Source: an uncultured Candidatus Saccharibacteria bacterium (lineage in GTDB: Bacteria; Patescibacteriota; Dojkabacteria; GCA-002793355). From it: a DNA stretch of 64,000 nucleotides. Location of the stretch: positions 150,360 to 214,359 of the forward strand of contig CAZGEO010000001.1 in the NCBI GenBank assembly GCA_964525295.1. The letters run 5' to 3'. The notes beneath the pieces are model-generated. The model was given only the letters and a program-made list of their open reading frames with translations. It was not told the origin of the DNA and made no database searches. Shown here piece after piece: positions 1 to 64,000 of this stretch. Positions within the stretch are counted from its first letter, which is position 1, and each line of letters opens with the position of its first letter. The position numbers were made by a program, and so were the translations under genes.

Positions 1-2
1 TA

Positions 3-1562
3 GAACTCGACAATGGAGAAACCTGGAAAACACCTATCGATATAAAAAAAGTTAGTTATCAACGTTTACCTTCAGCAACAAATCTAGATGAAGAGCTTCC
101 TGTACTTGAAGTGTATGATGAATCAACAACAGACGGAGGCTACAAATTCCTTCGTATTGGTCAAGAAGATGTGTATATAACCGGCGCCTATCTCTACGAA
201 ATAGTCTACTCGATGAAAAATGTGATTCGATTTTTCGATGATAGAGAAGAGTTGTATCAAAACATAAATGGCAATCTTTCTGAGCTTGCAACTTTGAGTG
301 TTTCTGCCGAAATCTCTCCTAAACGTGAAACAACGAATTTGGCCTGTTTCACAGGAAGTGCCGGATCAACCGCTTCTGATTGCTCGATTAATGTCGAAAA
401 TTCGGGCAATGTTTTTTCACGTTCCACAAAACCATTTACAACGCACGAAGGATTAACCGTAGGTATAGCGTTTCCTAAGGGAACTTTTACCGGTCCATCA
501 GCGCTTGAAAAACTGCTTTGGCAATTACTCATTTGGCTACCTGTACTCTTTATCATTCCACTCTTTTACTACGCATTCACGACATGGAGTAAATTCGGCA
601 AAGACAAACCGATGACAGCCATACCTCCAGTATTTTTGGTACCAAAAGAATTACAAAATCAATCATTAAGTATCCTAAAGTATCTTGAGAAAATGAATAC
701 TTCTGATACGCCTTTTTTGGCAGAATTAATCAGATTAGCCGAAGCTGGCTTTCTCACCATCAATTTTGAAAACAAAAAATTCTCTTTAACTATATCACCT
801 GAACAAAAACAGAAACTTGAAGTTCATCTTGCGACCCAGCCTGATTATATTCAAAAACTTGTGATGACTTTCACAAGAAATTTGAGTGAATACACCGAGC
901 TCAATACGTTAAAATCAGTCTACGACGACATCCAACGAATCAATGATGCTGCGAAAGAAGAGTTCGAAAAATCGACACTTATCGAAAAAACTTCAGTTCG
1001 CAAACGAACAACATTAATTGTTCTCATGACATTACTCTTTATAGCAGCTGGCGTATCTTTCTTTGTTGTTATTTCACTTGAAGAAGCAGCTCTACTTACC
1101 TGGCCACTTTCACTAGGAATTTCTGGTATCATTTTTACGATTGCACAAAGTGGAATGCTTAAAAGAACTCCAGCAGGAGACACATTATTGCTTGAGTTAC
1201 TTGGGTTGCGAAAATATATTGCAACAGCAGAAGTCGAACGACTTGCTTTCTTCAATGACCCCGCAAAAATGATTGCGCATTTTGAAGAGTTGTTGCCGTA
1301 CGCAATTGTTTTTGGGCTTGAAAAGAAATGGGCTGCAGTATTCACCCCAATTTTAGAGCAAATGCAGTATGAGCCAACCTGGTACACCGGCAACGCACCT
1401 GTTTATCATGCATTAAACAGCACTTTCTATAACATGAGTTCGGTATTCGCAAGTACTGCTGCAACTCTGGCAACACCACCAAAATCGAGTAGTGGCGGAT
1501 TTAGCGGGGGTGGTGGGTTCAGTGGCGGGGGAAGTGGTGGTGGTGGTACGGGATCTTGGTAG
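3..1562 (+). CDS. DUF2207-like predicted membrane protein. It is 5'-partial, with the reading frame open to the window edge. It has an extracellular N-domain, TM helices, an LGLRKYI motif and a C-terminal Gly-rich tail (GGFSGGGGFSGGGSGGGGTGSW).
   Basis: The frame stays open upstream of the GTG at 111 all the way to nt 3. Hydrophobic segments are LIWLPVLFIIPLFYYAF and LIVLMTLLFIAAGVSFFVVISL. The glycine-rich C-terminus is typical of the DUF2207 family. The family call is from memory, not a search. Confidence 0.5.
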   Translation, partial: ELDNGETWKTPIDIKKVSYQRLPSATNLDEELPVLEVYDESTTDGGYKFLRIGQEDVYITGAYLYEIVYSMKNVIRFFDDREELYQNINGNLSELATLSVSAEISPKRETTNLACFTGSAGSTASDCSINVENSGNVFSRSTKPFTTHEGLTVGIAFPKGTFTGPSALEKLLWQLLIWLPVLFIIPLFYYAFTTWSKFGKDKPMTAIPPVFLVPKELQNQSLSILKYLEKMNTSDTPFLAELIRLAEAGFLTINFENKKFSLTISPEQKQKLEVHLATQPDYIQKLVMTFTRNLSEYTELNTLKSVYDDIQRINDAAKEEFEKSTLIEKTSVRKRTTLIVLMTLLFIAAGVSFFVVISLEEAALLTWPLSLGISGIIFTIAQSGMLKRTPAGDTLLLELLGLRKYIATAEVERLAFFNDPAKMIAHFEELLPYAIVFGLEKKWAAVFTPILEQMQYEPTWYTGNAPVYHALNSTFYNMSSVFASTAATLATPPKSSSGGFSGGGGFSGGGSGGGGTGSW

Positions 1563-1606
1563 CAATTGATAATTATCAATTATTTCCTTTTGTGTTACTA
1601 TTATAA

Positions 1607-2359
1607 ATGTACTGCCATCGTAGAGTAAAAGCTTTCACCTTATTCGAATTACTCATCGTTTTGGCGATTGTTGGTGGAGCAATGCTTTTTACCACAAATT
1701 TTACTGCACGTATCCGAGAAACCTTTGTTGCCCAACAATATGTTAAAACAATTCTTCAACAAAGTCGTACAGCACGAAGAAAATCGATGCTTATCACTAG
1801 AAATTCAAATGACACAGGGTGGGTTCACGGAATTGGTATGCAGCTCAAAAAGAATCAAAATGGCTGGCAACTCTCGTTGATTAAGGCACTCGGCAATGAA
1901 AGTCAAAATATCTTTTACCGTTCCTATCCAACAGAAGTTTCGCAACTTAGATTTGAAGAGGTTGACGCTGCTTTCCGGCAATATCTACCCGAAGGAGTAC
2001 AGCTAAGTATATCCGCACAAAACGTTACCGGCTCATTGCAAGCACGTTGCCTGCGCGACGGTACCGAATTTCTCTTGCTATTCGAATCCATTAATGGAAA
2101 ATTACACGCGTATTGCTATAGCCAAGCTACTGCAGGTAGCTACGTGGATATTACTGCCGATGAAGCAGCTTCAGGAGAAGGTTCACAAAATAAACAAATT
2201 GAAATTTCTTTAATTTACCCAAATCAAGGGAAGCATCAATCGCGTGTCTTAATATCACAAAATGGCGACATCAGCGTACAAAATGATAACATTGTCAAAG
2301 AAGAAGAACCCGTTGATGAAGAAGAAGGTGAGGAAGGAGGTGAAAATGAAGGAGAATAA
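1607..2359 (+). CDS. Type IV pilin-like protein, minor or pseudopilin 1. It has a prepilin N-terminus and an acidic Glu-rich C-terminal tail.
   Basis: N-terminus MYCHRRVKA|FTLFELLIVLAIVGG has a class III signal: F at +1, E at +5 and a hydrophobic helix. Ala is at -1 instead of Gly. C-terminus is EEEPVDEEEGEEGGENEGE. Confidence 0.7.
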   Translation: MYCHRRVKAFTLFELLIVLAIVGGAMLFTTNFTARIRETFVAQQYVKTILQQSRTARRKSMLITRNSNDTGWVHGIGMQLKKNQNGWQLSLIKALGNESQNIFYRSYPTEVSQLRFEEVDAAFRQYLPEGVQLSISAQNVTGSLQARCLRDGTEFLLLFESINGKLHAYCYSQATAGSYVDITADEAASGEGSQNKQIEISLIYPNQGKHQSRVLISQNGDISVQNDNIVKEEEPVDEEEGEEGGENEGE

Positions 2360-2954
2360 TAAAAAAATTGTACGAGCAATTGCTATGACTTTAGTGGAAG
2401 TGCTTGTTGCGCTTGCAATTATTTCATTTGTCTTCTCATCATTAACACAAATGACCTTTGACGGGCTAAAACGCACTAAAAAACTCGAGTTACAAGACAA
2501 AATGAGAAATTATGCAACTGAAGCAGTTCAAATCATTTACAACGCAAAAAACGTAAATTGGCAGGGTAGTGGTGGATTCACTAAAATGCTTCCTCCTGTT
2601 ACCGCCGGAATTATCCCACAGGTGTATGTGAACTACGATGACTTCGAAGGCACAAGACTTCTTGAACTTTCACCAGCCGATTGTAGTTACGACGCTAAGC
2701 GTAAGGTTATTGTTGGTGCTGATTGTGCCAAAGTTATCCCACCAGAAACGCTCGAAAGAAACATGATCTTTGGAAGAGTAATTCAACGACTTGATAATGA
2801 TATTATCGACACAGGCGAAGAACCGTTAAGCGATACCGTTAACGATGCGGAAATCAGCATTATTGTCGCTTGCATTGATGATATGTGTGATCCCTCTGAA
2901 TTCGCTCCATTTATTCTAAATTTTAAAGTTTTCCGTACCGGTGCAGCACAATAA
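2346..2954 (+). CDS. Type IV pilin-like protein, minor or pseudopilin 2.
   Basis: ATG at 2346 is preceded by the Shine-Dalgarno-like AGGAGGTG at 2332-2339. N-terminus MKENNKKIVRAIA|MTLVEVLVALAIISF has E at +5. The longer track ORF from 2262 lacks an RBS and overlaps the upstream gene. Confidence 0.7.
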   Translation: MKENNKKIVRAIAMTLVEVLVALAIISFVFSSLTQMTFDGLKRTKKLELQDKMRNYATEAVQIIYNAKNVNWQGSGGFTKMLPPVTAGIIPQVYVNYDDFEGTRLLELSPADCSYDAKRKVIVGADCAKVIPPETLERNMIFGRVIQRLDNDIIDTGEEPLSDTVNDAEISIIVACIDDMCDPSEFAPFILNFKVFRTGAAQ

Positions 2955-3495
2955 TAAAACGATAAAAGTCCTAGATGCCTTTACTTTGGTCGAAACACTC
3001 ATTGCGATGTCGCTCATCGCGGTATTATTTGTTCTCATCATGCAAGCCCTTAGTTCAATGCTCTTGGGGTCATTACTTATAGAGGCAAGAACAGCGGTAA
3101 GAACAGAAGGAGAATTTGTTGGCGAATATCTCAAGCTGCGCATTAAAAATGCTGACCCAGCATCACTCGTTTGTGATGATGAATCAGATTTGAAACCTAT
3201 TACCTGGCAAACCAAAGGTTCAAGTGATACGCATACCTTCTATTTTGACGAACCTAATGATCGCTTTTGCCTTGACAACGACAGTACTCAAGCTAGCGCC
3301 TGCGATACCGTTCTAACATATAATGATGTTATTGTTCACGATGTTATAGTTAACTGTGAAAGCACCATTGATGACATTACCGGTCAACAGTTTACCACCG
3401 TTAATCTTATGTTTGACCTTGACTCGACGCAGAAATATGGAGATGGACCAGCAGTTGCAAATGTATCACGTTTCATAAACATCGCTATCAGATAA
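2941..3495 (+). CDS. Type IV pilin-like protein, minor or pseudopilin 3.
   Basis: GTG start. N-terminus ...KVLDA|FTLVETLIAMSLIAVLFVLI fits the prepilin motif with E at +5. Start overlaps the preceding gene by 14 nt, suggesting translational coupling. Confidence 0.6.
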   Translation: MQHNNKTIKVLDAFTLVETLIAMSLIAVLFVLIMQALSSMLLGSLLIEARTAVRTEGEFVGEYLKLRIKNADPASLVCDDESDLKPITWQTKGSSDTHTFYFDEPNDRFCLDNDSTQASACDTVLTYNDVIVHDVIVNCESTIDDITGQQFTTVNLMFDLDSTQKYGDGPAVANVSRFINIAIR

Positions 3496-3596
3496 ATATT
3501 CTTACGCTTTGAGTCCACGTCGTTGATATTGCTTTCACCCACGCACACACAAGCATGTGACTCTAGCTTGAGAATAGATATTCAAAAAATCTATGA

Positions 3597-4346
3597 TTAC
3601 AGTGTCAGTAATGACATAAACACCAGCGGAAGAAAGAGTGTAAGAAGTGGGATTTTCTGTCCACTTCGTAGTCGTTTTTGCATCAATAAGTAGAACATAG
3701 CCATAACTGCGACTATTGCAAGAATAATTGTCATTCTGGTGAACCCTAGAAGCCCAACAGCAACAGAAAAGGCGATTATATCAGCGCTTCCAAATAGCGC
3801 ACCAAATTCAATATTTTCATCGCGCTTAAGCAGTTTAACCAGCCCAACAGAAAGTACAATAATACCTAGAATAAGTAGAATATCGAGATAGAATATAGTG
3901 CTATTGCCCATCAAGTACCACAATAAAACAAGACTCAACTGCCCAACAACTAGCCAAGAGACGGGAACAGAAAAGCGCTTTGAATCTTCGTACATCAGTA
4001 AACTCGTACATGCAAAAGCGAACAAACCAACAGCAAAAATCAAATGATTTATTCCAAAAGCGAGGTATAAAACAAATAACACCCAAGCCCATGTTGCTGA
4101 AAAGAGTAGTTCAAATCGTAAATAATCGAGTGAAACTTTTTTACCGCAGTAGATGCACTTTTGCTTCACAAGAAAGACACCAATGAAAGGCAAAAGTGCA
4201 TACCATGGCAACTCTTGTTTACAAGCATCACACTGCGATCTGCCAGCAATAGATTTCAAAAATGAACCACGATCAACAATAAGCTGCACATACTCTGACA
4301 TAATTATACCGACAACAAGCCAGAATATGAGCAGTATTTGATCCAT
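3597..4346 (-). CDS. pilD: Type IV prepilin peptidase, A24 family (PilD/ComC-like).
   Basis: N-terminal tetra-Cys zinc motif CDACKQ...CIYCGK. Polytopic membrane protein with Asp-containing motifs (GSADIIAF). Length 249 aa. Sits next to the pilin genes. Confidence 0.85.
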   Translation of the reverse strand: MDQILLIFWLVVGIIMSEYVQLIVDRGSFLKSIAGRSQCDACKQELPWYALLPFIGVFLVKQKCIYCGKKVSLDYLRFELLFSATWAWVLFVLYLAFGINHLIFAVGLFAFACTSLLMYEDSKRFSVPVSWLVVGQLSLVLLWYLMGNSTIFYLDILLILGIIVLSVGLVKLLKRDENIEFGALFGSADIIAFSVAVGLLGFTRMTIILAIVAVMAMFYLLMQKRLRSGQKIPLLTLFLPLVFMSLLTL

Positions 4347-4352
4347 AATTCG

Positions 4353-4952
4353 TTATTGAGCTTTTTGCATTCCTGCACAAGCGATTGCTGATTGATCTGA
4401 ACCAACACAGTAACAATCTTTGTTCTTTGAAGCATCATTTCTTTCGACATTACCACCACGTGGGTTCTCGGTTACAGCACATACGGTTGCTCGCAATGCT
4501 GCACCATCAGTAGTTCGGCGAATGTAGTAATAGCGAATTTCGTTATAGTTATTCTCTTTTGAGAATGGTCCCCATGAGAATTCACCTTCAAAATATTCTG
4601 CAAGACCACCTTTACCTCGAACATTAATTAACGAAGAAGTGTCTGAGGTAAATGCTGTATTACAAGCTTTAACATTAGCCAAATCGACAGTTGTCTTTGT
4701 TGAATCAACGCCATCACCGACTGGATCACCAGCACCGAATTTACCAGAGTTATAAATACACCCTGGATATGTTTGGAAGTCAGCATAATATGCTGTTAAA
4801 GCAGTTTGAATCTGATTAACAATGTTTCTTCGCTGAGTGTCTCGACCTTGGCGTAGTGCGAATGTTAAGCCGGCGTATGCGCCAACTGACAAAAAGGCAA
4901 TAATTGCCATAACTACCATAAGCTCGACGAGGGTAAAACCTTTAACTTTCAT
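4353..4952 (-). CDS. pilA: Type IV major pilin (PilA-like).
   Basis: MKVKG|FTLVELMVVMAIIAFL is a canonical prepilin signal with G at -1, F at +1 and E at +5. Length 199 aa. C-terminal Cys pairs (CYCVG...CAG) suggest a disulfide-bonded loop. Confidence 0.8.
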   Translation of the reverse strand: MKVKGFTLVELMVVMAIIAFLSVGAYAGLTFALRQGRDTQRRNIVNQIQTALTAYYADFQTYPGCIYNSGKFGAGDPVGDGVDSTKTTVDLANVKACNTAFTSDTSSLINVRGKGGLAEYFEGEFSWGPFSKENNYNEIRYYYIRRTTDGAALRATVCAVTENPRGGNVERNDASKNKDCYCVGSDQSAIACAGMQKAQ

Positions 4953-5020
4953 TATTGAGCAGATCAGTTTATATACCAGAAAGATACCTCAATCGCATAA
5001 TTGTGTCAATGACGTTTCAA

Positions 5021-6244
5021 TTACTGAATTGATTGCGTCAACTGGAACATTGGATAGTAAATTGACGCGACAATTACTGCAACAATTCCACCCATAACGA
5101 CCAAAAGTATTGGTTCAAGTAATGATGATAATGCCGACGTTGCAGCCCTAATTTCTAGATCAAAATACCTCGCAATTTTTTGCAATACTTTATCAAGTTG
5201 ACCAGTTTCTTGCCCCACATTAACCATATATCCAACGATCGTAGGGAAATGCTGACTTTGTAGTAATGGAACTGCTATCGAAACACCACGACGAACCTGA
5301 TCACGCATATTGGCGACTTCATCTTTGAACCATAAGTTACTTAACGTTGCTTCAGTCAATTCTAACGTCTGAATAATTGGCACACCGCTACTGATAAGAA
5401 GATACAACACGCGACTAAACGTTGCTACTTGTATCTTCACCATAAGCACCCCAATAATTGGAATGCTAATGAGTAACTTGTCCCAAACACGGCGACCTTC
5501 AGGCGTCGAAATGAAATATCTACCACCAACAATTGCACCAACCACGATCAGTATAACAATATACCAGTAATTAATAAGAAATTGACTCAATCCAATGACC
5601 ATCTTTGTTATTAACGGTAGTTCAGTATTGAATGATTTGAAAGCTTCCTGCATTTGCGGAACAACTACCGTAATCAGGAAAATGACTACACCAAGCATAA
5701 CAACTGTCAAAACCGCAGGATAGGCAAGTGCAGAAACCACTTTGGAGGTTAATGCTGAACGTTGTTCATATTCACGAGCTAATTTTCTAAAAATTCTCCC
5801 TAAATTACCGCTTTGCTCACCGGCTTTAATCAAATTTATTGCAATTGAATCAAACACATCTGGATATTTTGCAAGCGCATCTGATAACGGAACACCCGAC
5901 GAGACAGTTTTCAATACTTCTTTCAAAACGCGCTGAAAGCGCGGATTTTGAGTTTGTGTACTCAATACTTCAAGAGCTCGAGTAATTGATAACCCCGCAT
6001 TAATCATAATTGAGAACTGCTTTAAGAAAATCATTTTTTCTTTAAGCGGAATTCCCCCAATATTAATCTCTTTTAATCGCTCAATCGACAAAAATCTAGA
6101 AACCTCATCAACTGAAAGTGGCGATAAATTACGCTGAAACAATTGCTGCACAACTTCTTCTTTTGTTGCTGCTTGCAATGATCCCTTAACCTTACCACCA
6201 TCTTTATTCAATGCAACGTATTCGTATAATTTTTTGTCTTCCAT
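5021..6244 (-). CDS. pilC: Type IV pilus assembly platform protein PilC (GspF family).
   Basis: 407 aa with two GspF-like repeats and three TM segments. Conserved blocks include GxPLSxAL and QxxETGxL. Lies between pilA and pilT. Confidence 0.9.
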   Translation of the reverse strand: MEDKKLYEYVALNKDGGKVKGSLQAATKEEVVQQLFQRNLSPLSVDEVSRFLSIERLKEINIGGIPLKEKMIFLKQFSIMINAGLSITRALEVLSTQTQNPRFQRVLKEVLKTVSSGVPLSDALAKYPDVFDSIAINLIKAGEQSGNLGRIFRKLAREYEQRSALTSKVVSALAYPAVLTVVMLGVVIFLITVVVPQMQEAFKSFNTELPLITKMVIGLSQFLINYWYIVILIVVGAIVGGRYFISTPEGRRVWDKLLISIPIIGVLMVKIQVATFSRVLYLLISSGVPIIQTLELTEATLSNLWFKDEVANMRDQVRRGVSIAVPLLQSQHFPTIVGYMVNVGQETGQLDKVLQKIARYFDLEIRAATSALSSLLEPILLVVMGGIVAVIVASIYYPMFQLTQSIQ

Positions 6245-7785
6245 TACACCAATTCCTCAAGTAATCTGGCCATTTCAGTCGCATCTAGGGCATAACGCAA
6301 AGCGTCTTCTTGCTGAATTAACCCTTCTTTGTATAGCCCAAGTAATGATCGTTCAAGTGTAATCATGCCGAGATCTAGACTCGTTCTGATGATATTATCG
6401 ATTTGATAAATCTTGTTTTCTCGAATTAAATTCCTAATTGCTGGAGTCATTAACATGATTTCTAAGGCAGCACGTCTACCACCGCCTTTTACAGGAATTA
6501 ATCGTTGCGCAACAACGGCTTCTAGAACATCTGCCAATTCAGAACGAATCTCATCTTGCTGAACATCTGGGTACATATTTACAATTCTTTGTATTGTCTG
6601 AGCAGCGCTATTTGTGTGTAAAGTTGCAAATACCAAGTGACCAGTTTCAGCGACAGTAATCGCCGAAGAAATTGTTTCAAGATCACGCATTTCTCCGACC
6701 AAAACTACATCTGGATCTTCACGAAGTGCAGAACGAAGTGCACCTTTCCAGGAGTGAGTGTCATCACCGAGTTCTCGCTGTGAAACAAGTGCCTTTTGTT
6801 GAGGAAAGACATATTCTACTGGATCTTCAATAGTCAGAATATGTTTTGGATGTTTCATGTTAATTTCTTGAATTACTGCAGCCAAAGAAGTTGACTTACC
6901 ATGGCCTGTTGGACCAGTAACAAGAACCAATCCTTGTTCAAGATCAGTAAATTTATGAAACAAATCTGGAAGTTTCAATTCATCAATTGTTCTAATTCTC
7001 GTAGGAATTAAACGGAAAGCTGCAGACAAATAACCACGCTGCCAGTATGCATTAATACGAAATCGACCAGCATCTTTATGTTGATATGCTAAATCTACCT
7101 CGCGATTTACTTCAAGTTGCTCCTTTTTGTCATCTGGCAAAACTGAATAAATCAATTCTTTTGCTATTTGTGGCGTAATAATTACTGAACCAACAGTAAC
7201 TAAAGATCCATCGATACGAACCATTGGCAAATAGCCAACGACTAAATGGAGATCAGAGGCATCTTGCGCAATAACCAAATCTAATAATTGCTTAATTTCA
7301 TATGGACCACTTACCGAAATATTTCCTACAGCTGGTTCTTGTGGCTGCGCTGGCGAAATTGGCGTAGCAACAACAGGCGAACCTAAATCTGGCTGTGGGG
7401 CCACGGGTTGCGTAACCTCAGGAAAGGTAACTGCTGGCGTTACTACCGCAGGTGTTGACGATACAGGAACATCACTCGAAGAAACTGGAGGCTGAGTTAC
7501 TGTAGGTTGACTTGCAACAGCATTCTCTGTAACCGTCTCGGTTACCTGTGTTGATTGCACAACATTTACTGGTTGTTCTGATACAGTCGGAATCGGCGCT
7601 GCTGGTGATTGCCCAGTCATTTGTTTAAGCATTGCAAGTGGATCTAAAAAACCTGGTTTTGCGACATCTTGTGCTGACGCATTCATAGGCGTAGATGAAA
7701 CCGGTGGCAAACCAGAACTTGTTTGCGGTAACGGAGGTAATTGAGTGTTTGGCGGTTGTATCGGAGTTCCTGTGTTTAAATCCAT
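6244..7785 (-). CDS. pilT: PilT-type twitching-motility/retraction ATPase with an N-terminal low-complexity extension of about 170 aa.
   Basis: Core matches PilT: ASDLHL, Walker A GPTGHGKST, DPVEY, an Asp box, and HLVFATLHTNSAAQTIQRIV. The N-terminal ~170 aa are rich in Pro/Thr/Ser/Val/Gln with no in-frame stop. Confidence 0.85.
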   Translation of the reverse strand: MDLNTGTPIQPPNTQLPPLPQTSSGLPPVSSTPMNASAQDVAKPGFLDPLAMLKQMTGQSPAAPIPTVSEQPVNVVQSTQVTETVTENAVASQPTVTQPPVSSSDVPVSSTPAVVTPAVTFPEVTQPVAPQPDLGSPVVATPISPAQPQEPAVGNISVSGPYEIKQLLDLVIAQDASDLHLVVGYLPMVRIDGSLVTVGSVIITPQIAKELIYSVLPDDKKEQLEVNREVDLAYQHKDAGRFRINAYWQRGYLSAAFRLIPTRIRTIDELKLPDLFHKFTDLEQGLVLVTGPTGHGKSTSLAAVIQEINMKHPKHILTIEDPVEYVFPQQKALVSQRELGDDTHSWKGALRSALREDPDVVLVGEMRDLETISSAITVAETGHLVFATLHTNSAAQTIQRIVNMYPDVQQDEIRSELADVLEAVVAQRLIPVKGGGRRAALEIMLMTPAIRNLIRENKIYQIDNIIRTSLDLGMITLERSLLGLYKEGLIQQEDALRYALDATEMARLLEELV

Positions 7786-7796
7786 AGTTATTAAAA

Positions 7797-9656
7797 TTAC
7801 GTTAATTCACTATCGCTCTTTGCGACACGAGCGACTTCTTCTATTGTTGTAATACCTTCAATTGCTTTAAGATAACCATCTTGCACGATAGTAATCATAC
7901 CTTCTTCTTCGGCTAATTTTTCGAGTGCATCATATTCTGCATTGCGCATTATGCCAGAAGCCATTTTATCGTTGATCATCGCGACTTCAAAGATTGCCAT
8001 ACGACCGCGATATCCTGTTCCACCACACTTTGAACAACCCGTTCCATGATACAAATATATCTGCTGCTGACCATCTGCTGTTAAGTCGGGAGCTTTAACT
8101 GGTGGAGCAAATTTATATTCTGGTTGATCTGGCGACAATACTGGTCGTTTCGCTAAAGTTTCTAAATAGCGTGTTACATCAAAGTTTGCAATGCCACCAA
8201 GAACTTTCGTAACATCATCAACTAATTCTTTTGGTGCAGGTTCAGCAACTCGACAATGTGGACAGATAGTTCGCACCAATCGTTGAGCTACGACACACTT
8301 AACAGTAGAGGCAACCAAGAATGGCTCAATTCCCATGTCAATTAAACGCACAATAGATGAAACCGCACCATTTGTGTGCAATGTTGAAAGAACCAAGTGC
8401 CCCGTAAGTGCAGCTCGAATTGCAAGACGAGCTGTTTCTTCATCACGTACTTCTCCTAGGTACACAATATTCGGATCTTGACGTAGAACTGCGCGCAGTA
8501 CTGTAGCAAAATCGAGGCCAATATCATGATTAACTTGAACTTGAGTAATACCAGGAATTCTAATTTCAACAGGATCTTCAATAGAGATTACGTTGACCTT
8601 TGGATCGTTCAATCTGTTTACAGTACTTGCCAATGTTCTCGTTTTACCACTACCTGTTGGACCGGTAACTAAAACAATTCCGTTAGTAACGCTAATACTC
8701 TCAACATATCGTTTATATGCAGAACCACGCAGGCCAGATTCTTCAAGCGGAGGAATTCCTGTAGTTCTTTCGAGCAAACGCATAACAAGCTTTTCACCGT
8801 ACAACGAAGGTAGAGTAGAGATACGTAAGTCAAACTTTCTTTCGGCGACCTTAATGAAAAGACGACCGTCTTGTGGCATTCTAGTTTCGTCGATTTTCAA
8901 ATTCGACATAATCTTCATTCTTGCAACGACTGGTGGCTGAAGTTCTTTCGGTAATGTCAATTTTTCAGTCATAACACCATCGATACGATAGCGTACGCGA
9001 ACTGATTTTTCTTGAGGTTCAACGTGAATATCTGAAGCACCTGCTTGTGCACCATAAACGAGAATAGAATTAACTATTTTAGCAACAGGTGCACCTTGTA
9101 GATTTTGTGAAACATCAGCAACATCTTCGGTCGAAATCTCAGTTTCCTGAACGCCGGTTTCTTGTTGATACGATGTAACTGCAGCTTGAACATCACCACT
9201 AATCAGATTGCCAAATCTAGTTGAAATATACGTTTGTACTTCTTGCGGAGAAGCCGTGTAAATCTCAACCTGTCGAGGTAAATATTTAACTTTCCAAAAT
9301 TGAATCGCATTCAAGTTGAATGGGTCAGCCATTACAACTTTAACTTTCGTATCGTTTACTTCAAAAGGAAACGCCTGCTGTTCTTTAAGAACATCTACGC
9401 TAACGCCATTTAGTAGTTCAGGGGCTGCCTGAATTGGAGATAAATCATCAATAAATTGAACGTTGTAAACGGCTGCCTTTGTCTTAAAAAGATCTTTTTC
9501 ATTGACTAACTTCTTTTCAAGAATTATCTGCAGTTCAGTCTTATTTTGCTGCGCACATTCGAGTTTAATTTGATCAGCAGTTTGTGCGGTAAGCAAGCCT
9601 CTTTCAACTAAAGCAGTAAGTAGGCGTGTATCAACACCAGTATAGGGCAATGGCAT
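7797..9656 (-). CDS. pilB: Type IV pilus assembly ATPase PilB (GspE family).
   Basis: 619 aa. Walker A is GPTGSGKT. GspE signature blocks present. Tetra-Cys zinc motif CPHCR...CSKCGGTG near the C-terminus. Confidence 0.9.
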   Translation of the reverse strand: MPLPYTGVDTRLLTALVERGLLTAQTADQIKLECAQQNKTELQIILEKKLVNEKDLFKTKAAVYNVQFIDDLSPIQAAPELLNGVSVDVLKEQQAFPFEVNDTKVKVVMADPFNLNAIQFWKVKYLPRQVEIYTASPQEVQTYISTRFGNLISGDVQAAVTSYQQETGVQETEISTEDVADVSQNLQGAPVAKIVNSILVYGAQAGASDIHVEPQEKSVRVRYRIDGVMTEKLTLPKELQPPVVARMKIMSNLKIDETRMPQDGRLFIKVAERKFDLRISTLPSLYGEKLVMRLLERTTGIPPLEESGLRGSAYKRYVESISVTNGIVLVTGPTGSGKTRTLASTVNRLNDPKVNVISIEDPVEIRIPGITQVQVNHDIGLDFATVLRAVLRQDPNIVYLGEVRDEETARLAIRAALTGHLVLSTLHTNGAVSSIVRLIDMGIEPFLVASTVKCVVAQRLVRTICPHCRVAEPAPKELVDDVTKVLGGIANFDVTRYLETLAKRPVLSPDQPEYKFAPPVKAPDLTADGQQQIYLYHGTGCSKCGGTGYRGRMAIFEVAMINDKMASGIMRNAEYDALEKLAEEEGMITIVQDGYLKAIEGITTIEEVARVAKSDSELT

Positions 9657-9714
9657 GTGTCAGTATAGCAAGTTGGGGGGAGCTTGGCAATGAGAACTTT
9701 GGTTCAACTCGATC

Positions 9715-10053
9715 ATGCTAATCATACGAAATTGTCGAAGTTATAAAATTATGCTAGTGTCTTTTATGACTTTAGAAAGCTCGAATTGGATTGTATGTCC
9801 ACAATTTAGTGAAAGATGGTTTATAACATGTGGCCCCGTTGCTTTAATAAAAATTGTACCTGTATTGACTACAATTGTACTAATCGCTGCAATTCCTTAT
9901 GTCATAACGCATGCCATCATATTGGCCAGAAAAAAACTATCTATCGGTAACATAATTTACAAACTAACAGCAGACGTAATTTTGATCTGCTGCCTTCTAT
10001 TTCTCTTTGCTACGCTTCAAATAATAATAGTTCGATTTGGTGTCATTAATTAA
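9715..10053 (+). CDS. Hypothetical small hydrophobic protein of 112 aa in the AT-rich divergent intergenic region. Could be spurious.
   Basis: The only ORF in the 493-bp gap between the pilB and valS starts. Two predicted TM helices. No RBS identified. Confidence 0.2.
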   Translation: MLIIRNCRSYKIMLVSFMTLESSNWIVCPQFSERWFITCGPVALIKIVPVLTTIVLIAAIPYVITHAIILARKKLSIGNIIYKLTADVILICCLLFLFATLQIIIVRFGVIN

Positions 10054-10149
10054 TATATAAGCATGGCTACGTAAACCAAGATTTACGCAATCTAATAAAT
10101 CGAGCGTCAGCTTATTTCAGTATTTTAGCAATTAATTGTATAATTCCCC

Positions 10150-12516
10150 ATGGCAAAATTCGAACTTTACAAAGGCCCATACAATCCTCAGGCAACAGAA
10201 AACGCTGTGCTTGATTTCTGGGCAAACAAACCTTACTTCAAACCTGAATATAACAGCATCACAAAAGCTGTTGATTCAACCGAAGAACTGAAAACGTATT
10301 TGAAAGAAAATCCTGACAAGAAATTCGTTATTGTTGACCCACCACCAAATGCATATGGACGACCACATCTTGGAAACATCTCTGGTTACGCCTATCAAGA
10401 CTTACTAGGAAGATTCAATAGAATGCAAGGCAAGAGAGTATTATTGTTTCCAGGTAAAGATCATGCAGGAATTCAGGGAGAAATCGTAGTTCTACGTGAA
10501 CACTTTAGACCACAAGGCAAGACAAAACAAACACTAGGTCGCGAAAAATTCTACGAGGAGACCTATGACTATTTCACCACAATGATGGCTGCAGCGCAGA
10601 AAGATGAGAAGAGAATCGGGCTTTCTGCCGACTTCGACCGAGATGTTTTTACCCTACATCCAGAAATTGTTGATAACGTTTTAACGACCTTCATTAAGCT
10701 TCATGAACAAGGCCAAGTTTACAAAGGGGTACGAATCGTAAACTGGTGCCCTTCATGTAAAACCGCATTGGCCGATATCGATACAGTCAAAAAAGAACGT
10801 GAATCAAGTATGTATTACCTTCGCTATCCTTTGAAAACGCCCGTTAACGGCAAAACCTTCATTACCGTTGCGACCTCTAGACCAGAAACAATGCTCGGTG
10901 ATACAGCAGTCGTTGTTAACCCAGAAGATGAACGATATACCGATTTACACGGTGCAATTGTTGTATTGCCATTAGTCAATCGCGAAATCCCAATCATTAC
11001 CGATCCGCAAGTCGATAAGGCTGTTGGAACTGGGTGCTTAAAACTTACCCCAGCGCACGCGACCGAAGATTACGAAATAATGTTACGTTGGAATGAACAC
11101 AGACCAAATGAACAAGTAGATTGGCTAAATGTTATAGATCCCGACGGAAAAATGTGTGGACCTATCGGTAAATACGTAGGAATGGCCACTGACGAAGCGA
11201 AAGTCGCAGTTCTAAACGATTTCATGGCACTCGATCTATTCGAGAAAGAAGAAAAAATAGAGCAGCGAACGCCAGCCTGTGAAAGATGCAAAACGATCAT
11301 TCAACCATTAATGTCGAGCCAGTGGTTTATAAAAATCGACGAATTACGAAAGCAAGGTATTGAAGCAGTACGTTCAGGCGAAGTTACCATTCATCCAAAA
11401 TATATGACTAAAAAGTATCTTCATTGGATGAGAAATCTTCGAGATTGGCCAATTTCTCGCTCACTCTGGTGGGGTTACAGATTCCCAGTTTGGTACAAAG
11501 GTGATCTAGAAACGACCTTTGGTGCAGATGGAAAAGTCATTGAAAAGATTGGTGGAGTAGAAGTAAAAGATTTTGCAGACGCAGTATCTCGAGGGCTTGC
11601 TCAAGTTAGTAAAACATCTCCAGGCGAAGGATGGATCCAAGATGAAAATGTGTTTGATACCTGGTTTAGTTCAGGGCAATGGCCATATGTAACTCTCGAA
11701 AAAGAGGGTTTACTTGATGTTATGTACCCAACCGATGTTATGGAAACAGGCTACGATATCCTTGAATTCTGGGTATCGCGAATGATCATGTTAGGATACT
11801 TCAGAACTGGGAAACATCCATTCAAAGATGTTTATCTTCACGGTTTGATCAAAGCAGCAGATGGACAGAAAATGAGTAAATCGAAAGGCAATGTTGTTAC
11901 CTTAGACGACTTAGTAGGAGAATATGGTGCCGATGCGATTAGAATGTTATACATCGTTGGTAACAAAGCAGGGGCTAGTTACCGTCTAGACAAAGAAAAA
12001 CTAAATGGCAATAGAAACTTCTTAAACAAAGTCTGGAACGCCTCACGATTCGTTTATTTCTCGATTAACGACCTCGAAAAGCCATGGGACCTAAAAGAAT
12101 CGGAGCTAACCTTTACTGAAGAAGACAAAAAAATGCTACAGGAAGCAAGAGATATGGCAGCAACAGTAGCAAAAAAGATCAAGACCTTTAGATTTGGGTT
12201 AGTAGCCGTAGACTTAATTCAATCGTTCTGGCATTCCTTCTGCGATACCTACTTAGAACAGGTTAAAGGAAGATTGTACACAAAAGACCGTGAGGGAAAT
12301 CCGATCAATACCTCGGTTGAAGCTATCGCTTCACGAAAGGCCGCACAATGGACTTTATGGACCGTACTTGGTATGTATTTGAAGATGTTACATCCCTATA
12401 TTCCATTCATTACAGAATATCTCTGGGAATCATATCCAAAAGCATTTGAAGAGAGCGATACCATAATGTATGCCAAATGGCCTGAATCTGCCCAAGTTGA
12501 AACAAATAGTAAATGA
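10150..12516 (+). CDS. valS: Valyl-tRNA synthetase, class I.
   Basis: HIGH-type motif PPNAYGRPHLGNI. KMSKS motif. ValRS-specific VNWCPSCKTALADIDTV and SLWWGYRFPVWY. Length 788 aa, a compact form. Confidence 0.9.
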   Translation: MAKFELYKGPYNPQATENAVLDFWANKPYFKPEYNSITKAVDSTEELKTYLKENPDKKFVIVDPPPNAYGRPHLGNISGYAYQDLLGRFNRMQGKRVLLFPGKDHAGIQGEIVVLREHFRPQGKTKQTLGREKFYEETYDYFTTMMAAAQKDEKRIGLSADFDRDVFTLHPEIVDNVLTTFIKLHEQGQVYKGVRIVNWCPSCKTALADIDTVKKERESSMYYLRYPLKTPVNGKTFITVATSRPETMLGDTAVVVNPEDERYTDLHGAIVVLPLVNREIPIITDPQVDKAVGTGCLKLTPAHATEDYEIMLRWNEHRPNEQVDWLNVIDPDGKMCGPIGKYVGMATDEAKVAVLNDFMALDLFEKEEKIEQRTPACERCKTIIQPLMSSQWFIKIDELRKQGIEAVRSGEVTIHPKYMTKKYLHWMRNLRDWPISRSLWWGYRFPVWYKGDLETTFGADGKVIEKIGGVEVKDFADAVSRGLAQVSKTSPGEGWIQDENVFDTWFSSGQWPYVTLEKEGLLDVMYPTDVMETGYDILEFWVSRMIMLGYFRTGKHPFKDVYLHGLIKAADGQKMSKSKGNVVTLDDLVGEYGADAIRMLYIVGNKAGASYRLDKEKLNGNRNFLNKVWNASRFVYFSINDLEKPWDLKESELTFTEEDKKMLQEARDMAATVAKKIKTFRFGLVAVDLIQSFWHSFCDTYLEQVKGRLYTKDREGNPINTSVEAIASRKAAQWTLWTVLGMYLKMLHPYIPFITEYLWESYPKAFEESDTIMYAKWPESAQVETNSK

Positions 12517-13187
12517 CGTACCTAGTAATTGGTAACAGCACAGATGCGCTCTTTCAAGAGGTAGAAAAAATTATTACTGAAGTTGGCGATTTCGGCAAAA
12601 TTTCTCTTAAAAAGGCGACCGAAGTCGCCCATCCCGATATTCACATTGTTGACGGCTTCAATACAGAAACTTCTATCGGTATCGCTGAAATGAGGCAATT
12701 TTCGAAGACTCTTCATAAAAAGCCCTTTAAAGCTAAACAACAACTAGGCATAATTCTGGGATTTGAAAAGGCAACAATTGAGGCACAAAACGCAATGCTC
12801 AAAGAATTTGAAGATCATGCGACCTCAGTTTGCTATATCCTTGCAGTTGTTGATGAAGCTTCACTACTTGCCACCATCAGATCGAGAGCAACAACACGTT
12901 ACGCTGGTGGGCAACAACAATTTGACACCGACGACACAATTACAGCACTAGCCGAGAATTTTTTGAATGTAAACATCGACACAGTCTCGGTTTTTGCTCA
13001 ACTCAATAAGAAAGAGTGGAGTAAACATCAAGCTGAGCAAGCACTTTCTGTCATTTATCAGAAAAGTACTCCTTCTCGAGAACTTTTTTCTCTTCTACAG
13101 AAATGCGCTGAGTTTCTTGCAAATAATGTCGCCCCAAAACAAGTGCTAAGTTACGCTTTGTTTACGCTACGGATGCCCAAAGGGTAA
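12513..13187 (+). CDS. holB: DNA polymerase III delta'/delta-like clamp-loader subunit (HolB-like), apparently lacking a Walker A P-loop.
   Basis: AQNAMLKEFED and LLATIRSRA match the AANALLKTLEEP and LLPTIRSRC blocks of delta'. No GxxGxGK motif is present. The ATGA overlaps the valS stop, indicating translational coupling. Confidence 0.5.
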   Translation: MTYLVIGNSTDALFQEVEKIITEVGDFGKISLKKATEVAHPDIHIVDGFNTETSIGIAEMRQFSKTLHKKPFKAKQQLGIILGFEKATIEAQNAMLKEFEDHATSVCYILAVVDEASLLATIRSRATTRYAGGQQQFDTDDTITALAENFLNVNIDTVSVFAQLNKKEWSKHQAEQALSVIYQKSTPSRELFSLLQKCAEFLANNVAPKQVLSYALFTLRMPKG

Positions 13188-13231
13188 CAATTTTTTGCAA
13201 CGCAGTTGCTAGGCCGTAAGGCCACGGATCT

Positions 13232-15406
13232 CTACTTCTGCTCAGTAACAAAATCGGACTTCACGAAGCTCGCCATGTTGTGTACTTTTTCAGGCATTGA
13301 CAATCCAATTTCAGATCGATTTTCATTGCCTCCACAAGCTACAGTAGGGGAATAAATATTGTCTAAAGTTGGAATCTCGCAGAATGCTTCATAACCATAT
13401 GACGTAACATCAGCGTTATAGATATTATCAGCGCCAACGACAGCATCAGGCAAATATGACAAAATCAAATTGCTTGATACAGCAACTAAACGACCATCTC
13501 GAAGTCCAATAGTTAATGAAACATATGCAGTATCTGATGTTGTAGTTTCCTTTAATGTCTTCAACAACGAGCGTCGGTTAATAGTAACTTCACGCCCACG
13601 ACTCACATAGCGACTACCTGTTGCAAATTGAGAAACATCGCCTTCATATCCCGAATCAACGTAAAGTTTTGCAGAAACTGAAGTGCCTGAGGCAAAAGCC
13701 TCAATATCATTACGCTTCATAACTGGATCAAATACAGAACGAGCTAACGCAAAATCATTGGAGAGAACCCCTTGGAAGAACGTTCGCTCAATATTCGAAA
13801 CCCGTTCTTTCAGGTATTTGGTTGTTTCTTTGGTAAATTCATCTGTGTTTTTATCAGAAAATGAAAGTAATTGCTCACCTGCAAAGTTAAATCCAAAGAT
13901 TCTCGTAAACAACGATTCTTCTCGAGCTTTCTGATAATTATCACGCTCATTTAGTGATTGGAGTTGAATAATCTTTGCGCCATCAACAATACCATCTTTC
14001 TCAAGTGTATTTGCGAACGCAAAAGTAAGTGGTTGGGCTTCTTTAGAAATTGCCAATAACTGTGAGACATCAACTTTTTTAGTTCGTACATAATAACTCT
14101 GCAATTCACGAACAACATAGCTTGGCCAAGAATAGAGTGAAATTGTTGCAAGCAAGCCGAGTCCGGTAAATAATGCGAGAACTGAATAATCACCAATTGC
14201 TAAGGAATTCATAAACGAGAAGCCAGGCTTCGCTACCTTCAATACAGCTACAATTTCATAGGCAAGCAAGACCAACCCGACGAATAATGCCCCGATCAAG
14301 ACATACGTTCGCAACACCGATGGACCATACGTTGTCATATACACATTCATTCTCAAAAAGAGTGAGTAGAGCATAACTACTAACAATGAAACGATCCCTG
14401 TATTGGTTAAGAAGTTTGCAATTCTAGCGATTTGCCACTCGGTACGCATTCGATTCATAGTCCACGCCAAAATTGGATAAGACAAGATGCCAACAACAAG
14501 TAATTCGATGAAACCACGGTGAACATATTCAGCAAAGGTGTACTTTGCAAGAATTTGAGTCATATCTTGCCCAAAGAGATATTTTGTCTGAACCCAAACA
14601 TACAAAGCGAATAAAAAGAAAATTGGGAGAGTTATAACTAAAGGAAACAATGCATCACTTCTTTTCACCGTAATAAAACTAAATGCTTTTTTCCATTGCT
14701 CTTTCACTTTTTCGGTATTAAGCCCTAGCATTGGAATAAATGAGAAATAACCAACAAGGGTTAAGAGCCCTGCAATAATGAAAGATACGATGACGCCGCC
14801 AACAGTTCGAGTCATTACCTCAGAAAGTTTGAGAGACTCCAAAATCTCTTGAATTCTCTTTTTAAATTCCGGGTCAGCATCAGAAAGTAAATTCGAAAAC
14901 AGAATAAAGATGAATAACGATACAGCAGCATATAAGACGAATTTCAACAACAATTTCACAACATTTGCATTGCCTTTAAACAAGTCAAGGGCTGATTTCA
15001 CTGTCTCCATAATCCAGTTACCGACAAAAGATAACGGGGTAATAAGGAATGCAAAAATATCAATAATATGTACTGCCCCAGGAAGAGCAACTAGTACCGA
15101 CAGCAAGGCAGCCAATGCGACATGCGCGACTACCAAAGCAACAAGCACTAAATCGTCCATTCGATATAAATAAGGCACCGAGAGAATTACATATGCACCA
15201 GAAAGTGCTTTAATTAATCCATCACTTACCTGAGTCACGTCTAATTCCTGACGTTTTTCATTTTTTTGCCCAAAATACCATATACTCGCGAGTAATGAAT
15301 TAAAGAAAAGAAAAGTTCCTAAACCAATGGGAATACCAATTACCCCAAAAGCGAATAGAAATCCTAACGCAAACACAATTATCCAGAAGATATCTGACCT
15401 TTGCAT
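13232..15406 (-). CDS. Large polytopic membrane protein of unknown function. At least 10 TM helices over about 470 aa, then a C-terminal soluble domain of about 250 aa.
   Basis: Long uninterrupted ORF of 724 aa. Many hydrophobic helices. No motif I can assign. Confidence 0.5.
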   Translation of the reverse strand: MQRSDIFWIIVFALGFLFAFGVIGIPIGLGTFLFFNSLLASIWYFGQKNEKRQELDVTQVSDGLIKALSGAYVILSVPYLYRMDDLVLVALVVAHVALAALLSVLVALPGAVHIIDIFAFLITPLSFVGNWIMETVKSALDLFKGNANVVKLLLKFVLYAAVSLFIFILFSNLLSDADPEFKKRIQEILESLKLSEVMTRTVGGVIVSFIIAGLLTLVGYFSFIPMLGLNTEKVKEQWKKAFSFITVKRSDALFPLVITLPIFFLFALYVWVQTKYLFGQDMTQILAKYTFAEYVHRGFIELLVVGILSYPILAWTMNRMRTEWQIARIANFLTNTGIVSLLVVMLYSLFLRMNVYMTTYGPSVLRTYVLIGALFVGLVLLAYEIVAVLKVAKPGFSFMNSLAIGDYSVLALFTGLGLLATISLYSWPSYVVRELQSYYVRTKKVDVSQLLAISKEAQPLTFAFANTLEKDGIVDGAKIIQLQSLNERDNYQKAREESLFTRIFGFNFAGEQLLSFSDKNTDEFTKETTKYLKERVSNIERTFFQGVLSNDFALARSVFDPVMKRNDIEAFASGTSVSAKLYVDSGYEGDVSQFATGSRYVSRGREVTINRRSLLKTLKETTTSDTAYVSLTIGLRDGRLVAVSSNLILSYLPDAVVGADNIYNADVTSYGYEAFCEIPTLDNIYSPTVACGGNENRSEIGLSMPEKVHNMASFVKSDFVTEQK

Positions 15407-15535
15407 AACATACGGTTAATAAATTATTTGGTCACCAGTAATACTATCACTACGAGAAAATTCTATAAAGGTAACAATTTCGTATTTGTTCATGTCTTAG
15501 CAGATTCTTCTACAGGTGATATAATTAGCCCAAAC

Positions 15536-16891
15536 ATGGTAAAAAACATACTCAAAAACGCTTATCTCGCCATCATCAAATTCCTCGCTACAAAAGAAAT
15601 GCAGAAACACAAAGAGGCGCAGGTCATTGGCATTACCGGTTCATCGGGTAAAAGTAGTTGTAAAAGTCTCGTCGTTGCATTCTTGAAACCACATTATGGA
15701 ACGAGACTAAAATACTGTGAAAAAGGAAATTCAGAAACTGGCATACCTTACGAAATTTTAAATATTCCCGTAAAGAATTATCAAATGACTGAATACCTTG
15801 GTGTGCTTTTAAAAGCAATTTGGAATTTCTTATTCTCAAAACAAGAATTCGACGTATTTGTTATTGAATATGGTATCGACGGCCCAGAGAAACCTTACAA
15901 CATGGAATACTTATTAGAGATTGTGAAGCCAGATATCGCTGTTTTACTATCAATTTCTGGCGTTCATGGTTTTAGATTTGAAAAAGATATTCCAGAGTCT
16001 GTAACAGGAAACACTCGCCAACACCTCATCGCAAAAGGAATCGCTTCCGAAAAAGTGAAACTTCTTCAGGCAGTACCAAATAAAAAGAAAGCATTCTATT
16101 CCGAACAATCAAGCAAATTTCTTGAGGAAAAACAAATTAGTGGTATGACACAATTGTCAGAAAGTGATTCTGTCAAGATAAAACAGTGGAAGAATACTTC
16201 AAAAGGTTGCACAATTAGTTGCGATATTCACAGTGAAGTGTATACTGCGACGCTGCCAGAAGTCGCATTGGCAAATAGTACGAAAGACAACTTCTTATTC
16301 GCTATTTACGTAACACTTCTATTGAAGAAGAATTTACAAACTTCGTTTGACACCCTAGCTCACAATTACTATGTTGATCCCGGACGAGCCTCGCTTTTAC
16401 CTGGAATTCGAGGAACATTGATTCTAGACTCCTCTTACAATGCAAATGAATTGGCTGTTAGTAAACTTTTTTCTATCGTTGACGAAATTGCAAAAGATGA
16501 ATCACGAAAGCGTTGTATTGTTCTTGGAGAATTTCGAGAACTAGGCTCAGTTTCGCCAGAAGTACATGAACGAATCGTTAAGGAAGCTACAAAACATGCA
16601 GACACATTGATATTAACAAACAATATTATGCGCGAGGTAGGCATTCCTGTTGCAGAAGAGGCTGGATTTACTCTCAATGAAAATCTGTTTTGGTTTGAAA
16701 ATGGCAAGCAATTGAGTTATCACATTACGGAACTTGTTGATGATGAATCTATTATTCTTTTTGAAGGAAGTCAAAACACCGTATTCCTCGAATATGCAGT
16801 AAAGGAGATGTTACTAAACAAATCAGAAGAATATATCAAAAAGAAACTGGCTCGAATGAGTGACGACTGGATGAAACTAAAAAATTCATAA
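15536..16891 (+). CDS. Mur ligase family protein, MurF-like (UDP-MurNAc-peptide ligase).
   Basis: ATP-binding motif IGITGSSGKSS is the Mur ligase P-loop. Length and domain order are consistent. The upstream part of the track ORF (15401-15535) overlaps the neighbouring gene, so the start is taken at ATG 15536. Confidence 0.65.
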   Translation: MVKNILKNAYLAIIKFLATKEMQKHKEAQVIGITGSSGKSSCKSLVVAFLKPHYGTRLKYCEKGNSETGIPYEILNIPVKNYQMTEYLGVLLKAIWNFLFSKQEFDVFVIEYGIDGPEKPYNMEYLLEIVKPDIAVLLSISGVHGFRFEKDIPESVTGNTRQHLIAKGIASEKVKLLQAVPNKKKAFYSEQSSKFLEEKQISGMTQLSESDSVKIKQWKNTSKGCTISCDIHSEVYTATLPEVALANSTKDNFLFAIYVTLLLKKNLQTSFDTLAHNYYVDPGRASLLPGIRGTLILDSSYNANELAVSKLFSIVDEIAKDESRKRCIVLGEFRELGSVSPEVHERIVKEATKHADTLILTNNIMREVGIPVAEEAGFTLNENLFWFENGKQLSYHITELVDDESIILFEGSQNTVFLEYAVKEMLLNKSEEYIKKKLARMSDDWMKLKNS

Positions 16892-16893
16892 TT

Positions 16894-17745
16894 ATGATTG
16901 ACTCTCAGCCAAAAATTTTGGATGGAAAAGTAGTTGCTGAAGAACTTCTGCGCGAACTTCGTGCCGAAGTTCGCGCAGAAAACTCACCTCCTCATCTCGT
17001 CATTTTTCAAATTGGTGAGAATGCTGCATCAACTCAATATGTCTCAATTAAAGAACGTCGCGCCAACGAGCTTGGCATTGTGACTGAAATTATTCACCTC
17101 CCCGATGGCTTCAGCGACAAAGAACTTTCGCAACTCATCGGAGAAAAGGCACTTAATAGTACGGGTACCATGCTTCAACTACCGTTACCTGAACATTATG
17201 ATACACGATTTTTACTTGACTCAATTATGCCAAACAAAGATGTCGACGGGCTTTGCAGTCAAAATCTTCACGACTTAGAAGAGGGTAGGGAGCCAGAATT
17301 TGCACCTGCAGTCGCAGAGGCCGTAATTTCAACAATTACTCACTACAATATTCAACTAAATAACAAGAAAATCCTTATCCTTGGCAAAGGCAAGTACGTT
17401 GGCAAACCGATTGGTGAATTAATCAAATTGCGTTATCCCACAGTACCCCTCGATTGGGCAGATGAAACAACACAAAATCGCTACGAGCAGTTAAAACAAG
17501 CTGATATTGTAATAAGTTGCGTGGGATTACCGCATTGCTACACCGACTTAGACCTAAAAGATAATGCTATTCTCATCGATGTTGGTACGAGTCTCGATCC
17601 AATCTCAAAAAAAATTGTAGGAGATTTCAAAATATCTGACAAAACTAATATCGCTGCATACACCCCAATTCCAGGTGGCATAGGCCCACTTACCGTAGCG
17701 AACTTACTAAAAAATGTCGTGAAAGCATGGCAACGCCAAAACTAG
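16894..17745 (+). CDS. folD: Bifunctional methylene-THF dehydrogenase/cyclohydrolase FolD.
   Basis: ILDGKVVAEEL N-terminus. QIGENAASTQYVSIKER block. DVDGL motif. GKGKYVGKPIGELI Rossmann loop. Length 283 aa. Confidence 0.9.
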   Translation: MIDSQPKILDGKVVAEELLRELRAEVRAENSPPHLVIFQIGENAASTQYVSIKERRANELGIVTEIIHLPDGFSDKELSQLIGEKALNSTGTMLQLPLPEHYDTRFLLDSIMPNKDVDGLCSQNLHDLEEGREPEFAPAVAEAVISTITHYNIQLNNKKILILGKGKYVGKPIGELIKLRYPTVPLDWADETTQNRYEQLKQADIVISCVGLPHCYTDLDLKDNAILIDVGTSLDPISKKIVGDFKISDKTNIAAYTPIPGGIGPLTVANLLKNVVKAWQRQN

Positions 17746-18836
17746 AAATCAGCCAGAATGAAAAAAATCTAGACTTTCTAATAGAGGACGGTCCATTAAT
17801 TAGAGATGCTCGCCATGTGGTAATAGTCACTCCGGGGTTAGGCAACACACTTGGGCAAGCACTTCCGCAAGTTATTACACAATCGGTTGATCATTCAATA
17901 ACGCGACTTCTCATCGAACAGAATGTAAAAATTGCTGATCATGTTGAGATTCCGACACTCGATTTGCAAGCTCAAAGAATTCAAGATACTGTTAAATATT
18001 CATTAGCAAATAGAAAAATCTGCACGATAGTGACACATTCTCTTGGGGCACTTGCCACAATTAAAGCGTTAAGTTCATTAACTCAAGAAGAATTACAAGC
18101 GGTAAATGTTATATTTATCAACCCCGTGCATTACGCCTTAAAAGATATTTTTGCAAACTACTGCCAAATTGAATGGTCAGAAAATGAGACCACAAAGATC
18201 GTCGGTAAAAATGGTAGTACCATGAAGATTTCGAAAGCAACATTTGAATCGCTTGCCTATGATCCACACCTCGACCTGCCCAAAATAGCCGAGAAACTGG
18301 GTAGCATTACTGTCATTCAAACGGAACAGGATAGAAAATACTTAATTCCAGAACAAGAAAAAATCCAATTTAAGTCTATGGTTGAACAACTTCCATATGG
18401 TCAACACCTATCACTTCCAGGGAATCATAATGTTACAGATACTGAAGAAAGGGCACACGTTGAACAACTTATAACGCAACAACTACTTCCCGAAATATTC
18501 CAACGTTACAAATTTACGCTAGGTCGTCTATGGCTTACAGAAAATATGCCGATTAATGTTTACATACCTTGGTTTCCCCGAGGATTCGCCATTCTAAAAC
18601 AACCCCCAGAAAATTGGCATGTTGGCCCTGAGAAAAAAAATGTACTCCCAATAACAGACACTCTTCTATTCGATCTAAGCTCTCTTGAACCAGAAATTCG
18701 TACTTCATCTGAATTGTTACAACTCATCGAAACAACTGCGCGACGTTTTTTAGAACAAGAAGAGGTAAGAGACGAGATTTACGTTAAACTGCAAGAACGA
18801 AAAAAGTCTAAAAACGATTTAGTTATTCAGGGCTAA
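17727..18836 (+). CDS. Hypothetical protein, possibly alpha/beta-hydrolase fold (GxSxG-like HSLGA).
   Basis: IVTHSLGALATIKAL contains a nucleophile-elbow-like pentapeptide. No other recognisable motifs. Confidence 0.35.
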   Translation: MATPKLEISQNEKNLDFLIEDGPLIRDARHVVIVTPGLGNTLGQALPQVITQSVDHSITRLLIEQNVKIADHVEIPTLDLQAQRIQDTVKYSLANRKICTIVTHSLGALATIKALSSLTQEELQAVNVIFINPVHYALKDIFANYCQIEWSENETTKIVGKNGSTMKISKATFESLAYDPHLDLPKIAEKLGSITVIQTEQDRKYLIPEQEKIQFKSMVEQLPYGQHLSLPGNHNVTDTEERAHVEQLITQQLLPEIFQRYKFTLGRLWLTENMPINVYIPWFPRGFAILKQPPENWHVGPEKKNVLPITDTLLFDLSSLEPEIRTSSELLQLIETTARRFLEQEEVRDEIYVKLQERKKSKNDLVIQG

Positions 18837-19587
18837 CTACTGAACCCTTTGCCGATAATCGAGTTCTAATCACTTCATTGACTGCCTCAAAATCTCTGCC
18901 ATCTATAACCGTAAAACCAATTTTCATTTTTTCAGCGAGTTGTGCAGCAACAGCATCAATTGGAAAACTTGCACCAGGCTTATGTTCAGTTTCTTTAATA
19001 ATACTTCGATATTCATACCAAGTCATCACTCGTTTTTTCTCAGCTGCAGGATCATTCTTAGGATCGCCCGAATAAATTCCATCAATATTCTTTAAGCTAG
19101 CGATTTGATTCGTGCCAAAGAGTGAAGCAAAGAGGAGTGCGTCAACATCGGTACTATGACCTGGCTTGCGACCAGCACCAACAATAATTCTAAATTTCTC
19201 AAGTTCCGCCACGTTATTTTCAAGTGAGTCATACTCACAATACTTTACCACGGTAGGATAAACTGCCTTTTCACCAAAAACTTCAGCTGCCATCATTCTG
19301 AACATTTCAGCATTGATAATAGATGACGCGATTCCAATATGGTGTAGATCAGTTTGCATACTATCGGAAATCTCTAGCTCATTTTTCACCCCTTTTACCA
19401 ACCATCTACTTAAAAACCCACCACCTACAATGAACACAAAGGCCTTACCTGAATTTTTGCATTCTTCTAAAATTTTTCGTGCATAACCAAAATCAAAAGG
19501 AATCCCACCCGATGCAACTTTAATTTGTGCTTCCTCATAGGGTGATAATAATGATCCGCCAACTTTGAAAATAATGCGTTCACTCAT
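18823..19587 (-). CDS. pyrH: Uridylate (UMP) kinase, amino-acid-kinase family.
   Basis: KVGGSLL N-terminal motif. IVGGGFLSRW matches VVGGGNIFRG. MQTDLHHIGIASSIINAEMF matches the GMLATVINALAL block. Start overlaps the rsmI stop (ATGAGTGA). Confidence 0.75.
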   Translation of the reverse strand: MSERIIFKVGGSLLSPYEEAQIKVASGGIPFDFGYARKILEECKNSGKAFVFIVGGGFLSRWLVKGVKNELEISDSMQTDLHHIGIASSIINAEMFRMMAAEVFGEKAVYPTVVKYCEYDSLENNVAELEKFRIIVGAGRKPGHSTDVDALLFASLFGTNQIASLKNIDGIYSGDPKNDPAAEKKRVMTWYEYRSIIKETEHKPGASFPIDAVAAQLAEKMKIGFTVIDGRDFEAVNEVIRTRLSAKGSVVSPE

Positions 19588-20320
19588 TGTACTTATTGTG
19601 CCGTTTTTTTATTGTAATAACAAGAGTAGCTTCTCCTTTATCAAGTTTAAAATCCCTATTTTCCCGTGCCAAGATACCCTGGGGGGTATCCCATATATAT
19701 GACTCAAAAACCTTTGTCATTTCTTTTCCAATACCCACAAAAAGGTCTAATTCTTTCTCTCCCAAGTCAATTTGTAAATCGGCCAAATACCCCAATGACT
19801 TCTTTAATCTGAAAGGCGATTCGAAAAACACGATTGCAACTTTTTCTTTAACATAAAATGGTAAATTATCTGTAACCATACGCTTGAATTCACCTTCTTT
19901 TCGAGGAGCAAAACCCCAAAAAAGAAACTTGGCACTTGCAACCGGAAAAGCACTAATTGCAGTAGTAACTGCAGATGCGCCAGGAATAGGGACCACTTTA
20001 ATTCCCGCTGCATGAACGTCAGCCAAAAGTTTTGCACCTGGGTCTGAAACCACAGGCGTTCCTGCCTCAGAAACGACGCCTATTGTCATATTCTTATCAA
20101 CAAGATCTGCAATAATGATTTTACTCATTCCCTTGTGATTCCCCTCGCGATACCAACGGATCACTTTTTGGATATTGTATTTACTCAGAAGTTTCTTAGT
20201 AGTCGCTGGATTTTCAGAAACAAGATAGTCACATTCTTGAATAGAGTCGAGTGCTCGTTGTGAGATATCACCTAAATTTCCGATTGGAGTTGCAATTACT
20301 AATAAAGCTGCCATTCGCAA
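19580..20320 (-). CDS. rsmI: 16S rRNA (cytidine1402-2'-O)-methyltransferase RsmI.
   Basis: LLVIATPIGNLGDISQRAL. VSEAGTPVVSDPG. PIPGASAVTTAISA. FWGFAPRK. These are the canonical RsmI blocks. Confidence 0.85.
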   Translation of the reverse strand: MRMAALLVIATPIGNLGDISQRALDSIQECDYLVSENPATTKKLLSKYNIQKVIRWYREGNHKGMSKIIIADLVDKNMTIGVVSEAGTPVVSDPGAKLLADVHAAGIKVVPIPGASAVTTAISAFPVASAKFLFWGFAPRKEGEFKRMVTDNLPFYVKEKVAIVFFESPFRLKKSLGYLADLQIDLGEKELDLFVGIGKEMTKVFESYIWDTPQGILARENRDFKLDKGEATLVITIKKRHNKYNE

Positions 20321-20364
20321 TTATCGATGATTAACGATTAATTTGCAAATATGCCATACGTGAC

Positions 20365-20715
20365 TTGACAATACAAGCTACCTTGCAGTACAATGTACCT
20401 ATGTCACTAGACACACAACTTAAAAAAGGAGTGCTAGAACTGTGTATTCTTGCAATTATTGGTAAAGAACCTATATATGGCTACGACCTAATCGAACAAT
20501 TAAAAAGTTCAGGATTAGTTGTAACTGAAGGAACTTTATATCCAATTCTTTCAAGATTACGTCAAGAAGGCATGGTAGAAACGACTATCAAAGAGTCAGC
20601 TACTGGGCCTTCCCGCAGGTACTATGAACTCTCAGAAAAAGGAAAACTTGCTGTAGTAAGTGGAAAAACTGAACTACTCAAGTTTTTTACAACAGTTAAA
20701 AAGATTTTAAATTAA
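20365..20715 (+). CDS. PadR-family transcriptional regulator.
   Basis: 116 aa. LYPILSRLRQEGMVE...RRYYELSEKGK is the PadR winged-helix signature. Confidence 0.8.
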   Translation: MTIQATLQYNVPMSLDTQLKKGVLELCILAIIGKEPIYGYDLIEQLKSSGLVVTEGTLYPILSRLRQEGMVETTIKESATGPSRRYYELSEKGKLAVVSGKTELLKFFTTVKKILN

Positions 20716-20725
20716 TATATTTATT

Positions 20726-22006
20726 ATGAACTTAGATTCATATCAATTACCAACAAAAGTTAAAACCTGGTTGGTAAAACAATTGCTTGCCGATACTGAA
20801 GCAAGAAAATTACTCAACGAATATTCATTCACATTAGGCGCATTTATCACCATAACCAGTTATTTGCAGAAGCTGTACAGCGCCAAAAAGTATGTTTCAG
20901 AAGATACCTTCTCTGACACTTACGGAAGTATTGTTGAACACATTCATGAAAAACTATCAAAAGACAAGACCAATGTCGTACATGAAAAACCTTTAATTAA
21001 AATTCTCGATGACCTTGGCTCTCCAGAAAATATTTCGTCTGAACTTGGAGTAAAAATTAATGAGAAATCAGGTTTTCATAACATATCAATGGTATTAGTA
21101 ACTTTCATTGCCTGGACTTACACAATATTGCTAAACCTCGCAATTATTGGAGTGCTAGCCCTTGCCTTTGGGGCTATTGCATATTCACTTGCCATATTGT
21201 TTATCATTGTTTCTGATAATAATGATTTTGCTGGAGTTTCAGGTTCAAGTGTTTTCGCTCAAGTAAGTGGGGTAGCAGCCTTACCAATTGGCATATTGCT
21301 ATTAATTGTATTTGCTACAAGTTGGAATGAAAAACGCCTACTCTGGAAAACACTTTATGCAGGTATTACTTATTTCTCGATTGCTGCATTACTTTATGGA
21401 GCTTCATATGGAGTATCACGATTGATGCATGTTAAATCACCTGAAAATCTAGATTCCGTTGTTTATCAACAGAAATTGATCACAGGAAACAGTATCAAAA
21501 TTGAGGCAGATAACGCAATCAGTATTTTGGTAAGTGTCGATGAGTTAATGCCGAAAGACCAAATTCGTATTGAATCAACATCTACTCCTTATTTCCCTAG
21601 AAATTGGTTTTTTAGTAATGAAGATACAGTAAACTGGCCAACTATTTCAGTAGAGGCTTTGGGTAATGGTTATTCACACATAAAAATCTTAGATGAACTG
21701 ATTTCAGGACCTTTTATAGCCTCGAAGTATGAAGGCATTCATCAAGAAGTTCGTGTAATTCTTCCCTCATATAATTATCACCTTAGCGTACTTGGGCAAG
21801 AAATCCAAGGACACACACTCTTTAGTGTCGTACATGGCGGTTTTAGCGAAGCAGACATAACAAGAATACATGCGACACAAACTGAATATTGTTCAGAAGA
21901 GCCTGTCTTCAAAGATAATGACAACATAACCTTTGAAAAAGTCTGCCAAAAACGCGAAGAAACAACAGGGTTAGGAATTGCAATGATTGAGATTAAGGCA
22001 AAGTAA
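20726..22006 (+). CDS. Membrane protein of unknown function just downstream of padR. Probably in the same operon.
   Basis: 426 aa. Soluble N-terminal region then 4-5 TM helices. Gap to padR is 10 nt. Confidence 0.45.
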   Translation: MNLDSYQLPTKVKTWLVKQLLADTEARKLLNEYSFTLGAFITITSYLQKLYSAKKYVSEDTFSDTYGSIVEHIHEKLSKDKTNVVHEKPLIKILDDLGSPENISSELGVKINEKSGFHNISMVLVTFIAWTYTILLNLAIIGVLALAFGAIAYSLAILFIIVSDNNDFAGVSGSSVFAQVSGVAALPIGILLLIVFATSWNEKRLLWKTLYAGITYFSIAALLYGASYGVSRLMHVKSPENLDSVVYQQKLITGNSIKIEADNAISILVSVDELMPKDQIRIESTSTPYFPRNWFFSNEDTVNWPTISVEALGNGYSHIKILDELISGPFIASKYEGIHQEVRVILPSYNYHLSVLGQEIQGHTLFSVVHGGFSEADITRIHATQTEYCSEEPVFKDNDNITFEKVCQKREETTGLGIAMIEIKAK

Positions 22007-22030
22007 TCATTTTGATTCCAAAAAAAAAGA

Positions 22031-22051
22031 AAAGGGGCTTTCGCCCCTTTT
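22031..22051. terminator. Bidirectional rho-independent terminator between convergent genes.
   Basis: AAAAGGGGC-TTTC-GCCCCTTTT. Perfect 8-bp GC stem, 4-nt loop, A-tract upstream and T-tract downstream. Confidence 0.75.
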
Positions 22052-22074
22052 CTTTCCTTATCTTTGTAACGAAG

Positions 22075-23472
22075 TTATTTTACTTCAACAACTTCAAACA
22101 CATTTGGGAAATAAGTTTCACCATCAATAGGTGTCTTACAAATCAAGAGTACACGCTCACCAACGGTGACGATTCCCATTGATTTTGATCTTTCCAAAAT
22201 ATTTCGAACTGCTTCGTCTCGATCACCGGTTACTGCATCTTGTACATATGCTCCGGTAATTCCCTTGCTCAAGCGCAAAGTACGGGCATTAACTGGAGTA
22301 CTCACAAAGGCATAAACTTCTTGCTTGATGCCATGGCGAGTAAGTAAACGAGCGGTTAATCCAGATTTTGAAACAACGATAACCTTGTCGATTTCAGTAG
22401 CCATTTCAATACAAAGTGAAGCTCCTGCTTTAGTTAAGGCATCAGCTGAAAGCGAAGCGCCAATTGCTTTGGCCGGTTGAATTTTTGGAGCAACTGATTG
22501 CTCAACTTCAATCGACGTAGTACTCATAAATGTCACCGCTTCAATAGGGTATTTACCTGCAGAGCTTTCACCTGAAAGCATAATCGCATCTGTTCCTGAA
22601 AGGATTGCTGTTGCAATATCGTTGGTTTCAGCGCGAGTTGGGTTAGGATTGTAGGTCATTGACTCAAGCATTTGAGTAGCTGTAATGACTGGTTTACCAG
22701 CTGCATTGGCTTTTTCGATAAGCAACTTTTGCACCATTGGAACTTTTGGTAATCCAAGTTCGACACCCAGACCACCACGGGCGACCATAATTCCATCAAC
22801 GACTTCGAGAATTTCGTCGATATTGTCAACACCTTCTTGATTCTCAATCTTCGCGATTACTCTCATATTTGAGCCTTTAATGAATTCTTTTACTTGTAAT
22901 GCAGATTCTTTATTTTGAATAAAAGAAGGAGAGACGAAATCCCAACCGGTCACAATTGCGTGACGAAGATTTTCTTTATCTTTTTCAGTCAAAACATCGG
23001 TAGTATAAGTACATCCTGGAAGATTCAATGCTTTACCTGGTTTCAAGATTTCACCAAAAACGACCTCGCAGTGCATAATTCCTTCAACAATCTCTTTAAC
23101 GACAAGTTCAACATCACCATCACCAACTAACATTCGTTGACCAACCTGCACATATTTATGCAACTGTGGATAGTTCGCAGGATATATTGGAGCTTCTGGC
23201 GAATTACCGATCGAAATGAGCATTCCAGGGACCAACTTAATTGGCTCTGGGAATTTATTCATTCGAACCTCAGGGCCTTTAACATCAAGCATTAAAGCAA
23301 CGTCATCATTAACAGAACGAACGAGTTCTTTAACTTTATCCATTTCTGCAGGATCTGCAAACGCGCCATTTACACGTGCGCAGTTCATTCCGGCATCAAT
23401 CATAGCTTTCATAACACTTGGTTCCCATGATGAAGGACCAATAGTGCAGACAATTTTTGTTTTTTTGTTCAT
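22075..23472 (-). CDS. pyk: Pyruvate kinase.
   Basis: KTKIVCTIGPSS...GMNCARVNGAF. MVARGGLGVELG active-site block. Length 465 aa. Confidence 0.9.
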   Translation of the reverse strand: MNKKTKIVCTIGPSSWEPSVMKAMIDAGMNCARVNGAFADPAEMDKVKELVRSVNDDVALMLDVKGPEVRMNKFPEPIKLVPGMLISIGNSPEAPIYPANYPQLHKYVQVGQRMLVGDGDVELVVKEIVEGIMHCEVVFGEILKPGKALNLPGCTYTTDVLTEKDKENLRHAIVTGWDFVSPSFIQNKESALQVKEFIKGSNMRVIAKIENQEGVDNIDEILEVVDGIMVARGGLGVELGLPKVPMVQKLLIEKANAAGKPVITATQMLESMTYNPNPTRAETNDIATAILSGTDAIMLSGESSAGKYPIEAVTFMSTTSIEVEQSVAPKIQPAKAIGASLSADALTKAGASLCIEMATEIDKVIVVSKSGLTARLLTRHGIKQEVYAFVSTPVNARTLRLSKGITGAYVQDAVTGDRDEAVRNILERSKSMGIVTVGERVLLICKTPIDGETYFPNVFEVVEVK

Positions 23473-23536
23473 ACAGGCGAATTGTAATACAAAGGAGAGA
23501 AGAATGCTACTATCGCAAATTCCTAAATAAACTTTG

Positions 23537-24250
23537 TTAAATATCTACTTTATCTTCAATCTCGATAAAAGTTAATAAGAGTTCACGTATCTTCGAAACG
23601 TGAACTTTTTTATTTTTTGTTGCTGCGCCAACTCTCTCAAGTGCTTGAATAAGAATGCTACCAACAGGGGTTTTCTTAATTGGATGCTCGCCGTTAGCAA
23701 CAGGTTCGATACCATTCATATACTGATGTAGTGCTGTATTCACTTTTGAATATCTCGACTTAAAGCTAGCCTCGTCAATCTCATCAAATTCAAATCTGAT
23801 ACAACTAATAACCAACTCTGTATATAGACACAACGCTACATTGGATGAATTGATCCTCTCTCGTGCTACTCGTTCTTCAACATCTAGAATAGTCGATCTC
23901 TGCATGCAATTGCCTGTCCAGTCACAATCATTTTTTCCGTATAGTCTTTGTAGAAATTCCATCACCGATGGAATAACATCTTCTCGAACAGTGTATGGCA
24001 GTTGCGAGGGAGCTCTTGTTCCCTGAGCCAGATCGCGCCAAATTTTTGCTTCTTGAGTATATTTTTCGAACAAGATCCGCGATTCTTTAGTTTTCTCTTC
24101 TGGAAAGTTTTCTCCTGATTGCCCTTGATCCGCACAACGAGGTAATCGAATACTGGGGGATGCTTCAAAAATGCTGTCACTTTGATTTGGCCGTTTTTTT
24201 GCACTCCTTGTATCTCCAAACATATCCCGAATTATATCAGAACAAGACAA
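23537..24250 (-). CDS. Hypothetical protein.
   Basis: Long ORF of 237 aa between pyk and gyrB. No recognisable motif. Confidence 0.4.
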   Translation of the reverse strand: MSCSDIIRDMFGDTRSAKKRPNQSDSIFEASPSIRLPRCADQGQSGENFPEEKTKESRILFEKYTQEAKIWRDLAQGTRAPSQLPYTVREDVIPSVMEFLQRLYGKNDCDWTGNCMQRSTILDVEERVARERINSSNVALCLYTELVISCIRFEFDEIDEASFKSRYSKVNTALHQYMNGIEPVANGEHPIKKTPVGSILIQALERVGAATKNKKVHVSKIRELLLTFIEIEDKVDI

Positions 24251-24319
24251 TTTCTGGAACTTTTCAGTAATACTACTTTATCATTCGCACACTCAATTCT
24301 TATGCTATAATCTCGAAAT

Positions 24320-26251
24320 ATGAGCGACACTCCGAACACACAATCAAATTACAATGCAGAGCAGATTACCGTTTTGAAAGGTCTTGAAGCGGTTCGTCAG
24401 CGCCCGGCAATGTATATCGGTTCAACCGATGTAAATGGTTTACACCATATCTTCTATGAAGTACTCGACAACGCCGTTGACGAAGCGCTTGCAGGCTTTG
24501 CAACTCACGTTACCGTCATTCTACACAAAGATAATGGTATTACCGTTAAAGATAACGGTCGTGGTATTCCTATCGACATACACCCAGATACCGGAAAAAG
24601 TGCTCTCGAAACAGTTATGACTGAACTTCACGCAGGTGGAAAATTCGGTAAAGGCGCTTACAAAATTTCAGGAGGTCTTCACGGGGTTGGTATGACCTGT
24701 ACAAACGCGCTATCAACCAAAATGGTTACTTCTGTTTTTCGAAACGGCAAACGATATCATCAAGAATACAAGCAAGGAATTCCACAAACAACACTTCTAG
24801 AAACAGAGGGTAAGGAATTTGCAGATCTGTCAGGAACAACACAATATTTCGTTCCAGATCCAGAGATTTTCAAAGATTCGCAATATAGTGCCAAAACCAT
24901 AGAGAAAAAGATTCACACTCAGGCATTTCTCACGTCAGGTATTACGTTCACATTCATCAACGAAACAACCGGCGAAACACCAGTCATTAAAAGATATTAC
25001 TTTGAGCGTGGAATTTTGTCATTTGTTAACAGTATAAAAACTGGTAGCCCAATCATGAAAGTTCCTTTCTACGTCAACAAGGAACAAGACAATATGCTTA
25101 TCGAAGCAGGTTTCATTTATACTGATTCTTCTACCGACAACATTCGAACTTTTGCAAACAACATTGAAAACCCAGAAGGCGGTACTCACCTTGCCGGTTT
25201 TAAGGCAGCATTGACCTCGTCAATCAATAAATACGGCTTAGGAACAAAACTTCTTGACGATAAAACAAAGCTCGAAGGTGAAGACGTGCGCGAAGGATTA
25301 ACTGCAGTCATTTCTGTAAAACTTGGTAATCCACAGTACGAAGGGCAGACAAAAATCAAACTAAACAACCCTGAAGTAAAAAGTGCTGTACAAACAGTCA
25401 TTTCAGAAGCACTTGCAGAATTCTTTACAGAAAATCCACAAGATGCAAAGTCAGTCATTCAACGTGCGGTTCTTTCATTAAAAGCACGTAATGCAGCGAA
25501 AGCAGCGCGTAACGCCATCTTGCGAAAGAGCGTTATGACCTTTACTGCGCTACCAGGCAAGCTTGCAGACTGTTCAACGAAAGATAAAGAGAAGGGTGAA
25601 CTATTCATCGTAGAAGGTGATTCAGCAGGTGGTTCAGCAAAACAAGGTCGAGATCGTGAATTCCAAGCAATTTTGCCATTAACTGGTAAACCGATTAACG
25701 CTGAAAAGCACAGAGTTGATCGTGTGTTAGCCAACGAAAGGTTGAAAGATCTAGTTACCGCACTAGGCTGTGGTATTGCCGACCAAATGGACATGACCCG
25801 ACTTCGCTACGGTAAAGTTATTATCATGACCGATGCTGATGTTGACGGTTCTCACATTGTTATACTCGTTTTGACCTTCTTCTTTAGATTTATGCGTAGA
25901 CTGATCGACGACGGTAGAGTATTCATTGCACAACCACCATTATTCAAGGTCGAAATTGGAAAAGAAAAATATTGGTTTGTAAGTGAACCAGAAAAAGACA
26001 AATTCCTAGCAGAAGAGGCACTCAAGGGGCACAAGATTAAGAATGTTCAGCGATTCAAAGGGTTAGGTGAAATGAACCCCGAACAATTGAAAGAAACGAC
26101 AATGGACGTTGATAAACGCGTACTCAAGAAAGTTTCCGTAGCCGACGCACAAGCAGCTGACCAATTATTCGATATGCTCATGGGAACTGAAGTTAGTCCA
26201 CGAAAGAAATTTATTCAGCAATACGCTAAGTTCGCAACGCTGGACTTATAA
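24320..26251 (+). CDS. gyrB: DNA gyrase subunit B, type IIA topoisomerase ATPase subunit.
   Basis: GLEAVRQRPAMYIGST. HHIFYEVLDNAVDEALAG (GHKL N-box). Toprim EGDSAGGSAKQGRDR. PLRGKILN-like LPLTGKPINAEK. Length 643 aa. Confidence 0.95.
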   Translation: MSDTPNTQSNYNAEQITVLKGLEAVRQRPAMYIGSTDVNGLHHIFYEVLDNAVDEALAGFATHVTVILHKDNGITVKDNGRGIPIDIHPDTGKSALETVMTELHAGGKFGKGAYKISGGLHGVGMTCTNALSTKMVTSVFRNGKRYHQEYKQGIPQTTLLETEGKEFADLSGTTQYFVPDPEIFKDSQYSAKTIEKKIHTQAFLTSGITFTFINETTGETPVIKRYYFERGILSFVNSIKTGSPIMKVPFYVNKEQDNMLIEAGFIYTDSSTDNIRTFANNIENPEGGTHLAGFKAALTSSINKYGLGTKLLDDKTKLEGEDVREGLTAVISVKLGNPQYEGQTKIKLNNPEVKSAVQTVISEALAEFFTENPQDAKSVIQRAVLSLKARNAAKAARNAILRKSVMTFTALPGKLADCSTKDKEKGELFIVEGDSAGGSAKQGRDREFQAILPLTGKPINAEKHRVDRVLANERLKDLVTALGCGIADQMDMTRLRYGKVIIMTDADVDGSHIVILVLTFFFRFMRRLIDDGRVFIAQPPLFKVEIGKEKYWFVSEPEKDKFLAEEALKGHKIKNVQRFKGLGEMNPEQLKETTMDVDKRVLKKVSVADAQAADQLFDMLMGTEVSPRKKFIQQYAKFATLDL

Positions 26252-26267
26252 ACTTTTGACCAATTAA

Positions 26268-27161
26268 ATGCAGTCCTCCTTAGAGAAAAAACTGCAACAA
26301 GTGCATGCAATTTTTGATGTTAAGTCGATTATCTCTACCGAATTAGACAAAGGTTCTATCGAAGCGTACTATAAGAAAAATTTTCTTGCCTACCGCCTAT
26401 TTCACAATAGAACCGGCTTCTTGCACATGGGAATTTCTACTGCCGAAAAGGCGCAAGATAAAGATTATTGCGAGCAAGCAAATCAAATCAGTTCATTGAT
26501 CGCCAAGCATAAGCTTAAGAATATACTTGAACTAGCCTCGGGACAGGGAGCAAATTTGCAACATCTTGCATCAAGGCACAGAGACGTGACCTTCTATGGA
26601 ATTGATCTTTCCACCTCACCTAATCGTCAAATTTTGCAACAACCAAATATCAGCTTTAGTTATGGTGATTATCATAATCTTTCACAATTCAAAGATGAAA
26701 GCCTAGATCTAATTTACGTTATTGAAGCTCTTTGTCACACAACTACGCCAGAAATTGTTTTCTCTCAAGTTCACAAGAAACTTCGAAAAGACGGTTTATT
26801 CGTAATATTCGACGGATACTATACCAACAGATCAATTAGCCCAACAGAAAAAATTGCGTGCGAACTTGTTGAAAAATCAATGGCCGTTAATACATTTCAA
26901 AATATTAACGATATAGTTAAAATCACAGAAAGAGAGCATTTTCGTATTATTGAGCAAACCGATCTATCAAAAAACGTGTTACCCTCAATGCGAAAAATTG
27001 AAAGATTAGCCAAACATCTCTTTAAACACCGTGTAATATCGAAAATTCTATCACGGGTGTTTCCCTCTGAGATATTCAACAATGCGATTGCAGGCTACCT
27101 TATGCCTGATTTGATTGAATATGGCATCGCAACTTATTATAAGCTTATTATCCAGAAATAA
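26268..27161 (+). CDS. Class I SAM-dependent methyltransferase.
   Basis: Motif I ILELASGQGANL. Acidic motif II YGIDLS. Motif post-I DLIYVIEAL. Confidence 0.6.
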   Translation: MQSSLEKKLQQVHAIFDVKSIISTELDKGSIEAYYKKNFLAYRLFHNRTGFLHMGISTAEKAQDKDYCEQANQISSLIAKHKLKNILELASGQGANLQHLASRHRDVTFYGIDLSTSPNRQILQQPNISFSYGDYHNLSQFKDESLDLIYVIEALCHTTTPEIVFSQVHKKLRKDGLFVIFDGYYTNRSISPTEKIACELVEKSMAVNTFQNINDIVKITEREHFRIIEQTDLSKNVLPSMRKIERLAKHLFKHRVISKILSRVFPSEIFNNAIAGYLMPDLIEYGIATYYKLIIQK

Positions 27162-27778
27162 TGCCTCGGGAAATCGAAATCAAGTTCAAGTTAACAGCTG
27201 AGCAGGAATCGATTTTACGAAATTGGCTTACGGTTAATGCACATTCTGAAGGAACAACTCATCAAATTGAACACTATATAGATAATCCTGACAAAAGTTT
27301 TCTTTTTGAGAATAAGAATGGCTATCTCGATAGTGAACATTATTTGCGAATTCGTCATGACGAACAAAAAGGCGATTCCGTTTGCCTCAAAATATTTGAA
27401 ATTGACCAGGAACTAAACACATCGAAGAATTTAGACGAGATCGAATTCAATGTGAGCGATGCAAGCGAATCTCTCAAACTCTTTACAAAACTAGGATATT
27501 CTAATCACACGATTGTCGACAAAACTCGTGAAAAATTCCTAAGTAACGACGAAAAATACGAAATCTGCATTGATGAAGTCAAAGACCTTGGAAAATTCGC
27601 AGAGGTTGAACTCAAATTTGAAGTAGAAGGTGATATAAAAATTGGCTTTCAGTATCTTTACAACTTTTTGATAGCGCTTGGAATAACCGAAATTGACGTG
27701 CAAAAGCGTGGATATGTATCAATGTTGTGGAATCCAGATATGAATTTTGGGAAAGTGAAGAAATTAATTAATAATTAA
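27161..27778 (+). CDS. CYTH-domain protein, triphosphate tunnel metalloenzyme (class IV adenylate cyclase or thiamine triphosphatase like).
   Basis: N-terminal EIEIKFKL is the CYTH ExExK signature. Later acidic and Lys/Arg blocks follow. Length about 200 aa. Confidence 0.6.
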   Translation: MPREIEIKFKLTAEQESILRNWLTVNAHSEGTTHQIEHYIDNPDKSFLFENKNGYLDSEHYLRIRHDEQKGDSVCLKIFEIDQELNTSKNLDEIEFNVSDASESLKLFTKLGYSNHTIVDKTREKFLSNDEKYEICIDEVKDLGKFAEVELKFEVEGDIKIGFQYLYNFLIALGITEIDVQKRGYVSMLWNPDMNFGKVKKLINN

Positions 27779-27895
27779 TATTTAATAATTAATATGCAGT
27801 CGTGATCATTTGCTCAATCACATAGTGAAATGCGACTCTAGAACATTCCCTAAATGCGCGATTTGAAGAAAAACTTATATGCGGTACAATAGCAC

Positions 27896-28990
27896 ATGAA
27901 ATTCGTAATAATGTGCGGAGGTTCGGGCTCAAAACTATGGCCAGTTAGCCGAGATCTAGCACCAAAACAATTCTTGCCAATTGTTGGAAAAAAAACAATG
28001 TTCCAACTAAACGTTGAGGCCCTACTTGAACGTTATTCAGCACACGATATCTATGTTTCAACTTCTGATGAGCTACAACATTTTGTTGAAGAACAAGCAC
28101 CAGAAATCCCCAAAGAAAATTACATTATTGAACCAAAACTCAACAAGGATACCGGTCCGGCATCTTGCTACGCAATGGCAAAGGTAGCAGCAAAGCATCC
28201 CGATGATGTCGTTTATTTCTACGTTCAAAGCCCAATTATTCGTACTCCCTCCGAAAAATACCTCGATATGATTGAAGGCATGGAACAATTAGTGCTCAAG
28301 CACAACAAATTGGTTACCGGCACACAAATTCCAAAATATACGGAAACTGGAAGCGATTTAATGCAATTAGGCGCACAAGTAGAGGCGATTAATGGCCTTT
28401 CGGTTTACGAAATTGAAAAATTCTTCGATGTCGTCAAAGATCGCTGGACCAAAGACGAAGTTGTCGAAGTTTCAGAGAAACACCGCGTTGGTACACACAC
28501 CAATCACTACACCTGGAGACCTGAGCCTTTCTTCGAAGCAGTAAAAAAATACCGACCAGATTGGTACAAAGTAACCCAGAAACTTCTTGATGCATTTGGC
28601 AAACCAAACGAACAAGAACTTATTAACAAGATTTATTCAGAATACGAACCAGGGCGAGCAGAGTTGTTAACTCGTGAGTTAATGAACAACAATCAAGTAA
28701 TTGCCGTTGTGGTACCGTATCGCTGGGCTCACATAACAACCTGGGACGATGTTTACCGATACTATCTTGAAGAAAATATTGAAACACATCAAACAGAAGT
28801 CATTGAAATCCAAAAAGACGGCAACCTCGTGCTTTCATCTAGCAAAAAACTAGTTGCTCTGGTAGGCATCGAAAACATGGTTATTATCGAAACCGATGAC
28901 GCACTTCTAATTTGCCCGAGAGATCAAGCTAACAAGGTAAAAGAGGTGAATGATATTTTGAAGACGAGAGGGTACAAGGAATTGCTTTAG
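27896..28990 (+). CDS. Mannose-1-phosphate guanylyltransferase-like nucleotidyltransferase.
   Basis: MKFVIMCGGSGSKLWPVSRDLAPKQFLPIVG matches the GGxGTRLWPLSR...PKQF signature of ManC/CpsB-type sugar-1-P nucleotidyltransferases. Confidence 0.75.
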   Translation: MKFVIMCGGSGSKLWPVSRDLAPKQFLPIVGKKTMFQLNVEALLERYSAHDIYVSTSDELQHFVEEQAPEIPKENYIIEPKLNKDTGPASCYAMAKVAAKHPDDVVYFYVQSPIIRTPSEKYLDMIEGMEQLVLKHNKLVTGTQIPKYTETGSDLMQLGAQVEAINGLSVYEIEKFFDVVKDRWTKDEVVEVSEKHRVGTHTNHYTWRPEPFFEAVKKYRPDWYKVTQKLLDAFGKPNEQELINKIYSEYEPGRAELLTRELMNNNQVIAVVVPYRWAHITTWDDVYRYYLEENIETHQTEVIEIQKDGNLVLSSSKKLVALVGIENMVIIETDDALLICPRDQANKVKEVNDILKTRGYKELL

Positions 28991-29030
28991 TTTGATAATT
29001 AAGTAATACCTTAATAAGTTTGTTATTAAT

Positions 29031-29065
29031 ATTTAATATTTAATATTTAATATTTAATATCTAAT
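29031..29065. repeat. Tandem heptamer repeat (ATTTAAT), about 4.5 copies, in the AT-rich spacer upstream of eno.
   Basis: TTAATATTTAATATTTAATATTTAATATTTAATATCTAATA. A similar TAATAATTAATATTTAATAATTAATAT lies at 27772-27800. Confidence 0.6.
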
Positions 29066-29214
29066 AAGTAATGTTTTCGATTTGTATTGCAGACTAATTA
29101 GAGAAGTATTATAAGCATCTATCAATTAAACATTAACTATTAAATCGTAGAATAATAGACTAAGCCTCCCCAACTATGCTACAGTAGCGTTGATTAACAT
29201 CATAGCTACCATTC

Positions 29215-30477
29215 ATGAAAATTACAAAAATAAAAGCCTATGAAATTCTTGCCTCAGGCGGTTACCCAACTGTCGAAGCAGAGGTCACTCTAGAAAACGG
29301 ATTTGTTGGTGTTGCCTCAGTTCCTTACGGTGCATCGGCGGGTTCACATGAAGCCACAGTACTAAATGATGGTGATGAAACTCGCTACGGTGGAAAAGGT
29401 GTTCTTAAGGCGATCGCAAACATTGAAAATGAAATTGCACCAGCAGTTATCGGAATGGATGCAACTGATCAAAGAGCACTCGACCAAAAAATGATTGAAC
29501 TTGATGGAACCCCCAATAAGGCACGACTCGGTGGCAATGCAATTCTTGCAGTTTCACTTGCTGCTGCGCGGGCAGTTGCGAATGCGACGGGAAAGCAACT
29601 ATATCGTCATATTATCGACACTTACAATACACAAGTTGATCTAGCCAAGCTACCAAACCCTATGGTTGTCGTTATTGAAGGTGGAAAGCACGCAGATGAA
29701 ACGACCGATCTCCAAGAATTCTGTATTACCGCAATTGGAGAGGGTAGTGTTAAAGAAAATGTTCGCAAAGCGATGGAAGCATATCATGCGCTCCGAGGAA
29801 TCTTGAAAGAGAATAAGCTCTCAACTAACGTTGGTAACGAAGGAGCATTCGCACCAAACGGTATTCCTACAAATGAATCACCCTTCCAATACATTGTAGA
29901 TGCAATTACGAAAGCTGGTTACGTTCCAGGTAAAGATCTTGGAATTTCAATCGACGCAGCAGCAAGTGAATTCTATGAAGACGGCAAATACGTACTCGCA
30001 GTAGAGAATCGCTCGTTGACTGCAGCTGAACTTATCGCTTATTACGAGACTTGGTTGCAAAAGTACCCGATTGTAACCTACGAAGATATGCTTCAAGAAG
30101 ATGATTGGGCAAACTGGGTCGAAATGAAAAAAGTAACTGACAAGTATAATGTTCCTCATATTGGCGATGATCTTACCGTTACAAACGTAGAACGACTACA
30201 AAAAGCAATCGATCTAAATGCGATTTCGGCGATTCTTATCAAGCTCAACCAAATTGGAACTCTTACTGAAACTGTCGATTGTTGCATGCTTGCTAACAAA
30301 CACGGATTAATGACAACGACCTCACACCGAGGTGGTGGAGAAACAAACGACACCGCAATGATCGATGTCGCAGTTGCAGTTGGCAGTAAGTTCGTTAAGG
30401 TTGGACCAACCCGCGGCGAACGAGTCAGCAAGTACAACAGATTGATGGAAATTGAAAGAGACGTTATCGGTAATTAA
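29215..30477 (+). CDS. eno: Enolase (phosphopyruvate hydratase).
   Basis: ILASGGYPTVEAEV. GASAGSHEA. SHRGGGETNDT and KVGPTRGERVSKYNRLMEIE signatures. Length 420 aa. Confidence 0.95.
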   Translation: MKITKIKAYEILASGGYPTVEAEVTLENGFVGVASVPYGASAGSHEATVLNDGDETRYGGKGVLKAIANIENEIAPAVIGMDATDQRALDQKMIELDGTPNKARLGGNAILAVSLAAARAVANATGKQLYRHIIDTYNTQVDLAKLPNPMVVVIEGGKHADETTDLQEFCITAIGEGSVKENVRKAMEAYHALRGILKENKLSTNVGNEGAFAPNGIPTNESPFQYIVDAITKAGYVPGKDLGISIDAAASEFYEDGKYVLAVENRSLTAAELIAYYETWLQKYPIVTYEDMLQEDDWANWVEMKKVTDKYNVPHIGDDLTVTNVERLQKAIDLNAISAILIKLNQIGTLTETVDCCMLANKHGLMTTTSHRGGGETNDTAMIDVAVAVGSKFVKVGPTRGERVSKYNRLMEIERDVIGN

Positions 30478-30623
30478 CAATTTTCAATTAGGAATTGTCA
30501 ATTAGTAGGTCGCACGATGTTTTTGTGTTTCACAAGAAAAATTATTGAAAAAACATTCTCTTAATTACGGCGATTTTGTCGGCGAAGAAACACTCTCTCA
30601 AAATGTGAAACGTATCTATTCAC

Positions 30624-31199
30624 TTATTCCACGAAATCTACAAGAAGTGTTTGCCAGCCTCGTTTGTTAGCAGCTTCGATATTTACGATCGTGTCATCAA
30701 CAAAGAGGATATCTGAACCACAATATCCGCAAGCTTTTTCAGCAATTTCGTAAATTTCAGGCTCAGGTTTAACATACCCAACTGAAGAAGAGTCGAGAAT
30801 TGTTGCGTACTCATATTTGGGAACCAAACCTTGATTAAATGCATGATCAAGCAAAGTTTCCCACGCATTTGTAAATAAGCCAGCAGGTGCTTTTTGAGAT
30901 AACTCAGCAAACAATTGATGACCTTGATTCATCACAGAAGCTCCTGCATTCCATTCAATCGTATAATTAATAGTCTCATCATATATGCCACCGGCTGAAA
31001 CAATAAGCTTCCGCCAGAATTCTTCTAATGAAATTCTCCCTGAACAACCTTCTAAAACATGCGTTTTCATTGCATTGCCAACGCGCGCTGAATCAAGAGA
31101 GAATTTCTCTGCAAAAACTATGTGATTTCTTCGATGGTTAAGTAAAACGCCACCAATATCAAAATAAACGAACTTCGGTTCGGTACTAAGCTGTAACAT
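30624..31199 (-). CDS. HAD-superfamily hydrolase, subfamily IA-like.
   Basis: Motif I FVYFDIGGVLL (DxGGVL). Downstream Lys and Asp motifs (FVDDTIVN). Confidence 0.6.
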   Translation of the reverse strand: MLQLSTEPKFVYFDIGGVLLNHRRNHIVFAEKFSLDSARVGNAMKTHVLEGCSGRISLEEFWRKLIVSAGGIYDETINYTIEWNAGASVMNQGHQLFAELSQKAPAGLFTNAWETLLDHAFNQGLVPKYEYATILDSSSVGYVKPEPEIYEIAEKACGYCGSDILFVDDTIVNIEAANKRGWQTLLVDFVE

Positions 31200-31239
31200 A
31201 TCGTAAGTTATACCTTTCTAACGTGATTTCCGCAAGATA

Positions 31240-31268
31240 TTGCGAAAAGTTTCCCCATCGTCTATAAT
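31240..31268 (+). promoter_or_regulatory. Sigma70-like promoter for the tRNA gene.
   Basis: -35 TTGCGA at 31240-31245. 17-nt spacer. -10 TATAAT at 31263-31268. tRNA 5' end 10 nt downstream. Confidence 0.5.
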
Positions 31269-31278
31269 ACTGAACAAT

Positions 31279-31350
31279 CCAGAGGTAGCTCAGTGGTAGA
31301 GCCGGAGACTGTAAATCTCTTGGTCGGGGGTTCAAATCCCTCCCTCTGGA
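31279..31350 (+). tRNA. tRNA-Tyr (anticodon GUA), 72 nt, class I with a short 5-nt variable loop. C1:G72, A73, no encoded CCA.
   Basis: Manual fold. Acceptor CCAGAGG/CCTCTGG. U8. D-stem GCTC/GAGC with GG in the loop. Anticodon stem GGAGA/TCTCT. Loop CU-GUA-AA with U33 and A37. T-arm GGGGG-TTCAAAT-CCCTC. A T-run follows. Confidence 0.8.
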
Positions 31351-31363
31351 TTTTTTTATTACC

Positions 31364-32236
31364 CTACAATAACTGATGCGCTCGCACAATTGCTCGCGCT
31401 GTATCAATATCATCAAATTCTGGCGGCTCGCGACGTAAACTTTGCGCTAGCATAGAGATAGTTTCAGTGTATTCACGCATAAATTCCTGCTTCCCCATTT
31501 CATAAAGAACATAATCAAGGTGATTAAGTTTTCGTAATTCTGTAATTGTTTCCTCATCAAAATCCGTTATTTGAGGCCTACCCGAAAAAGTCATTTCTCG
31601 TTTGTTATCAACACGTGGAGTTAACCCAGTCTTAAACGCAAGCAGTAAACACGATTGTTCAAAGTATTCTTGAATGCCGACAAAATCTAATGTTTTGAGG
31701 TGCTTTACGGCATTCCCTAAAAGTTCTGATTCTGGCATTTTTCCCGCATGCTTACTCAAAATGTGATGAATTGCCGAAGAAGATTCCAATTCTTCAGAAG
31801 TTGTATTCTGTAAGATATCAATATCGATACCAACAAATCGAGCTTGCGCGTTCCAATAATGGGTTCTAACACTCTCAACTTGAAGCATCTTTTTCAAATC
31901 ACCATTTTCTATTGACTTATACTCTCTGTTGGCGACTGTATGAACCAAATATGGGTCGACGAGAGCATGGTGATGTTGCGAGATAACCCTCTCAACTGGG
32001 TCGCGAAGAAAGGTTAATGTAAAAGCATCTTGTGGCAAAAATCTGCGCAGACTATACCCGAAATGTCCACGATAAAATCGATACTTATTCCAGGGCATGG
32101 GAGAATGTTTAACAATATCATACCAAAAATGACCGGGAAAAATTTCTTCTTCGGTAAAGAATTTTGAAAAGTAACCAGTAAAGGAAGTTCCCGCAGTTTT
32201 GGGAATGTGTAAGAAATAGTACGTGCGGTCTTTCAT
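31364..32236 (-). CDS. Sulfotransferase-family protein.
   Basis: 5'-PSB-like motif FLHIPKTAGTSF (PKTGGTS). 3'-PB-like FLRDPVERVISQ. Length 290 aa. Confidence 0.6.
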   Translation of the reverse strand: MKDRTYYFLHIPKTAGTSFTGYFSKFFTEEEIFPGHFWYDIVKHSPMPWNKYRFYRGHFGYSLRRFLPQDAFTLTFLRDPVERVISQHHHALVDPYLVHTVANREYKSIENGDLKKMLQVESVRTHYWNAQARFVGIDIDILQNTTSEELESSSAIHHILSKHAGKMPESELLGNAVKHLKTLDFVGIQEYFEQSCLLLAFKTGLTPRVDNKREMTFSGRPQITDFDEETITELRKLNHLDYVLYEMGKQEFMREYTETISMLAQSLRREPPEFDDIDTARAIVRAHQLL

Positions 32237-32377
32237 TGCGACATTGTACGAACTGAAATGACGTTGGTCAAATTCGCGGATTTACTTTCACCCACGTCTT
32301 CACTAACATGGTACTCTCGCTCAAAAAATTAACATCCCTGGCATTACGCTTTGCAATGAATACCTGCGAATAATTGA

Positions 32378-33361
32378 GTGACGGTAACATTACTTACTGT
32401 ATTTATGTATAATAAGGTAATGAGAAATCCTTTAACAATAATCAAAGAAAAAATTCAGAAATTAGATTCAATTGAGAAAAAGGTCGATAAACTTCTCGCA
32501 AATAGATCCGAGAACAGAAGAGGTCCAGAACAACCTGCAGAGATACTCCAACAAGAATTACAAAAAAAACAAAAACTTTTGAAATCTTCACTCTGCAAAG
32601 AACTCGATTTTCACCAACCATGGTATGCAAAATGGTGCGCTGAAATTAATCAGAAACCTGCATTCCATCGTAAACAATGGGAATTCGCATATATTTTGCA
32701 GGCTTTACATGAACGAGGCATGCTTCAAGAAGGGAAAAAAGGATTAGGTTTTGCTGTTGGCTCCGAACAATTGCCAGCATTATTTGCGAAATACAAAATG
32801 ACCATTTTAGCGACAGATTTAGATCCAGAGCAAGGTGCAGAAAAAGGTTGGACCACCGGAGATCAACTCTGTTACGGGGTTGAGTCATTTGCCAAACATG
32901 GCATTGCGTCACTCGAGACATTGCAAAAATACGTAACCTACCGTGCTGTTGATATGAATAACATTCCTGATGATCTAAAAGATTTTGATTTCACCTGGTC
33001 AGCCTGTGCATTCGAGCACCTTGGTTCAATCGAAAATGGCTTAAAATTTGTTGAGAATCAGATGAAAACATTGAAACCTGGTGGCTATGCAATTCATTCC
33101 TCCGAATACAACATCAGTTCAAATGACGATACCGTTGAAAATGAAAATCTCGTTTTGTTTAGACAACGTGATTATCAAGAACTTGCAGAAAGACTACGTA
33201 AACAAGGTCACTTTGTAGAAGAATTAGATTTTTCTCTTGGTTGGTTACCAACAGATTATTTTGTTGATGTGCCCCCATATTTGCAAGACAAACATCTTAG
33301 GTTACAGATCGATCGATTCGTAACTAGCTCATTTTGCTTAATTATTCGAAAGAAACTGTAG
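32378..33361 (+). CDS. Putative SAM-dependent methyltransferase with an N-terminal coiled-coil. May modify a glycan.
   Basis: N-terminal heptad-like KEKIQKLDSIEKKVDKLL...QQELQKKQKLLK. Then a motif-I-like KGLGFAVGSE and acidic ILATDLD. The family call is tentative. Confidence 0.4.
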   Translation: MTVTLLTVFMYNKVMRNPLTIIKEKIQKLDSIEKKVDKLLANRSENRRGPEQPAEILQQELQKKQKLLKSSLCKELDFHQPWYAKWCAEINQKPAFHRKQWEFAYILQALHERGMLQEGKKGLGFAVGSEQLPALFAKYKMTILATDLDPEQGAEKGWTTGDQLCYGVESFAKHGIASLETLQKYVTYRAVDMNNIPDDLKDFDFTWSACAFEHLGSIENGLKFVENQMKTLKPGGYAIHSSEYNISSNDDTVENENLVLFRQRDYQELAERLRKQGHFVEELDFSLGWLPTDYFVDVPPYLQDKHLRLQIDRFVTSSFCLIIRKKL

Positions 33362-33368
33362 TACAATA

Positions 33369-34139
33369 GTGAATATGACCAGTAACTATTTCGACTTGCT
33401 AAGAGAATTTTTCGTTACTGATTTCAAATTACGTTATAAACACTCATATTTGGGATTCTTGTGGGTTGTCATGAAACCACTTTCACAGTACGCAATTCTT
33501 TACATCATTTGGACCTCATTGTTCGGAAGAACTGCTGACTTTGCGTCATATCTTTTAATCGGAATTTTATCTCTTTCTTATTTTTCAGAAGGAGTTGTTT
33601 TTGGTATGCAGGCACTTCAAAACAAGGCGCATATTATATTAAAAGTTCGTTTCCCTCGAGAAGTGGTGGTTTTAAGTTCAGTTATGATCGCAACCGTTAA
33701 TTATCTCATCAATTTAGGAATTTACTTTCTATTCAGGATCGTGTCACAACAACCACTTTTCGCCGGTAATTGGCTATTATTTGTGCTCGGATTCATTCTT
33801 CTTACGCTTTTCTTGTTTGGGCTTGCCTTCTTTACTAGCATAATCAGCGTTAAATATCACGATATCCGTCATTTAATCGAGTTGTTATTACAACTCATGT
33901 TCTGGGCTACGCCAATTTTTTATAGTTTGTCGCAACTTCCTAAAAAACTAGCAGCCATTTTAAGCAATTTTAATCCATTAGTTTCAATATTAACCCTGCT
34001 TCGAGGAGGCTTGTTGGCTGACGCAGATCCGGTAAATTGGCAAACAATTGCATTTATGACCTTGTTTATCCTTTTTATCACAATTACTGGCTATTGGTCG
34101 TTCAAGAAACGTTTACCTAAAATCGCAGAATTCTTTTAA
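33369..34139 (+). CDS. ABC-2 type polysaccharide/teichoic-acid exporter permease (Wzm/TagG-like).
   Basis: 256 aa with six TM helices. N-terminal FVTDFKLRYKHSYLGFLWVVMKP is typical of Wzm/KpsM/TagG. Directly followed by the ATPase gene. Confidence 0.8.
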   Translation: MNMTSNYFDLLREFFVTDFKLRYKHSYLGFLWVVMKPLSQYAILYIIWTSLFGRTADFASYLLIGILSLSYFSEGVVFGMQALQNKAHIILKVRFPREVVVLSSVMIATVNYLINLGIYFLFRIVSQQPLFAGNWLLFVLGFILLTLFLFGLAFFTSIISVKYHDIRHLIELLLQLMFWATPIFYSLSQLPKKLAAILSNFNPLVSILTLLRGGLLADADPVNWQTIAFMTLFILFITITGYWSFKKRLPKIAEFF

Positions 34140-34140
34140 C

Positions 34141-34881
34141 ATGGACGCAATAACAGTAAACTCGCTGACGAAATCATTCACAATTCCTCATGAGCGAAAA
34201 AACTCACTCGTAGAAATGCTGACCAAATCATTTCAAAAAGTTCCCGTCGATAAACTTGAAGTACTTAAAAACATTTCATTTACCGTTAAAAAGGGTGAAA
34301 CATTAGGAATAATTGGCACGAATGGAGCAGGTAAATCAACTTTACTAAAACTCATCGCAGGTATTTACACACCAGATGCTGGGACCATAGCTCTTGGAGG
34401 TAAATTGGTACCATTTCTTGAACTTGGTGTAGGATTCAACCCAGAACTAACTGGAAGAGAAAACGTGTTTTTAAACGGCATTATTCTTGGAATGTCGCGT
34501 TCTTTTCTAAAACAGAAATTCGACGAGATTGTTTCATTTTCTGAGCTTGAGAGATTCATCGATTTACCACTGAAAAACTATTCTTCTGGTATGCAAGTTC
34601 GACTCGCGTTTTCAATAGCATTCATGGCAGAAGCAGATATTTATTTACTTGATGAAGTTTTTTCTGTTGGAGATATGGCATTTCAAGAGAAGAGCAAAAC
34701 AATTTTTAAGCATCTTAAAGAAGAAGGTAAAACACTTGTATTAGTTTCACATTCACTCCCAACGATGAGTGAAAATGCCGATCGTTTGTTGCTTTTACAC
34801 CAAGGTAAGGTGCAACTATTTGATTCAGTTGCCGCTGGAATCGAAAAATACGAACAACTGGTTAAACAAAACAGCAATTAA
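34141..34881 (+). CDS. ABC transporter ATP-binding protein (Wzt/TagH-like), with no extra C-terminal domain.
   Basis: Walker A GTNGAGKST. ABC signature LSSGMQVRLAFSIA. Walker B YLLDEVFSVGD. H-loop VSHS. Start is 2 nt after the permease stop. Confidence 0.85.
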   Translation: MDAITVNSLTKSFTIPHERKNSLVEMLTKSFQKVPVDKLEVLKNISFTVKKGETLGIIGTNGAGKSTLLKLIAGIYTPDAGTIALGGKLVPFLELGVGFNPELTGRENVFLNGIILGMSRSFLKQKFDEIVSFSELERFIDLPLKNYSSGMQVRLAFSIAFMAEADIYLLDEVFSVGDMAFQEKSKTIFKHLKEEGKTLVLVSHSLPTMSENADRLLLLHQGKVQLFDSVAAGIEKYEQLVKQNSN

Positions 34882-34888
34882 CAAAGAC

Positions 34889-36208
34889 TTACAATTTCGC
34901 AAGACCTGCTTTTATCTTTTCATACATAACTTGTTCTGTGTATTTCTTCGACTGCTCAGTACCTTTGCGGATAAGGTCAACGCGCAATTGAGGATCTTTC
35001 AAAATCTTCAATAATTTTTGTGAAATTTCACCAACAGAGTAGGGGTTATCAATTTTTAGAACGGCCTCTCCGGCTACTTCTGCCAAAGCTCCACGTACAC
35101 TCGAAACAGCAGGGCACCCCAATGCAAAAGCTTCTAAGACAGGTAAGCCAAATCCTTCATATAGTGTCGGATTTACTAATGCAATCGCATGTTTTAGCAA
35201 AGTATATTTATCGTGCTCATTCGCATACCCCGTAAAGATAATTCTTTTCTGAATATGTTTTGGAGCTTTCTCTACCTCTTTGAAAATATCCTTAAATGCA
35301 TAAGTTTTATTACCAATGATAACTAGATTTGCGGTTGTCTTGTCGGCAATTGCAATAAATGCCTGAATTAATCGGTGTACATTTTTGCGTCTTTCAACAG
35401 AAGATATAAAAATAATAAATTCTTTACCTACAAGATCATTTTGAATGAGTACCGGGGAATCTGTTTCATAGAGTGGACGTTCATAATCAAATGCTGAAAT
35501 TGCAGCACCAATATTGTGAAGAAAGGTTGTTGGTTCAACTTCTTTGATTTTTGCTTCAGAGTCATCTGAAATTGTAAAAACTAAGTCAGAATTCCTTGTG
35601 ACATAATCAATTTGCTTCGCAAGTTTTGTCAACCAATTATTTTCGGGTGATTCTTCTGCAATTTCGAATGGAATCAAATCGTAAATAATCTGAATAGTTT
35701 TAACACCTTTAAGTTTCGGTACAACGACAGGAAAACTAAAGAAGACCGCATCAGGCTTAACTGTTTTGATAATTTTTTGTAAAGCGAATTTTCTAACAAT
35801 CTTTGGCAAAATTCCGATAAGGCGATAAAAATACGGCAAGTTAACTGCTGCATCAAAAAATGGCAGCAATGGAATACCAACAGATTTATCTTTATCAATT
35901 TTGGTTACAGGCGATTTTTGAAAGAAAAAGGCTTTCAAAAATCGCAACACTACGCGCCAGTTAGATTGCTTTGGGTCAACTTTGCGCGTCAATTCACCAC
36001 CGTTAACTAAATATTGGCGAATGTAAGTATTGTGAACTCTTTCAGCCATGCGTTCTGAGCCAACAGTTAGAGAAATTTTTGGATAACTTGTGAGAAGAAC
36101 AACTTCGTGCCCTTGATCGGCAAATGCTCTAACGACATGTTTCGTTACAAATTGCACACCACGATAGTTCAAATCTTCAAGTTCCGGCGCTACTACGAGT
36201 ATCTTCAT
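34889..36208 (-). CDS. Glycosyltransferase family 1 (GT4-type, retaining).
   Basis: C-terminal EGFGLPVLEAFALGCPAVSS carries the E-x7-E/GT1 signature. N-terminal KILVVAPE with Gly-rich loop. Length 439 aa. Confidence 0.85.
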   Translation of the reverse strand: MKILVVAPELEDLNYRGVQFVTKHVVRAFADQGHEVVLLTSYPKISLTVGSERMAERVHNTYIRQYLVNGGELTRKVDPKQSNWRVVLRFLKAFFFQKSPVTKIDKDKSVGIPLLPFFDAAVNLPYFYRLIGILPKIVRKFALQKIIKTVKPDAVFFSFPVVVPKLKGVKTIQIIYDLIPFEIAEESPENNWLTKLAKQIDYVTRNSDLVFTISDDSEAKIKEVEPTTFLHNIGAAISAFDYERPLYETDSPVLIQNDLVGKEFIIFISSVERRKNVHRLIQAFIAIADKTTANLVIIGNKTYAFKDIFKEVEKAPKHIQKRIIFTGYANEHDKYTLLKHAIALVNPTLYEGFGLPVLEAFALGCPAVSSVRGALAEVAGEAVLKIDNPYSVGEISQKLLKILKDPQLRVDLIRKGTEQSKKYTEQVMYEKIKAGLAKL

Positions 36209-36293
36209 ACCCGATTTTACTCAATGATATCCTGTAATGCAAATTTTTCAATCTTTTACTGAAAAAACCGAACAAAATCTGCTATAGTAACTT

Positions 36294-36545
36294 ATGAACA
36301 AAATCAAGAATGTTTTACAGAAGATGGGTGTCACATACTTTTCGGCACGAGAAAATTTCAAAAAGCGATATCCTCTCATAAATACCATTTTAATATTGTT
36401 CGCAATGGTTATGCTTTGGCGCGGAATCTGGGGGGTACTAGATCTCTACCTATTTCCTGAGAATCAACTACTCAGCTATGTTGCCAGCATTGGTATTGCA
36501 CTCTTCATCATTCTTTTCGATGATTTCAAACTAACAGAAGTCTAA
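36294..36545 (+). CDS. Small hypothetical membrane protein of 83 aa.
   Basis: Two hydrophobic helices. Short ORF. Confidence 0.3.
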   Translation: MNKIKNVLQKMGVTYFSARENFKKRYPLINTILILFAMVMLWRGIWGVLDLYLFPENQLLSYVASIGIALFIILFDDFKLTEV

Positions 36546-36593
36546 AAAAGAGCCCAGTTTGACAGATGCGCGTATTAATGCGATAATACACTC

Positions 36594-36896
36594 ATGAACA
36601 CTAATTGGCGAACCAATGAATTAACCCAGCTTGCTGAAGCAATTGCTGTTTGTTCGACAATAGATGAAGTAGAGTCTTTTCTACGTGATTTACTCACCGA
36701 AGCAGAAATTAAAGAATTTGCAGGTAGATTAGCGGTTGCTAAAGCGTTGGCATCAGGAATCAGCCAAAGAACGGCTTCAAAGCAAACCGGTGTAAGTATC
36801 GCAACGGTCACCAGAGTCAATAAGTGGTTAACCAATGGCGCATCCGGGTACAAAAACGTTATCAACAAGATTTTCCATCATCATCATAAGGCGTAG
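36594..36896 (+). CDS. TrpR-like YerC/YecD-family DNA-binding protein ending in a His4 run (..FHHHHKA).
   Basis: RDLLTEAEIKEFAGRLAVAKAL...SQRTASKQTGVSIATVTRVNKWL matches the YerC/YecD Trp-repressor-like fold. Codons CAT x4 at 36876-36887. Confidence 0.65.
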   Translation: MNTNWRTNELTQLAEAIAVCSTIDEVESFLRDLLTEAEIKEFAGRLAVAKALASGISQRTASKQTGVSIATVTRVNKWLTNGASGYKNVINKIFHHHHKA

Positions 36897-36987
36897 TTTT
36901 TCGCTTTGTGATTTCATATTTTCCAAAAAAATAAAGGTAAGTAAGAAGAGACAAGGCGAAAAGCCTGATTTTTTTATAAATAAATTA

Positions 36988-36993
36988 TATAAT
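36988..36993 (+). promoter_or_regulatory. -10 element (TATAAT) about 10 nt upstream of the hisS ATG, so a leaderless or very short leader.
   Basis: TTATATAATACACGAATT-ATG. No Shine-Dalgarno between the box and the start. Confidence 0.4.
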
Positions 36994-37002
36994 ACACGAA
37001 TT

Positions 37003-38322
37003 ATGAATCAAAACTTCCTTTCAACGCAGCCTTATAAAGGTGCTCGAGATTTCTATCCAGAAGATATGCGTTTACGTAATTACATATTTAATACCTGGAA
37101 AAAAGTCTGTACCCGCTATGGATTCGAAGAATATGATTTCCCGATTCTTGAAAATTTCGAAGTTTTCGCCTCAAAATCTGGGGAAGAAATTGTGAATACG
37201 CAACTTTTCTCATTTGAAGATAGAGGTGGCAGAAAAGTTGCGATTCGCCCAGAACTTACGCCAAGTACCGTTCGCATGATTGCAGCTCGCATCAATGATT
37301 TACCAAAACCAATCAAATGGTTCATGATTGGTAACAACTGGCGTTTTGAAAAACCTCAAAAAGGGCGTGGCCGCGAATTTTATCAACTGGAGATGAACAT
37401 TTTTGGTGTTCCTGAAGTTGAAGCAGATTTTGAAATCTTTTCAGCAATTGTAGATATCATGTCGGCCTTTGGCGCGAATGAAACGATGTACAAAGTAAAG
37501 TACAGCGATCGCAGAATTATTTCGGCATTATTGCGTGATTACCTAAAGCTCGACGATGAAAAACAGGTTGCCGCCCGCAGAATTATGGATAAGCGCCAAA
37601 AAGTTTCGAAAGAAGATTTTGTCACAATGCTTGCAGAAGTTAACATTTCAGCAGGTGATGCAGAAAAAATCGATGCCTTTATGCTCAGTTCCTTTGCTGA
37701 TTTAAAGGGTGTCATTCCAGCAGAAATTCTTGAAAATAATGAGGGCTACAAGAATGTATTTGCTTTAGAAAAACTCTTGCAAACCTACGATATTCAAAAA
37801 TATTGCGAATTTGATCCGGGTATTATCAGAGGTTTCGATTATAGCGATGGATTAGTGTACGAAGTATTTGATAAGAATCCAGAAAACAGGCGTTCAATGT
37901 TCGGAGGAGAACGTTTTGACAGATTGATCAATGTTTATGGTAAATATGACATGGCTGCAACTGGCTTCGCCATGGGGGATATTACTTTGCAAGAATTCCT
38001 CAAAGGTTGGAATCTATTACCTGAATTTCCTAGTACAACCACGGTTCTTGTTACTCGTTTCGGTCAAGATGAAAAGTTTGAAGCATACAGCATAAAGACC
38101 GCCAAGAAACTGAGAGATGCTGGTATTACCGTTGACTTATACACCACACCTGATAAGCTCGAAAAACAATTGAAATATGCTGACAAGAAGGGAATACCTT
38201 ACGTCATCATTGCGGGTGAAGAAGAAATTACGAAAAGTACTGTCGTATTGAAGAATATGCGCAAAAAGGATCAAACAATAGTTCAACTTACTGACTTATG
38301 TGATGTAGTAAATGGCACCTAA
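37003..38322 (+). CDS. hisS: Histidyl-tRNA synthetase, class IIa.
   Basis: Motif 1/2 region FRFEKPQKGRGREFYQ matches RYERPQKGRYRQFHQ. Motif 3 region. C-terminal anticodon-binding domain (VLVTRFGQDE...YVIIAGEEE). Start taken at ATG 37003; the track ORF from 36835 is an upstream extension. Confidence 0.9.
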   Translation: MNQNFLSTQPYKGARDFYPEDMRLRNYIFNTWKKVCTRYGFEEYDFPILENFEVFASKSGEEIVNTQLFSFEDRGGRKVAIRPELTPSTVRMIAARINDLPKPIKWFMIGNNWRFEKPQKGRGREFYQLEMNIFGVPEVEADFEIFSAIVDIMSAFGANETMYKVKYSDRRIISALLRDYLKLDDEKQVAARRIMDKRQKVSKEDFVTMLAEVNISAGDAEKIDAFMLSSFADLKGVIPAEILENNEGYKNVFALEKLLQTYDIQKYCEFDPGIIRGFDYSDGLVYEVFDKNPENRRSMFGGERFDRLINVYGKYDMAATGFAMGDITLQEFLKGWNLLPEFPSTTTVLVTRFGQDEKFEAYSIKTAKKLRDAGITVDLYTTPDKLEKQLKYADKKGIPYVIIAGEEEITKSTVVLKNMRKKDQTIVQLTDLCDVVNGT

Positions 38323-38896
38323 TTATCCCGCACCAAAAGAATCACTAGCACAAAAAACGTCGCAACAAATTATTGGTGATTTGATTGATAAACGTGAAAA
38401 GAGTAGATATTACCAAGAACTCGTTCAAACTCCGAAGAAGGCCGGTAATTTGCTCAAAGAGTGTTTACGAGAATATAAAAACCCACTAAATAATTTCATT
38501 GCGTATCTTGCTACTTCTGGTATTTCTCAATACGATGATGATTCACCAATAAAATCTGCCCTCAAAATCTTTTGTAGTGAAGAAATTAATGCTCTCAAGG
38601 CGTACTCATTTAACAATATTCGTCAAGTAATAATCAAAATGATGGATTCATATTCATATGTTGATGCTGCTATGCCATTCTATGAGCAGATGGCAGAATA
38701 CATTGATGCAGAATCACTTGACAAAATTCGTGCTGAAATCATTGCTTCGCCAAATAGAGTGCGTGGGAAGGATATTCGATTGAATTTTAAACAACAAACA
38801 ATTTTGAATAGCATCATGGTTGCATTTTTAAAAGCACTTAGCATTAAAAATCCTGATAGTTCTTATAAATATACATATCACGATCTAGTTAAATGA
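38312..38896 (+). CDS. Hypothetical protein, paralog A of a tandem pair.
   Basis: 194 aa. Shares N-terminal (MAPN..AP), middle (EKSRYYQELVQTPKKAGNLL, NPLNNFIAYL) and C-terminal (AFLKALSIKNPDSSYKYTYHDL) blocks with the downstream gene. Confidence 0.5.
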   Translation: MAPNYPAPKESLAQKTSQQIIGDLIDKREKSRYYQELVQTPKKAGNLLKECLREYKNPLNNFIAYLATSGISQYDDDSPIKSALKIFCSEEINALKAYSFNNIRQVIIKMMDSYSYVDAAMPFYEQMAEYIDAESLDKIRAEIIASPNRVRGKDIRLNFKQQTILNSIMVAFLKALSIKNPDSSYKYTYHDLVK

Positions 38897-39389
38897 CACC
38901 AAACATAAAAAATTTAAATGCACCCTCAGCCCCAGCACAAGAAAAAAAAGAGCCTGTACTCAGCCAATCCAGGTTTTCAGCGACATTGTCATACAAAGAG
39001 AAGAAAGTAAGTATTTTAAACAATTGCAAGATTCGCCCGAATTAGCCGGGAATATATTACTTTCTCTCGTTATCGATAAATTTCGCCCGCTCAATAACTT
39101 CTACCTCTATTTTCTACCTGAGAACCAAATCGGACCAATCGAATCACCGATTTATAATTCCGCATTAGTGCAAGATATTCGCAGAGTTGCAAAACAAGAA
39201 TTGCAAAAGCTGCAAAAAATTCCAAATCTAAGAGAAAGGTTTACTCAATTTAACGATCTAAAACTTACTAGTATTACTGCAGAAGACAACATTTTTGCTG
39301 GTTTATACATGCAAGCATTTCTCAAAACATTAGCAATAAAGAATGATGATGGCAGTTACAAGTATACTTTCAGAGAATTGCGTGCTTAA
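38893..39389 (+). pseudogene. Paralog B of the tandem pair, interrupted by a frameshift at an A8 homopolymer (38942-38949). Candidate phase-variable gene, or a homopolymer sequencing error.
   Basis: ATG 38893 (MTPNIKNLNAPSAPAQEKK) is in frame +1 relative to the downstream ORF 39024-39389. The downstream frame is open back to 38889 and encodes ..IQVFSDIVIQREESKYFKQLQDSPELAGNILL, homologous to paralog A. The frames switch at the A8 tract. Confidence 0.5.
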
Positions 39390-40819
39390 CGAACGATAAC
39401 AATCGCCGTCATTGAATCAGTTGAAATACTTGTCGGCAAGTCTATTGAGTAATCCAAACCGTATTCCTTTGCTAGAAACTTTGCCGTACTCTCATATTTC
39501 TTTCCTCCGACTGCATATACTTTTCCTGAAAGTTGCGTTGCTTCCGGCATCGATAGCGTTCCTGCGTCAACGATTTTTACGAAATAATGGCGTTTTGTCA
39601 TTTTCGCGAGCAATTCCTGCTTTCTGGCACTATCCGTTACGTGATACACCGCAATCTTTTTGTCGGTAGTAACCAAAGCTGGCTCCAAGAAGTATTCTTT
39701 AATGTAGCCTTGAATTTCTCCCCAATTTCCCATACCAAGTCTCGGTCCAAGTAAATATGGATTCGCATTTACAACATCAATCAAGCGATAAGCTGAACCA
39801 CCGGCATATAGATCAAGAACAGAAGAATGGGTTGTTGGACGGCCTTTCTCCTTCAAAATAAGTAGTGCAGTTTGAATTTCATCAATACCAAATTTTGTAG
39901 TTTTTATATTCTTTGAAACAACTCCCAAAAGTTCCATAATTTTTTTCGCATTCAACAATGTTTCTGTTTTCGATACTTTATCAACAACACTTTGAATAAC
40001 TTTCTGTTGACGTATTGATCGAGCAAAATCTCCTTCTTCACTCGTTGGAATCATATCTTTTCTTAGCCGACTAAACTTCAAAGCCTGTTGCCCTGAAAAA
40101 TGATTCCAACCTTTTGTGAAATTTACTCGTTCATAACCAAAATTTGCAGTCGGGTAGAGCCCCGAGAGATCATAATCTAAATATACATCCACACCGCCGA
40201 TTACATCAATCACATCAGTAAATCCTTTTAAATCAATCATTGCAGCATAATGGATTTCTTGGCCAGATAACTGCGTAATAAGTTTTTGTAATGCCTCTAA
40301 CCCTGAATTCTTTTTCTTATTCTCGGCATACGCGTAGGTTGCATTAATTCTTCCGACCACGTCACTATCAGGATAAGTTACTGCTAAATCGCGCGGAAAC
40401 GAAATCATCGCAAGTCGATTAGTCTCAACATCATAAGAAGCCAAAATTATAGTATCTGTATTCAGTTCAATTTGTCCTTCTTCTCGAGTATCTATGCCTA
40501 CGAGGAGAACATTTGTTTTGCCATTCTCATCTTTTTTAATCTCTGGACGTGCTGAAAATACTCCTTCTTCTTGGTTTGTAACTCCAAGTACCGAGCTAGA
40601 ACTAAAAAAAGGCAATGCGAATCGAATCACCCCAAACACAAATGCAAGTGATAATACAACGGCAGTGACTTTACCTATTTGAAACCTTTTTTTCGGCAGT
40701 GCAGTCATTGATTGTTTGCTGATAACTGGCTGAACATTAGATTGCTTTATTGGTTGCGCAGCAGGTGCTTTGTTTCCTTCGAAAATATGGTCATCTAGTG
40801 ACACTCGCATCGTTGACAT
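39386..40819 (-). CDS. LCP-family (LytR-CpsA-Psr) cell-wall glycopolymer ligase.
   Basis: N-terminal TM (VTAVVLSLAFVFGVI). LCP core VLLVGIDTRE...NTDTIILASYD...AMISFPRDLAV. C-terminal LytR_C-like region. Start could instead be 40906 (track). MSTMRVSL at 40819 is preferred because it avoids overlap with the divergent gene. Confidence 0.75.
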   Translation of the reverse strand: MSTMRVSLDDHIFEGNKAPAAQPIKQSNVQPVISKQSMTALPKKRFQIGKVTAVVLSLAFVFGVIRFALPFFSSSSVLGVTNQEEGVFSARPEIKKDENGKTNVLLVGIDTREEGQIELNTDTIILASYDVETNRLAMISFPRDLAVTYPDSDVVGRINATYAYAENKKKNSGLEALQKLITQLSGQEIHYAAMIDLKGFTDVIDVIGGVDVYLDYDLSGLYPTANFGYERVNFTKGWNHFSGQQALKFSRLRKDMIPTSEEGDFARSIRQQKVIQSVVDKVSKTETLLNAKKIMELLGVVSKNIKTTKFGIDEIQTALLILKEKGRPTTHSSVLDLYAGGSAYRLIDVVNANPYLLGPRLGMGNWGEIQGYIKEYFLEPALVTTDKKIAVYHVTDSARKQELLAKMTKRHYFVKIVDAGTLSMPEATQLSGKVYAVGGKKYESTAKFLAKEYGLDYSIDLPTSISTDSMTAIVIVR

Positions 40820-40875
40820 GCCTGCATTATCGCATACTTTGAAATGCAAACAAAGATTGACAATTTTCACCAAGA

Positions 40876-41643
40876 GTGGCACAAAAGAGTATGAAAAAAG
40901 GAACAATCATACTTATCATCATTATTGTCGTAGTTGCCCTCTGTGGGGGAATCTTCTTTTGGGGTTACACACAACTCAAATCTGGTCTCTCTCTTTTTGG
41001 CAAACTATCCAATTCTGATTTAGGCGTGACTTGGTCAGCTGAAGATGCCAAACTCTTTCAAGAGAAAATTGGTACTTCTGCAACAACCTTAACCATAGAA
41101 GAATGCTCAAAGGTCGGTGCAACTTGTGTATCTGGTTCAACCACCTATTCAGGCACTCAAACTATTAATACTACGATAACTAACGCAGAAGGAACAGCTC
41201 TAATTAATGAATGGATCAAACTCTCACCAAATGCACCATTTACTTCTGCACAGATGAGAGTTAATGCAGACGGTACTGTTGATTTCAGCGGAATAGTTGA
41301 TATGAACCGCGTAAAAAATTACGCCCGTGTTTCTGGTGTACCTCAAGAAACAATTGATCTTGTGTCAAAGTATGTCGGTGTACTAGGAGCTAGCTTTCCA
41401 ATTAATGCATCAGGCAAACTTACCATTAAAAATAACCAAGTAGATGCCAACTTTAACTCAGTAAAAGTAGGGTTTATTCAAGTTCCTGCCGATATTCTCA
41501 CTTCAAATAAAACAACCGTAGATTCGTTTGTCGAGGAACGTTTCAAAGTGGTAAAGGGCATGTCAATCGAAGAACTTTCATTCGCCGACGGAAAAACAAC
41601 ATTCAAAGGCACAATGCCAAAGAAAATTGAATTTGTGAGATAG
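40876..41643 (+). CDS. Hypothetical membrane-anchored extracytoplasmic protein.
   Basis: N-terminal signal anchor KKGTIILIIIIVVVALCGGIFFWGY. Remainder is Thr/Ser/Asn-rich. Length 255 aa. Confidence 0.45.
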   Translation: MAQKSMKKGTIILIIIIVVVALCGGIFFWGYTQLKSGLSLFGKLSNSDLGVTWSAEDAKLFQEKIGTSATTLTIEECSKVGATCVSGSTTYSGTQTINTTITNAEGTALINEWIKLSPNAPFTSAQMRVNADGTVDFSGIVDMNRVKNYARVSGVPQETIDLVSKYVGVLGASFPINASGKLTIKNNQVDANFNSVKVGFIQVPADILTSNKTTVDSFVEERFKVVKGMSIEELSFADGKTTFKGTMPKKIEFVR

Positions 41644-41736
41644 CTCTCTTAAATTAATTGCGAATCGGAATCTTTATCTCTTCATTCCTTTCCTATATAA
41701 TTGCAATAAACTTACTAATAAACTAAAGAACTAAAA

Positions 41737-42327
41737 ATGGCCAACATTTCAAATCTTGATCCAAAATATTTAACCAACGGTATTAACCCACAACACGTAC
41801 TTCCGGCTTTCGACGAAGATGGAAACGTTAACATGCTTGTCGAGATTCCAAAAGGTTCATATAACAAATATGAATACGTTACCGAAGCGAATGTAATGAA
41901 GTTAGACAGAGTATTATTCGAAATGCTTCCTTACCCAATTGAATATGGTTTAATCCCTCAAACTTATGATGAAGATAACGATTTGCTTGATATCATGTGT
42001 TTGGTCACCTATCCAACCTTCCCAGGCTGCTTAATTGCTGCACGACCAATTGGTGTAATGTATATGAACGATAGCGGTGAAGTTGATGACAAAATTCTTG
42101 CAGTACCAGCAGATGATGCACGCTTCAAAAACATTAAAACTCTCAACGATTTGCAACCAATTCTTCGAGATGAAATACAATTCTTCTGGGAGCACTATAA
42201 AGATATGCAATTCAAATACAAAGGGCAAACTGACAAAAAAGTTATTGTCGAAAAATGGGGTGATGAAAACGAAGCGAAGGCAGTAATTGAAAAGTGCCAG
42301 AAAGCTTACGCAGCAAAATTCAATTAA
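41737..42327 (+). CDS. ppa: Inorganic pyrophosphatase, family I.
   Basis: VEIPKGSYNKYEY...DRVL...YPIEYGLIPQT...DNDLLDIMCL are canonical PPase blocks. TATAAT at 41696-41701 upstream. Confidence 0.9.
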   Translation: MANISNLDPKYLTNGINPQHVLPAFDEDGNVNMLVEIPKGSYNKYEYVTEANVMKLDRVLFEMLPYPIEYGLIPQTYDEDNDLLDIMCLVTYPTFPGCLIAARPIGVMYMNDSGEVDDKILAVPADDARFKNIKTLNDLQPILRDEIQFFWEHYKDMQFKYKGQTDKKVIVEKWGDENEAKAVIEKCQKAYAAKFN

Positions 42328-42354
42328 GTATCGTAAAGTACTTAGCTTGACCAA

Positions 42355-44232
42355 ATGTACTACTTAATTACTCCGAAAAAGAAAAGTGCGTGTTTGGCAA
42401 CTGTACCTGCTGCTATTCAAACATTTGTATCGGATAACGAGTGTTACTTGCAGATTTATGATGATTCTCCAATTTTTGGTATCGCATATCGGCTACCTTC
42501 AGGCGACATTACACAGCTTGGCGGAACGATTGAGCCGTTATTTAGATTTACTAAAAAGAAATACTATTTAAGGCACATTACCTGGCAAGTTACTGAAGAG
42601 TTTCCAGAGTACGTAAACATAGAACGAATTTTTGAAAAAATCTTACGAAGACTTTTTAGAGCGATAGGAGAGTTTTCATTGTACATCATTCCACTAGATC
42701 GCTCCTATGTAGTAAAAGATGAAGAAACTGCAGACGAACTCGCACTCACCTTGGCTACTTCATATCCAGAAATTTTCAAAGAAAATGAGAAGCTAATAAA
42801 AAAAATTGAGAAGAATAATGACGTTGATTCAGTAATCGAAGAAATAAATTCGTACAACGTCCCCTATTCAATCATTCTGGCAAAGCTCTATGCATGGAGT
42901 CACCTTGAAGCCAACACATTGAACGGTAGAATTATGGATGCTTTAGTCGAAAATGTTTTTACACGACTTGAACCAAAGAAATGGAGAAAGGTTCGCTCCC
43001 TTATTCTCTACAAATTTATGCAAGGCGCGCGTTGGTTACGCAGTGGATTCTTGAGACATATCTCAGCACCTGTTCTTGTACGAACCTACTTAGGATTAAT
43101 AGACAAATGTTCATTAAATAATGAAACAACTCAATTTCTTGTAAATGATCTCATTTTAACCGGTATCGCGAAGGCTCAAGATACAACGTACAGAGAAATT
43201 AAAGAGAGACTTATCGCAAGAGTTAAAAAATTAAGTGGGGTACAAATTTTTGCTCCTGAAATTCTGTCGTTTTACGAATTAGAAAAAACTGGTAATCAGG
43301 AATTAGCCCTTAATACTTATATTTCTGCAAACAATAAACATACTCCAGCCAATCTCTATAGAAAAGAACTTCAAAAATCATTCCCTGTAATAACCTTTGT
43401 GAATGATTTTTTTCAGTCGACATTGAAGAATATATTCAAATTTGCCCCCTTCACCACAAAACTGAAAAATTGGCGACTAACATTTGCATTTTCATCAAAA
43501 AATCCGACAGCAAAACTAAGTAATGACACTACATTTGTCCCGCCAATTATAGCTGCGATATTCTCAATACTCGTTACAGGAATATCATGTTTTTCATATT
43601 TACAAAATATTCAAGAGAACAATGCTTTTATTGCATACTACCAAGCTGATACCTTTACCATTATAACCAAAATGTTTGGTTTGGGAGCATTATTACTCAT
43701 TCCAACAGCAGTCACCTTGTGGGTAATTTACAAAGCATTACTAAATATTCGAACTATGCAAAACGGACTGAAAAAGATTTTAGTTGCCGTTGGAGTAAGC
43801 ATTTTTGCGACTCCCTTTATAATTACTTTTGTTGGCTTACTGATGATAGTATTTGCAAATGTTTCGATTTCAGAAAAGACGATAGCTGGTGCTACAAACA
43901 CACACTTCGTCAAAGGCTTAGATTGGTATGCCTTTGATGAAATTGATCAGGTTACCTACCAGATCAAGTACTGCATAAGAACAGATACTTCTTGTGAACT
44001 ACCTACGATCGAATTACAGGGGCTCAAAAAGAATGGGACGTCTTTTTCATTCAAAACAGATTATATTTTTGAATCAAACAACTCGGAACGTCAAAAAGAG
44101 ACATGCAAAACATTAGAAACTTTCAACAAAGAAATGAAAGCGCGTAATGTAAAAATTAGAAGCGCATCTTCGCTCGATTTTGGCGTTGCACTTAGTATGC
44201 ATTGCAAAACACAGACATTGGAATCCAATTGA
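42355..44232 (+). CDS. Hypothetical protein of 625 aa. N-terminal soluble region of about 380 aa, 3-4 TM helices, and a C-terminal Cys-containing extracytoplasmic domain.
   Basis: Long ORF. Hydrophobic helices around residues 390-520. No assignable motif. Confidence 0.5.
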   Translation: MYYLITPKKKSACLATVPAAIQTFVSDNECYLQIYDDSPIFGIAYRLPSGDITQLGGTIEPLFRFTKKKYYLRHITWQVTEEFPEYVNIERIFEKILRRLFRAIGEFSLYIIPLDRSYVVKDEETADELALTLATSYPEIFKENEKLIKKIEKNNDVDSVIEEINSYNVPYSIILAKLYAWSHLEANTLNGRIMDALVENVFTRLEPKKWRKVRSLILYKFMQGARWLRSGFLRHISAPVLVRTYLGLIDKCSLNNETTQFLVNDLILTGIAKAQDTTYREIKERLIARVKKLSGVQIFAPEILSFYELEKTGNQELALNTYISANNKHTPANLYRKELQKSFPVITFVNDFFQSTLKNIFKFAPFTTKLKNWRLTFAFSSKNPTAKLSNDTTFVPPIIAAIFSILVTGISCFSYLQNIQENNAFIAYYQADTFTIITKMFGLGALLLIPTAVTLWVIYKALLNIRTMQNGLKKILVAVGVSIFATPFIITFVGLLMIVFANVSISEKTIAGATNTHFVKGLDWYAFDEIDQVTYQIKYCIRTDTSCELPTIELQGLKKNGTSFSFKTDYIFESNNSERQKETCKTLETFNKEMKARNVKIRSASSLDFGVALSMHCKTQTLESN

Positions 44233-44252
44233 GCAACGTTGTATAATTCCGC

Positions 44253-45575
44253 ATGTTAGATCTTCAATTTATTCTTGCCAACCCCGACGTTGTAAAGGCA
44301 GCGATCACGAATAAAGGGGTACGTGGCATTTCACCAGCAGATGTTGATACCATTGTTTCTCTCGCATCCTCCGTGAAATCACAGAGTAGTGAAGTTCAGG
44401 CATTACGAGCAAAAAGAAATGAAAACTCAGAAAGAATTCAGAAGGCAATAAATCCAGAAGAACGCACAAAGATAATTGATGAAGGAAAGAAATTAAAAGA
44501 AGAAATCAGCGAAAAAGAAGTAAAATTAAATGCCGATGAAGCAGAATTAAACCGGTTGATGACGTATCTTCCAGGAATTCCTTCAGCTGATACACCGATC
44601 GGTCCAGATGATTCAGGTAATGTTCAGGTCAAAGAATGGGGCGAAAAGCCAAAATTTGATGGTTTCGAACCACGACATCATGCTGACATACTTAGCGAGT
44701 TGGGGCTACTAGACCTAGAACGCGGAAGTAAGGTTGCTGGATTCAGAGGATACTTTCTAAAGGGCGATGCAGCCATGCTGCAATGGGCAGTTCTCATGTT
44801 TGCAATGGAAAAACTGCGTTCAAAAGGCTTTGAACTAGTTATCCCACCAATTATGAACAAACCATTCGCGCTGTTCGGTTCTGGGCACTTCCCTTGGGGA
44901 GCAGTTGATCTCTATGAAGTTGGTAAACCAGGAGTTGATGAAACCGGAAACGAGATTTCAGATTCAATTTACTTGGTCGGAACTTCAGAAACTTCATTGA
45001 TGGGCATGTATGCAAATGAGGTACTCGACGTTAGCAAAGGTCCAATTAAAATGGTCGGAATTTCACCATGTTACCGCCGAGAAGTTGGTAGTTACAGTAA
45101 AGACCTTCGCGGAATCTATCGAGTTCACGAATTCTTCAAAGTTGAACAAGTCATTTTAATGGAACCTGACGAAGAAAAAGCTGAAGCAATGCATCAAGAA
45201 ATCTTGAATAACGCAGAAGAAATCTTGCAAGACTTGAATATTCCTTACCGAATCCTTTCTATGTGTACCGGTGACATGGGCGAACCACAATACAAGAAAT
45301 TTGATATTGAAAGTTGGATGCCCGGAAAAGGAGGGTACGGTGAAACGCACTCCGCATCAAACATGCGTGACTTCCAATGCCGACGAAACAATATTAAGGT
45401 GAAGCTTGCCGATGGAACCAAAGCATTCGCATTTTCTCTTAACAACACCGCAATTGCGTTTCCACGCTTTTTAATCGCCTTGATTGAGAATAATCAGACA
45501 AAAGAAGGTAATATTCGAATTCCTGAAGTACTTCAGAAGTACATGGGGAAGAGTATTATTGAAAAAAAGTCATAA
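44253..45575 (+). CDS. serS: Seryl-tRNA synthetase, class II.
   Basis: N-terminal coiled-coil arm. Motif 2 FRGYFLKGDAAMLQWAV. Motif 3 region GETHSASNMRDFQCRR. Length 440 aa. Confidence 0.9.
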   Translation: MLDLQFILANPDVVKAAITNKGVRGISPADVDTIVSLASSVKSQSSEVQALRAKRNENSERIQKAINPEERTKIIDEGKKLKEEISEKEVKLNADEAELNRLMTYLPGIPSADTPIGPDDSGNVQVKEWGEKPKFDGFEPRHHADILSELGLLDLERGSKVAGFRGYFLKGDAAMLQWAVLMFAMEKLRSKGFELVIPPIMNKPFALFGSGHFPWGAVDLYEVGKPGVDETGNEISDSIYLVGTSETSLMGMYANEVLDVSKGPIKMVGISPCYRREVGSYSKDLRGIYRVHEFFKVEQVILMEPDEEKAEAMHQEILNNAEEILQDLNIPYRILSMCTGDMGEPQYKKFDIESWMPGKGGYGETHSASNMRDFQCRRNNIKVKLADGTKAFAFSLNNTAIAFPRFLIALIENNQTKEGNIRIPEVLQKYMGKSIIEKKS

Positions 45576-45598
45576 CTAGTGCATAAACCTCAATAACT

Positions 45599-46266
45599 AT
45601 GTCAGTTGAGATTTCGTTTCAAACGTCTGCAAAAAGAAAACGCTCTACAAGCATGCGCATTGTTGGAAAGGGTAGAGTAGAGGCAAAAATTCCTAAGAAA
45701 TTACCGATCTCCTACATCGCTGATGTATTAAGCAAAAACTATCGATTTTTGCAAAAATCGTTAGCTGTTTCTGAGCGCATGAATCTACCAAAATTAATTC
45801 AAACTGGTAATGACATAATGATTTTCGGTAGTCATTATCTCGTAGAAGTAATATCTGGCAAACGTATGAAAATATCCTTTGATATCGAAAATCGCGTATG
45901 TTCGATTAATTCTCCGACACAAGAAATTGAGTCAAAGGCTTTCTATAAATATGTTTCACAAATTTTACTTCCAGAAATCGAAAAAATGTTTCACGGATTT
46001 CTCAAGACATGGGACCACTAATTCCGACCGCGATTCGGATAAAAATGACTAAATCACAGTGGGGTAGCTGCACGAGCACCAACAAACTCAGTTTTAGCAA
46101 AAAGTTGATTCATTACCCGCAGGAAGTAATCAACTACGTCATCGTTCACGAATTAGCACACATGTACCAACACAATCACTCTCGAGAGTTCTGGAAAATC
46201 GTCGAAAAACATTGTCCTAATTACAAAGTATTAAGAAAGCAATTGAAGGAACACAAATATGGATAA
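45599..46266 (+). pseudogene. DUF45/YgjP-like (SprT-like) metal-dependent hydrolase gene, split into two overlapping ORFs (45599-46021 and 46009-46266) by a -1 frameshift.
   Basis: The second ORF carries RIKMTKSQWGSC...VIVHELAHMYQHNHSREFWKIVEKHCPNYK (WGSC plus HExxH, the YgjP signature). The first carries the typical N-terminal half. Together they are about 225 aa, the normal size for this family. Confidence 0.5.
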
Positions 46267-46327
46267 TAGAAATCGGGAGACACAAAAAATTCCAAAGCAT
46301 TCCCATCACATCGCAGAAATTGTATAA

Positions 46328-46783
46328 TTGCAGATGGCGAAACTGGGGGATGTCTTTGAAATAGAGATCGACAAGCAAAAAGCATATTTTCAATACACTT
46401 TTAAATATGTCCCATTCGGTTACTTAATTCGAATATTACCAGGCCTATATACCGACAAATGCGATAACATTCAAGAACTAGTCGAACAAAAACAGCGTTT
46501 TTGGATATTTTACCCACTCGGAACAGCTATACGACGCAAGCTTATAACCAAAGTTGGAAATTTTGCCATCCCAACATACGCACAAGAATTGCCACCAATG
46601 CGTGCCAGAGGAGGCATTGCAAAAGACGGTACGGTATTAAATTGGTACCGATGTGAAGGCACCAATGTTCAAAGAATCAATCTAACAGAAAAAGATCTCG
46701 ATTTGTCGCTTAGGGGTGTAGCTAATCATCAATACCTAATCGACATCATTAAGGACCCAGACTACCCAAGAAGCATTCGCTAA
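46328..46783 (+). CDS. Hypothetical protein.
   Basis: 151-aa ORF. No motif recognised. Confidence 0.4.
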   Translation: MQMAKLGDVFEIEIDKQKAYFQYTFKYVPFGYLIRILPGLYTDKCDNIQELVEQKQRFWIFYPLGTAIRRKLITKVGNFAIPTYAQELPPMRARGGIAKDGTVLNWYRCEGTNVQRINLTEKDLDLSLRGVANHQYLIDIIKDPDYPRSIR

Positions 46784-47721
46784 TTACAATATTTTTTTCC
46801 CCACGTAATTTGCCTTTTCGCATAACGACGGTGCTCACGTTGAATTTCAGACAGTACGGCATCGAATTGTGGCATGCGATCATCTACAAGTTGCTGCCAA
46901 TTATGATTCTCTGTCATAAATTTCACCAACTGCCTGTATCCCATCATCTGCAGCGCAGGTGCAGCAGCGCCATATTTGGCAAGTAACGAGACTACTTCAT
47001 CAAGCCAGCCCAGCTCGATATAAGTCAAAACCCGTTCATTTATGATTTGATATGCTTGCTCACGCTCGATCGTCGGCAAATGCCAAATCTTTTTCATCTC
47101 TTGCAACACTAAAGGAACTTCAGCTTTTTCAGGCGCAATCTTTTGCATTGCATTCTCGATTAATCGAATTAATCGTCGTGGATTACCTCTATCACTTTCA
47201 TTCAACGAAGCGAATTTTTCTTTAGCACTCTGTTTCGCTTTTTCCTGTAATTCAGCAAGAGATAAAGCATTCAGTTCGCTTCGCAAGAATTCATCTTTCT
47301 CTGCTAAAAGTCCGTGTCCTTCAAGTATTGAATCCAAATACAAACCTGTTCCGCCGTGAATAATGAGCCCCCCTCGCTCTCGCAAGAGCGCCTCATTTTT
47401 ATTCAACCAGTCATACACATACTGCTGATATATATATGCCGAAATCTCTTCGGTAGGTTCTAAAAAATCAATTCCGGCAACGGTCATTGAAGGATTAGAT
47501 TTTATAAAATTCACCATTGTATATTTATTAGTACCAATATCGGCAAACTTATAAACCTTACGTGAATCAACCGAAAGAATCGGGTAACCGTATTGTTGCC
47601 ACAGCGAAAAAGCAAGCTTACTCTTACTAGAAGCAGTTGGACCAAAGATTATGTGCAAATTCACAATGTATTGTAGCAAAAAAACAAAGAGTATCCTATA
47701 ATACGACCGTGCGCACATCAA
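46780..47721 (-). CDS. miaA: tRNA dimethylallyltransferase MiaA. True start probably near 47661 (TTG before LHIIFGPTASSKS).
   Basis: IIFGPTASSKSKLAFSL...ILSVDSRKVYKFADIGTNK matches iiGPTASGKS...IISaDSmQvYrgmdIGTAK. Confidence 0.85.
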   Translation of the reverse strand: MMCARSYYRILFVFLLQYIVNLHIIFGPTASSKSKLAFSLWQQYGYPILSVDSRKVYKFADIGTNKYTMVNFIKSNPSMTVAGIDFLEPTEEISAYIYQQYVYDWLNKNEALLRERGGLIIHGGTGLYLDSILEGHGLLAEKDEFLRSELNALSLAELQEKAKQSAKEKFASLNESDRGNPRRLIRLIENAMQKIAPEKAEVPLVLQEMKKIWHLPTIEREQAYQIINERVLTYIELGWLDEVVSLLAKYGAAAPALQMMGYRQLVKFMTENHNWQQLVDDRMPQFDAVLSEIQREHRRYAKRQITWGKKYCN

Positions 47722-47723
47722 AT

Positions 47724-48260
47724 TTGGTCGAACATAGACCTACACAAAATCAGAAAAATTTACAAACAACCTTTCAAGAACTCTTCCATTCCCCTGAAGT
47801 TACTGGCGCACTCGAATTCATTGGTTTTTCGCAATCAAACATAACCGAAACGATAGCCACATTAGACATGCGAACCAAAAACAGTTCACTCCTGCTATCA
47901 CCATCAGAAAAAGAAAACAAAATAGCATTTGCAAATGCAATAGATTACGTAATTCTGCATCTGCGAACTAAACTTGCAAGTGGAACCCCTGTTGAATCAG
48001 TAAGTGAATTCTGGAATAAAGTTCAGATCGAGGGATCCAATCGCGAAATTATTCACCAGTATGATACCTTCATTGATGTGGCTGCCTTTGCTTTAGGTGT
48101 TAAAGCTGGAGCAATTGTCAATGCCGAAGGCGCAATTTGTGGCGCAATTCTTGATACTAAATGCCCTCAACTACAAGTACTCATACTAGCCACCCCTAAT
48201 TTCTTCGATTATCCGGTGACACCAAACTTATCCTTCGGTTTCATTTTCAAAACTCGATAA
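47724..48260 (+). CDS. Hypothetical protein. Start uncertain: TTG 47724 or ATG 47868. The track ORF 47637-48260 overlaps the miaA 5' end.
   Basis: Open frame of 207 codons diverging from miaA. No motif recognised. Confidence 0.3.
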   Translation: MVEHRPTQNQKNLQTTFQELFHSPEVTGALEFIGFSQSNITETIATLDMRTKNSSLLLSPSEKENKIAFANAIDYVILHLRTKLASGTPVESVSEFWNKVQIEGSNREIIHQYDTFIDVAAFALGVKAGAIVNAEGAICGAILDTKCPQLQVLILATPNFFDYPVTPNLSFGFIFKTR

Positions 48261-48288
48261 CTGCTACCTCATCCTTGCGATTCCAAAT

Positions 48289-49845
48289 TTGCCGTTTTTT
48301 CGCTATACTATGACTATGTTCAACGTAAATACATTTGGCTCGAAAATATTAGTGGTTTTTTTTGCATTTTTTGCAGGACTCGCAGTTTATCTTCCATTTT
48401 TGGAAGCTTTTGCACTTACTCCTGCAATCGCATTTGTGCATCGTTTCAGTATAACGCTACAAATTGGTAGTCTTGAGAAAACACTGCAACCTATTCTCTT
48501 TGTGATTCCAATTTTATTCATAAAGGGGGCGCTTGAATACAATAAACGTTACGGTATTACCTCCTTGATTAAAAATAAAATTGTATGGTTAGTTCTCGCT
48601 TTATTACTTATTGACCTAGTTTCAGTCGCGACCTCAAGCCTCAAATCAACATCTTTCGTTGCTTTTGCCGTTCATGCAATTAACATTATGGTATTTCTGA
48701 CCAGTAGCATTTGGCTAAGAATTGTCATTGATATGTTACAAAAGCCAAATCTTCAAAAGGCCGCCTTACGCATTACGAAAACTTTTATCATTACACTCGC
48801 AGTTTTCACCATTACGAATGCTGTGGTTTCGACTTCTCAGTTTGCGGATTGTTCATTTTCAGATGGCGCATGTCACCTATGGAAATCAATCGACACAAAT
48901 TTCCCCAACCGCTTACTCGAAGTAGGGCACCAAAAATTTAGTTACGAATCACCAATAATAGCTCGAGCACCAGGCTTTTTTGGTGATGTCAATTTTAACG
49001 GGATGTTCTCACTATTCATCTTAGTTTCAACAGCAGCACTCTATTTTTTATCTGAGGTATTGAAAACGAAAAAAGGTTATTCACCCATAAAAGAGCAACG
49101 AATTTTGATTGCAATAATTGCTGCAAGTACCATTTCTTTCTTACTTACATTTTCAAGAAGTGCTTTGCTCGGCGCAGGCATTTTAACAATAGTCTTATTC
49201 TTTGCATTTATCTTACCCCTGTTAAAAAATATTGAATTACCAAAGCTTTTTTGGAGCAACTTACTAAAAATTTCTGCAGTAGCAACAACTGCGTTGGTCT
49301 TAACATTCCTTATTGGTTTCGCGATCCCACTACAAGGTGGCGAGAGTAGAACGTCAATTTCAGGAAAAGTTCTGACATACATTGGCGAGGCAATTTCAAT
49401 CAAAGATTCTTCTGCGAACGGTCACCTTATTCTATTTCAAGATGCATTGAAACTTGGCTCACTTAAACCGATTTTCGGCCACGGTATTGGAACATACTCA
49501 CCAATGTACCAAAAATTCATTAATCCTGCCGATGCGAATTCAAACCCACACTCAACTTACGCGATGCTTTACGCTGAACAAGGAATTGTTGGATTGGTTG
49601 TTTACTTTGTTGTAATCATTTTGTTTTGGATAATTGCAATAAATACGATCCGTAAAACAATTCGCGAAATTGCTATCGCATTCAAAAATGAGAAAAAACT
49701 AAGTAAGGAATTTTATATGACATCTCTCGTTCGCATTCTTCTTGCACTAATTTGCTTTGGAATTCCATTTTACTCAATCGCAACTACAACTTATTATGGC
49801 TTCTTTTTGCCTATGACGTGGTGGTGGGGAATGATTGAATCATAA
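48289..49845 (+). CDS. Polytopic membrane protein of 518 aa. Possibly a Wzy_C/O-antigen-ligase-like glycan polymerase or oligosaccharyltransferase.
   Basis: At least 10 TM helices. A loop segment and ...FSRSALLGAGILTIVLFFAF resemble Wzy_C (PF04932) topology. The family call is tentative. Confidence 0.4.
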   Translation: MPFFRYTMTMFNVNTFGSKILVVFFAFFAGLAVYLPFLEAFALTPAIAFVHRFSITLQIGSLEKTLQPILFVIPILFIKGALEYNKRYGITSLIKNKIVWLVLALLLIDLVSVATSSLKSTSFVAFAVHAINIMVFLTSSIWLRIVIDMLQKPNLQKAALRITKTFIITLAVFTITNAVVSTSQFADCSFSDGACHLWKSIDTNFPNRLLEVGHQKFSYESPIIARAPGFFGDVNFNGMFSLFILVSTAALYFLSEVLKTKKGYSPIKEQRILIAIIAASTISFLLTFSRSALLGAGILTIVLFFAFILPLLKNIELPKLFWSNLLKISAVATTALVLTFLIGFAIPLQGGESRTSISGKVLTYIGEAISIKDSSANGHLILFQDALKLGSLKPIFGHGIGTYSPMYQKFINPADANSNPHSTYAMLYAEQGIVGLVVYFVVIILFWIIAINTIRKTIREIAIAFKNEKKLSKEFYMTSLVRILLALICFGIPFYSIATTTYYGFFLPMTWWWGMIES

Positions 49846-49880
49846 ATGTTACTCTTTTCTAATTTAATCGTATAAAAAGA

Positions 49881-50420
49881 ATGGCTTTAAGAATGAAAAT
49901 ATTAGAAGATAATGGCAAAGAAGTAGACATTCCAATTGGAAAATCCGCAAGTACTGCGCTTGCAATAGGCAATAAAATAAAAAGTTTACTTGATCCAGAG
50001 AAAGAACAGAAATTTCCAATGACAACAGGCGATTTTGTTGAAGATAATCGCCAGCTACATCAACGAACCCTACACCATCATCTGGGAACTGTTAACGCTG
50101 ATAATATAGGAAAGATTTCAGGTTACCTCAAAGAGCATCAGATGCCAATTCCGGAGTCAATGGAAGAGCTCGAAGCTTTACTAAGAAATCAATCATTTGC
50201 AGGAAACATGAACCCAATAGCAGTTACCTCGGAGTCTTTCAAATTTACTGGTTTCGCATACCAGATTCCCGATTCTGAATATTTTCTTTGTATAGGAACT
50301 GAAGTCGCCAATATTGGCAGGGTTATGCAAGTCATTAATAGAGTATCTGATATGCTTAAGTATCCAACAGATACTTCGCGAGAACCAAGGATTTCGGTCG
50401 CAATAAGACGAACGATTTAA
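49881..50420 (+). CDS. Hypothetical protein.
   Basis: 179-aa ORF. No motif recognised. Confidence 0.4.
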   Translation: MALRMKILEDNGKEVDIPIGKSASTALAIGNKIKSLLDPEKEQKFPMTTGDFVEDNRQLHQRTLHHHLGTVNADNIGKISGYLKEHQMPIPESMEELEALLRNQSFAGNMNPIAVTSESFKFTGFAYQIPDSEYFLCIGTEVANIGRVMQVINRVSDMLKYPTDTSREPRISVAIRRTI

Positions 50421-50480
50421 CAAACTGGAGAACTGCACTCCAAGCGAACACAAAACCTGAAATTTCTGCTATACTTCGGC

Positions 50481-53399
50481 ATGACATTTCAGGAAATCAT
50501 TCAAACTCTAAATACCTTTTGGGGCAAGCAAGGCTGTTTAGTCGGGCAACCTTACGGCGTAGAAGTTGGAGCCGGTACAGGTAACCCAAACACATTTTTT
50601 AGGGTTTTAGGTCCTGAACCATTTAATGTCGCTTATGTTGAACCAAGTCGACGTCCTACCGATGGTCGTTATGGGCAAAGCCCGAATAGATTTCAACATT
50701 ATTACCAATATCAGGTCATATTGAAACCAGCCCCGAAATTCAACCAAGAACTTTTTATTGAAAGTCTCATTGCAATTGGGCTTGATCCAGAAAAACATGA
50801 TATTCGTTTCGTTGAAGACAACTGGGAATCAACGCCGCTTGGGGCTTGGGGGCTAGGATGGGAAATTTGGTGCGATGGTATGGAAGTTGCACAATATACT
50901 TATTTTCAGCAAATGGCGGGTATCCCGCTCGAGGTTCCAGCGCTAGAAATTACCTACGGTCTTGAGCGATTGGCAATGTATATTCAAAACGTTGACCACT
51001 ACAAAGACCTAAAATGGAACGAAACTACTACCTATGCGGATCTTTTCGAAAGACATGAATATTGGCAGGCAACACATAACTTCGAAACTTCAACACCAGA
51101 ATCTTTACAAACACTTTTTACAACTTACGAAAAAGAAGTTCAAACTCAATTAGAAAGAAAAAATTACTGGGGCGCATACGATTATTTATTGAAAGTATCG
51201 CACGCTTTCAACTTACTCGATGCACGTGGTATGGTAAGTGTTTCTGATAGAGTTGCAAAATTCGGCATGATGGGAAAATACTCAAAAGCAGTAGGGCAAA
51301 TGTATTTAGAAGAACGAGAATCACTTGGATTTCCACTTAAAAACCGCATGTCACCAATTAATTTTCAATTACCACTTGTTAATTCTCAATTAGAGAAGAA
51401 CGATAAGTATCAAAAAAACGTTGCTATTGTTGAACTCGGATTTGAAGAAATTCCCTCTGAATACTTAAGTGAGTGGAGTAGTATTGCAACACACAGCTGG
51501 CTTAAACAGCAGCTCAAGGCGAATGGTATTACCTATAGAAAGGCATATATTTACTTTACTCCCCGTAGAATTGTTATAAAAATCGTGCAACCTAGTAAAG
51601 TCGGTCAGGTAACACAAATTATCAAGGGACCTATGGCGAGTATTGCCTTTGATTCAAATGGAAACAAAACGCCAGTACTTGATGGATTCTTGCAAAAAAA
51701 TGGGGGGACACGTAAAGACACAAAAGTTGTTCTAATCAAAGATACAAAAACTAACAAAGAAATCAGCATCGTTCAACTACACAAAGAATTGAAAGTTTCC
51801 CTTGGCGAGGCGTTGCAAAAAATTGCTCAGCAAATTCTTGATCTTGCGCCAAAAACGAAGTGGATGGTATGGGAACAAAACGTTCCTGCCTTCATTAGAC
51901 CTCTCAGAACAATAGTAGCCTTTCACAATGACAAAAAGTTGTCAATTTCACTCATGAACTGCAAGAGCAATACTTTGACCTCCCTGCCTCGTTACGAACG
52001 ACCTGGATGCATTTCTTTGAAGTCAGCTCAAGAATATCTTGCGTTCCTACAAAGCTACGGAATTATTCTTAGCCCAAAGAAACGAGCTGCTCGCATAACT
52101 CGCGAATCTAGCGAAAAGAATACGCAGAAAATCGGCAAGTTTACAGCAATGATAGAGAAGAACACCTTCTTAACCGAAAATCCACATGGTAAACAGCTTG
52201 CACTTGAAAAGAGGTACACAGAATTACCAAAAGAACTCGTGACACTTATCCTTGAGAAGAATCAAATGTATCCAATGACTTCAAATGACAAAGGTGAGAT
52301 CTTCTACCATATCGTCGCCAATCATTATCGAGTTCACAAGAAAATCGAACATGGAAACCAGAAAGTTGCAAAAGCACGTCTTGATGATGGCTTATTCTAT
52401 TTCCAACTCGATATTCAAAAGAAACTTGAAGATTTTGAGATTGGTCTAAAACAGGTTGGATTTCATCCTAAAGCTGGTACCTACTTCGATAAAAAGAAAA
52501 GGATTTCAGATTTAGCAGAAAAATTCTACAAGCAAATGAATAAAGCTATGCCCGAAACAGTACAAGAGGCACTTCGATTGATCAAAAATGATAAGGCTAC
52601 GGCACTCGGAAAAGAGTTTCCATCGCTTGAAGGAACAATTGGCAAGGCTTATGCACTGCGCCAAGGGATAAATAAAGAAGTTGCGGATATGCTTGCAGAT
52701 CATTACTTACCACTAACGCCTGAAGGAGAATTACCAAAAACGGAAGGTGCAATCATATTAAGTATTGCTGACAAAATCGATTCATTAACGACGTTAGCTC
52801 AAGTTGAAAAACTACCAGAAGGTAGTCACGATCCATTCGAAATTCGCAAAACAGTTTACAGATTACTTGCCTTGTTATTAAAAGGGAATGTTTCAATTGG
52901 TGAGTTGCCATTCAGCGACGCCCTTTACGCCTTTATTAACAAGCGATTTCAACAAATTCTTGAAGATGAAGGTATTCCGCACTGGATTGCTAACGGCGTA
53001 AGCAAGAGTAAAGAAAAGGATTTTGCGAGAAAGTATGAGTACGCAAAACGATTGCAACAATTGACGGCTGAAAAAAATGATACGGCTGAGCAGGTTTTAG
53101 ACACGATGAAAAGAGTAAACAATATAACCCAGAAAGAACCTGAATTACGCATCTCACTTGATGAAGTAAAGCCTGCGAACCTAACGATACAAGCTGAAAA
53201 AGATTTATTCAATCTACATCAAAGAAACAGTGAAGGATTCGCACCAGAAGCAATATTCGAACTTGGGGCAACCTTAAACAACTACTTCACTGACGTCTTA
53301 GTCATGGATAAAGATCCCGAAGTTAAAAGACTTCGAATTGGTCAATTGAAACTTATTCAAGAGACACTAGAGAAGAACTTCATGCTCGATTTCACTTAG
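50481..53399 (+). CDS. glyQS: Glycyl-tRNA synthetase, bacterial alpha2beta2 type, with alpha and beta fused into one 972-aa chain.
   Basis: N-terminal ~290 aa match GlyQ (TFQEIIQTLNTFWGKQGC...QYQVILKP...WGLGWEIWCDGMEV...ITYGLERLAMY). The remainder matches the GlyS beta subunit. Confidence 0.9.
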   Translation: MTFQEIIQTLNTFWGKQGCLVGQPYGVEVGAGTGNPNTFFRVLGPEPFNVAYVEPSRRPTDGRYGQSPNRFQHYYQYQVILKPAPKFNQELFIESLIAIGLDPEKHDIRFVEDNWESTPLGAWGLGWEIWCDGMEVAQYTYFQQMAGIPLEVPALEITYGLERLAMYIQNVDHYKDLKWNETTTYADLFERHEYWQATHNFETSTPESLQTLFTTYEKEVQTQLERKNYWGAYDYLLKVSHAFNLLDARGMVSVSDRVAKFGMMGKYSKAVGQMYLEERESLGFPLKNRMSPINFQLPLVNSQLEKNDKYQKNVAIVELGFEEIPSEYLSEWSSIATHSWLKQQLKANGITYRKAYIYFTPRRIVIKIVQPSKVGQVTQIIKGPMASIAFDSNGNKTPVLDGFLQKNGGTRKDTKVVLIKDTKTNKEISIVQLHKELKVSLGEALQKIAQQILDLAPKTKWMVWEQNVPAFIRPLRTIVAFHNDKKLSISLMNCKSNTLTSLPRYERPGCISLKSAQEYLAFLQSYGIILSPKKRAARITRESSEKNTQKIGKFTAMIEKNTFLTENPHGKQLALEKRYTELPKELVTLILEKNQMYPMTSNDKGEIFYHIVANHYRVHKKIEHGNQKVAKARLDDGLFYFQLDIQKKLEDFEIGLKQVGFHPKAGTYFDKKKRISDLAEKFYKQMNKAMPETVQEALRLIKNDKATALGKEFPSLEGTIGKAYALRQGINKEVADMLADHYLPLTPEGELPKTEGAIILSIADKIDSLTTLAQVEKLPEGSHDPFEIRKTVYRLLALLLKGNVSIGELPFSDALYAFINKRFQQILEDEGIPHWIANGVSKSKEKDFARKYEYAKRLQQLTAEKNDTAEQVLDTMKRVNNITQKEPELRISLDEVKPANLTIQAEKDLFNLHQRNSEGFAPEAIFELGATLNNYFTDVLVMDKDPEVKRLRIGQLKLIQETLEKNFMLDFT

Positions 53400-53886
53400 C
53401 GATACGCCCCGCTAATGCTGGTTTGATGGTAGCAAAAACTTCGAGTGAATCTGTATCTACAACTGCGCGCATGACACCTGTCGGTTCGTTTTCAAGAAGA
53501 AAAGCAATATGCCTAATACCGTGCGACAAAACATCTTTCGGTAATATTCTGCGTGGCCTAGGAATATGAGCGTTTTCTGAATGTGCTACTGAAAGTTCTG
53601 AAAGACGTAACAACCCAGGGTTCATCGACTCAAAGGAAAAAAGATCAGAGTAGGCGAGATACGTCAATACTAACTGAGCAGGTTGTTCATATCGCCAACT
53701 TGTTGAATGCAAGATGTAACGATCTTTTTCGGTAAGAAGACGATTATCTGCAAAGAGAAATTCGAGATATTCTGCTGCAACTGAATCTGGGTCACGGTTT
53801 TCTTGAGAAATAGAAAGTTTCTTTTGTAGATAATGAAATCCTTCTGGAATACACCTAACCAAGAAAAGTTCTAATTCTAGCTTCAT
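53392..53886 (-). CDS. Hypothetical protein.
   Basis: 164-aa ORF. Start overlaps the upstream gene stop (ATGA). End overlaps the glyQS stop by 8 nt. Confidence 0.4.
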   Translation of the reverse strand: MKLELELFLVRCIPEGFHYLQKKLSISQENRDPDSVAAEYLEFLFADNRLLTEKDRYILHSTSWRYEQPAQLVLTYLAYSDLFSFESMNPGLLRLSELSVAHSENAHIPRPRRILPKDVLSHGIRHIAFLLENEPTGVMRAVVDTDSLEVFATIKPALAGRIAK

Positions 53887-54572
53887 TTAGCAAGTTGCAT
53901 CATACAATCTTTGGTAAGCTCTTTCTCTTTGAAAGTATAGCCGTATTCTTCAATAACCGATTTTGGTAATTTCATCTTGATAATTCTAAATGGGGTATTT
54001 ACCTGTGCGGTTGTGACGCAACTACGCCCGGGCTTAATTGCTGCATAATGAATAACTGGTTTTTTACCTGCCCAACTTAGTGATTCAAGGCTCAATTCAT
54101 TACCTGATGTCCCATACGTTGATGCTATAACCGCAACGACTTCGTTTTGCCAATCGATAACTGGCATAACTTCGCCTTCACATTTTTTTACATACATAAC
54201 ATCGGCGTAACAAACCTCGTCATAAAGCGTATGATAAATTTCTCTTAATTCATTAACATTCGTTGCTATTCGATTAAATTCTAAGCCCACACGTTGTAAT
54301 TTCGATGAAATTCCAGATGCAATAATTTGCATTTTAATATCTGATTCGGCAACAACGGTAGGGCAGACGAATTCGCATGAAGAACCGCTTCTACCAACGA
54401 CTGTACCATCAGAGCAAACTCTTGCATCATTTGTACAAGCAAGTTGTTTTTTATTGCTCGCGCGAGTAGTATTCCACCACATCGAGCCGAATAAAACTAC
54501 CAAAGATAGGGATAAAATTCCAATAAGTGCCAATGGAGAAATGACATTGGGCGATGTCGCTTGCTCTTTCAT
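53883..54572 (-). CDS. Hypothetical membrane-anchored protein with a Cys-rich extracytoplasmic N-region.
   Basis: Signal anchor ISPLALIGILSLSLVVLFG. CTNDARVCSDG..SSCEFVCP. Length 229 aa. Confidence 0.4.
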   Translation of the reverse strand: MKEQATSPNVISPLALIGILSLSLVVLFGSMWWNTTRASNKKQLACTNDARVCSDGTVVGRSGSSCEFVCPTVVAESDIKMQIIASGISSKLQRVGLEFNRIATNVNELREIYHTLYDEVCYADVMYVKKCEGEVMPVIDWQNEVVAVIASTYGTSGNELSLESLSWAGKKPVIHYAAIKPGRSCVTTAQVNTPFRIIKMKLPKSVIEEYGYTFKEKELTKDCMMQLAK

Positions 54573-54633
54573 AACATAGAGTAACTTCTTTGGATACTGC
54601 TGTCAACTTTGCAGAATAATTACGTTGACTGTT

Positions 54634-55737
54634 TTAGCCAATTGGCAATTCTGTTTGTGCTGAACCGTCAGTATCGACGTCGGTAATTGCAACAGTACTC
54701 TTAAGGCGCGCGCCAAATTTGTCAAGAAACTTATCTGTCTCTGCGTATTTTTGTTGAGCATGAGTTAAGTGACTACCGATTGTATCGTAAGAATTCAGAA
54801 CTCTCACGAACTCTGCTTCCATACTTTTAATCGAATCTAAAATCTCTTTTGCTTTCTTACTTACCTGCATTCCTTTCATTCCCAACAATACAATTTGGAT
54901 ATACGCATATAACGTGCTTGGCGAAACAGGAACGACATGCTTATCAAAACAATACCTCTTAATGTTCAAATCTTCATCATCACGAATAACCGTTTCGTAG
55001 TATATATTTTCTGCTGGAATATACATAAAAGCGACATCAAGCGACTTATCTTCCTTCGAAATATACTTTGAGGCAATCGCATCTACATGTTTTTGAATGT
55101 CTTTCTTAAGAATCTTTTTAAGTTCGTTCTTCTTTTCTTCACTTTCTGCTTCATTAAGACGTACGAAATTTTCTAACGGAAATTTCGCATCGATAGGAAG
55201 GAAGGAATCGTTAAATCTGACAATCGCATCTACGATGGCATCGCCTGCCTTATATTTATACTGAAATTCGAGCATATCTCGTGGCATGAACTCGACAAGG
55301 AGTGATTCCAGCGATTCTTCGCCCCAGCCACCACGCATTTTTTGAGCTTTAAAAACATTGGTTAAATCGCCAATACTTTTACCTAGGTCAGTAATTTTCT
55401 TTGATCCTTCTTCAAAAGCAGTAATTCTTTCGCGTAGATCACCGATGACCTTACTTGCTGTGGTAAGACGGTCGTTAACTTCTTTCGTAGAATTTTGCGT
55501 AAAGCCCATATTTTCTCGAACTCGTGAGGTCACATGTTCTTTCACTTCATTCATACGGCGCTCAAATTTCTCGTCGAGAGATCGAAGTTCTTCTGTGACT
55601 TTACCTTGAATTTGTACATTTTCTTGCTGAACAGCATTCAAGCGATAGGCAAGAAAAGCAACTAATAATACTAAAGCAATAATGACAATGATAAGAAAAA
55701 GTTCCATTGAGTATGGTAACACATTCTTAATTGTCAA
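54634..55737 (-). CDS. rmuC: DNA recombination protein RmuC.
   Basis: N-terminal TM, a long coiled-coil, then the RmuC core ..FKAQKMRGGWGEESLESLL.. and C-terminal nuclease-like region. Length 367 aa. Confidence 0.8.
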   Translation of the reverse strand: MTIKNVLPYSMELFLIIVIIALVLLVAFLAYRLNAVQQENVQIQGKVTEELRSLDEKFERRMNEVKEHVTSRVRENMGFTQNSTKEVNDRLTTASKVIGDLRERITAFEEGSKKITDLGKSIGDLTNVFKAQKMRGGWGEESLESLLVEFMPRDMLEFQYKYKAGDAIVDAIVRFNDSFLPIDAKFPLENFVRLNEAESEEKKNELKKILKKDIQKHVDAIASKYISKEDKSLDVAFMYIPAENIYYETVIRDDEDLNIKRYCFDKHVVPVSPSTLYAYIQIVLLGMKGMQVSKKAKEILDSIKSMEAEFVRVLNSYDTIGSHLTHAQQKYAETDKFLDKFGARLKSTVAITDVDTDGSAQTELPIG

Positions 55738-55740
55738 TTC

Positions 55741-55778
55741 TTAATTGTCAATTCTCAATTTTCAATTATCAAGCTGAG
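55741..55778. repeat. Direct repeats of a near-palindromic AATTGTCAATT motif (two 14-mers TAATTGTCAATTCT plus CAATTTTCAATT) upstream of rmuC.
   Basis: TAATTGTCAATTCTTAATTGTCAATTCTCAATTTTCAATTATC. The same words recur at 30478-30508. Confidence 0.6.
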
Positions 55779-55834
55779 ATTGGGTGATTATGAGCAATAA
55801 AGTTAGCCAAACGATACCGAAACGAACTAAAAAT

Positions 55835-56452
55835 CTACAAAAATTTCTTCAATATTTCGGCGTCTTTCAGCAAGACTGCGCGCATACTGCCGTTATAAAG
55901 CGCAACAGCGGGGTGATATAACGTCACTAAACAGACCTTTTGATTGTTCAATTTTCCTTTGAAAACCTTCCCATGCATTTGACCGATTGGTTTTAATTCG
56001 TCTTCAAGACCAAGTTTCGGCATTAAATACTGCATTGAATGGCGCCCTAAAGTAACAAGAACTTTTGGTTTAATAATTTTGATCTGGCGATCGAGTAGAG
56101 GTGCGTAGTAAGCGACCTCAGCTGGCAAAGGATCACGATTCTTTGGGGGTCTATCTTTAACCAAATTGGTAATATAAACATCTGCGCGAACTAAACCAAT
56201 ATGTTGCAAGAGAGTATCTAAAACTTTTCCAGAGGCGCCGCAAAAGGGGTGCCCTTGTTTTGCTTCAGTCGCTCCTGGGGCTTCACCAACAAAAAGAATA
56301 TGCGCTGCAAGGTTTCCTTCTCCAACTACTGAATGAAAGCCATTTTCTTTGCGAAACGAAAAGAACGGGGCACGCTCATCATTAATTAATTCGTCACGAA
56401 TTTTATCGAGAGCCGCTTGTCGTCTTTCCAATTCTTTTACTGATATGGCCAT
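55835..56452 (-). CDS. Uracil-DNA glycosylase, family 4.
   Basis: Motif A HILFVGEAPGATEAKQGHPFCGASGKVL. Motif B HPA near the C-terminus. Cys ligands present. Length 205 aa. Confidence 0.8.
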   Translation of the reverse strand: MAISVKELERRQAALDKIRDELINDERAPFFSFRKENGFHSVVGEGNLAAHILFVGEAPGATEAKQGHPFCGASGKVLDTLLQHIGLVRADVYITNLVKDRPPKNRDPLPAEVAYYAPLLDRQIKIIKPKVLVTLGRHSMQYLMPKLGLEDELKPIGQMHGKVFKGKLNNQKVCLVTLYHPAVALYNGSMRAVLLKDAEILKKFL

Positions 56453-56469
56453 ACTAGCTTCGAAATCAG

Positions 56470-57612
56470 CTAATATTCCATCGGATCACCGTGAAAGTAG
56501 AGCATTTTCCCACATAGAGCACAGTTTGTTTTCGTTGTTGTTTCGGCCTGCTGATTAAAATCTTTTGCAAAGGCAAGCATCGAACCAAAAAGCGAAGTGG
56601 TTGAACTAATTTTCACTACTTTAAAGTCATTTGCTACACCGGCTTTTTCGGCAAGGGCTGAATAGACATCGTCGCGAGTGCCAACCTTGTCGATTAATCC
56701 GTATTTCAATGCTTCAGTTGTTCCATAAATCAAAGCTTTAACATCCTCTCGAATTGTTGTTTCTTTAATTCGTCGGCGAGAAGCAACAAATTCAACGAAT
56801 TTATCATATTCCTTTGCGACACCGTCTTTCAAAACAGTTAGTTCTTCGTCAGTAAGTTTACGAGTAGGATTTCCAATATCTTTGTACGTACCACCCGTAA
56901 TATAATTAAGTTCGATACCCCCCTGGGTACCAACACTTCCGAGAGATACAAGCTTATTGTAGTATTCGAATGGCCCCATAATTACCCCGATACTTCCGGT
57001 TAAACTGCCTTGTTCTGCATAAATAACGTCAGCAGAAGCGGCTGCCCAATAGCCACCCGAGGCTGCCATATCTTGAACATACGCATAGACTGGTTTTTTA
57101 GTTTGTTCGCGATAATAAGATACACCATCGGCAATAGCTTTTGCTCCTACAATAGTTCCACCTGGTGAATTGATGTATAAAACAACGCCTTTAATATCAG
57201 GGTCAGCGGCAGCCTTTACTAAATCGTCCTTAACTCGATATCCAAAGATATATTGCCCATTAACGAGTGCATTTAAAACGCTATCGTCATATTCCTGTGC
57301 AGCACTGAGAATTGCTTGATCAATGTATATTGCTAATAACTTGTTTTTACTGTCTTCATTTCCATAAACGTACGAATAAGAAAGCCCGCTTTTACCTGAT
57401 TCTGTCGATACGTCGGAACCACTCGCAGAAAAGAGTGCAACCATAGCGACACTACACAATCCGCAAATTGCAAGAATTGTCACTAGGATTGCGATAACAA
57501 TACCAAGATTACTTTGCTTAGGAAGATGATTTTGAATAATAATTGGCTGTTGTGCATTATTTACCGTTTCTTCAGCTTTTGCTGCTGTATGTTGGGAAGA
57601 GAGTTCTGACAT
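56470..57612 (-). CDS. sppA: Signal peptide peptidase SppA (S49, 36K type).
   Basis: Catalytic Ser region YINSPGGTIVGA and DMAASGGYWAA. N-terminal TM. Start taken at MSELSS (57612) rather than the track start 57693, to leave a divergent promoter gap. Confidence 0.75.
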   Translation of the reverse strand: MSELSSQHTAAKAEETVNNAQQPIIIQNHLPKQSNLGIVIAILVTILAICGLCSVAMVALFSASGSDVSTESGKSGLSYSYVYGNEDSKNKLLAIYIDQAILSAAQEYDDSVLNALVNGQYIFGYRVKDDLVKAAADPDIKGVVLYINSPGGTIVGAKAIADGVSYYREQTKKPVYAYVQDMAASGGYWAAASADVIYAEQGSLTGSIGVIMGPFEYYNKLVSLGSVGTQGGIELNYITGGTYKDIGNPTRKLTDEELTVLKDGVAKEYDKFVEFVASRRRIKETTIREDVKALIYGTTEALKYGLIDKVGTRDDVYSALAEKAGVANDFKVVKISSTTSLFGSMLAFAKDFNQQAETTTKTNCALCGKMLYFHGDPMEY

Positions 57613-57691
57613 CAAGAAAATCTTAAGTTTAACGTGACAATCGTAGCATAGGGAGATGAAAAGGGGAAGAGAAATGATATAATATAGGTCC

Positions 57692-58960
57692 ATGGAAACG
57701 AAACTTTATCTTTCAAATTTATCTGGTAATGAAGTAACTACAGCACGAATTCTTCAATCAATTGAGCGAAAGCAACGCATAAATAACGCTGCAGCAGCTG
57801 AAGTTTTTCCTTATAAGTCATATTCTAGTGACAAGTTAGAAGCCACAGATTATTTTGTAACTAGAAGTTCAGGCCATAATGCGGAAGAAACATCCATTGC
57901 ACAACACTTACAAATACTTGTTGCGCCAAAAAAGATTAAGCCAATAATTGCTACTTCCACCGGAAGATTCGAGCGAGATTCCAGCTACATCGACGTGCAA
58001 GGAAGTCCTTTATATCACATACTTATTACTCAACATTCGGCAAAAAACATAAATTCTGTAACATTAACCTTACGTAGATATAAAGAAAAAGGGAGTTGGG
58101 ATCCAAAAAAGATTGTAGTACATATTCCAAATACTGAAAATCCTGATGAATACTACTTACATATTCAAGACATGGGATGGAGAAATACTAAAGCAACTGT
58201 TACAACCTATATGCACCTTGAAAACGGTCAATTTTCATCTCCTCAAAGAATTACAAATCATGCTGTGTCACAATTCGCTCCTCAAAAAATCTCTGCTATT
58301 CTTTTTGCACCTGGAAATGAACGAAAATTCGACGGAGTTCCGCAACACGCAACAGTAACAAACAATAATGGAATAGGTGTTATTTCATCACTAGAGAAAG
58401 GCTTCTCAACTATTCCTGTTGAGAATAGAACTGAAGGGAGTTTTTTCAGAATAAAAGCTTCACTTGCAGAATTACTTATAAATCCGTCGGAGATTGTACG
58501 ACATGCAAGGGGAGATAAACCTATCGACCAATTATCTCAATTACTGGAAGTACTTTGGACAAGAGTCGATGAAGAAGCCCTTATAAACAATCTTCACTTA
58601 CATCTTGCACCTTTTGCAGCAAATATACCTATTACAAATAATTGGCAGAGTTTTCCTCCAGAGCAATGGTATAAATATCCATCATCTACAAAATCTCCCT
58701 CAGAGTTATTTGTATGCTCAGAAAAGAACCGTATTGTTCTCTTGCTCAAAAGACAAATTTTCAGCCGACAAAAACGTAATAAAAGTTACCGCAATGCTGT
58801 ACTCACCATCTCTTCACTCAACTATATTCCGACATTGCACCTATTTGATTGCGAAATCAATAGAAATGGCACTTCTTTTACATCCATTACAGATAGAGCA
58901 GTATTCTCTAATAACGGTTTTATTTCTATAGATGACTTCATTAGCCATCTTTCTGAATAA
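57692..58960 (+). CDS. Hypothetical protein of 422 aa.
   Basis: Long ORF convergent with the helicase-nuclease gene. No motif recognised. Confidence 0.45.
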   Translation: METKLYLSNLSGNEVTTARILQSIERKQRINNAAAAEVFPYKSYSSDKLEATDYFVTRSSGHNAEETSIAQHLQILVAPKKIKPIIATSTGRFERDSSYIDVQGSPLYHILITQHSAKNINSVTLTLRRYKEKGSWDPKKIVVHIPNTENPDEYYLHIQDMGWRNTKATVTTYMHLENGQFSSPQRITNHAVSQFAPQKISAILFAPGNERKFDGVPQHATVTNNNGIGVISSLEKGFSTIPVENRTEGSFFRIKASLAELLINPSEIVRHARGDKPIDQLSQLLEVLWTRVDEEALINNLHLHLAPFAANIPITNNWQSFPPEQWYKYPSSTKSPSELFVCSEKNRIVLLLKRQIFSRQKRNKSYRNAVLTISSLNYIPTLHLFDCEINRNGTSFTSITDRAVFSNNGFISIDDFISHLSE

Positions 58961-58961
58961 C

Positions 58962-61900
58962 CTATTTCCCCACCTCACAATATTCGCAGCCTTCTTCGTG
59001 AATACGAGGGAATTCCATTCGTTGAATCTTTTGCCATACATCAATAATGATTGCTTTCATATCTTCAACATCGGATTTTTCATAAACTAACTCTCTTTCT
59101 GCAAATAATTCTCGTTCAGGGTCAACAAAGAAAAGTGACCCTTTCACAACTTCCGCATTATTGCTCGTTACCCACCAATCGAGATCAGATACTACTTTAT
59201 AAAATAACAATTGATTGTAATAACGCTGTGCCTTTGCCTTTTCTTTGTTTGAATCATCAATATGATCGACTGGATGTAGCCCATCAAATGCTGATTGAGA
59301 AAGAGCTTTACCCGTTTTGTAATCGACAACTTTCAAGAAATTCTTATTTGAATCGACATAATCGATTCTATCAACACGCCCTTTTATGCGAGCGCCACCA
59401 ATTTCTCCCGAAAGTTTATGTTCCGTTTTTAGTGGAATTACTAAATTCCCGACGAATGTTTCGTAGTATAAACCAAGATTTTTACGACCTTTTTCAAGTA
59501 ACCTCTCTTTCTGCGAAGTTCGTAGCGGATACGTTTCAAGTTTTTTTGCAAATATATCAAAGAATTCTGATCTTGAAAGTGGTGCCAGCGACATTTTCGC
59601 TGAACGATATAGCTGTTCGAGCGATGCGTGAAAAGCGTTACCATATGCGAGTGGGGCAGACATAGCAGCAGGAATTCTCAATATATTCGTTAAAAGAAAA
59701 CGCATTGGACATTCCAAATAATTATTAAATCCAGTTGGGTGCAATTCGAAGCGATTAACAATACTTCGAATGACATCTCGTTCATCTACAGAATTAATAT
59801 AAACTGTGTTAAATGGGGACTTTGCCAATAACTCAGCAACATGCTCCTGTATCATTTGTGTATACTTACGTACTTTCAACTTTCTATACATCTTACGTGG
59901 AATTTCATCGATGAATTGGGACTTATGCACTTCCTTATCATTTCCGTAAGAAGTGGCGTATACTTTTGAATAACTCAAATATACCTTCTTTTGGGCTCTT
60001 GTCATAGCAACATAAAGAAGGCGACGATCTTCTTCTAGTTCATCGAGTTCGCCAGATTGGGCGGTAAGTGCAGTAGGTAAGGAAAGTCTTGAAATATGAC
60101 GGCGATGATCCCATTTTGTACTGTACAGCTGAGGTATAAAAACATACGAGAATTCGAGACCTTTCGAGGAATGGGCTGTCATCAACTGAACGCCTTTTTC
60201 GACAACACCAAGTTCTTTCTCTTTAATTGGTAAATTGAATTGGTTCATTAAATCGATTGCTACAAGGAAACTTTCAAGTGTCATATCTGGTTCACTAACA
60301 TTGAGTGCCTTGACTTCAGCAAAAAATGAATTCAAAGAGTTCAGGTGCTTCACTTTGTTAACATCGGCCAATACATGATCAAGTAATCCTGATTCATGCA
60401 TCAAGATTTCAAGCATTTTTGTTAATGATTCAAGAAATGACTGCGAATACCATTCCACTAAATTATCAAAGAATTTCGTAATTTTTGTCTTACCGTCATC
60501 TGAAATACCCAATACTCCTAAATCTACACCTTTAGTATTACCAATCAAGTACTCCCAAAAGGTCTTAATTCTGTTTTCAGGATAAGCTCGACCAACTTTC
60601 AGCAAATCTATCTTAGGAATTCCTAAGTACGGAAAATGGAGAATTTTCACCAACAACAGATCATTTTCATTTTTTTCGCCTATCGTTACAACTAGTCGAA
60701 CAAGATCTAGTAATTGCTTCACATAATAGTTGTCTAGTGCATTATCACCGGCTTTTCGAACATATGGAATACGCTTTCGTTGCAACATATCAACGATTGG
60801 GTCCATATCAGCATTGTTTCGCACAAGAATTGCAAAATTTTCGTAGTCAACTTTATGTTGTTTATGTAACTGCTCAATTTTGTCGGCAATAAAGAGATTT
60901 TCTGCTTCCCCTCGATGAAATTCGGCATAGCGCAATTTTTGCTTCTTATGCGGAGCTCTCGATTGTAAAGTTTTATCTATTGATTCTATTGTTCTTTCAA
61001 GTGATTGCGTGTTGTGCCTAATAAATTCGCGTGAGGCATCAAGAACTCGCTGTTGTGAACGGTAATTTTCGGTCAAGGTGATCACTTTTGCATGTGGATA
61101 CTTACCCAAATAATCTGCAATATTTTTTACAGAAGCTCCCTGAAATCGGTAGATCGCTTGATCATCATCACCTACGGCAAAAATATTTGCTTCTTCTTTC
61201 CAATATTCTGCAAGTGAGAAGATGAGGGTATTTTGTGCATCATTTGTATCTTGATATTCATCTACCAAGAGATAATGGTACTTTTCTTGGAGAGTGCTGC
61301 GCAATTCAAGATTGTTCTCCAATGCATGTAATACGAAAAGTATCATGTCTTCATAATCATAGCGTTTTTTGCTCTTGAGCAACGCTTCGTATTCAGCAAA
61401 AAACGCTACTAACTCGCGATATTTTGCGATTTTTTTCTCTTGTTGCTCATATTCTGCACGAACTTTTTTACCTTTATCTGGGCCACGAGTGACATATTTC
61501 TCCATACCCCCCAGGGTATCGACTTCTTGAGCAATTGCCTCTTCTAGGCGAGAAAGCGTAATATATTCGCGTTTCATCGTTGAGATTACACTGAGAATAT
61601 CCATGATATACATGTCTTTAGCCGTTACTGGAGCAAGAAGTCCATATTTTGGATTCTCAAGTATCTGTTGTGTAAACTTGATTCGCTCAATATCGTTAAG
61701 TGCAGAAAAACCAATTATTTCAGAGAAATATTCACTATAATCTTGAATTACTGTATTACAGAAACCATGAATTGTTGTAATGACAACATTATACGCGGTA
61801 GGGCCGATTAATTCATATAATTTCTTTCGCATTGCGTAAACACCAGCTTCTGTAAAGGTCATGGCCAAAATTGAATCTGGTTTTGTATCGGTTGTTGAAA

Positions 61901-62051
61901 GGATGTGAGCAATTCTATACGTCAAAACTGTTGTTTTACCTGTTCCAGGCCCGGCAACAATAAGTAACGGTCCATCTAAAGTTTCAACTGCTTGACGTTG
62001 AGAGGTATTTAGTTTTGACAAATCTAACATACCTAGATTGTACCCGCTCAA
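58962..62051 (-). CDS. UvrD/PcrA-family SF1 helicase fused to a C-terminal RecB/Cas4-like PD-(D/E)xK nuclease domain (AddA-like).
   Basis: Walker A AGPGTGKTT. Motif II DEYQDTN. Motifs V/VI TAHSSKGLEFSYVF and VAMTRAQKKVYL. C-terminal VVDYKTGK nuclease motif. Cys residues ECPMRF...GCEYCEVGK suggest a possible Fe-S site. Length 1029 aa. Confidence 0.85.
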   Translation of the reverse strand: MSGYNLGMLDLSKLNTSQRQAVETLDGPLLIVAGPGTGKTTVLTYRIAHILSTTDTKPDSILAMTFTEAGVYAMRKKLYELIGPTAYNVVITTIHGFCNTVIQDYSEYFSEIIGFSALNDIERIKFTQQILENPKYGLLAPVTAKDMYIMDILSVISTMKREYITLSRLEEAIAQEVDTLGGMEKYVTRGPDKGKKVRAEYEQQEKKIAKYRELVAFFAEYEALLKSKKRYDYEDMILFVLHALENNLELRSTLQEKYHYLLVDEYQDTNDAQNTLIFSLAEYWKEEANIFAVGDDDQAIYRFQGASVKNIADYLGKYPHAKVITLTENYRSQQRVLDASREFIRHNTQSLERTIESIDKTLQSRAPHKKQKLRYAEFHRGEAENLFIADKIEQLHKQHKVDYENFAILVRNNADMDPIVDMLQRKRIPYVRKAGDNALDNYYVKQLLDLVRLVVTIGEKNENDLLLVKILHFPYLGIPKIDLLKVGRAYPENRIKTFWEYLIGNTKGVDLGVLGISDDGKTKITKFFDNLVEWYSQSFLESLTKMLEILMHESGLLDHVLADVNKVKHLNSLNSFFAEVKALNVSEPDMTLESFLVAIDLMNQFNLPIKEKELGVVEKGVQLMTAHSSKGLEFSYVFIPQLYSTKWDHRRHISRLSLPTALTAQSGELDELEEDRRLLYVAMTRAQKKVYLSYSKVYATSYGNDKEVHKSQFIDEIPRKMYRKLKVRKYTQMIQEHVAELLAKSPFNTVYINSVDERDVIRSIVNRFELHPTGFNNYLECPMRFLLTNILRIPAAMSAPLAYGNAFHASLEQLYRSAKMSLAPLSRSEFFDIFAKKLETYPLRTSQKERLLEKGRKNLGLYYETFVGNLVIPLKTEHKLSGEIGGARIKGRVDRIDYVDSNKNFLKVVDYKTGKALSQSAFDGLHPVDHIDDSNKEKAKAQRYYNQLLFYKVVSDLDWWVTSNNAEVVKGSLFFVDPERELFAERELVYEKSDVEDMKAIIIDVWQKIQRMEFPRIHEEGCEYCEVGK

Positions 62052-62132
62052 TTATGAAAAAGCCACATTAAAGATATCCCTGGCCTTACGACCTCACAAC
62101 TATGTTGTGAAAATCACTTCGTGATTGCGGAG

Positions 62133-62159
62133 AAGAGAGCGGAAGCTTCGCTTCCGCTC
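62133..62159. terminator. Strong GC-rich hairpin downstream of the stop of the minus-strand gene 62172-63995. No clear U-tract.
   Basis: GAGAGCGGAAGC-TTC-GCTTCCGCTCTC. Perfect 12-bp stem. Confidence 0.4.
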
Positions 62160-62171
62160 TCTCATCTATAA

Positions 62172-63995
62172 CTACTCAGCACAGAAAACGTGACCGATTG
62201 TACCACAAACGAGATCTACCGTTCTTTCGTAACCAAGAATTGGTCTCATCGAATCAAGCACGTTTGCATCATAGAGAATAGTTTCTGCTGGGAATAACTT
62301 ATTGTTATCAAGCAAAAGATCTCTTTGGAATGCAGGTGCTGTATATGAGTCTGAGAAGATAAAACCATTGATTACCAAACGATCTCGAACAAGGCCAGTT
62401 CTCAACGATTGCGAAGGTGAGAAGAGTAGTTGCCCACCCTGTGAGACGACAATGCTCGCCTGGAAGTTATCGATCTTTGGATCTCCAGAGAACGTAGCTG
62501 AAGGCATATCAGCAACCGTCAAAATTGCCCCGGTATTAACCACAAAGAGACAACTACTATCTGGCGTTGCTTTTGTGACTTGCCCAGAAATTGTTACTAC
62601 TGCAGCTGAGTCGATGAAGATAATCGAATTCCCTCGGCAGACTAAGTCATTACTGATTGTTACTTTTCCGGTAATCGTGCCTACCTTAAACTTCGTTTCA
62701 TTGCTTAGTTCTGCAAGTGATTCAGAAATTTGACCACAGTTTCCTAACAATTGACAGTTTCTTGCAACGAGCCCTTTCAACTGGGTATACCAATTTATCT
62801 GATTTCCCTTCGATTGTCCGTAAAGGTTATACCCTGAAGTTGAAGTAGAGGTTCGATAATAATCGACCCTTTGAGCGTTAGTTGCATACCCCAGGGGGTA
62901 TGTGTGAGTCGTATCACTTGGGAAAGTTCTTCCACCTAATAATCCTGCATTATTACCCGCGGTAACTAGGAAGCCAGAAACCGCCGAGGAAGTCATGACA
63001 AAAGTTGAGCTTTGCGTATTTCTGCTGGCCGATGGTAAGGTCATATTGAAAGCATTCCCAGTTGATGCTGAGTTACTGTAAGCAGAGCCATTAGCAACTT
63101 GCAACCACCCCATGCCGAATCGATACATACCAGTTGCGCCGTAATTAACACAAGTTGAAGTTTTCGTTGAGTTAATTGTTTGGGCACAACAGGCGTTTCC
63201 TGCTTTATCATAGACACACATTCCGACTGCGATGCCATCGCCTTGTAGCACTCTGTGACCTGAATAACTAAAGGCTGCGGTACTTGTTGAAACCAAGTCA
63301 TCTTTACCATCCCATGACGGATAAACCGGTTCTGGTGTTGGCGTTGGAGTAGGTGTAGGCTCAGGTGTTGGTTCTGGAGTCGCTGTTGGTGTAGGAGTTT
63401 CCGATGGAGTTCCCGTAATCTCACCTGAAACAGATGGTGTTGGTGATGGCGTTTCGGTTGGCTCTGGTGTTGGACTTGGGGTTGGAGTAGGCGTTGGAGC
63501 TGGAATATTTTGCTTTGTTAAGAAGAATCTATCTCCTGTAATCGCCTCTGGAGTATCGTAATGTTCACGAAGCATGTACCTTGTGGTAACACCACCAATT
63601 CCTGACACAAGATCAGAAATTGTACCTTGCATGATTACGGTGTTGTTCGAAGCTGATGGAGCAGTAATATTCAAATCGATTGCCGGAGGGTTAGTATCGT
63701 AAATAATTGGTAAGACTCCCGAAGCATTGGATACTGGTTTCCAATATTTATTTCCATATGCAGTGCCACCGACTTTATCTTGTGCACCAACATATAACGT
63801 GTAACGACCATTCATCATTCCTGCACCAGCTTCATTTTTGTCATTCATAAAGATCTTGAAAGTCGCACGAACAGAATTACTTGTACCAATCTGTGTTACA
63901 TCTTCACGTGAAATACAAGCTGCACAGTTTGCAGGACAATCATCTGATTTTGGAATTACATACGTTGTATTCGAACTCGTTGGCATACAAAGCAT
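62172..63995 (-). CDS. Large secreted/surface protein with a Pro-Thr-rich ([10 protein letters not shown]) linker. Probably 5'-partial, with the start possibly beyond the window edge.
   Basis: Long ORF on the minus strand. Linker is ..[48 protein letters not shown].. Many Cys in the N-terminal part. C-terminal beta-rich region. Confidence 0.5.
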
Positions 63996-64000
63996 GTGTG

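Follow-up and report, generated by a model that had tools for sequence, protein, structure and literature searches.

A probably recent, strain-specific frameshift at a poly(A) run in the second of two tandem paralogs beside hisS

Programmed -1 frameshifting on the heptamers A_AAA_AAG and A_AAA_AAA is a familiar feature of dnaX and of IS elements. Poly(A) tracts near the 5' end of a gene can also differ between strains of one species, as in Listeria monocytogenes inlA, where the alleles differ in the number of adenines and reversion has been measured, tracts of this type reverting at a rate about 1000 times that of point mutations (Orsi, Bowen and Wiedmann 2010, PMC2831843). In Buchnera and Blochmannia, according to a review, frameshifted genes are rescued by RNA polymerase slippage at poly(A) runs of at least 9, for which transcripts have been sequenced (PMC5009743). 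Our literature searches found neither phase variation nor slippage rescue documented in Patescibacteria.

We analysed a window of 64,000 nucleotides (the whole stretch of DNA under study) in which two adjacent paralogous genes, termed here copy 1 and copy 2, follow the histidyl-tRNA synthetase gene hisS, and in which copy 2 is frameshifted at a run of eight adenines (A8). The window was compared with a syntenic contig (L040) from Logan SRR32934939, which represents a sister strain of the same species. As in inlA, a one-base frameshift lies in or beside a poly(A) tract within the first 20 codons and leaves a short truncated peptide, strains of one species differ in state, and the addition of an A would restore the frame. 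Unlike in inlA, a G interrupts the run in the intact allele and no variation in tract length was observed; moreover inlA encodes a surface virulence factor, whereas copy 2 is a cytoplasmic-looking ORFan. The locus resembles those of Buchnera and Blochmannia in combining a small, AT-rich, reduced genome with a poly(A) frameshift in a gene that is otherwise intact, but here the run is of 8. Copy 2 has in common with dnaX and the IS elements an in-phase slippery heptamer and the need for a shift in the -1 direction; unlike them it lacks a stimulatory element, shows no conservation of the shift and has an unshifted counterpart in the closest relative. Finally, the locus is like a differential (reciprocal) loss of duplicates, with copy 2 disabled in one lineage and copy 1 deleted in the other. 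Here, however, the strains are only about 1.5% diverged and, since only two strain types are known, the reciprocity may be a coincidence.

On the + strand, hisS occupies positions 37003-38322 (PF13393, PF00587 and PF03129 on the called gene) and encodes 439 amino acids from ATG 37003, as it does in the sister strain. Its final 11 nt also form the beginning of copy 1, an intact + strand ORF of 194 amino acids at 38312-38896, and for this reason we take hisS to be the upstream gene of a presumed operon. The ATG of copy 2 (38893) overlaps the copy 1 stop codon as ATGA. With these two overlaps, hisS, copy 1 and copy 2 make up a compact unit, in which translation is probably coupled. No terminator-like or promoter-like site was found in a search of the + strand from hisS to 39389. 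A preliminary description of this DNA had called the two genes tandem paralogs on the basis of shared sequence blocks, and a formal BLASTP alignment bears this out: copy 1 and the repaired copy 2, adjacent and on the same strand, are collinear from end to end (E=4e-15, 28% identity over 191 columns), and the alignment crosses the junction between the two reading frames of copy 2. It contains 47 invariant columns, including those of the motifs PLNNF and AFLK.L.IKN.D.SYKYT.

The ORFs, the ATG at 38893 and the frame open to 38889 that had been reported for copy 2 were all found in place. Gene callers give only the TTG-started, 121-aa part of its 3' segment (39024-39389), the frame of which is open back to 38889. 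Scored against the collinear part of copy 1, the 25 residues encoded from the A8 run to the TTG outdid 4999 of 5000 shuffles, in agreement with the earlier statement that copy 2 remains paralogous upstream of the TTG. A further likeness claimed between the two N-termini (MTPN..AP and MAPN..AP) did not hold, 1852 of 5000 shuffles scoring as well; the choice of 38893 as the start was sound, however, and is corroborated by the intact 165-aa gene of L040, which begins at the matching ATG, the first start codon past an in-frame stop. This ATG opens a frame offset by +1, in which the 5' segment of copy 2 lies (38893-38949, + strand); an unshifted reading ends at TAA 39043-39045 and gives a product of 50 aa. 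The two frames meet at G-A8-G (38941-38950), as had been described, with the A8 run itself at 38942-38949 (+ strand). The run falls on codons 17-19 of 165, near the 5' end, and is read in the zero frame as GAA AAA AAA GAG, which contains an in-phase A_AAA_AAA heptamer. The 3' segment (38949-39389, + strand; 146 codons plus stop) is in the -1 frame, is collinear with copy 1 and holds no further stop or lesion. Computation of the repaired ORFs confirmed that one extra A, or two fewer, at the run produces a continuous frame of 165 aa, the trans-frame peptide of which spans the junction as ...AQEKKRACTQPIQVF..., also written ...APAQEKKRACTQPIQVFSDIVIQR.

The sister-strain contig is 98.4-98.6% identical to the window at the nucleotide level and carries an intact 165-aa copy 2 allele (protein P0003, in the same protein cluster). 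Across the junction this allele reads ...AQEKKRA..., exactly as had been predicted for the full-length protein, and so confirms the reconstruction residue for residue. It is encoded as GAA AAA AAG AGA GCC (A7-G-AGAGCC), where the window has A8-GAGCC and thus is without one G; downstream of the junction, 6510 aligned bases contain no indel but this G. Copy 2 has changed between the strains at 5 synonymous and 3 nonsynonymous sites, its 3' segment departing from the intact allele at 3 residues, and has a pN/pS of 0.16 that is similar to the values for neighbouring genes (0.00-0.16; binomial P 0.013 against neutrality). The ratio does not separate the two lineages, and it also fits a gene still expressed by recoding or switching. 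Copy 1 is absent from L040, which is about 556 bp shorter here; BLASTN and alignment against the window place the missing segment (net 556 bp, nearly all of copy 1) at 38337-38892 on the + strand, A-rich microhomology leaving its endpoints uncertain by a few bases. The hisS stop and the copy 2 ATG are separated by 14 nt in L040, as against 570 nt in the window.

We consider that copy 2, the second member of an old tandem pair, has probably suffered a recent frameshift specific to this strain. The base lost would be the G of codon 19 (AAG), whose removal would fuse A7 and the following A, and the allele comparison points to this deletion as the event that created the A8 run. With this G gone, ribosomes starting at 38893 would stop after 50 codons, the other 146 codons now lying in the -1 frame. 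Intact copy 1 presumably supplies the function in the window strain, and the sister strain would represent the opposite state, with copy 1 deleted and copy 2 intact. Each strain would then have one working copy, an outcome to be expected when redundant duplicates are lost under genome reduction; that copy 1 and copy 2 are redundant is assumed. The two-copy state is likely to be ancestral, since identity is only about 30% between the copies but 98.5% between the strains. Compared with the intact allele of L040, copy 2 in the window resembles a pseudogene in having a one-base deletion that brings in a stop after 50 codons, and shows neither the relaxed constraint nor the secondary lesions of one. 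The lack of secondary lesions and the low pN/pS argue that the lesion is young, and copy 2, if a pseudogene, would have become one only very recently. As a spare gene copy hit by a young frameshift, the locus is of an ordinary kind; it would be a natural example of an old tandem duplication that two strains about 1.5% apart have resolved in opposite directions. Because of the new A8 run the lesion may be slightly leaky, either by slippage of RNA polymerase or by a -1 ribosomal slip on A_AAA_AAA. It may also be revertible, since A9 in place of A8 would give the protein of the intact allele. A two-step route to the present allele is also possible, in which a synonymous change of AAG to AAA gave A9 and slippage to A8 followed, the second step being true homopolymer slippage.

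The preliminary description had read the locus as slipped-strand phase variation, in which the run in copy 2 would often gain or lose an A and so pass between OFF (A8) and ON (A9). Part of that reading stands, namely that copy 2 is a genuine full-length gene put out of frame in or beside a poly(A) run at its 5' end, and that another strain has an intact allele. The tract is placed where switchable genes typically have theirs and toggles the frame when its length changes, A9 would restore exactly the protein of the sister strain, the -1-frame part of copy 2 is free of secondary damage and has a low pN/pS, the locus differs between strains, and tracts of the inlA type revert fast. The part that found no support concerns the switch. 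The sole ON allele known has an interrupted tract (A7-G), and the length comparison across strains that had been proposed found the alleles to differ by loss of this G and not in the count of A; no tract-length variation between strains or assemblies was seen at the level of assemblies. All three contigs with copy 1 also bear the marks of the frameshifted allele, an ORF of 50 aa and one of 121 aa, and A8 is confirmed in the one of them whose DNA was read. Nor is the run exceptional against the background of the 64-kb window, where long ORFs taken as genes cover 95% of the sequence: six other A8/T8 runs all sit inside intact ORFs, one A9 run is intergenic, and the only A8 run in the region common to both strains (at 42798) is A8 in both. 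Copy 1 is without a comparable A tract, and the two proteins, lacking signal peptides and transmembrane segments, resemble no gene class typical of phase variation. We therefore regard frequent switching of copy 2 as unlikely, though a minority of A9 cells may be present in the population. More doubtful still is a scheme in which the paralogs are alternatives expressed one at a time, with the A8/A9 run as a reversible switch in two-copy strains. If it were true, no simple-sequence contingency locus would have been described before this one in a Patescibacteria (CPR) bacterium, and the switch would govern a protein family that is confined to this lineage and has no homolog elsewhere. The locus shows that a frameshift at a homopolymer calls for a comparison of alleles before it is taken as phase variation.

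Programmed recoding, whether by a -1 ribosomal slip or by insertion of an A by RNA polymerase, would yield the 50-aa and 165-aa products in a set ratio. The heptamer in the initiating frame is in the required phase (X_XXY_YYZ), so that a -1 slip or an extra A in the mRNA would give the full protein, and A or T runs do support slippage by bacterial RNA polymerase; efficient slippage, however, is documented for runs of 9 (PMC5009743). Copy 2 has 8 A, and its relative A7-G, where a conserved run of at least 9 A or T would be expected for transcriptional slippage. Against recoding, too, the frameshift is not conserved, the sole homolog outside this strain being encoded in a single frame, and a search of the site for the stimulatory elements of -1 frameshifting (a downstream hairpin or pseudoknot, an upstream SD-like sequence) found none: the 111 nt after the site have a folding z of 0.04 against shuffles and a wider stretch a z of -0.52, and no SD-like GGAGG or AGGAG was seen by eye in the 30 nt upstream. 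With an intact paralog next door, rescue of copy 2 would in any case be unnecessary. We judge programmed recoding to be very improbable, while low-level restoration of the frame in copy 2 mRNA is plausible by analogy with Buchnera and Blochmannia. The preliminary description had also allowed for a sequencing or assembly error, real copy 2 being intact and one base having been lost at the homopolymer. Indels in homopolymers are the commonest error in long-read assemblies, only a single base is involved and the remainder of copy 2 is intact, but an independent Logan k-mer assembly of SRR11582163 reproduces 20,585 bases of the window, A8 run included, at 100% identity, both the 50-aa and the 121-aa ORF recur on a third contig (50-200 kb), and none of the 34 other A/T runs of at least 7 in the window interrupts a long ORF. 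With the same A8 in a second assembly, we give an error scarcely any credence. A young frameshift in a presumably redundant pair remains our preferred reading, and the locus offers a specific and cheap read-level test case for phase variation or slippage rescue in Patescibacteria.

The suggestion of a variable surface protein was not upheld by localisation prediction, which found no signal peptide and no transmembrane segment in either protein, the maximum 19-residue Kyte-Doolittle score being below 1.0. Both proteins are hydrophilic with a pI of about 9, copy 1 being basic, and the AF2 model of copy 1 is all-alpha with a pLDDT of 49. A word-indexed search of 5.8 billion proteins with each copy as query, and an exhaustive HMMER profile search of 1.84 billion representative proteins, returned self matches only. 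Neither copy had a significant match in Pfam, PHROGs, PADLOC or NCBIfam, where the best family-library matches, QatB (E=0.024) and zf-HYPF (E=0.072), were rejected as noise. No match came from a profile search of PDB sequences, from viral contigs or, by tblastn with both copies as queries, from 37 hisS loci of related genomes. Scans of JGI metagenomes for protein patterns, and for an exact DNA pattern of 28 nt beside the tract, also found nothing. A literature search for the accessions SRR11582163 and SRR32934939 likewise found nothing. Judged from these searches, copy 1 and copy 2 are a species-restricted protein family in a variable slot beside hisS of a reduced Patescibacteria genome.

In closer relatives, the ORFs 3' of hisS (302 aa in L042, 139 aa in L044) bear no apparent relation to the pair when judged by eye; neither has the conserved motifs of the pair, and one has a hydrophobic, signal-peptide-like N-terminus. 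Each relative has its own accessory genes in the slot between hisS and the LCP gene.

Two genes follow hisS (ATG 37003 to TAA 38322). Copy 1 (194 aa) runs from ATG 38312, within the final 11 nt of hisS, to TGA 38894-38896. Copy 2 is divided between two frames. The initiating frame begins at ATG 38893, in an ATGA overlap with the copy-1 stop, encodes MTPNIKNLNAPSAPAQEKK, then runs into G-A8-G (38941-38950) and reaches a stop at 39043-39045 after 50 codons; the second frame lies one base behind, stays open between 38889 and TAA 39387-39389 and encodes ...RACTQPIQVFSDIVIQREESKYFKQLQDSPELAGN...SYKYTFRELRA. Gene callers report copy 2 only as a 50-aa ORF and a TTG-started 121-aa ORF. Addition of one A to the run, or removal of two, fuses the pieces into a protein of 165 aa.

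Judged by formal alignment, the similarity of the two copies is real. When copy 2 was rebuilt by joining both frames at the A8 run (38942-38949), BLASTP aligned it with copy 1 at E=4e-15 and 28% identity, collinear over residues 2 to 192, with 47 invariant columns that include AGN.L, PLNNF and AFLK.L.IKN.D.SYKYT. The tandem paralogy proposed in the preliminary description is borne out by this alignment, and its extension upstream of the TTG also holds: the stretch of 25 residues from the A8 run to the TTG, part of no called gene, beats 4999 of 5000 shuffles against the collinear segment of copy 1. The likeness of the first 19 residues, also put forward as evidence of similarity, is not significant alone (1852 of 5000 shuffles).

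Besides the 121-aa fragment, its protein cluster contains a single further member, a 165-aa protein (P0003) with the sequence MTPNIKNLNAPSAPAQEKKRAGTQPIQVF...FGELRA. It differs from the reconstruction by 3 substitutions and has the junction exactly as predicted, so that a natural intact allele validates the full-length second paralog expected upon frame repair. The protein is encoded on L040, an 8.6-kb contig of a sister strain (Logan, run SRR32934939) that is 98.4-98.6% identical to the window and carries, in order, Fuseless-like, trpR-like, hisS, the 165-aa gene, LCP, a 250-aa gene, ppa, a 625-aa gene and serS; the protein collection holds only these two strains of the species. Copy 1 is absent from L040, where the spacer from the hisS stop to the copy-2 ATG is 14 nt, compared with 570 nt in the window, and the junction shows A-rich microhomology. 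Since the copies are ~30% identical and the strains 98.5% identical, the duplication would long predate the divergence of the strains, and L040 is best read as having lost copy 1 by deletion.

The tract is CAAG AAAAAAA-AGAGCC in the window and CAAG AAAAAAAGAGAGCC in L040. The intact allele has the codons GAA AAA AAG AGA GCC (E K K R A); in the window AAG is without its G, and this is the sole indel in 6510 aligned bases. With this G missing, A7 is fused with the next A, so on this alignment the A8 run is made by the lesion and is not an older run altered in length; a two-step origin, in which AAG became AAA (synonymous, giving A9) and slippage then produced A8, is possible but less parsimonious. 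Comparison of the strains gives 5 synonymous and 3 nonsynonymous changes in copy 2, and the resulting pN/pS of 0.16 falls among the values of neighbouring genes (0.00-0.16), with a binomial P of 0.013 against the neutral expectation; the 146 codons of the -1 frame contain no further lesion. These results point to constraint on copy 2 through most of the divergence; by this measure the frameshift is young, or else compensated.

In the account that we consider probable, the two tandem paralogs are redundant and each strain has lost a different one: copy 2 here, through a recent deletion of a single base that left copy 1 intact, and copy 1 in the sister strain, through its deletion. Since an A8 run arose by chance from the one-base deletion, the frameshifted copy 2 may be somewhat leaky and more prone than usual to reversion. 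A homopolymer sequencing error, raised earlier as an alternative, or an artefact of assembly is very hard to credit: the Logan assembly of run SRR11582163 is identical to the window across 20,585 bases, all three contigs with copy 1 also have the 50-aa and 121-aa ORFs, and long ORFs taken as genes cover 95% of window bases, with no other homopolymer breaking a gene.

Classic phase variation of a surface protein, as first proposed, is unlikely, although part of the proposal stands: the A8 tract lies at the 5' end of copy 2, a run of A9 would give back the same protein, the strains are not alike at this locus, and 5' poly(A) tracts such as that of Listeria monocytogenes inlA mutate fast (PMC2831843). 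However, the comparison with L040 shows alleles that differ by the lost G and not by A count, no change of tract length is seen between known alleles, the known ON allele has an interrupted tract and copy 1 is without such a tract. A8 runs are also frequent and stable in this genome, with six other A8/T8 runs of the window lying within intact ORFs and the run at 42798-42805, in the region common to L040, being A8 in both strains. Nor was a signal peptide or transmembrane helix predicted in either protein (maximum Kyte-Doolittle score 0.98 and 0.73; GRAVY about -0.4, pI about 9), which gives no sign of a surface location. Programmed recoding of copy 2 is more doubtful still. The zero frame at the run is GAA AAA AAA GAG, with the heptamer A_AAA_AAA in phase, and a -1 ribosomal slip there would yield the same 165-aa protein as base addition. 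Against this, shuffled sequences folded as well as the downstream RNA (z = 0.04 and -0.52), no SD-like motif was seen upstream of the run when the sequence was read by eye, the shift is absent from the sole relative (L040), and the documented cases of efficient RNA polymerase slippage involve runs of 9 (PMC5009743). Low-level leakiness at the A8 run is plausible, though as an incidental effect rather than a programmed one.

Only self matches were returned for the pair among 5.8 billion clustered proteins, and likewise when an HMMER profile was run exhaustively over 1.84 billion representatives; no significant match was found in Pfam, PHROGs, PADLOC, NCBIfam, PDB sequences, JGI metagenomes or viral contigs. 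AlphaFold models were all-helical with a disordered N-terminus and of low confidence (pLDDT 59 and 49), and fold searches were uninformative.

HisS places the organism in the Patescibacteria, in a Dojkabacteria/WWE3-like group, with its best match in another species at 73-78% identity. What lies between hisS and the convergent LCP (LytR-CpsA-Psr) gene (38322-39389) differs in each relative, so the pair occupies a small variable slot and, on these comparisons, is confined to this species. Among the hisS loci of related genomes, the slot holds an EamA transporter in L003, L004 and L042, the last also having a 302-aa ORF with a signal-peptide-like N-terminus; a 243-aa ORF in L005, a putative short-chain dehydrogenase from its N-terminal motif; and apparently unrelated ORFs of 139 and 298 aa with a NUDIX gene in L044. 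In L043 it is empty. The flanking genes (trpR-like, hisS, LCP, 250-aa gene, ppa) remain syntenic. A small Trp-repressor-family gene (PF01371; 36594-36896) lies upstream of hisS here and in each of the six close relatives that were examined, four of which have the two genes side by side; in the window it is preceded by the region's best promoter-like site (36559-36587; 11/12 matches, with TG). This suggests a conserved regulator-synthetase unit. The mechanical hisS ORF of 495 aa, which starts at 36835 and extends into the trpR-like gene, is probably over-extended (36835-37002), because hisS in the sister strain and other relatives starts at MNQNF..., equivalent to ATG 37003 (439 aa). Upstream of the pair, 29215-36208 is a glycan/envelope cluster with a sulfotransferase, an ABC-2 permease and ATPase and a GT4 glycosyltransferase, with enolase and a HAD hydrolase at its upstream edge; an LCP gene and a Wzy_C-domain gene lie farther downstream.

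The intact allele contains an in-phase A_AAA_AAG heptamer (L040 2182-2196), a classic bacterial -1 slippery site, at which a slip would truncate the product and end it in 23 residues from the -1 frame; the site is probably incidental. The A9 run at 22020-22028, the window's longest homopolymer, is intergenic between convergent ORFs (ends 22006 and 22075). The 625-aa protein (42355-44232), without a Pfam match, contains the A8 at 42798-42805 in frame and has the highest synonymous divergence between the strains (pS 0.088) of nine genes compared.
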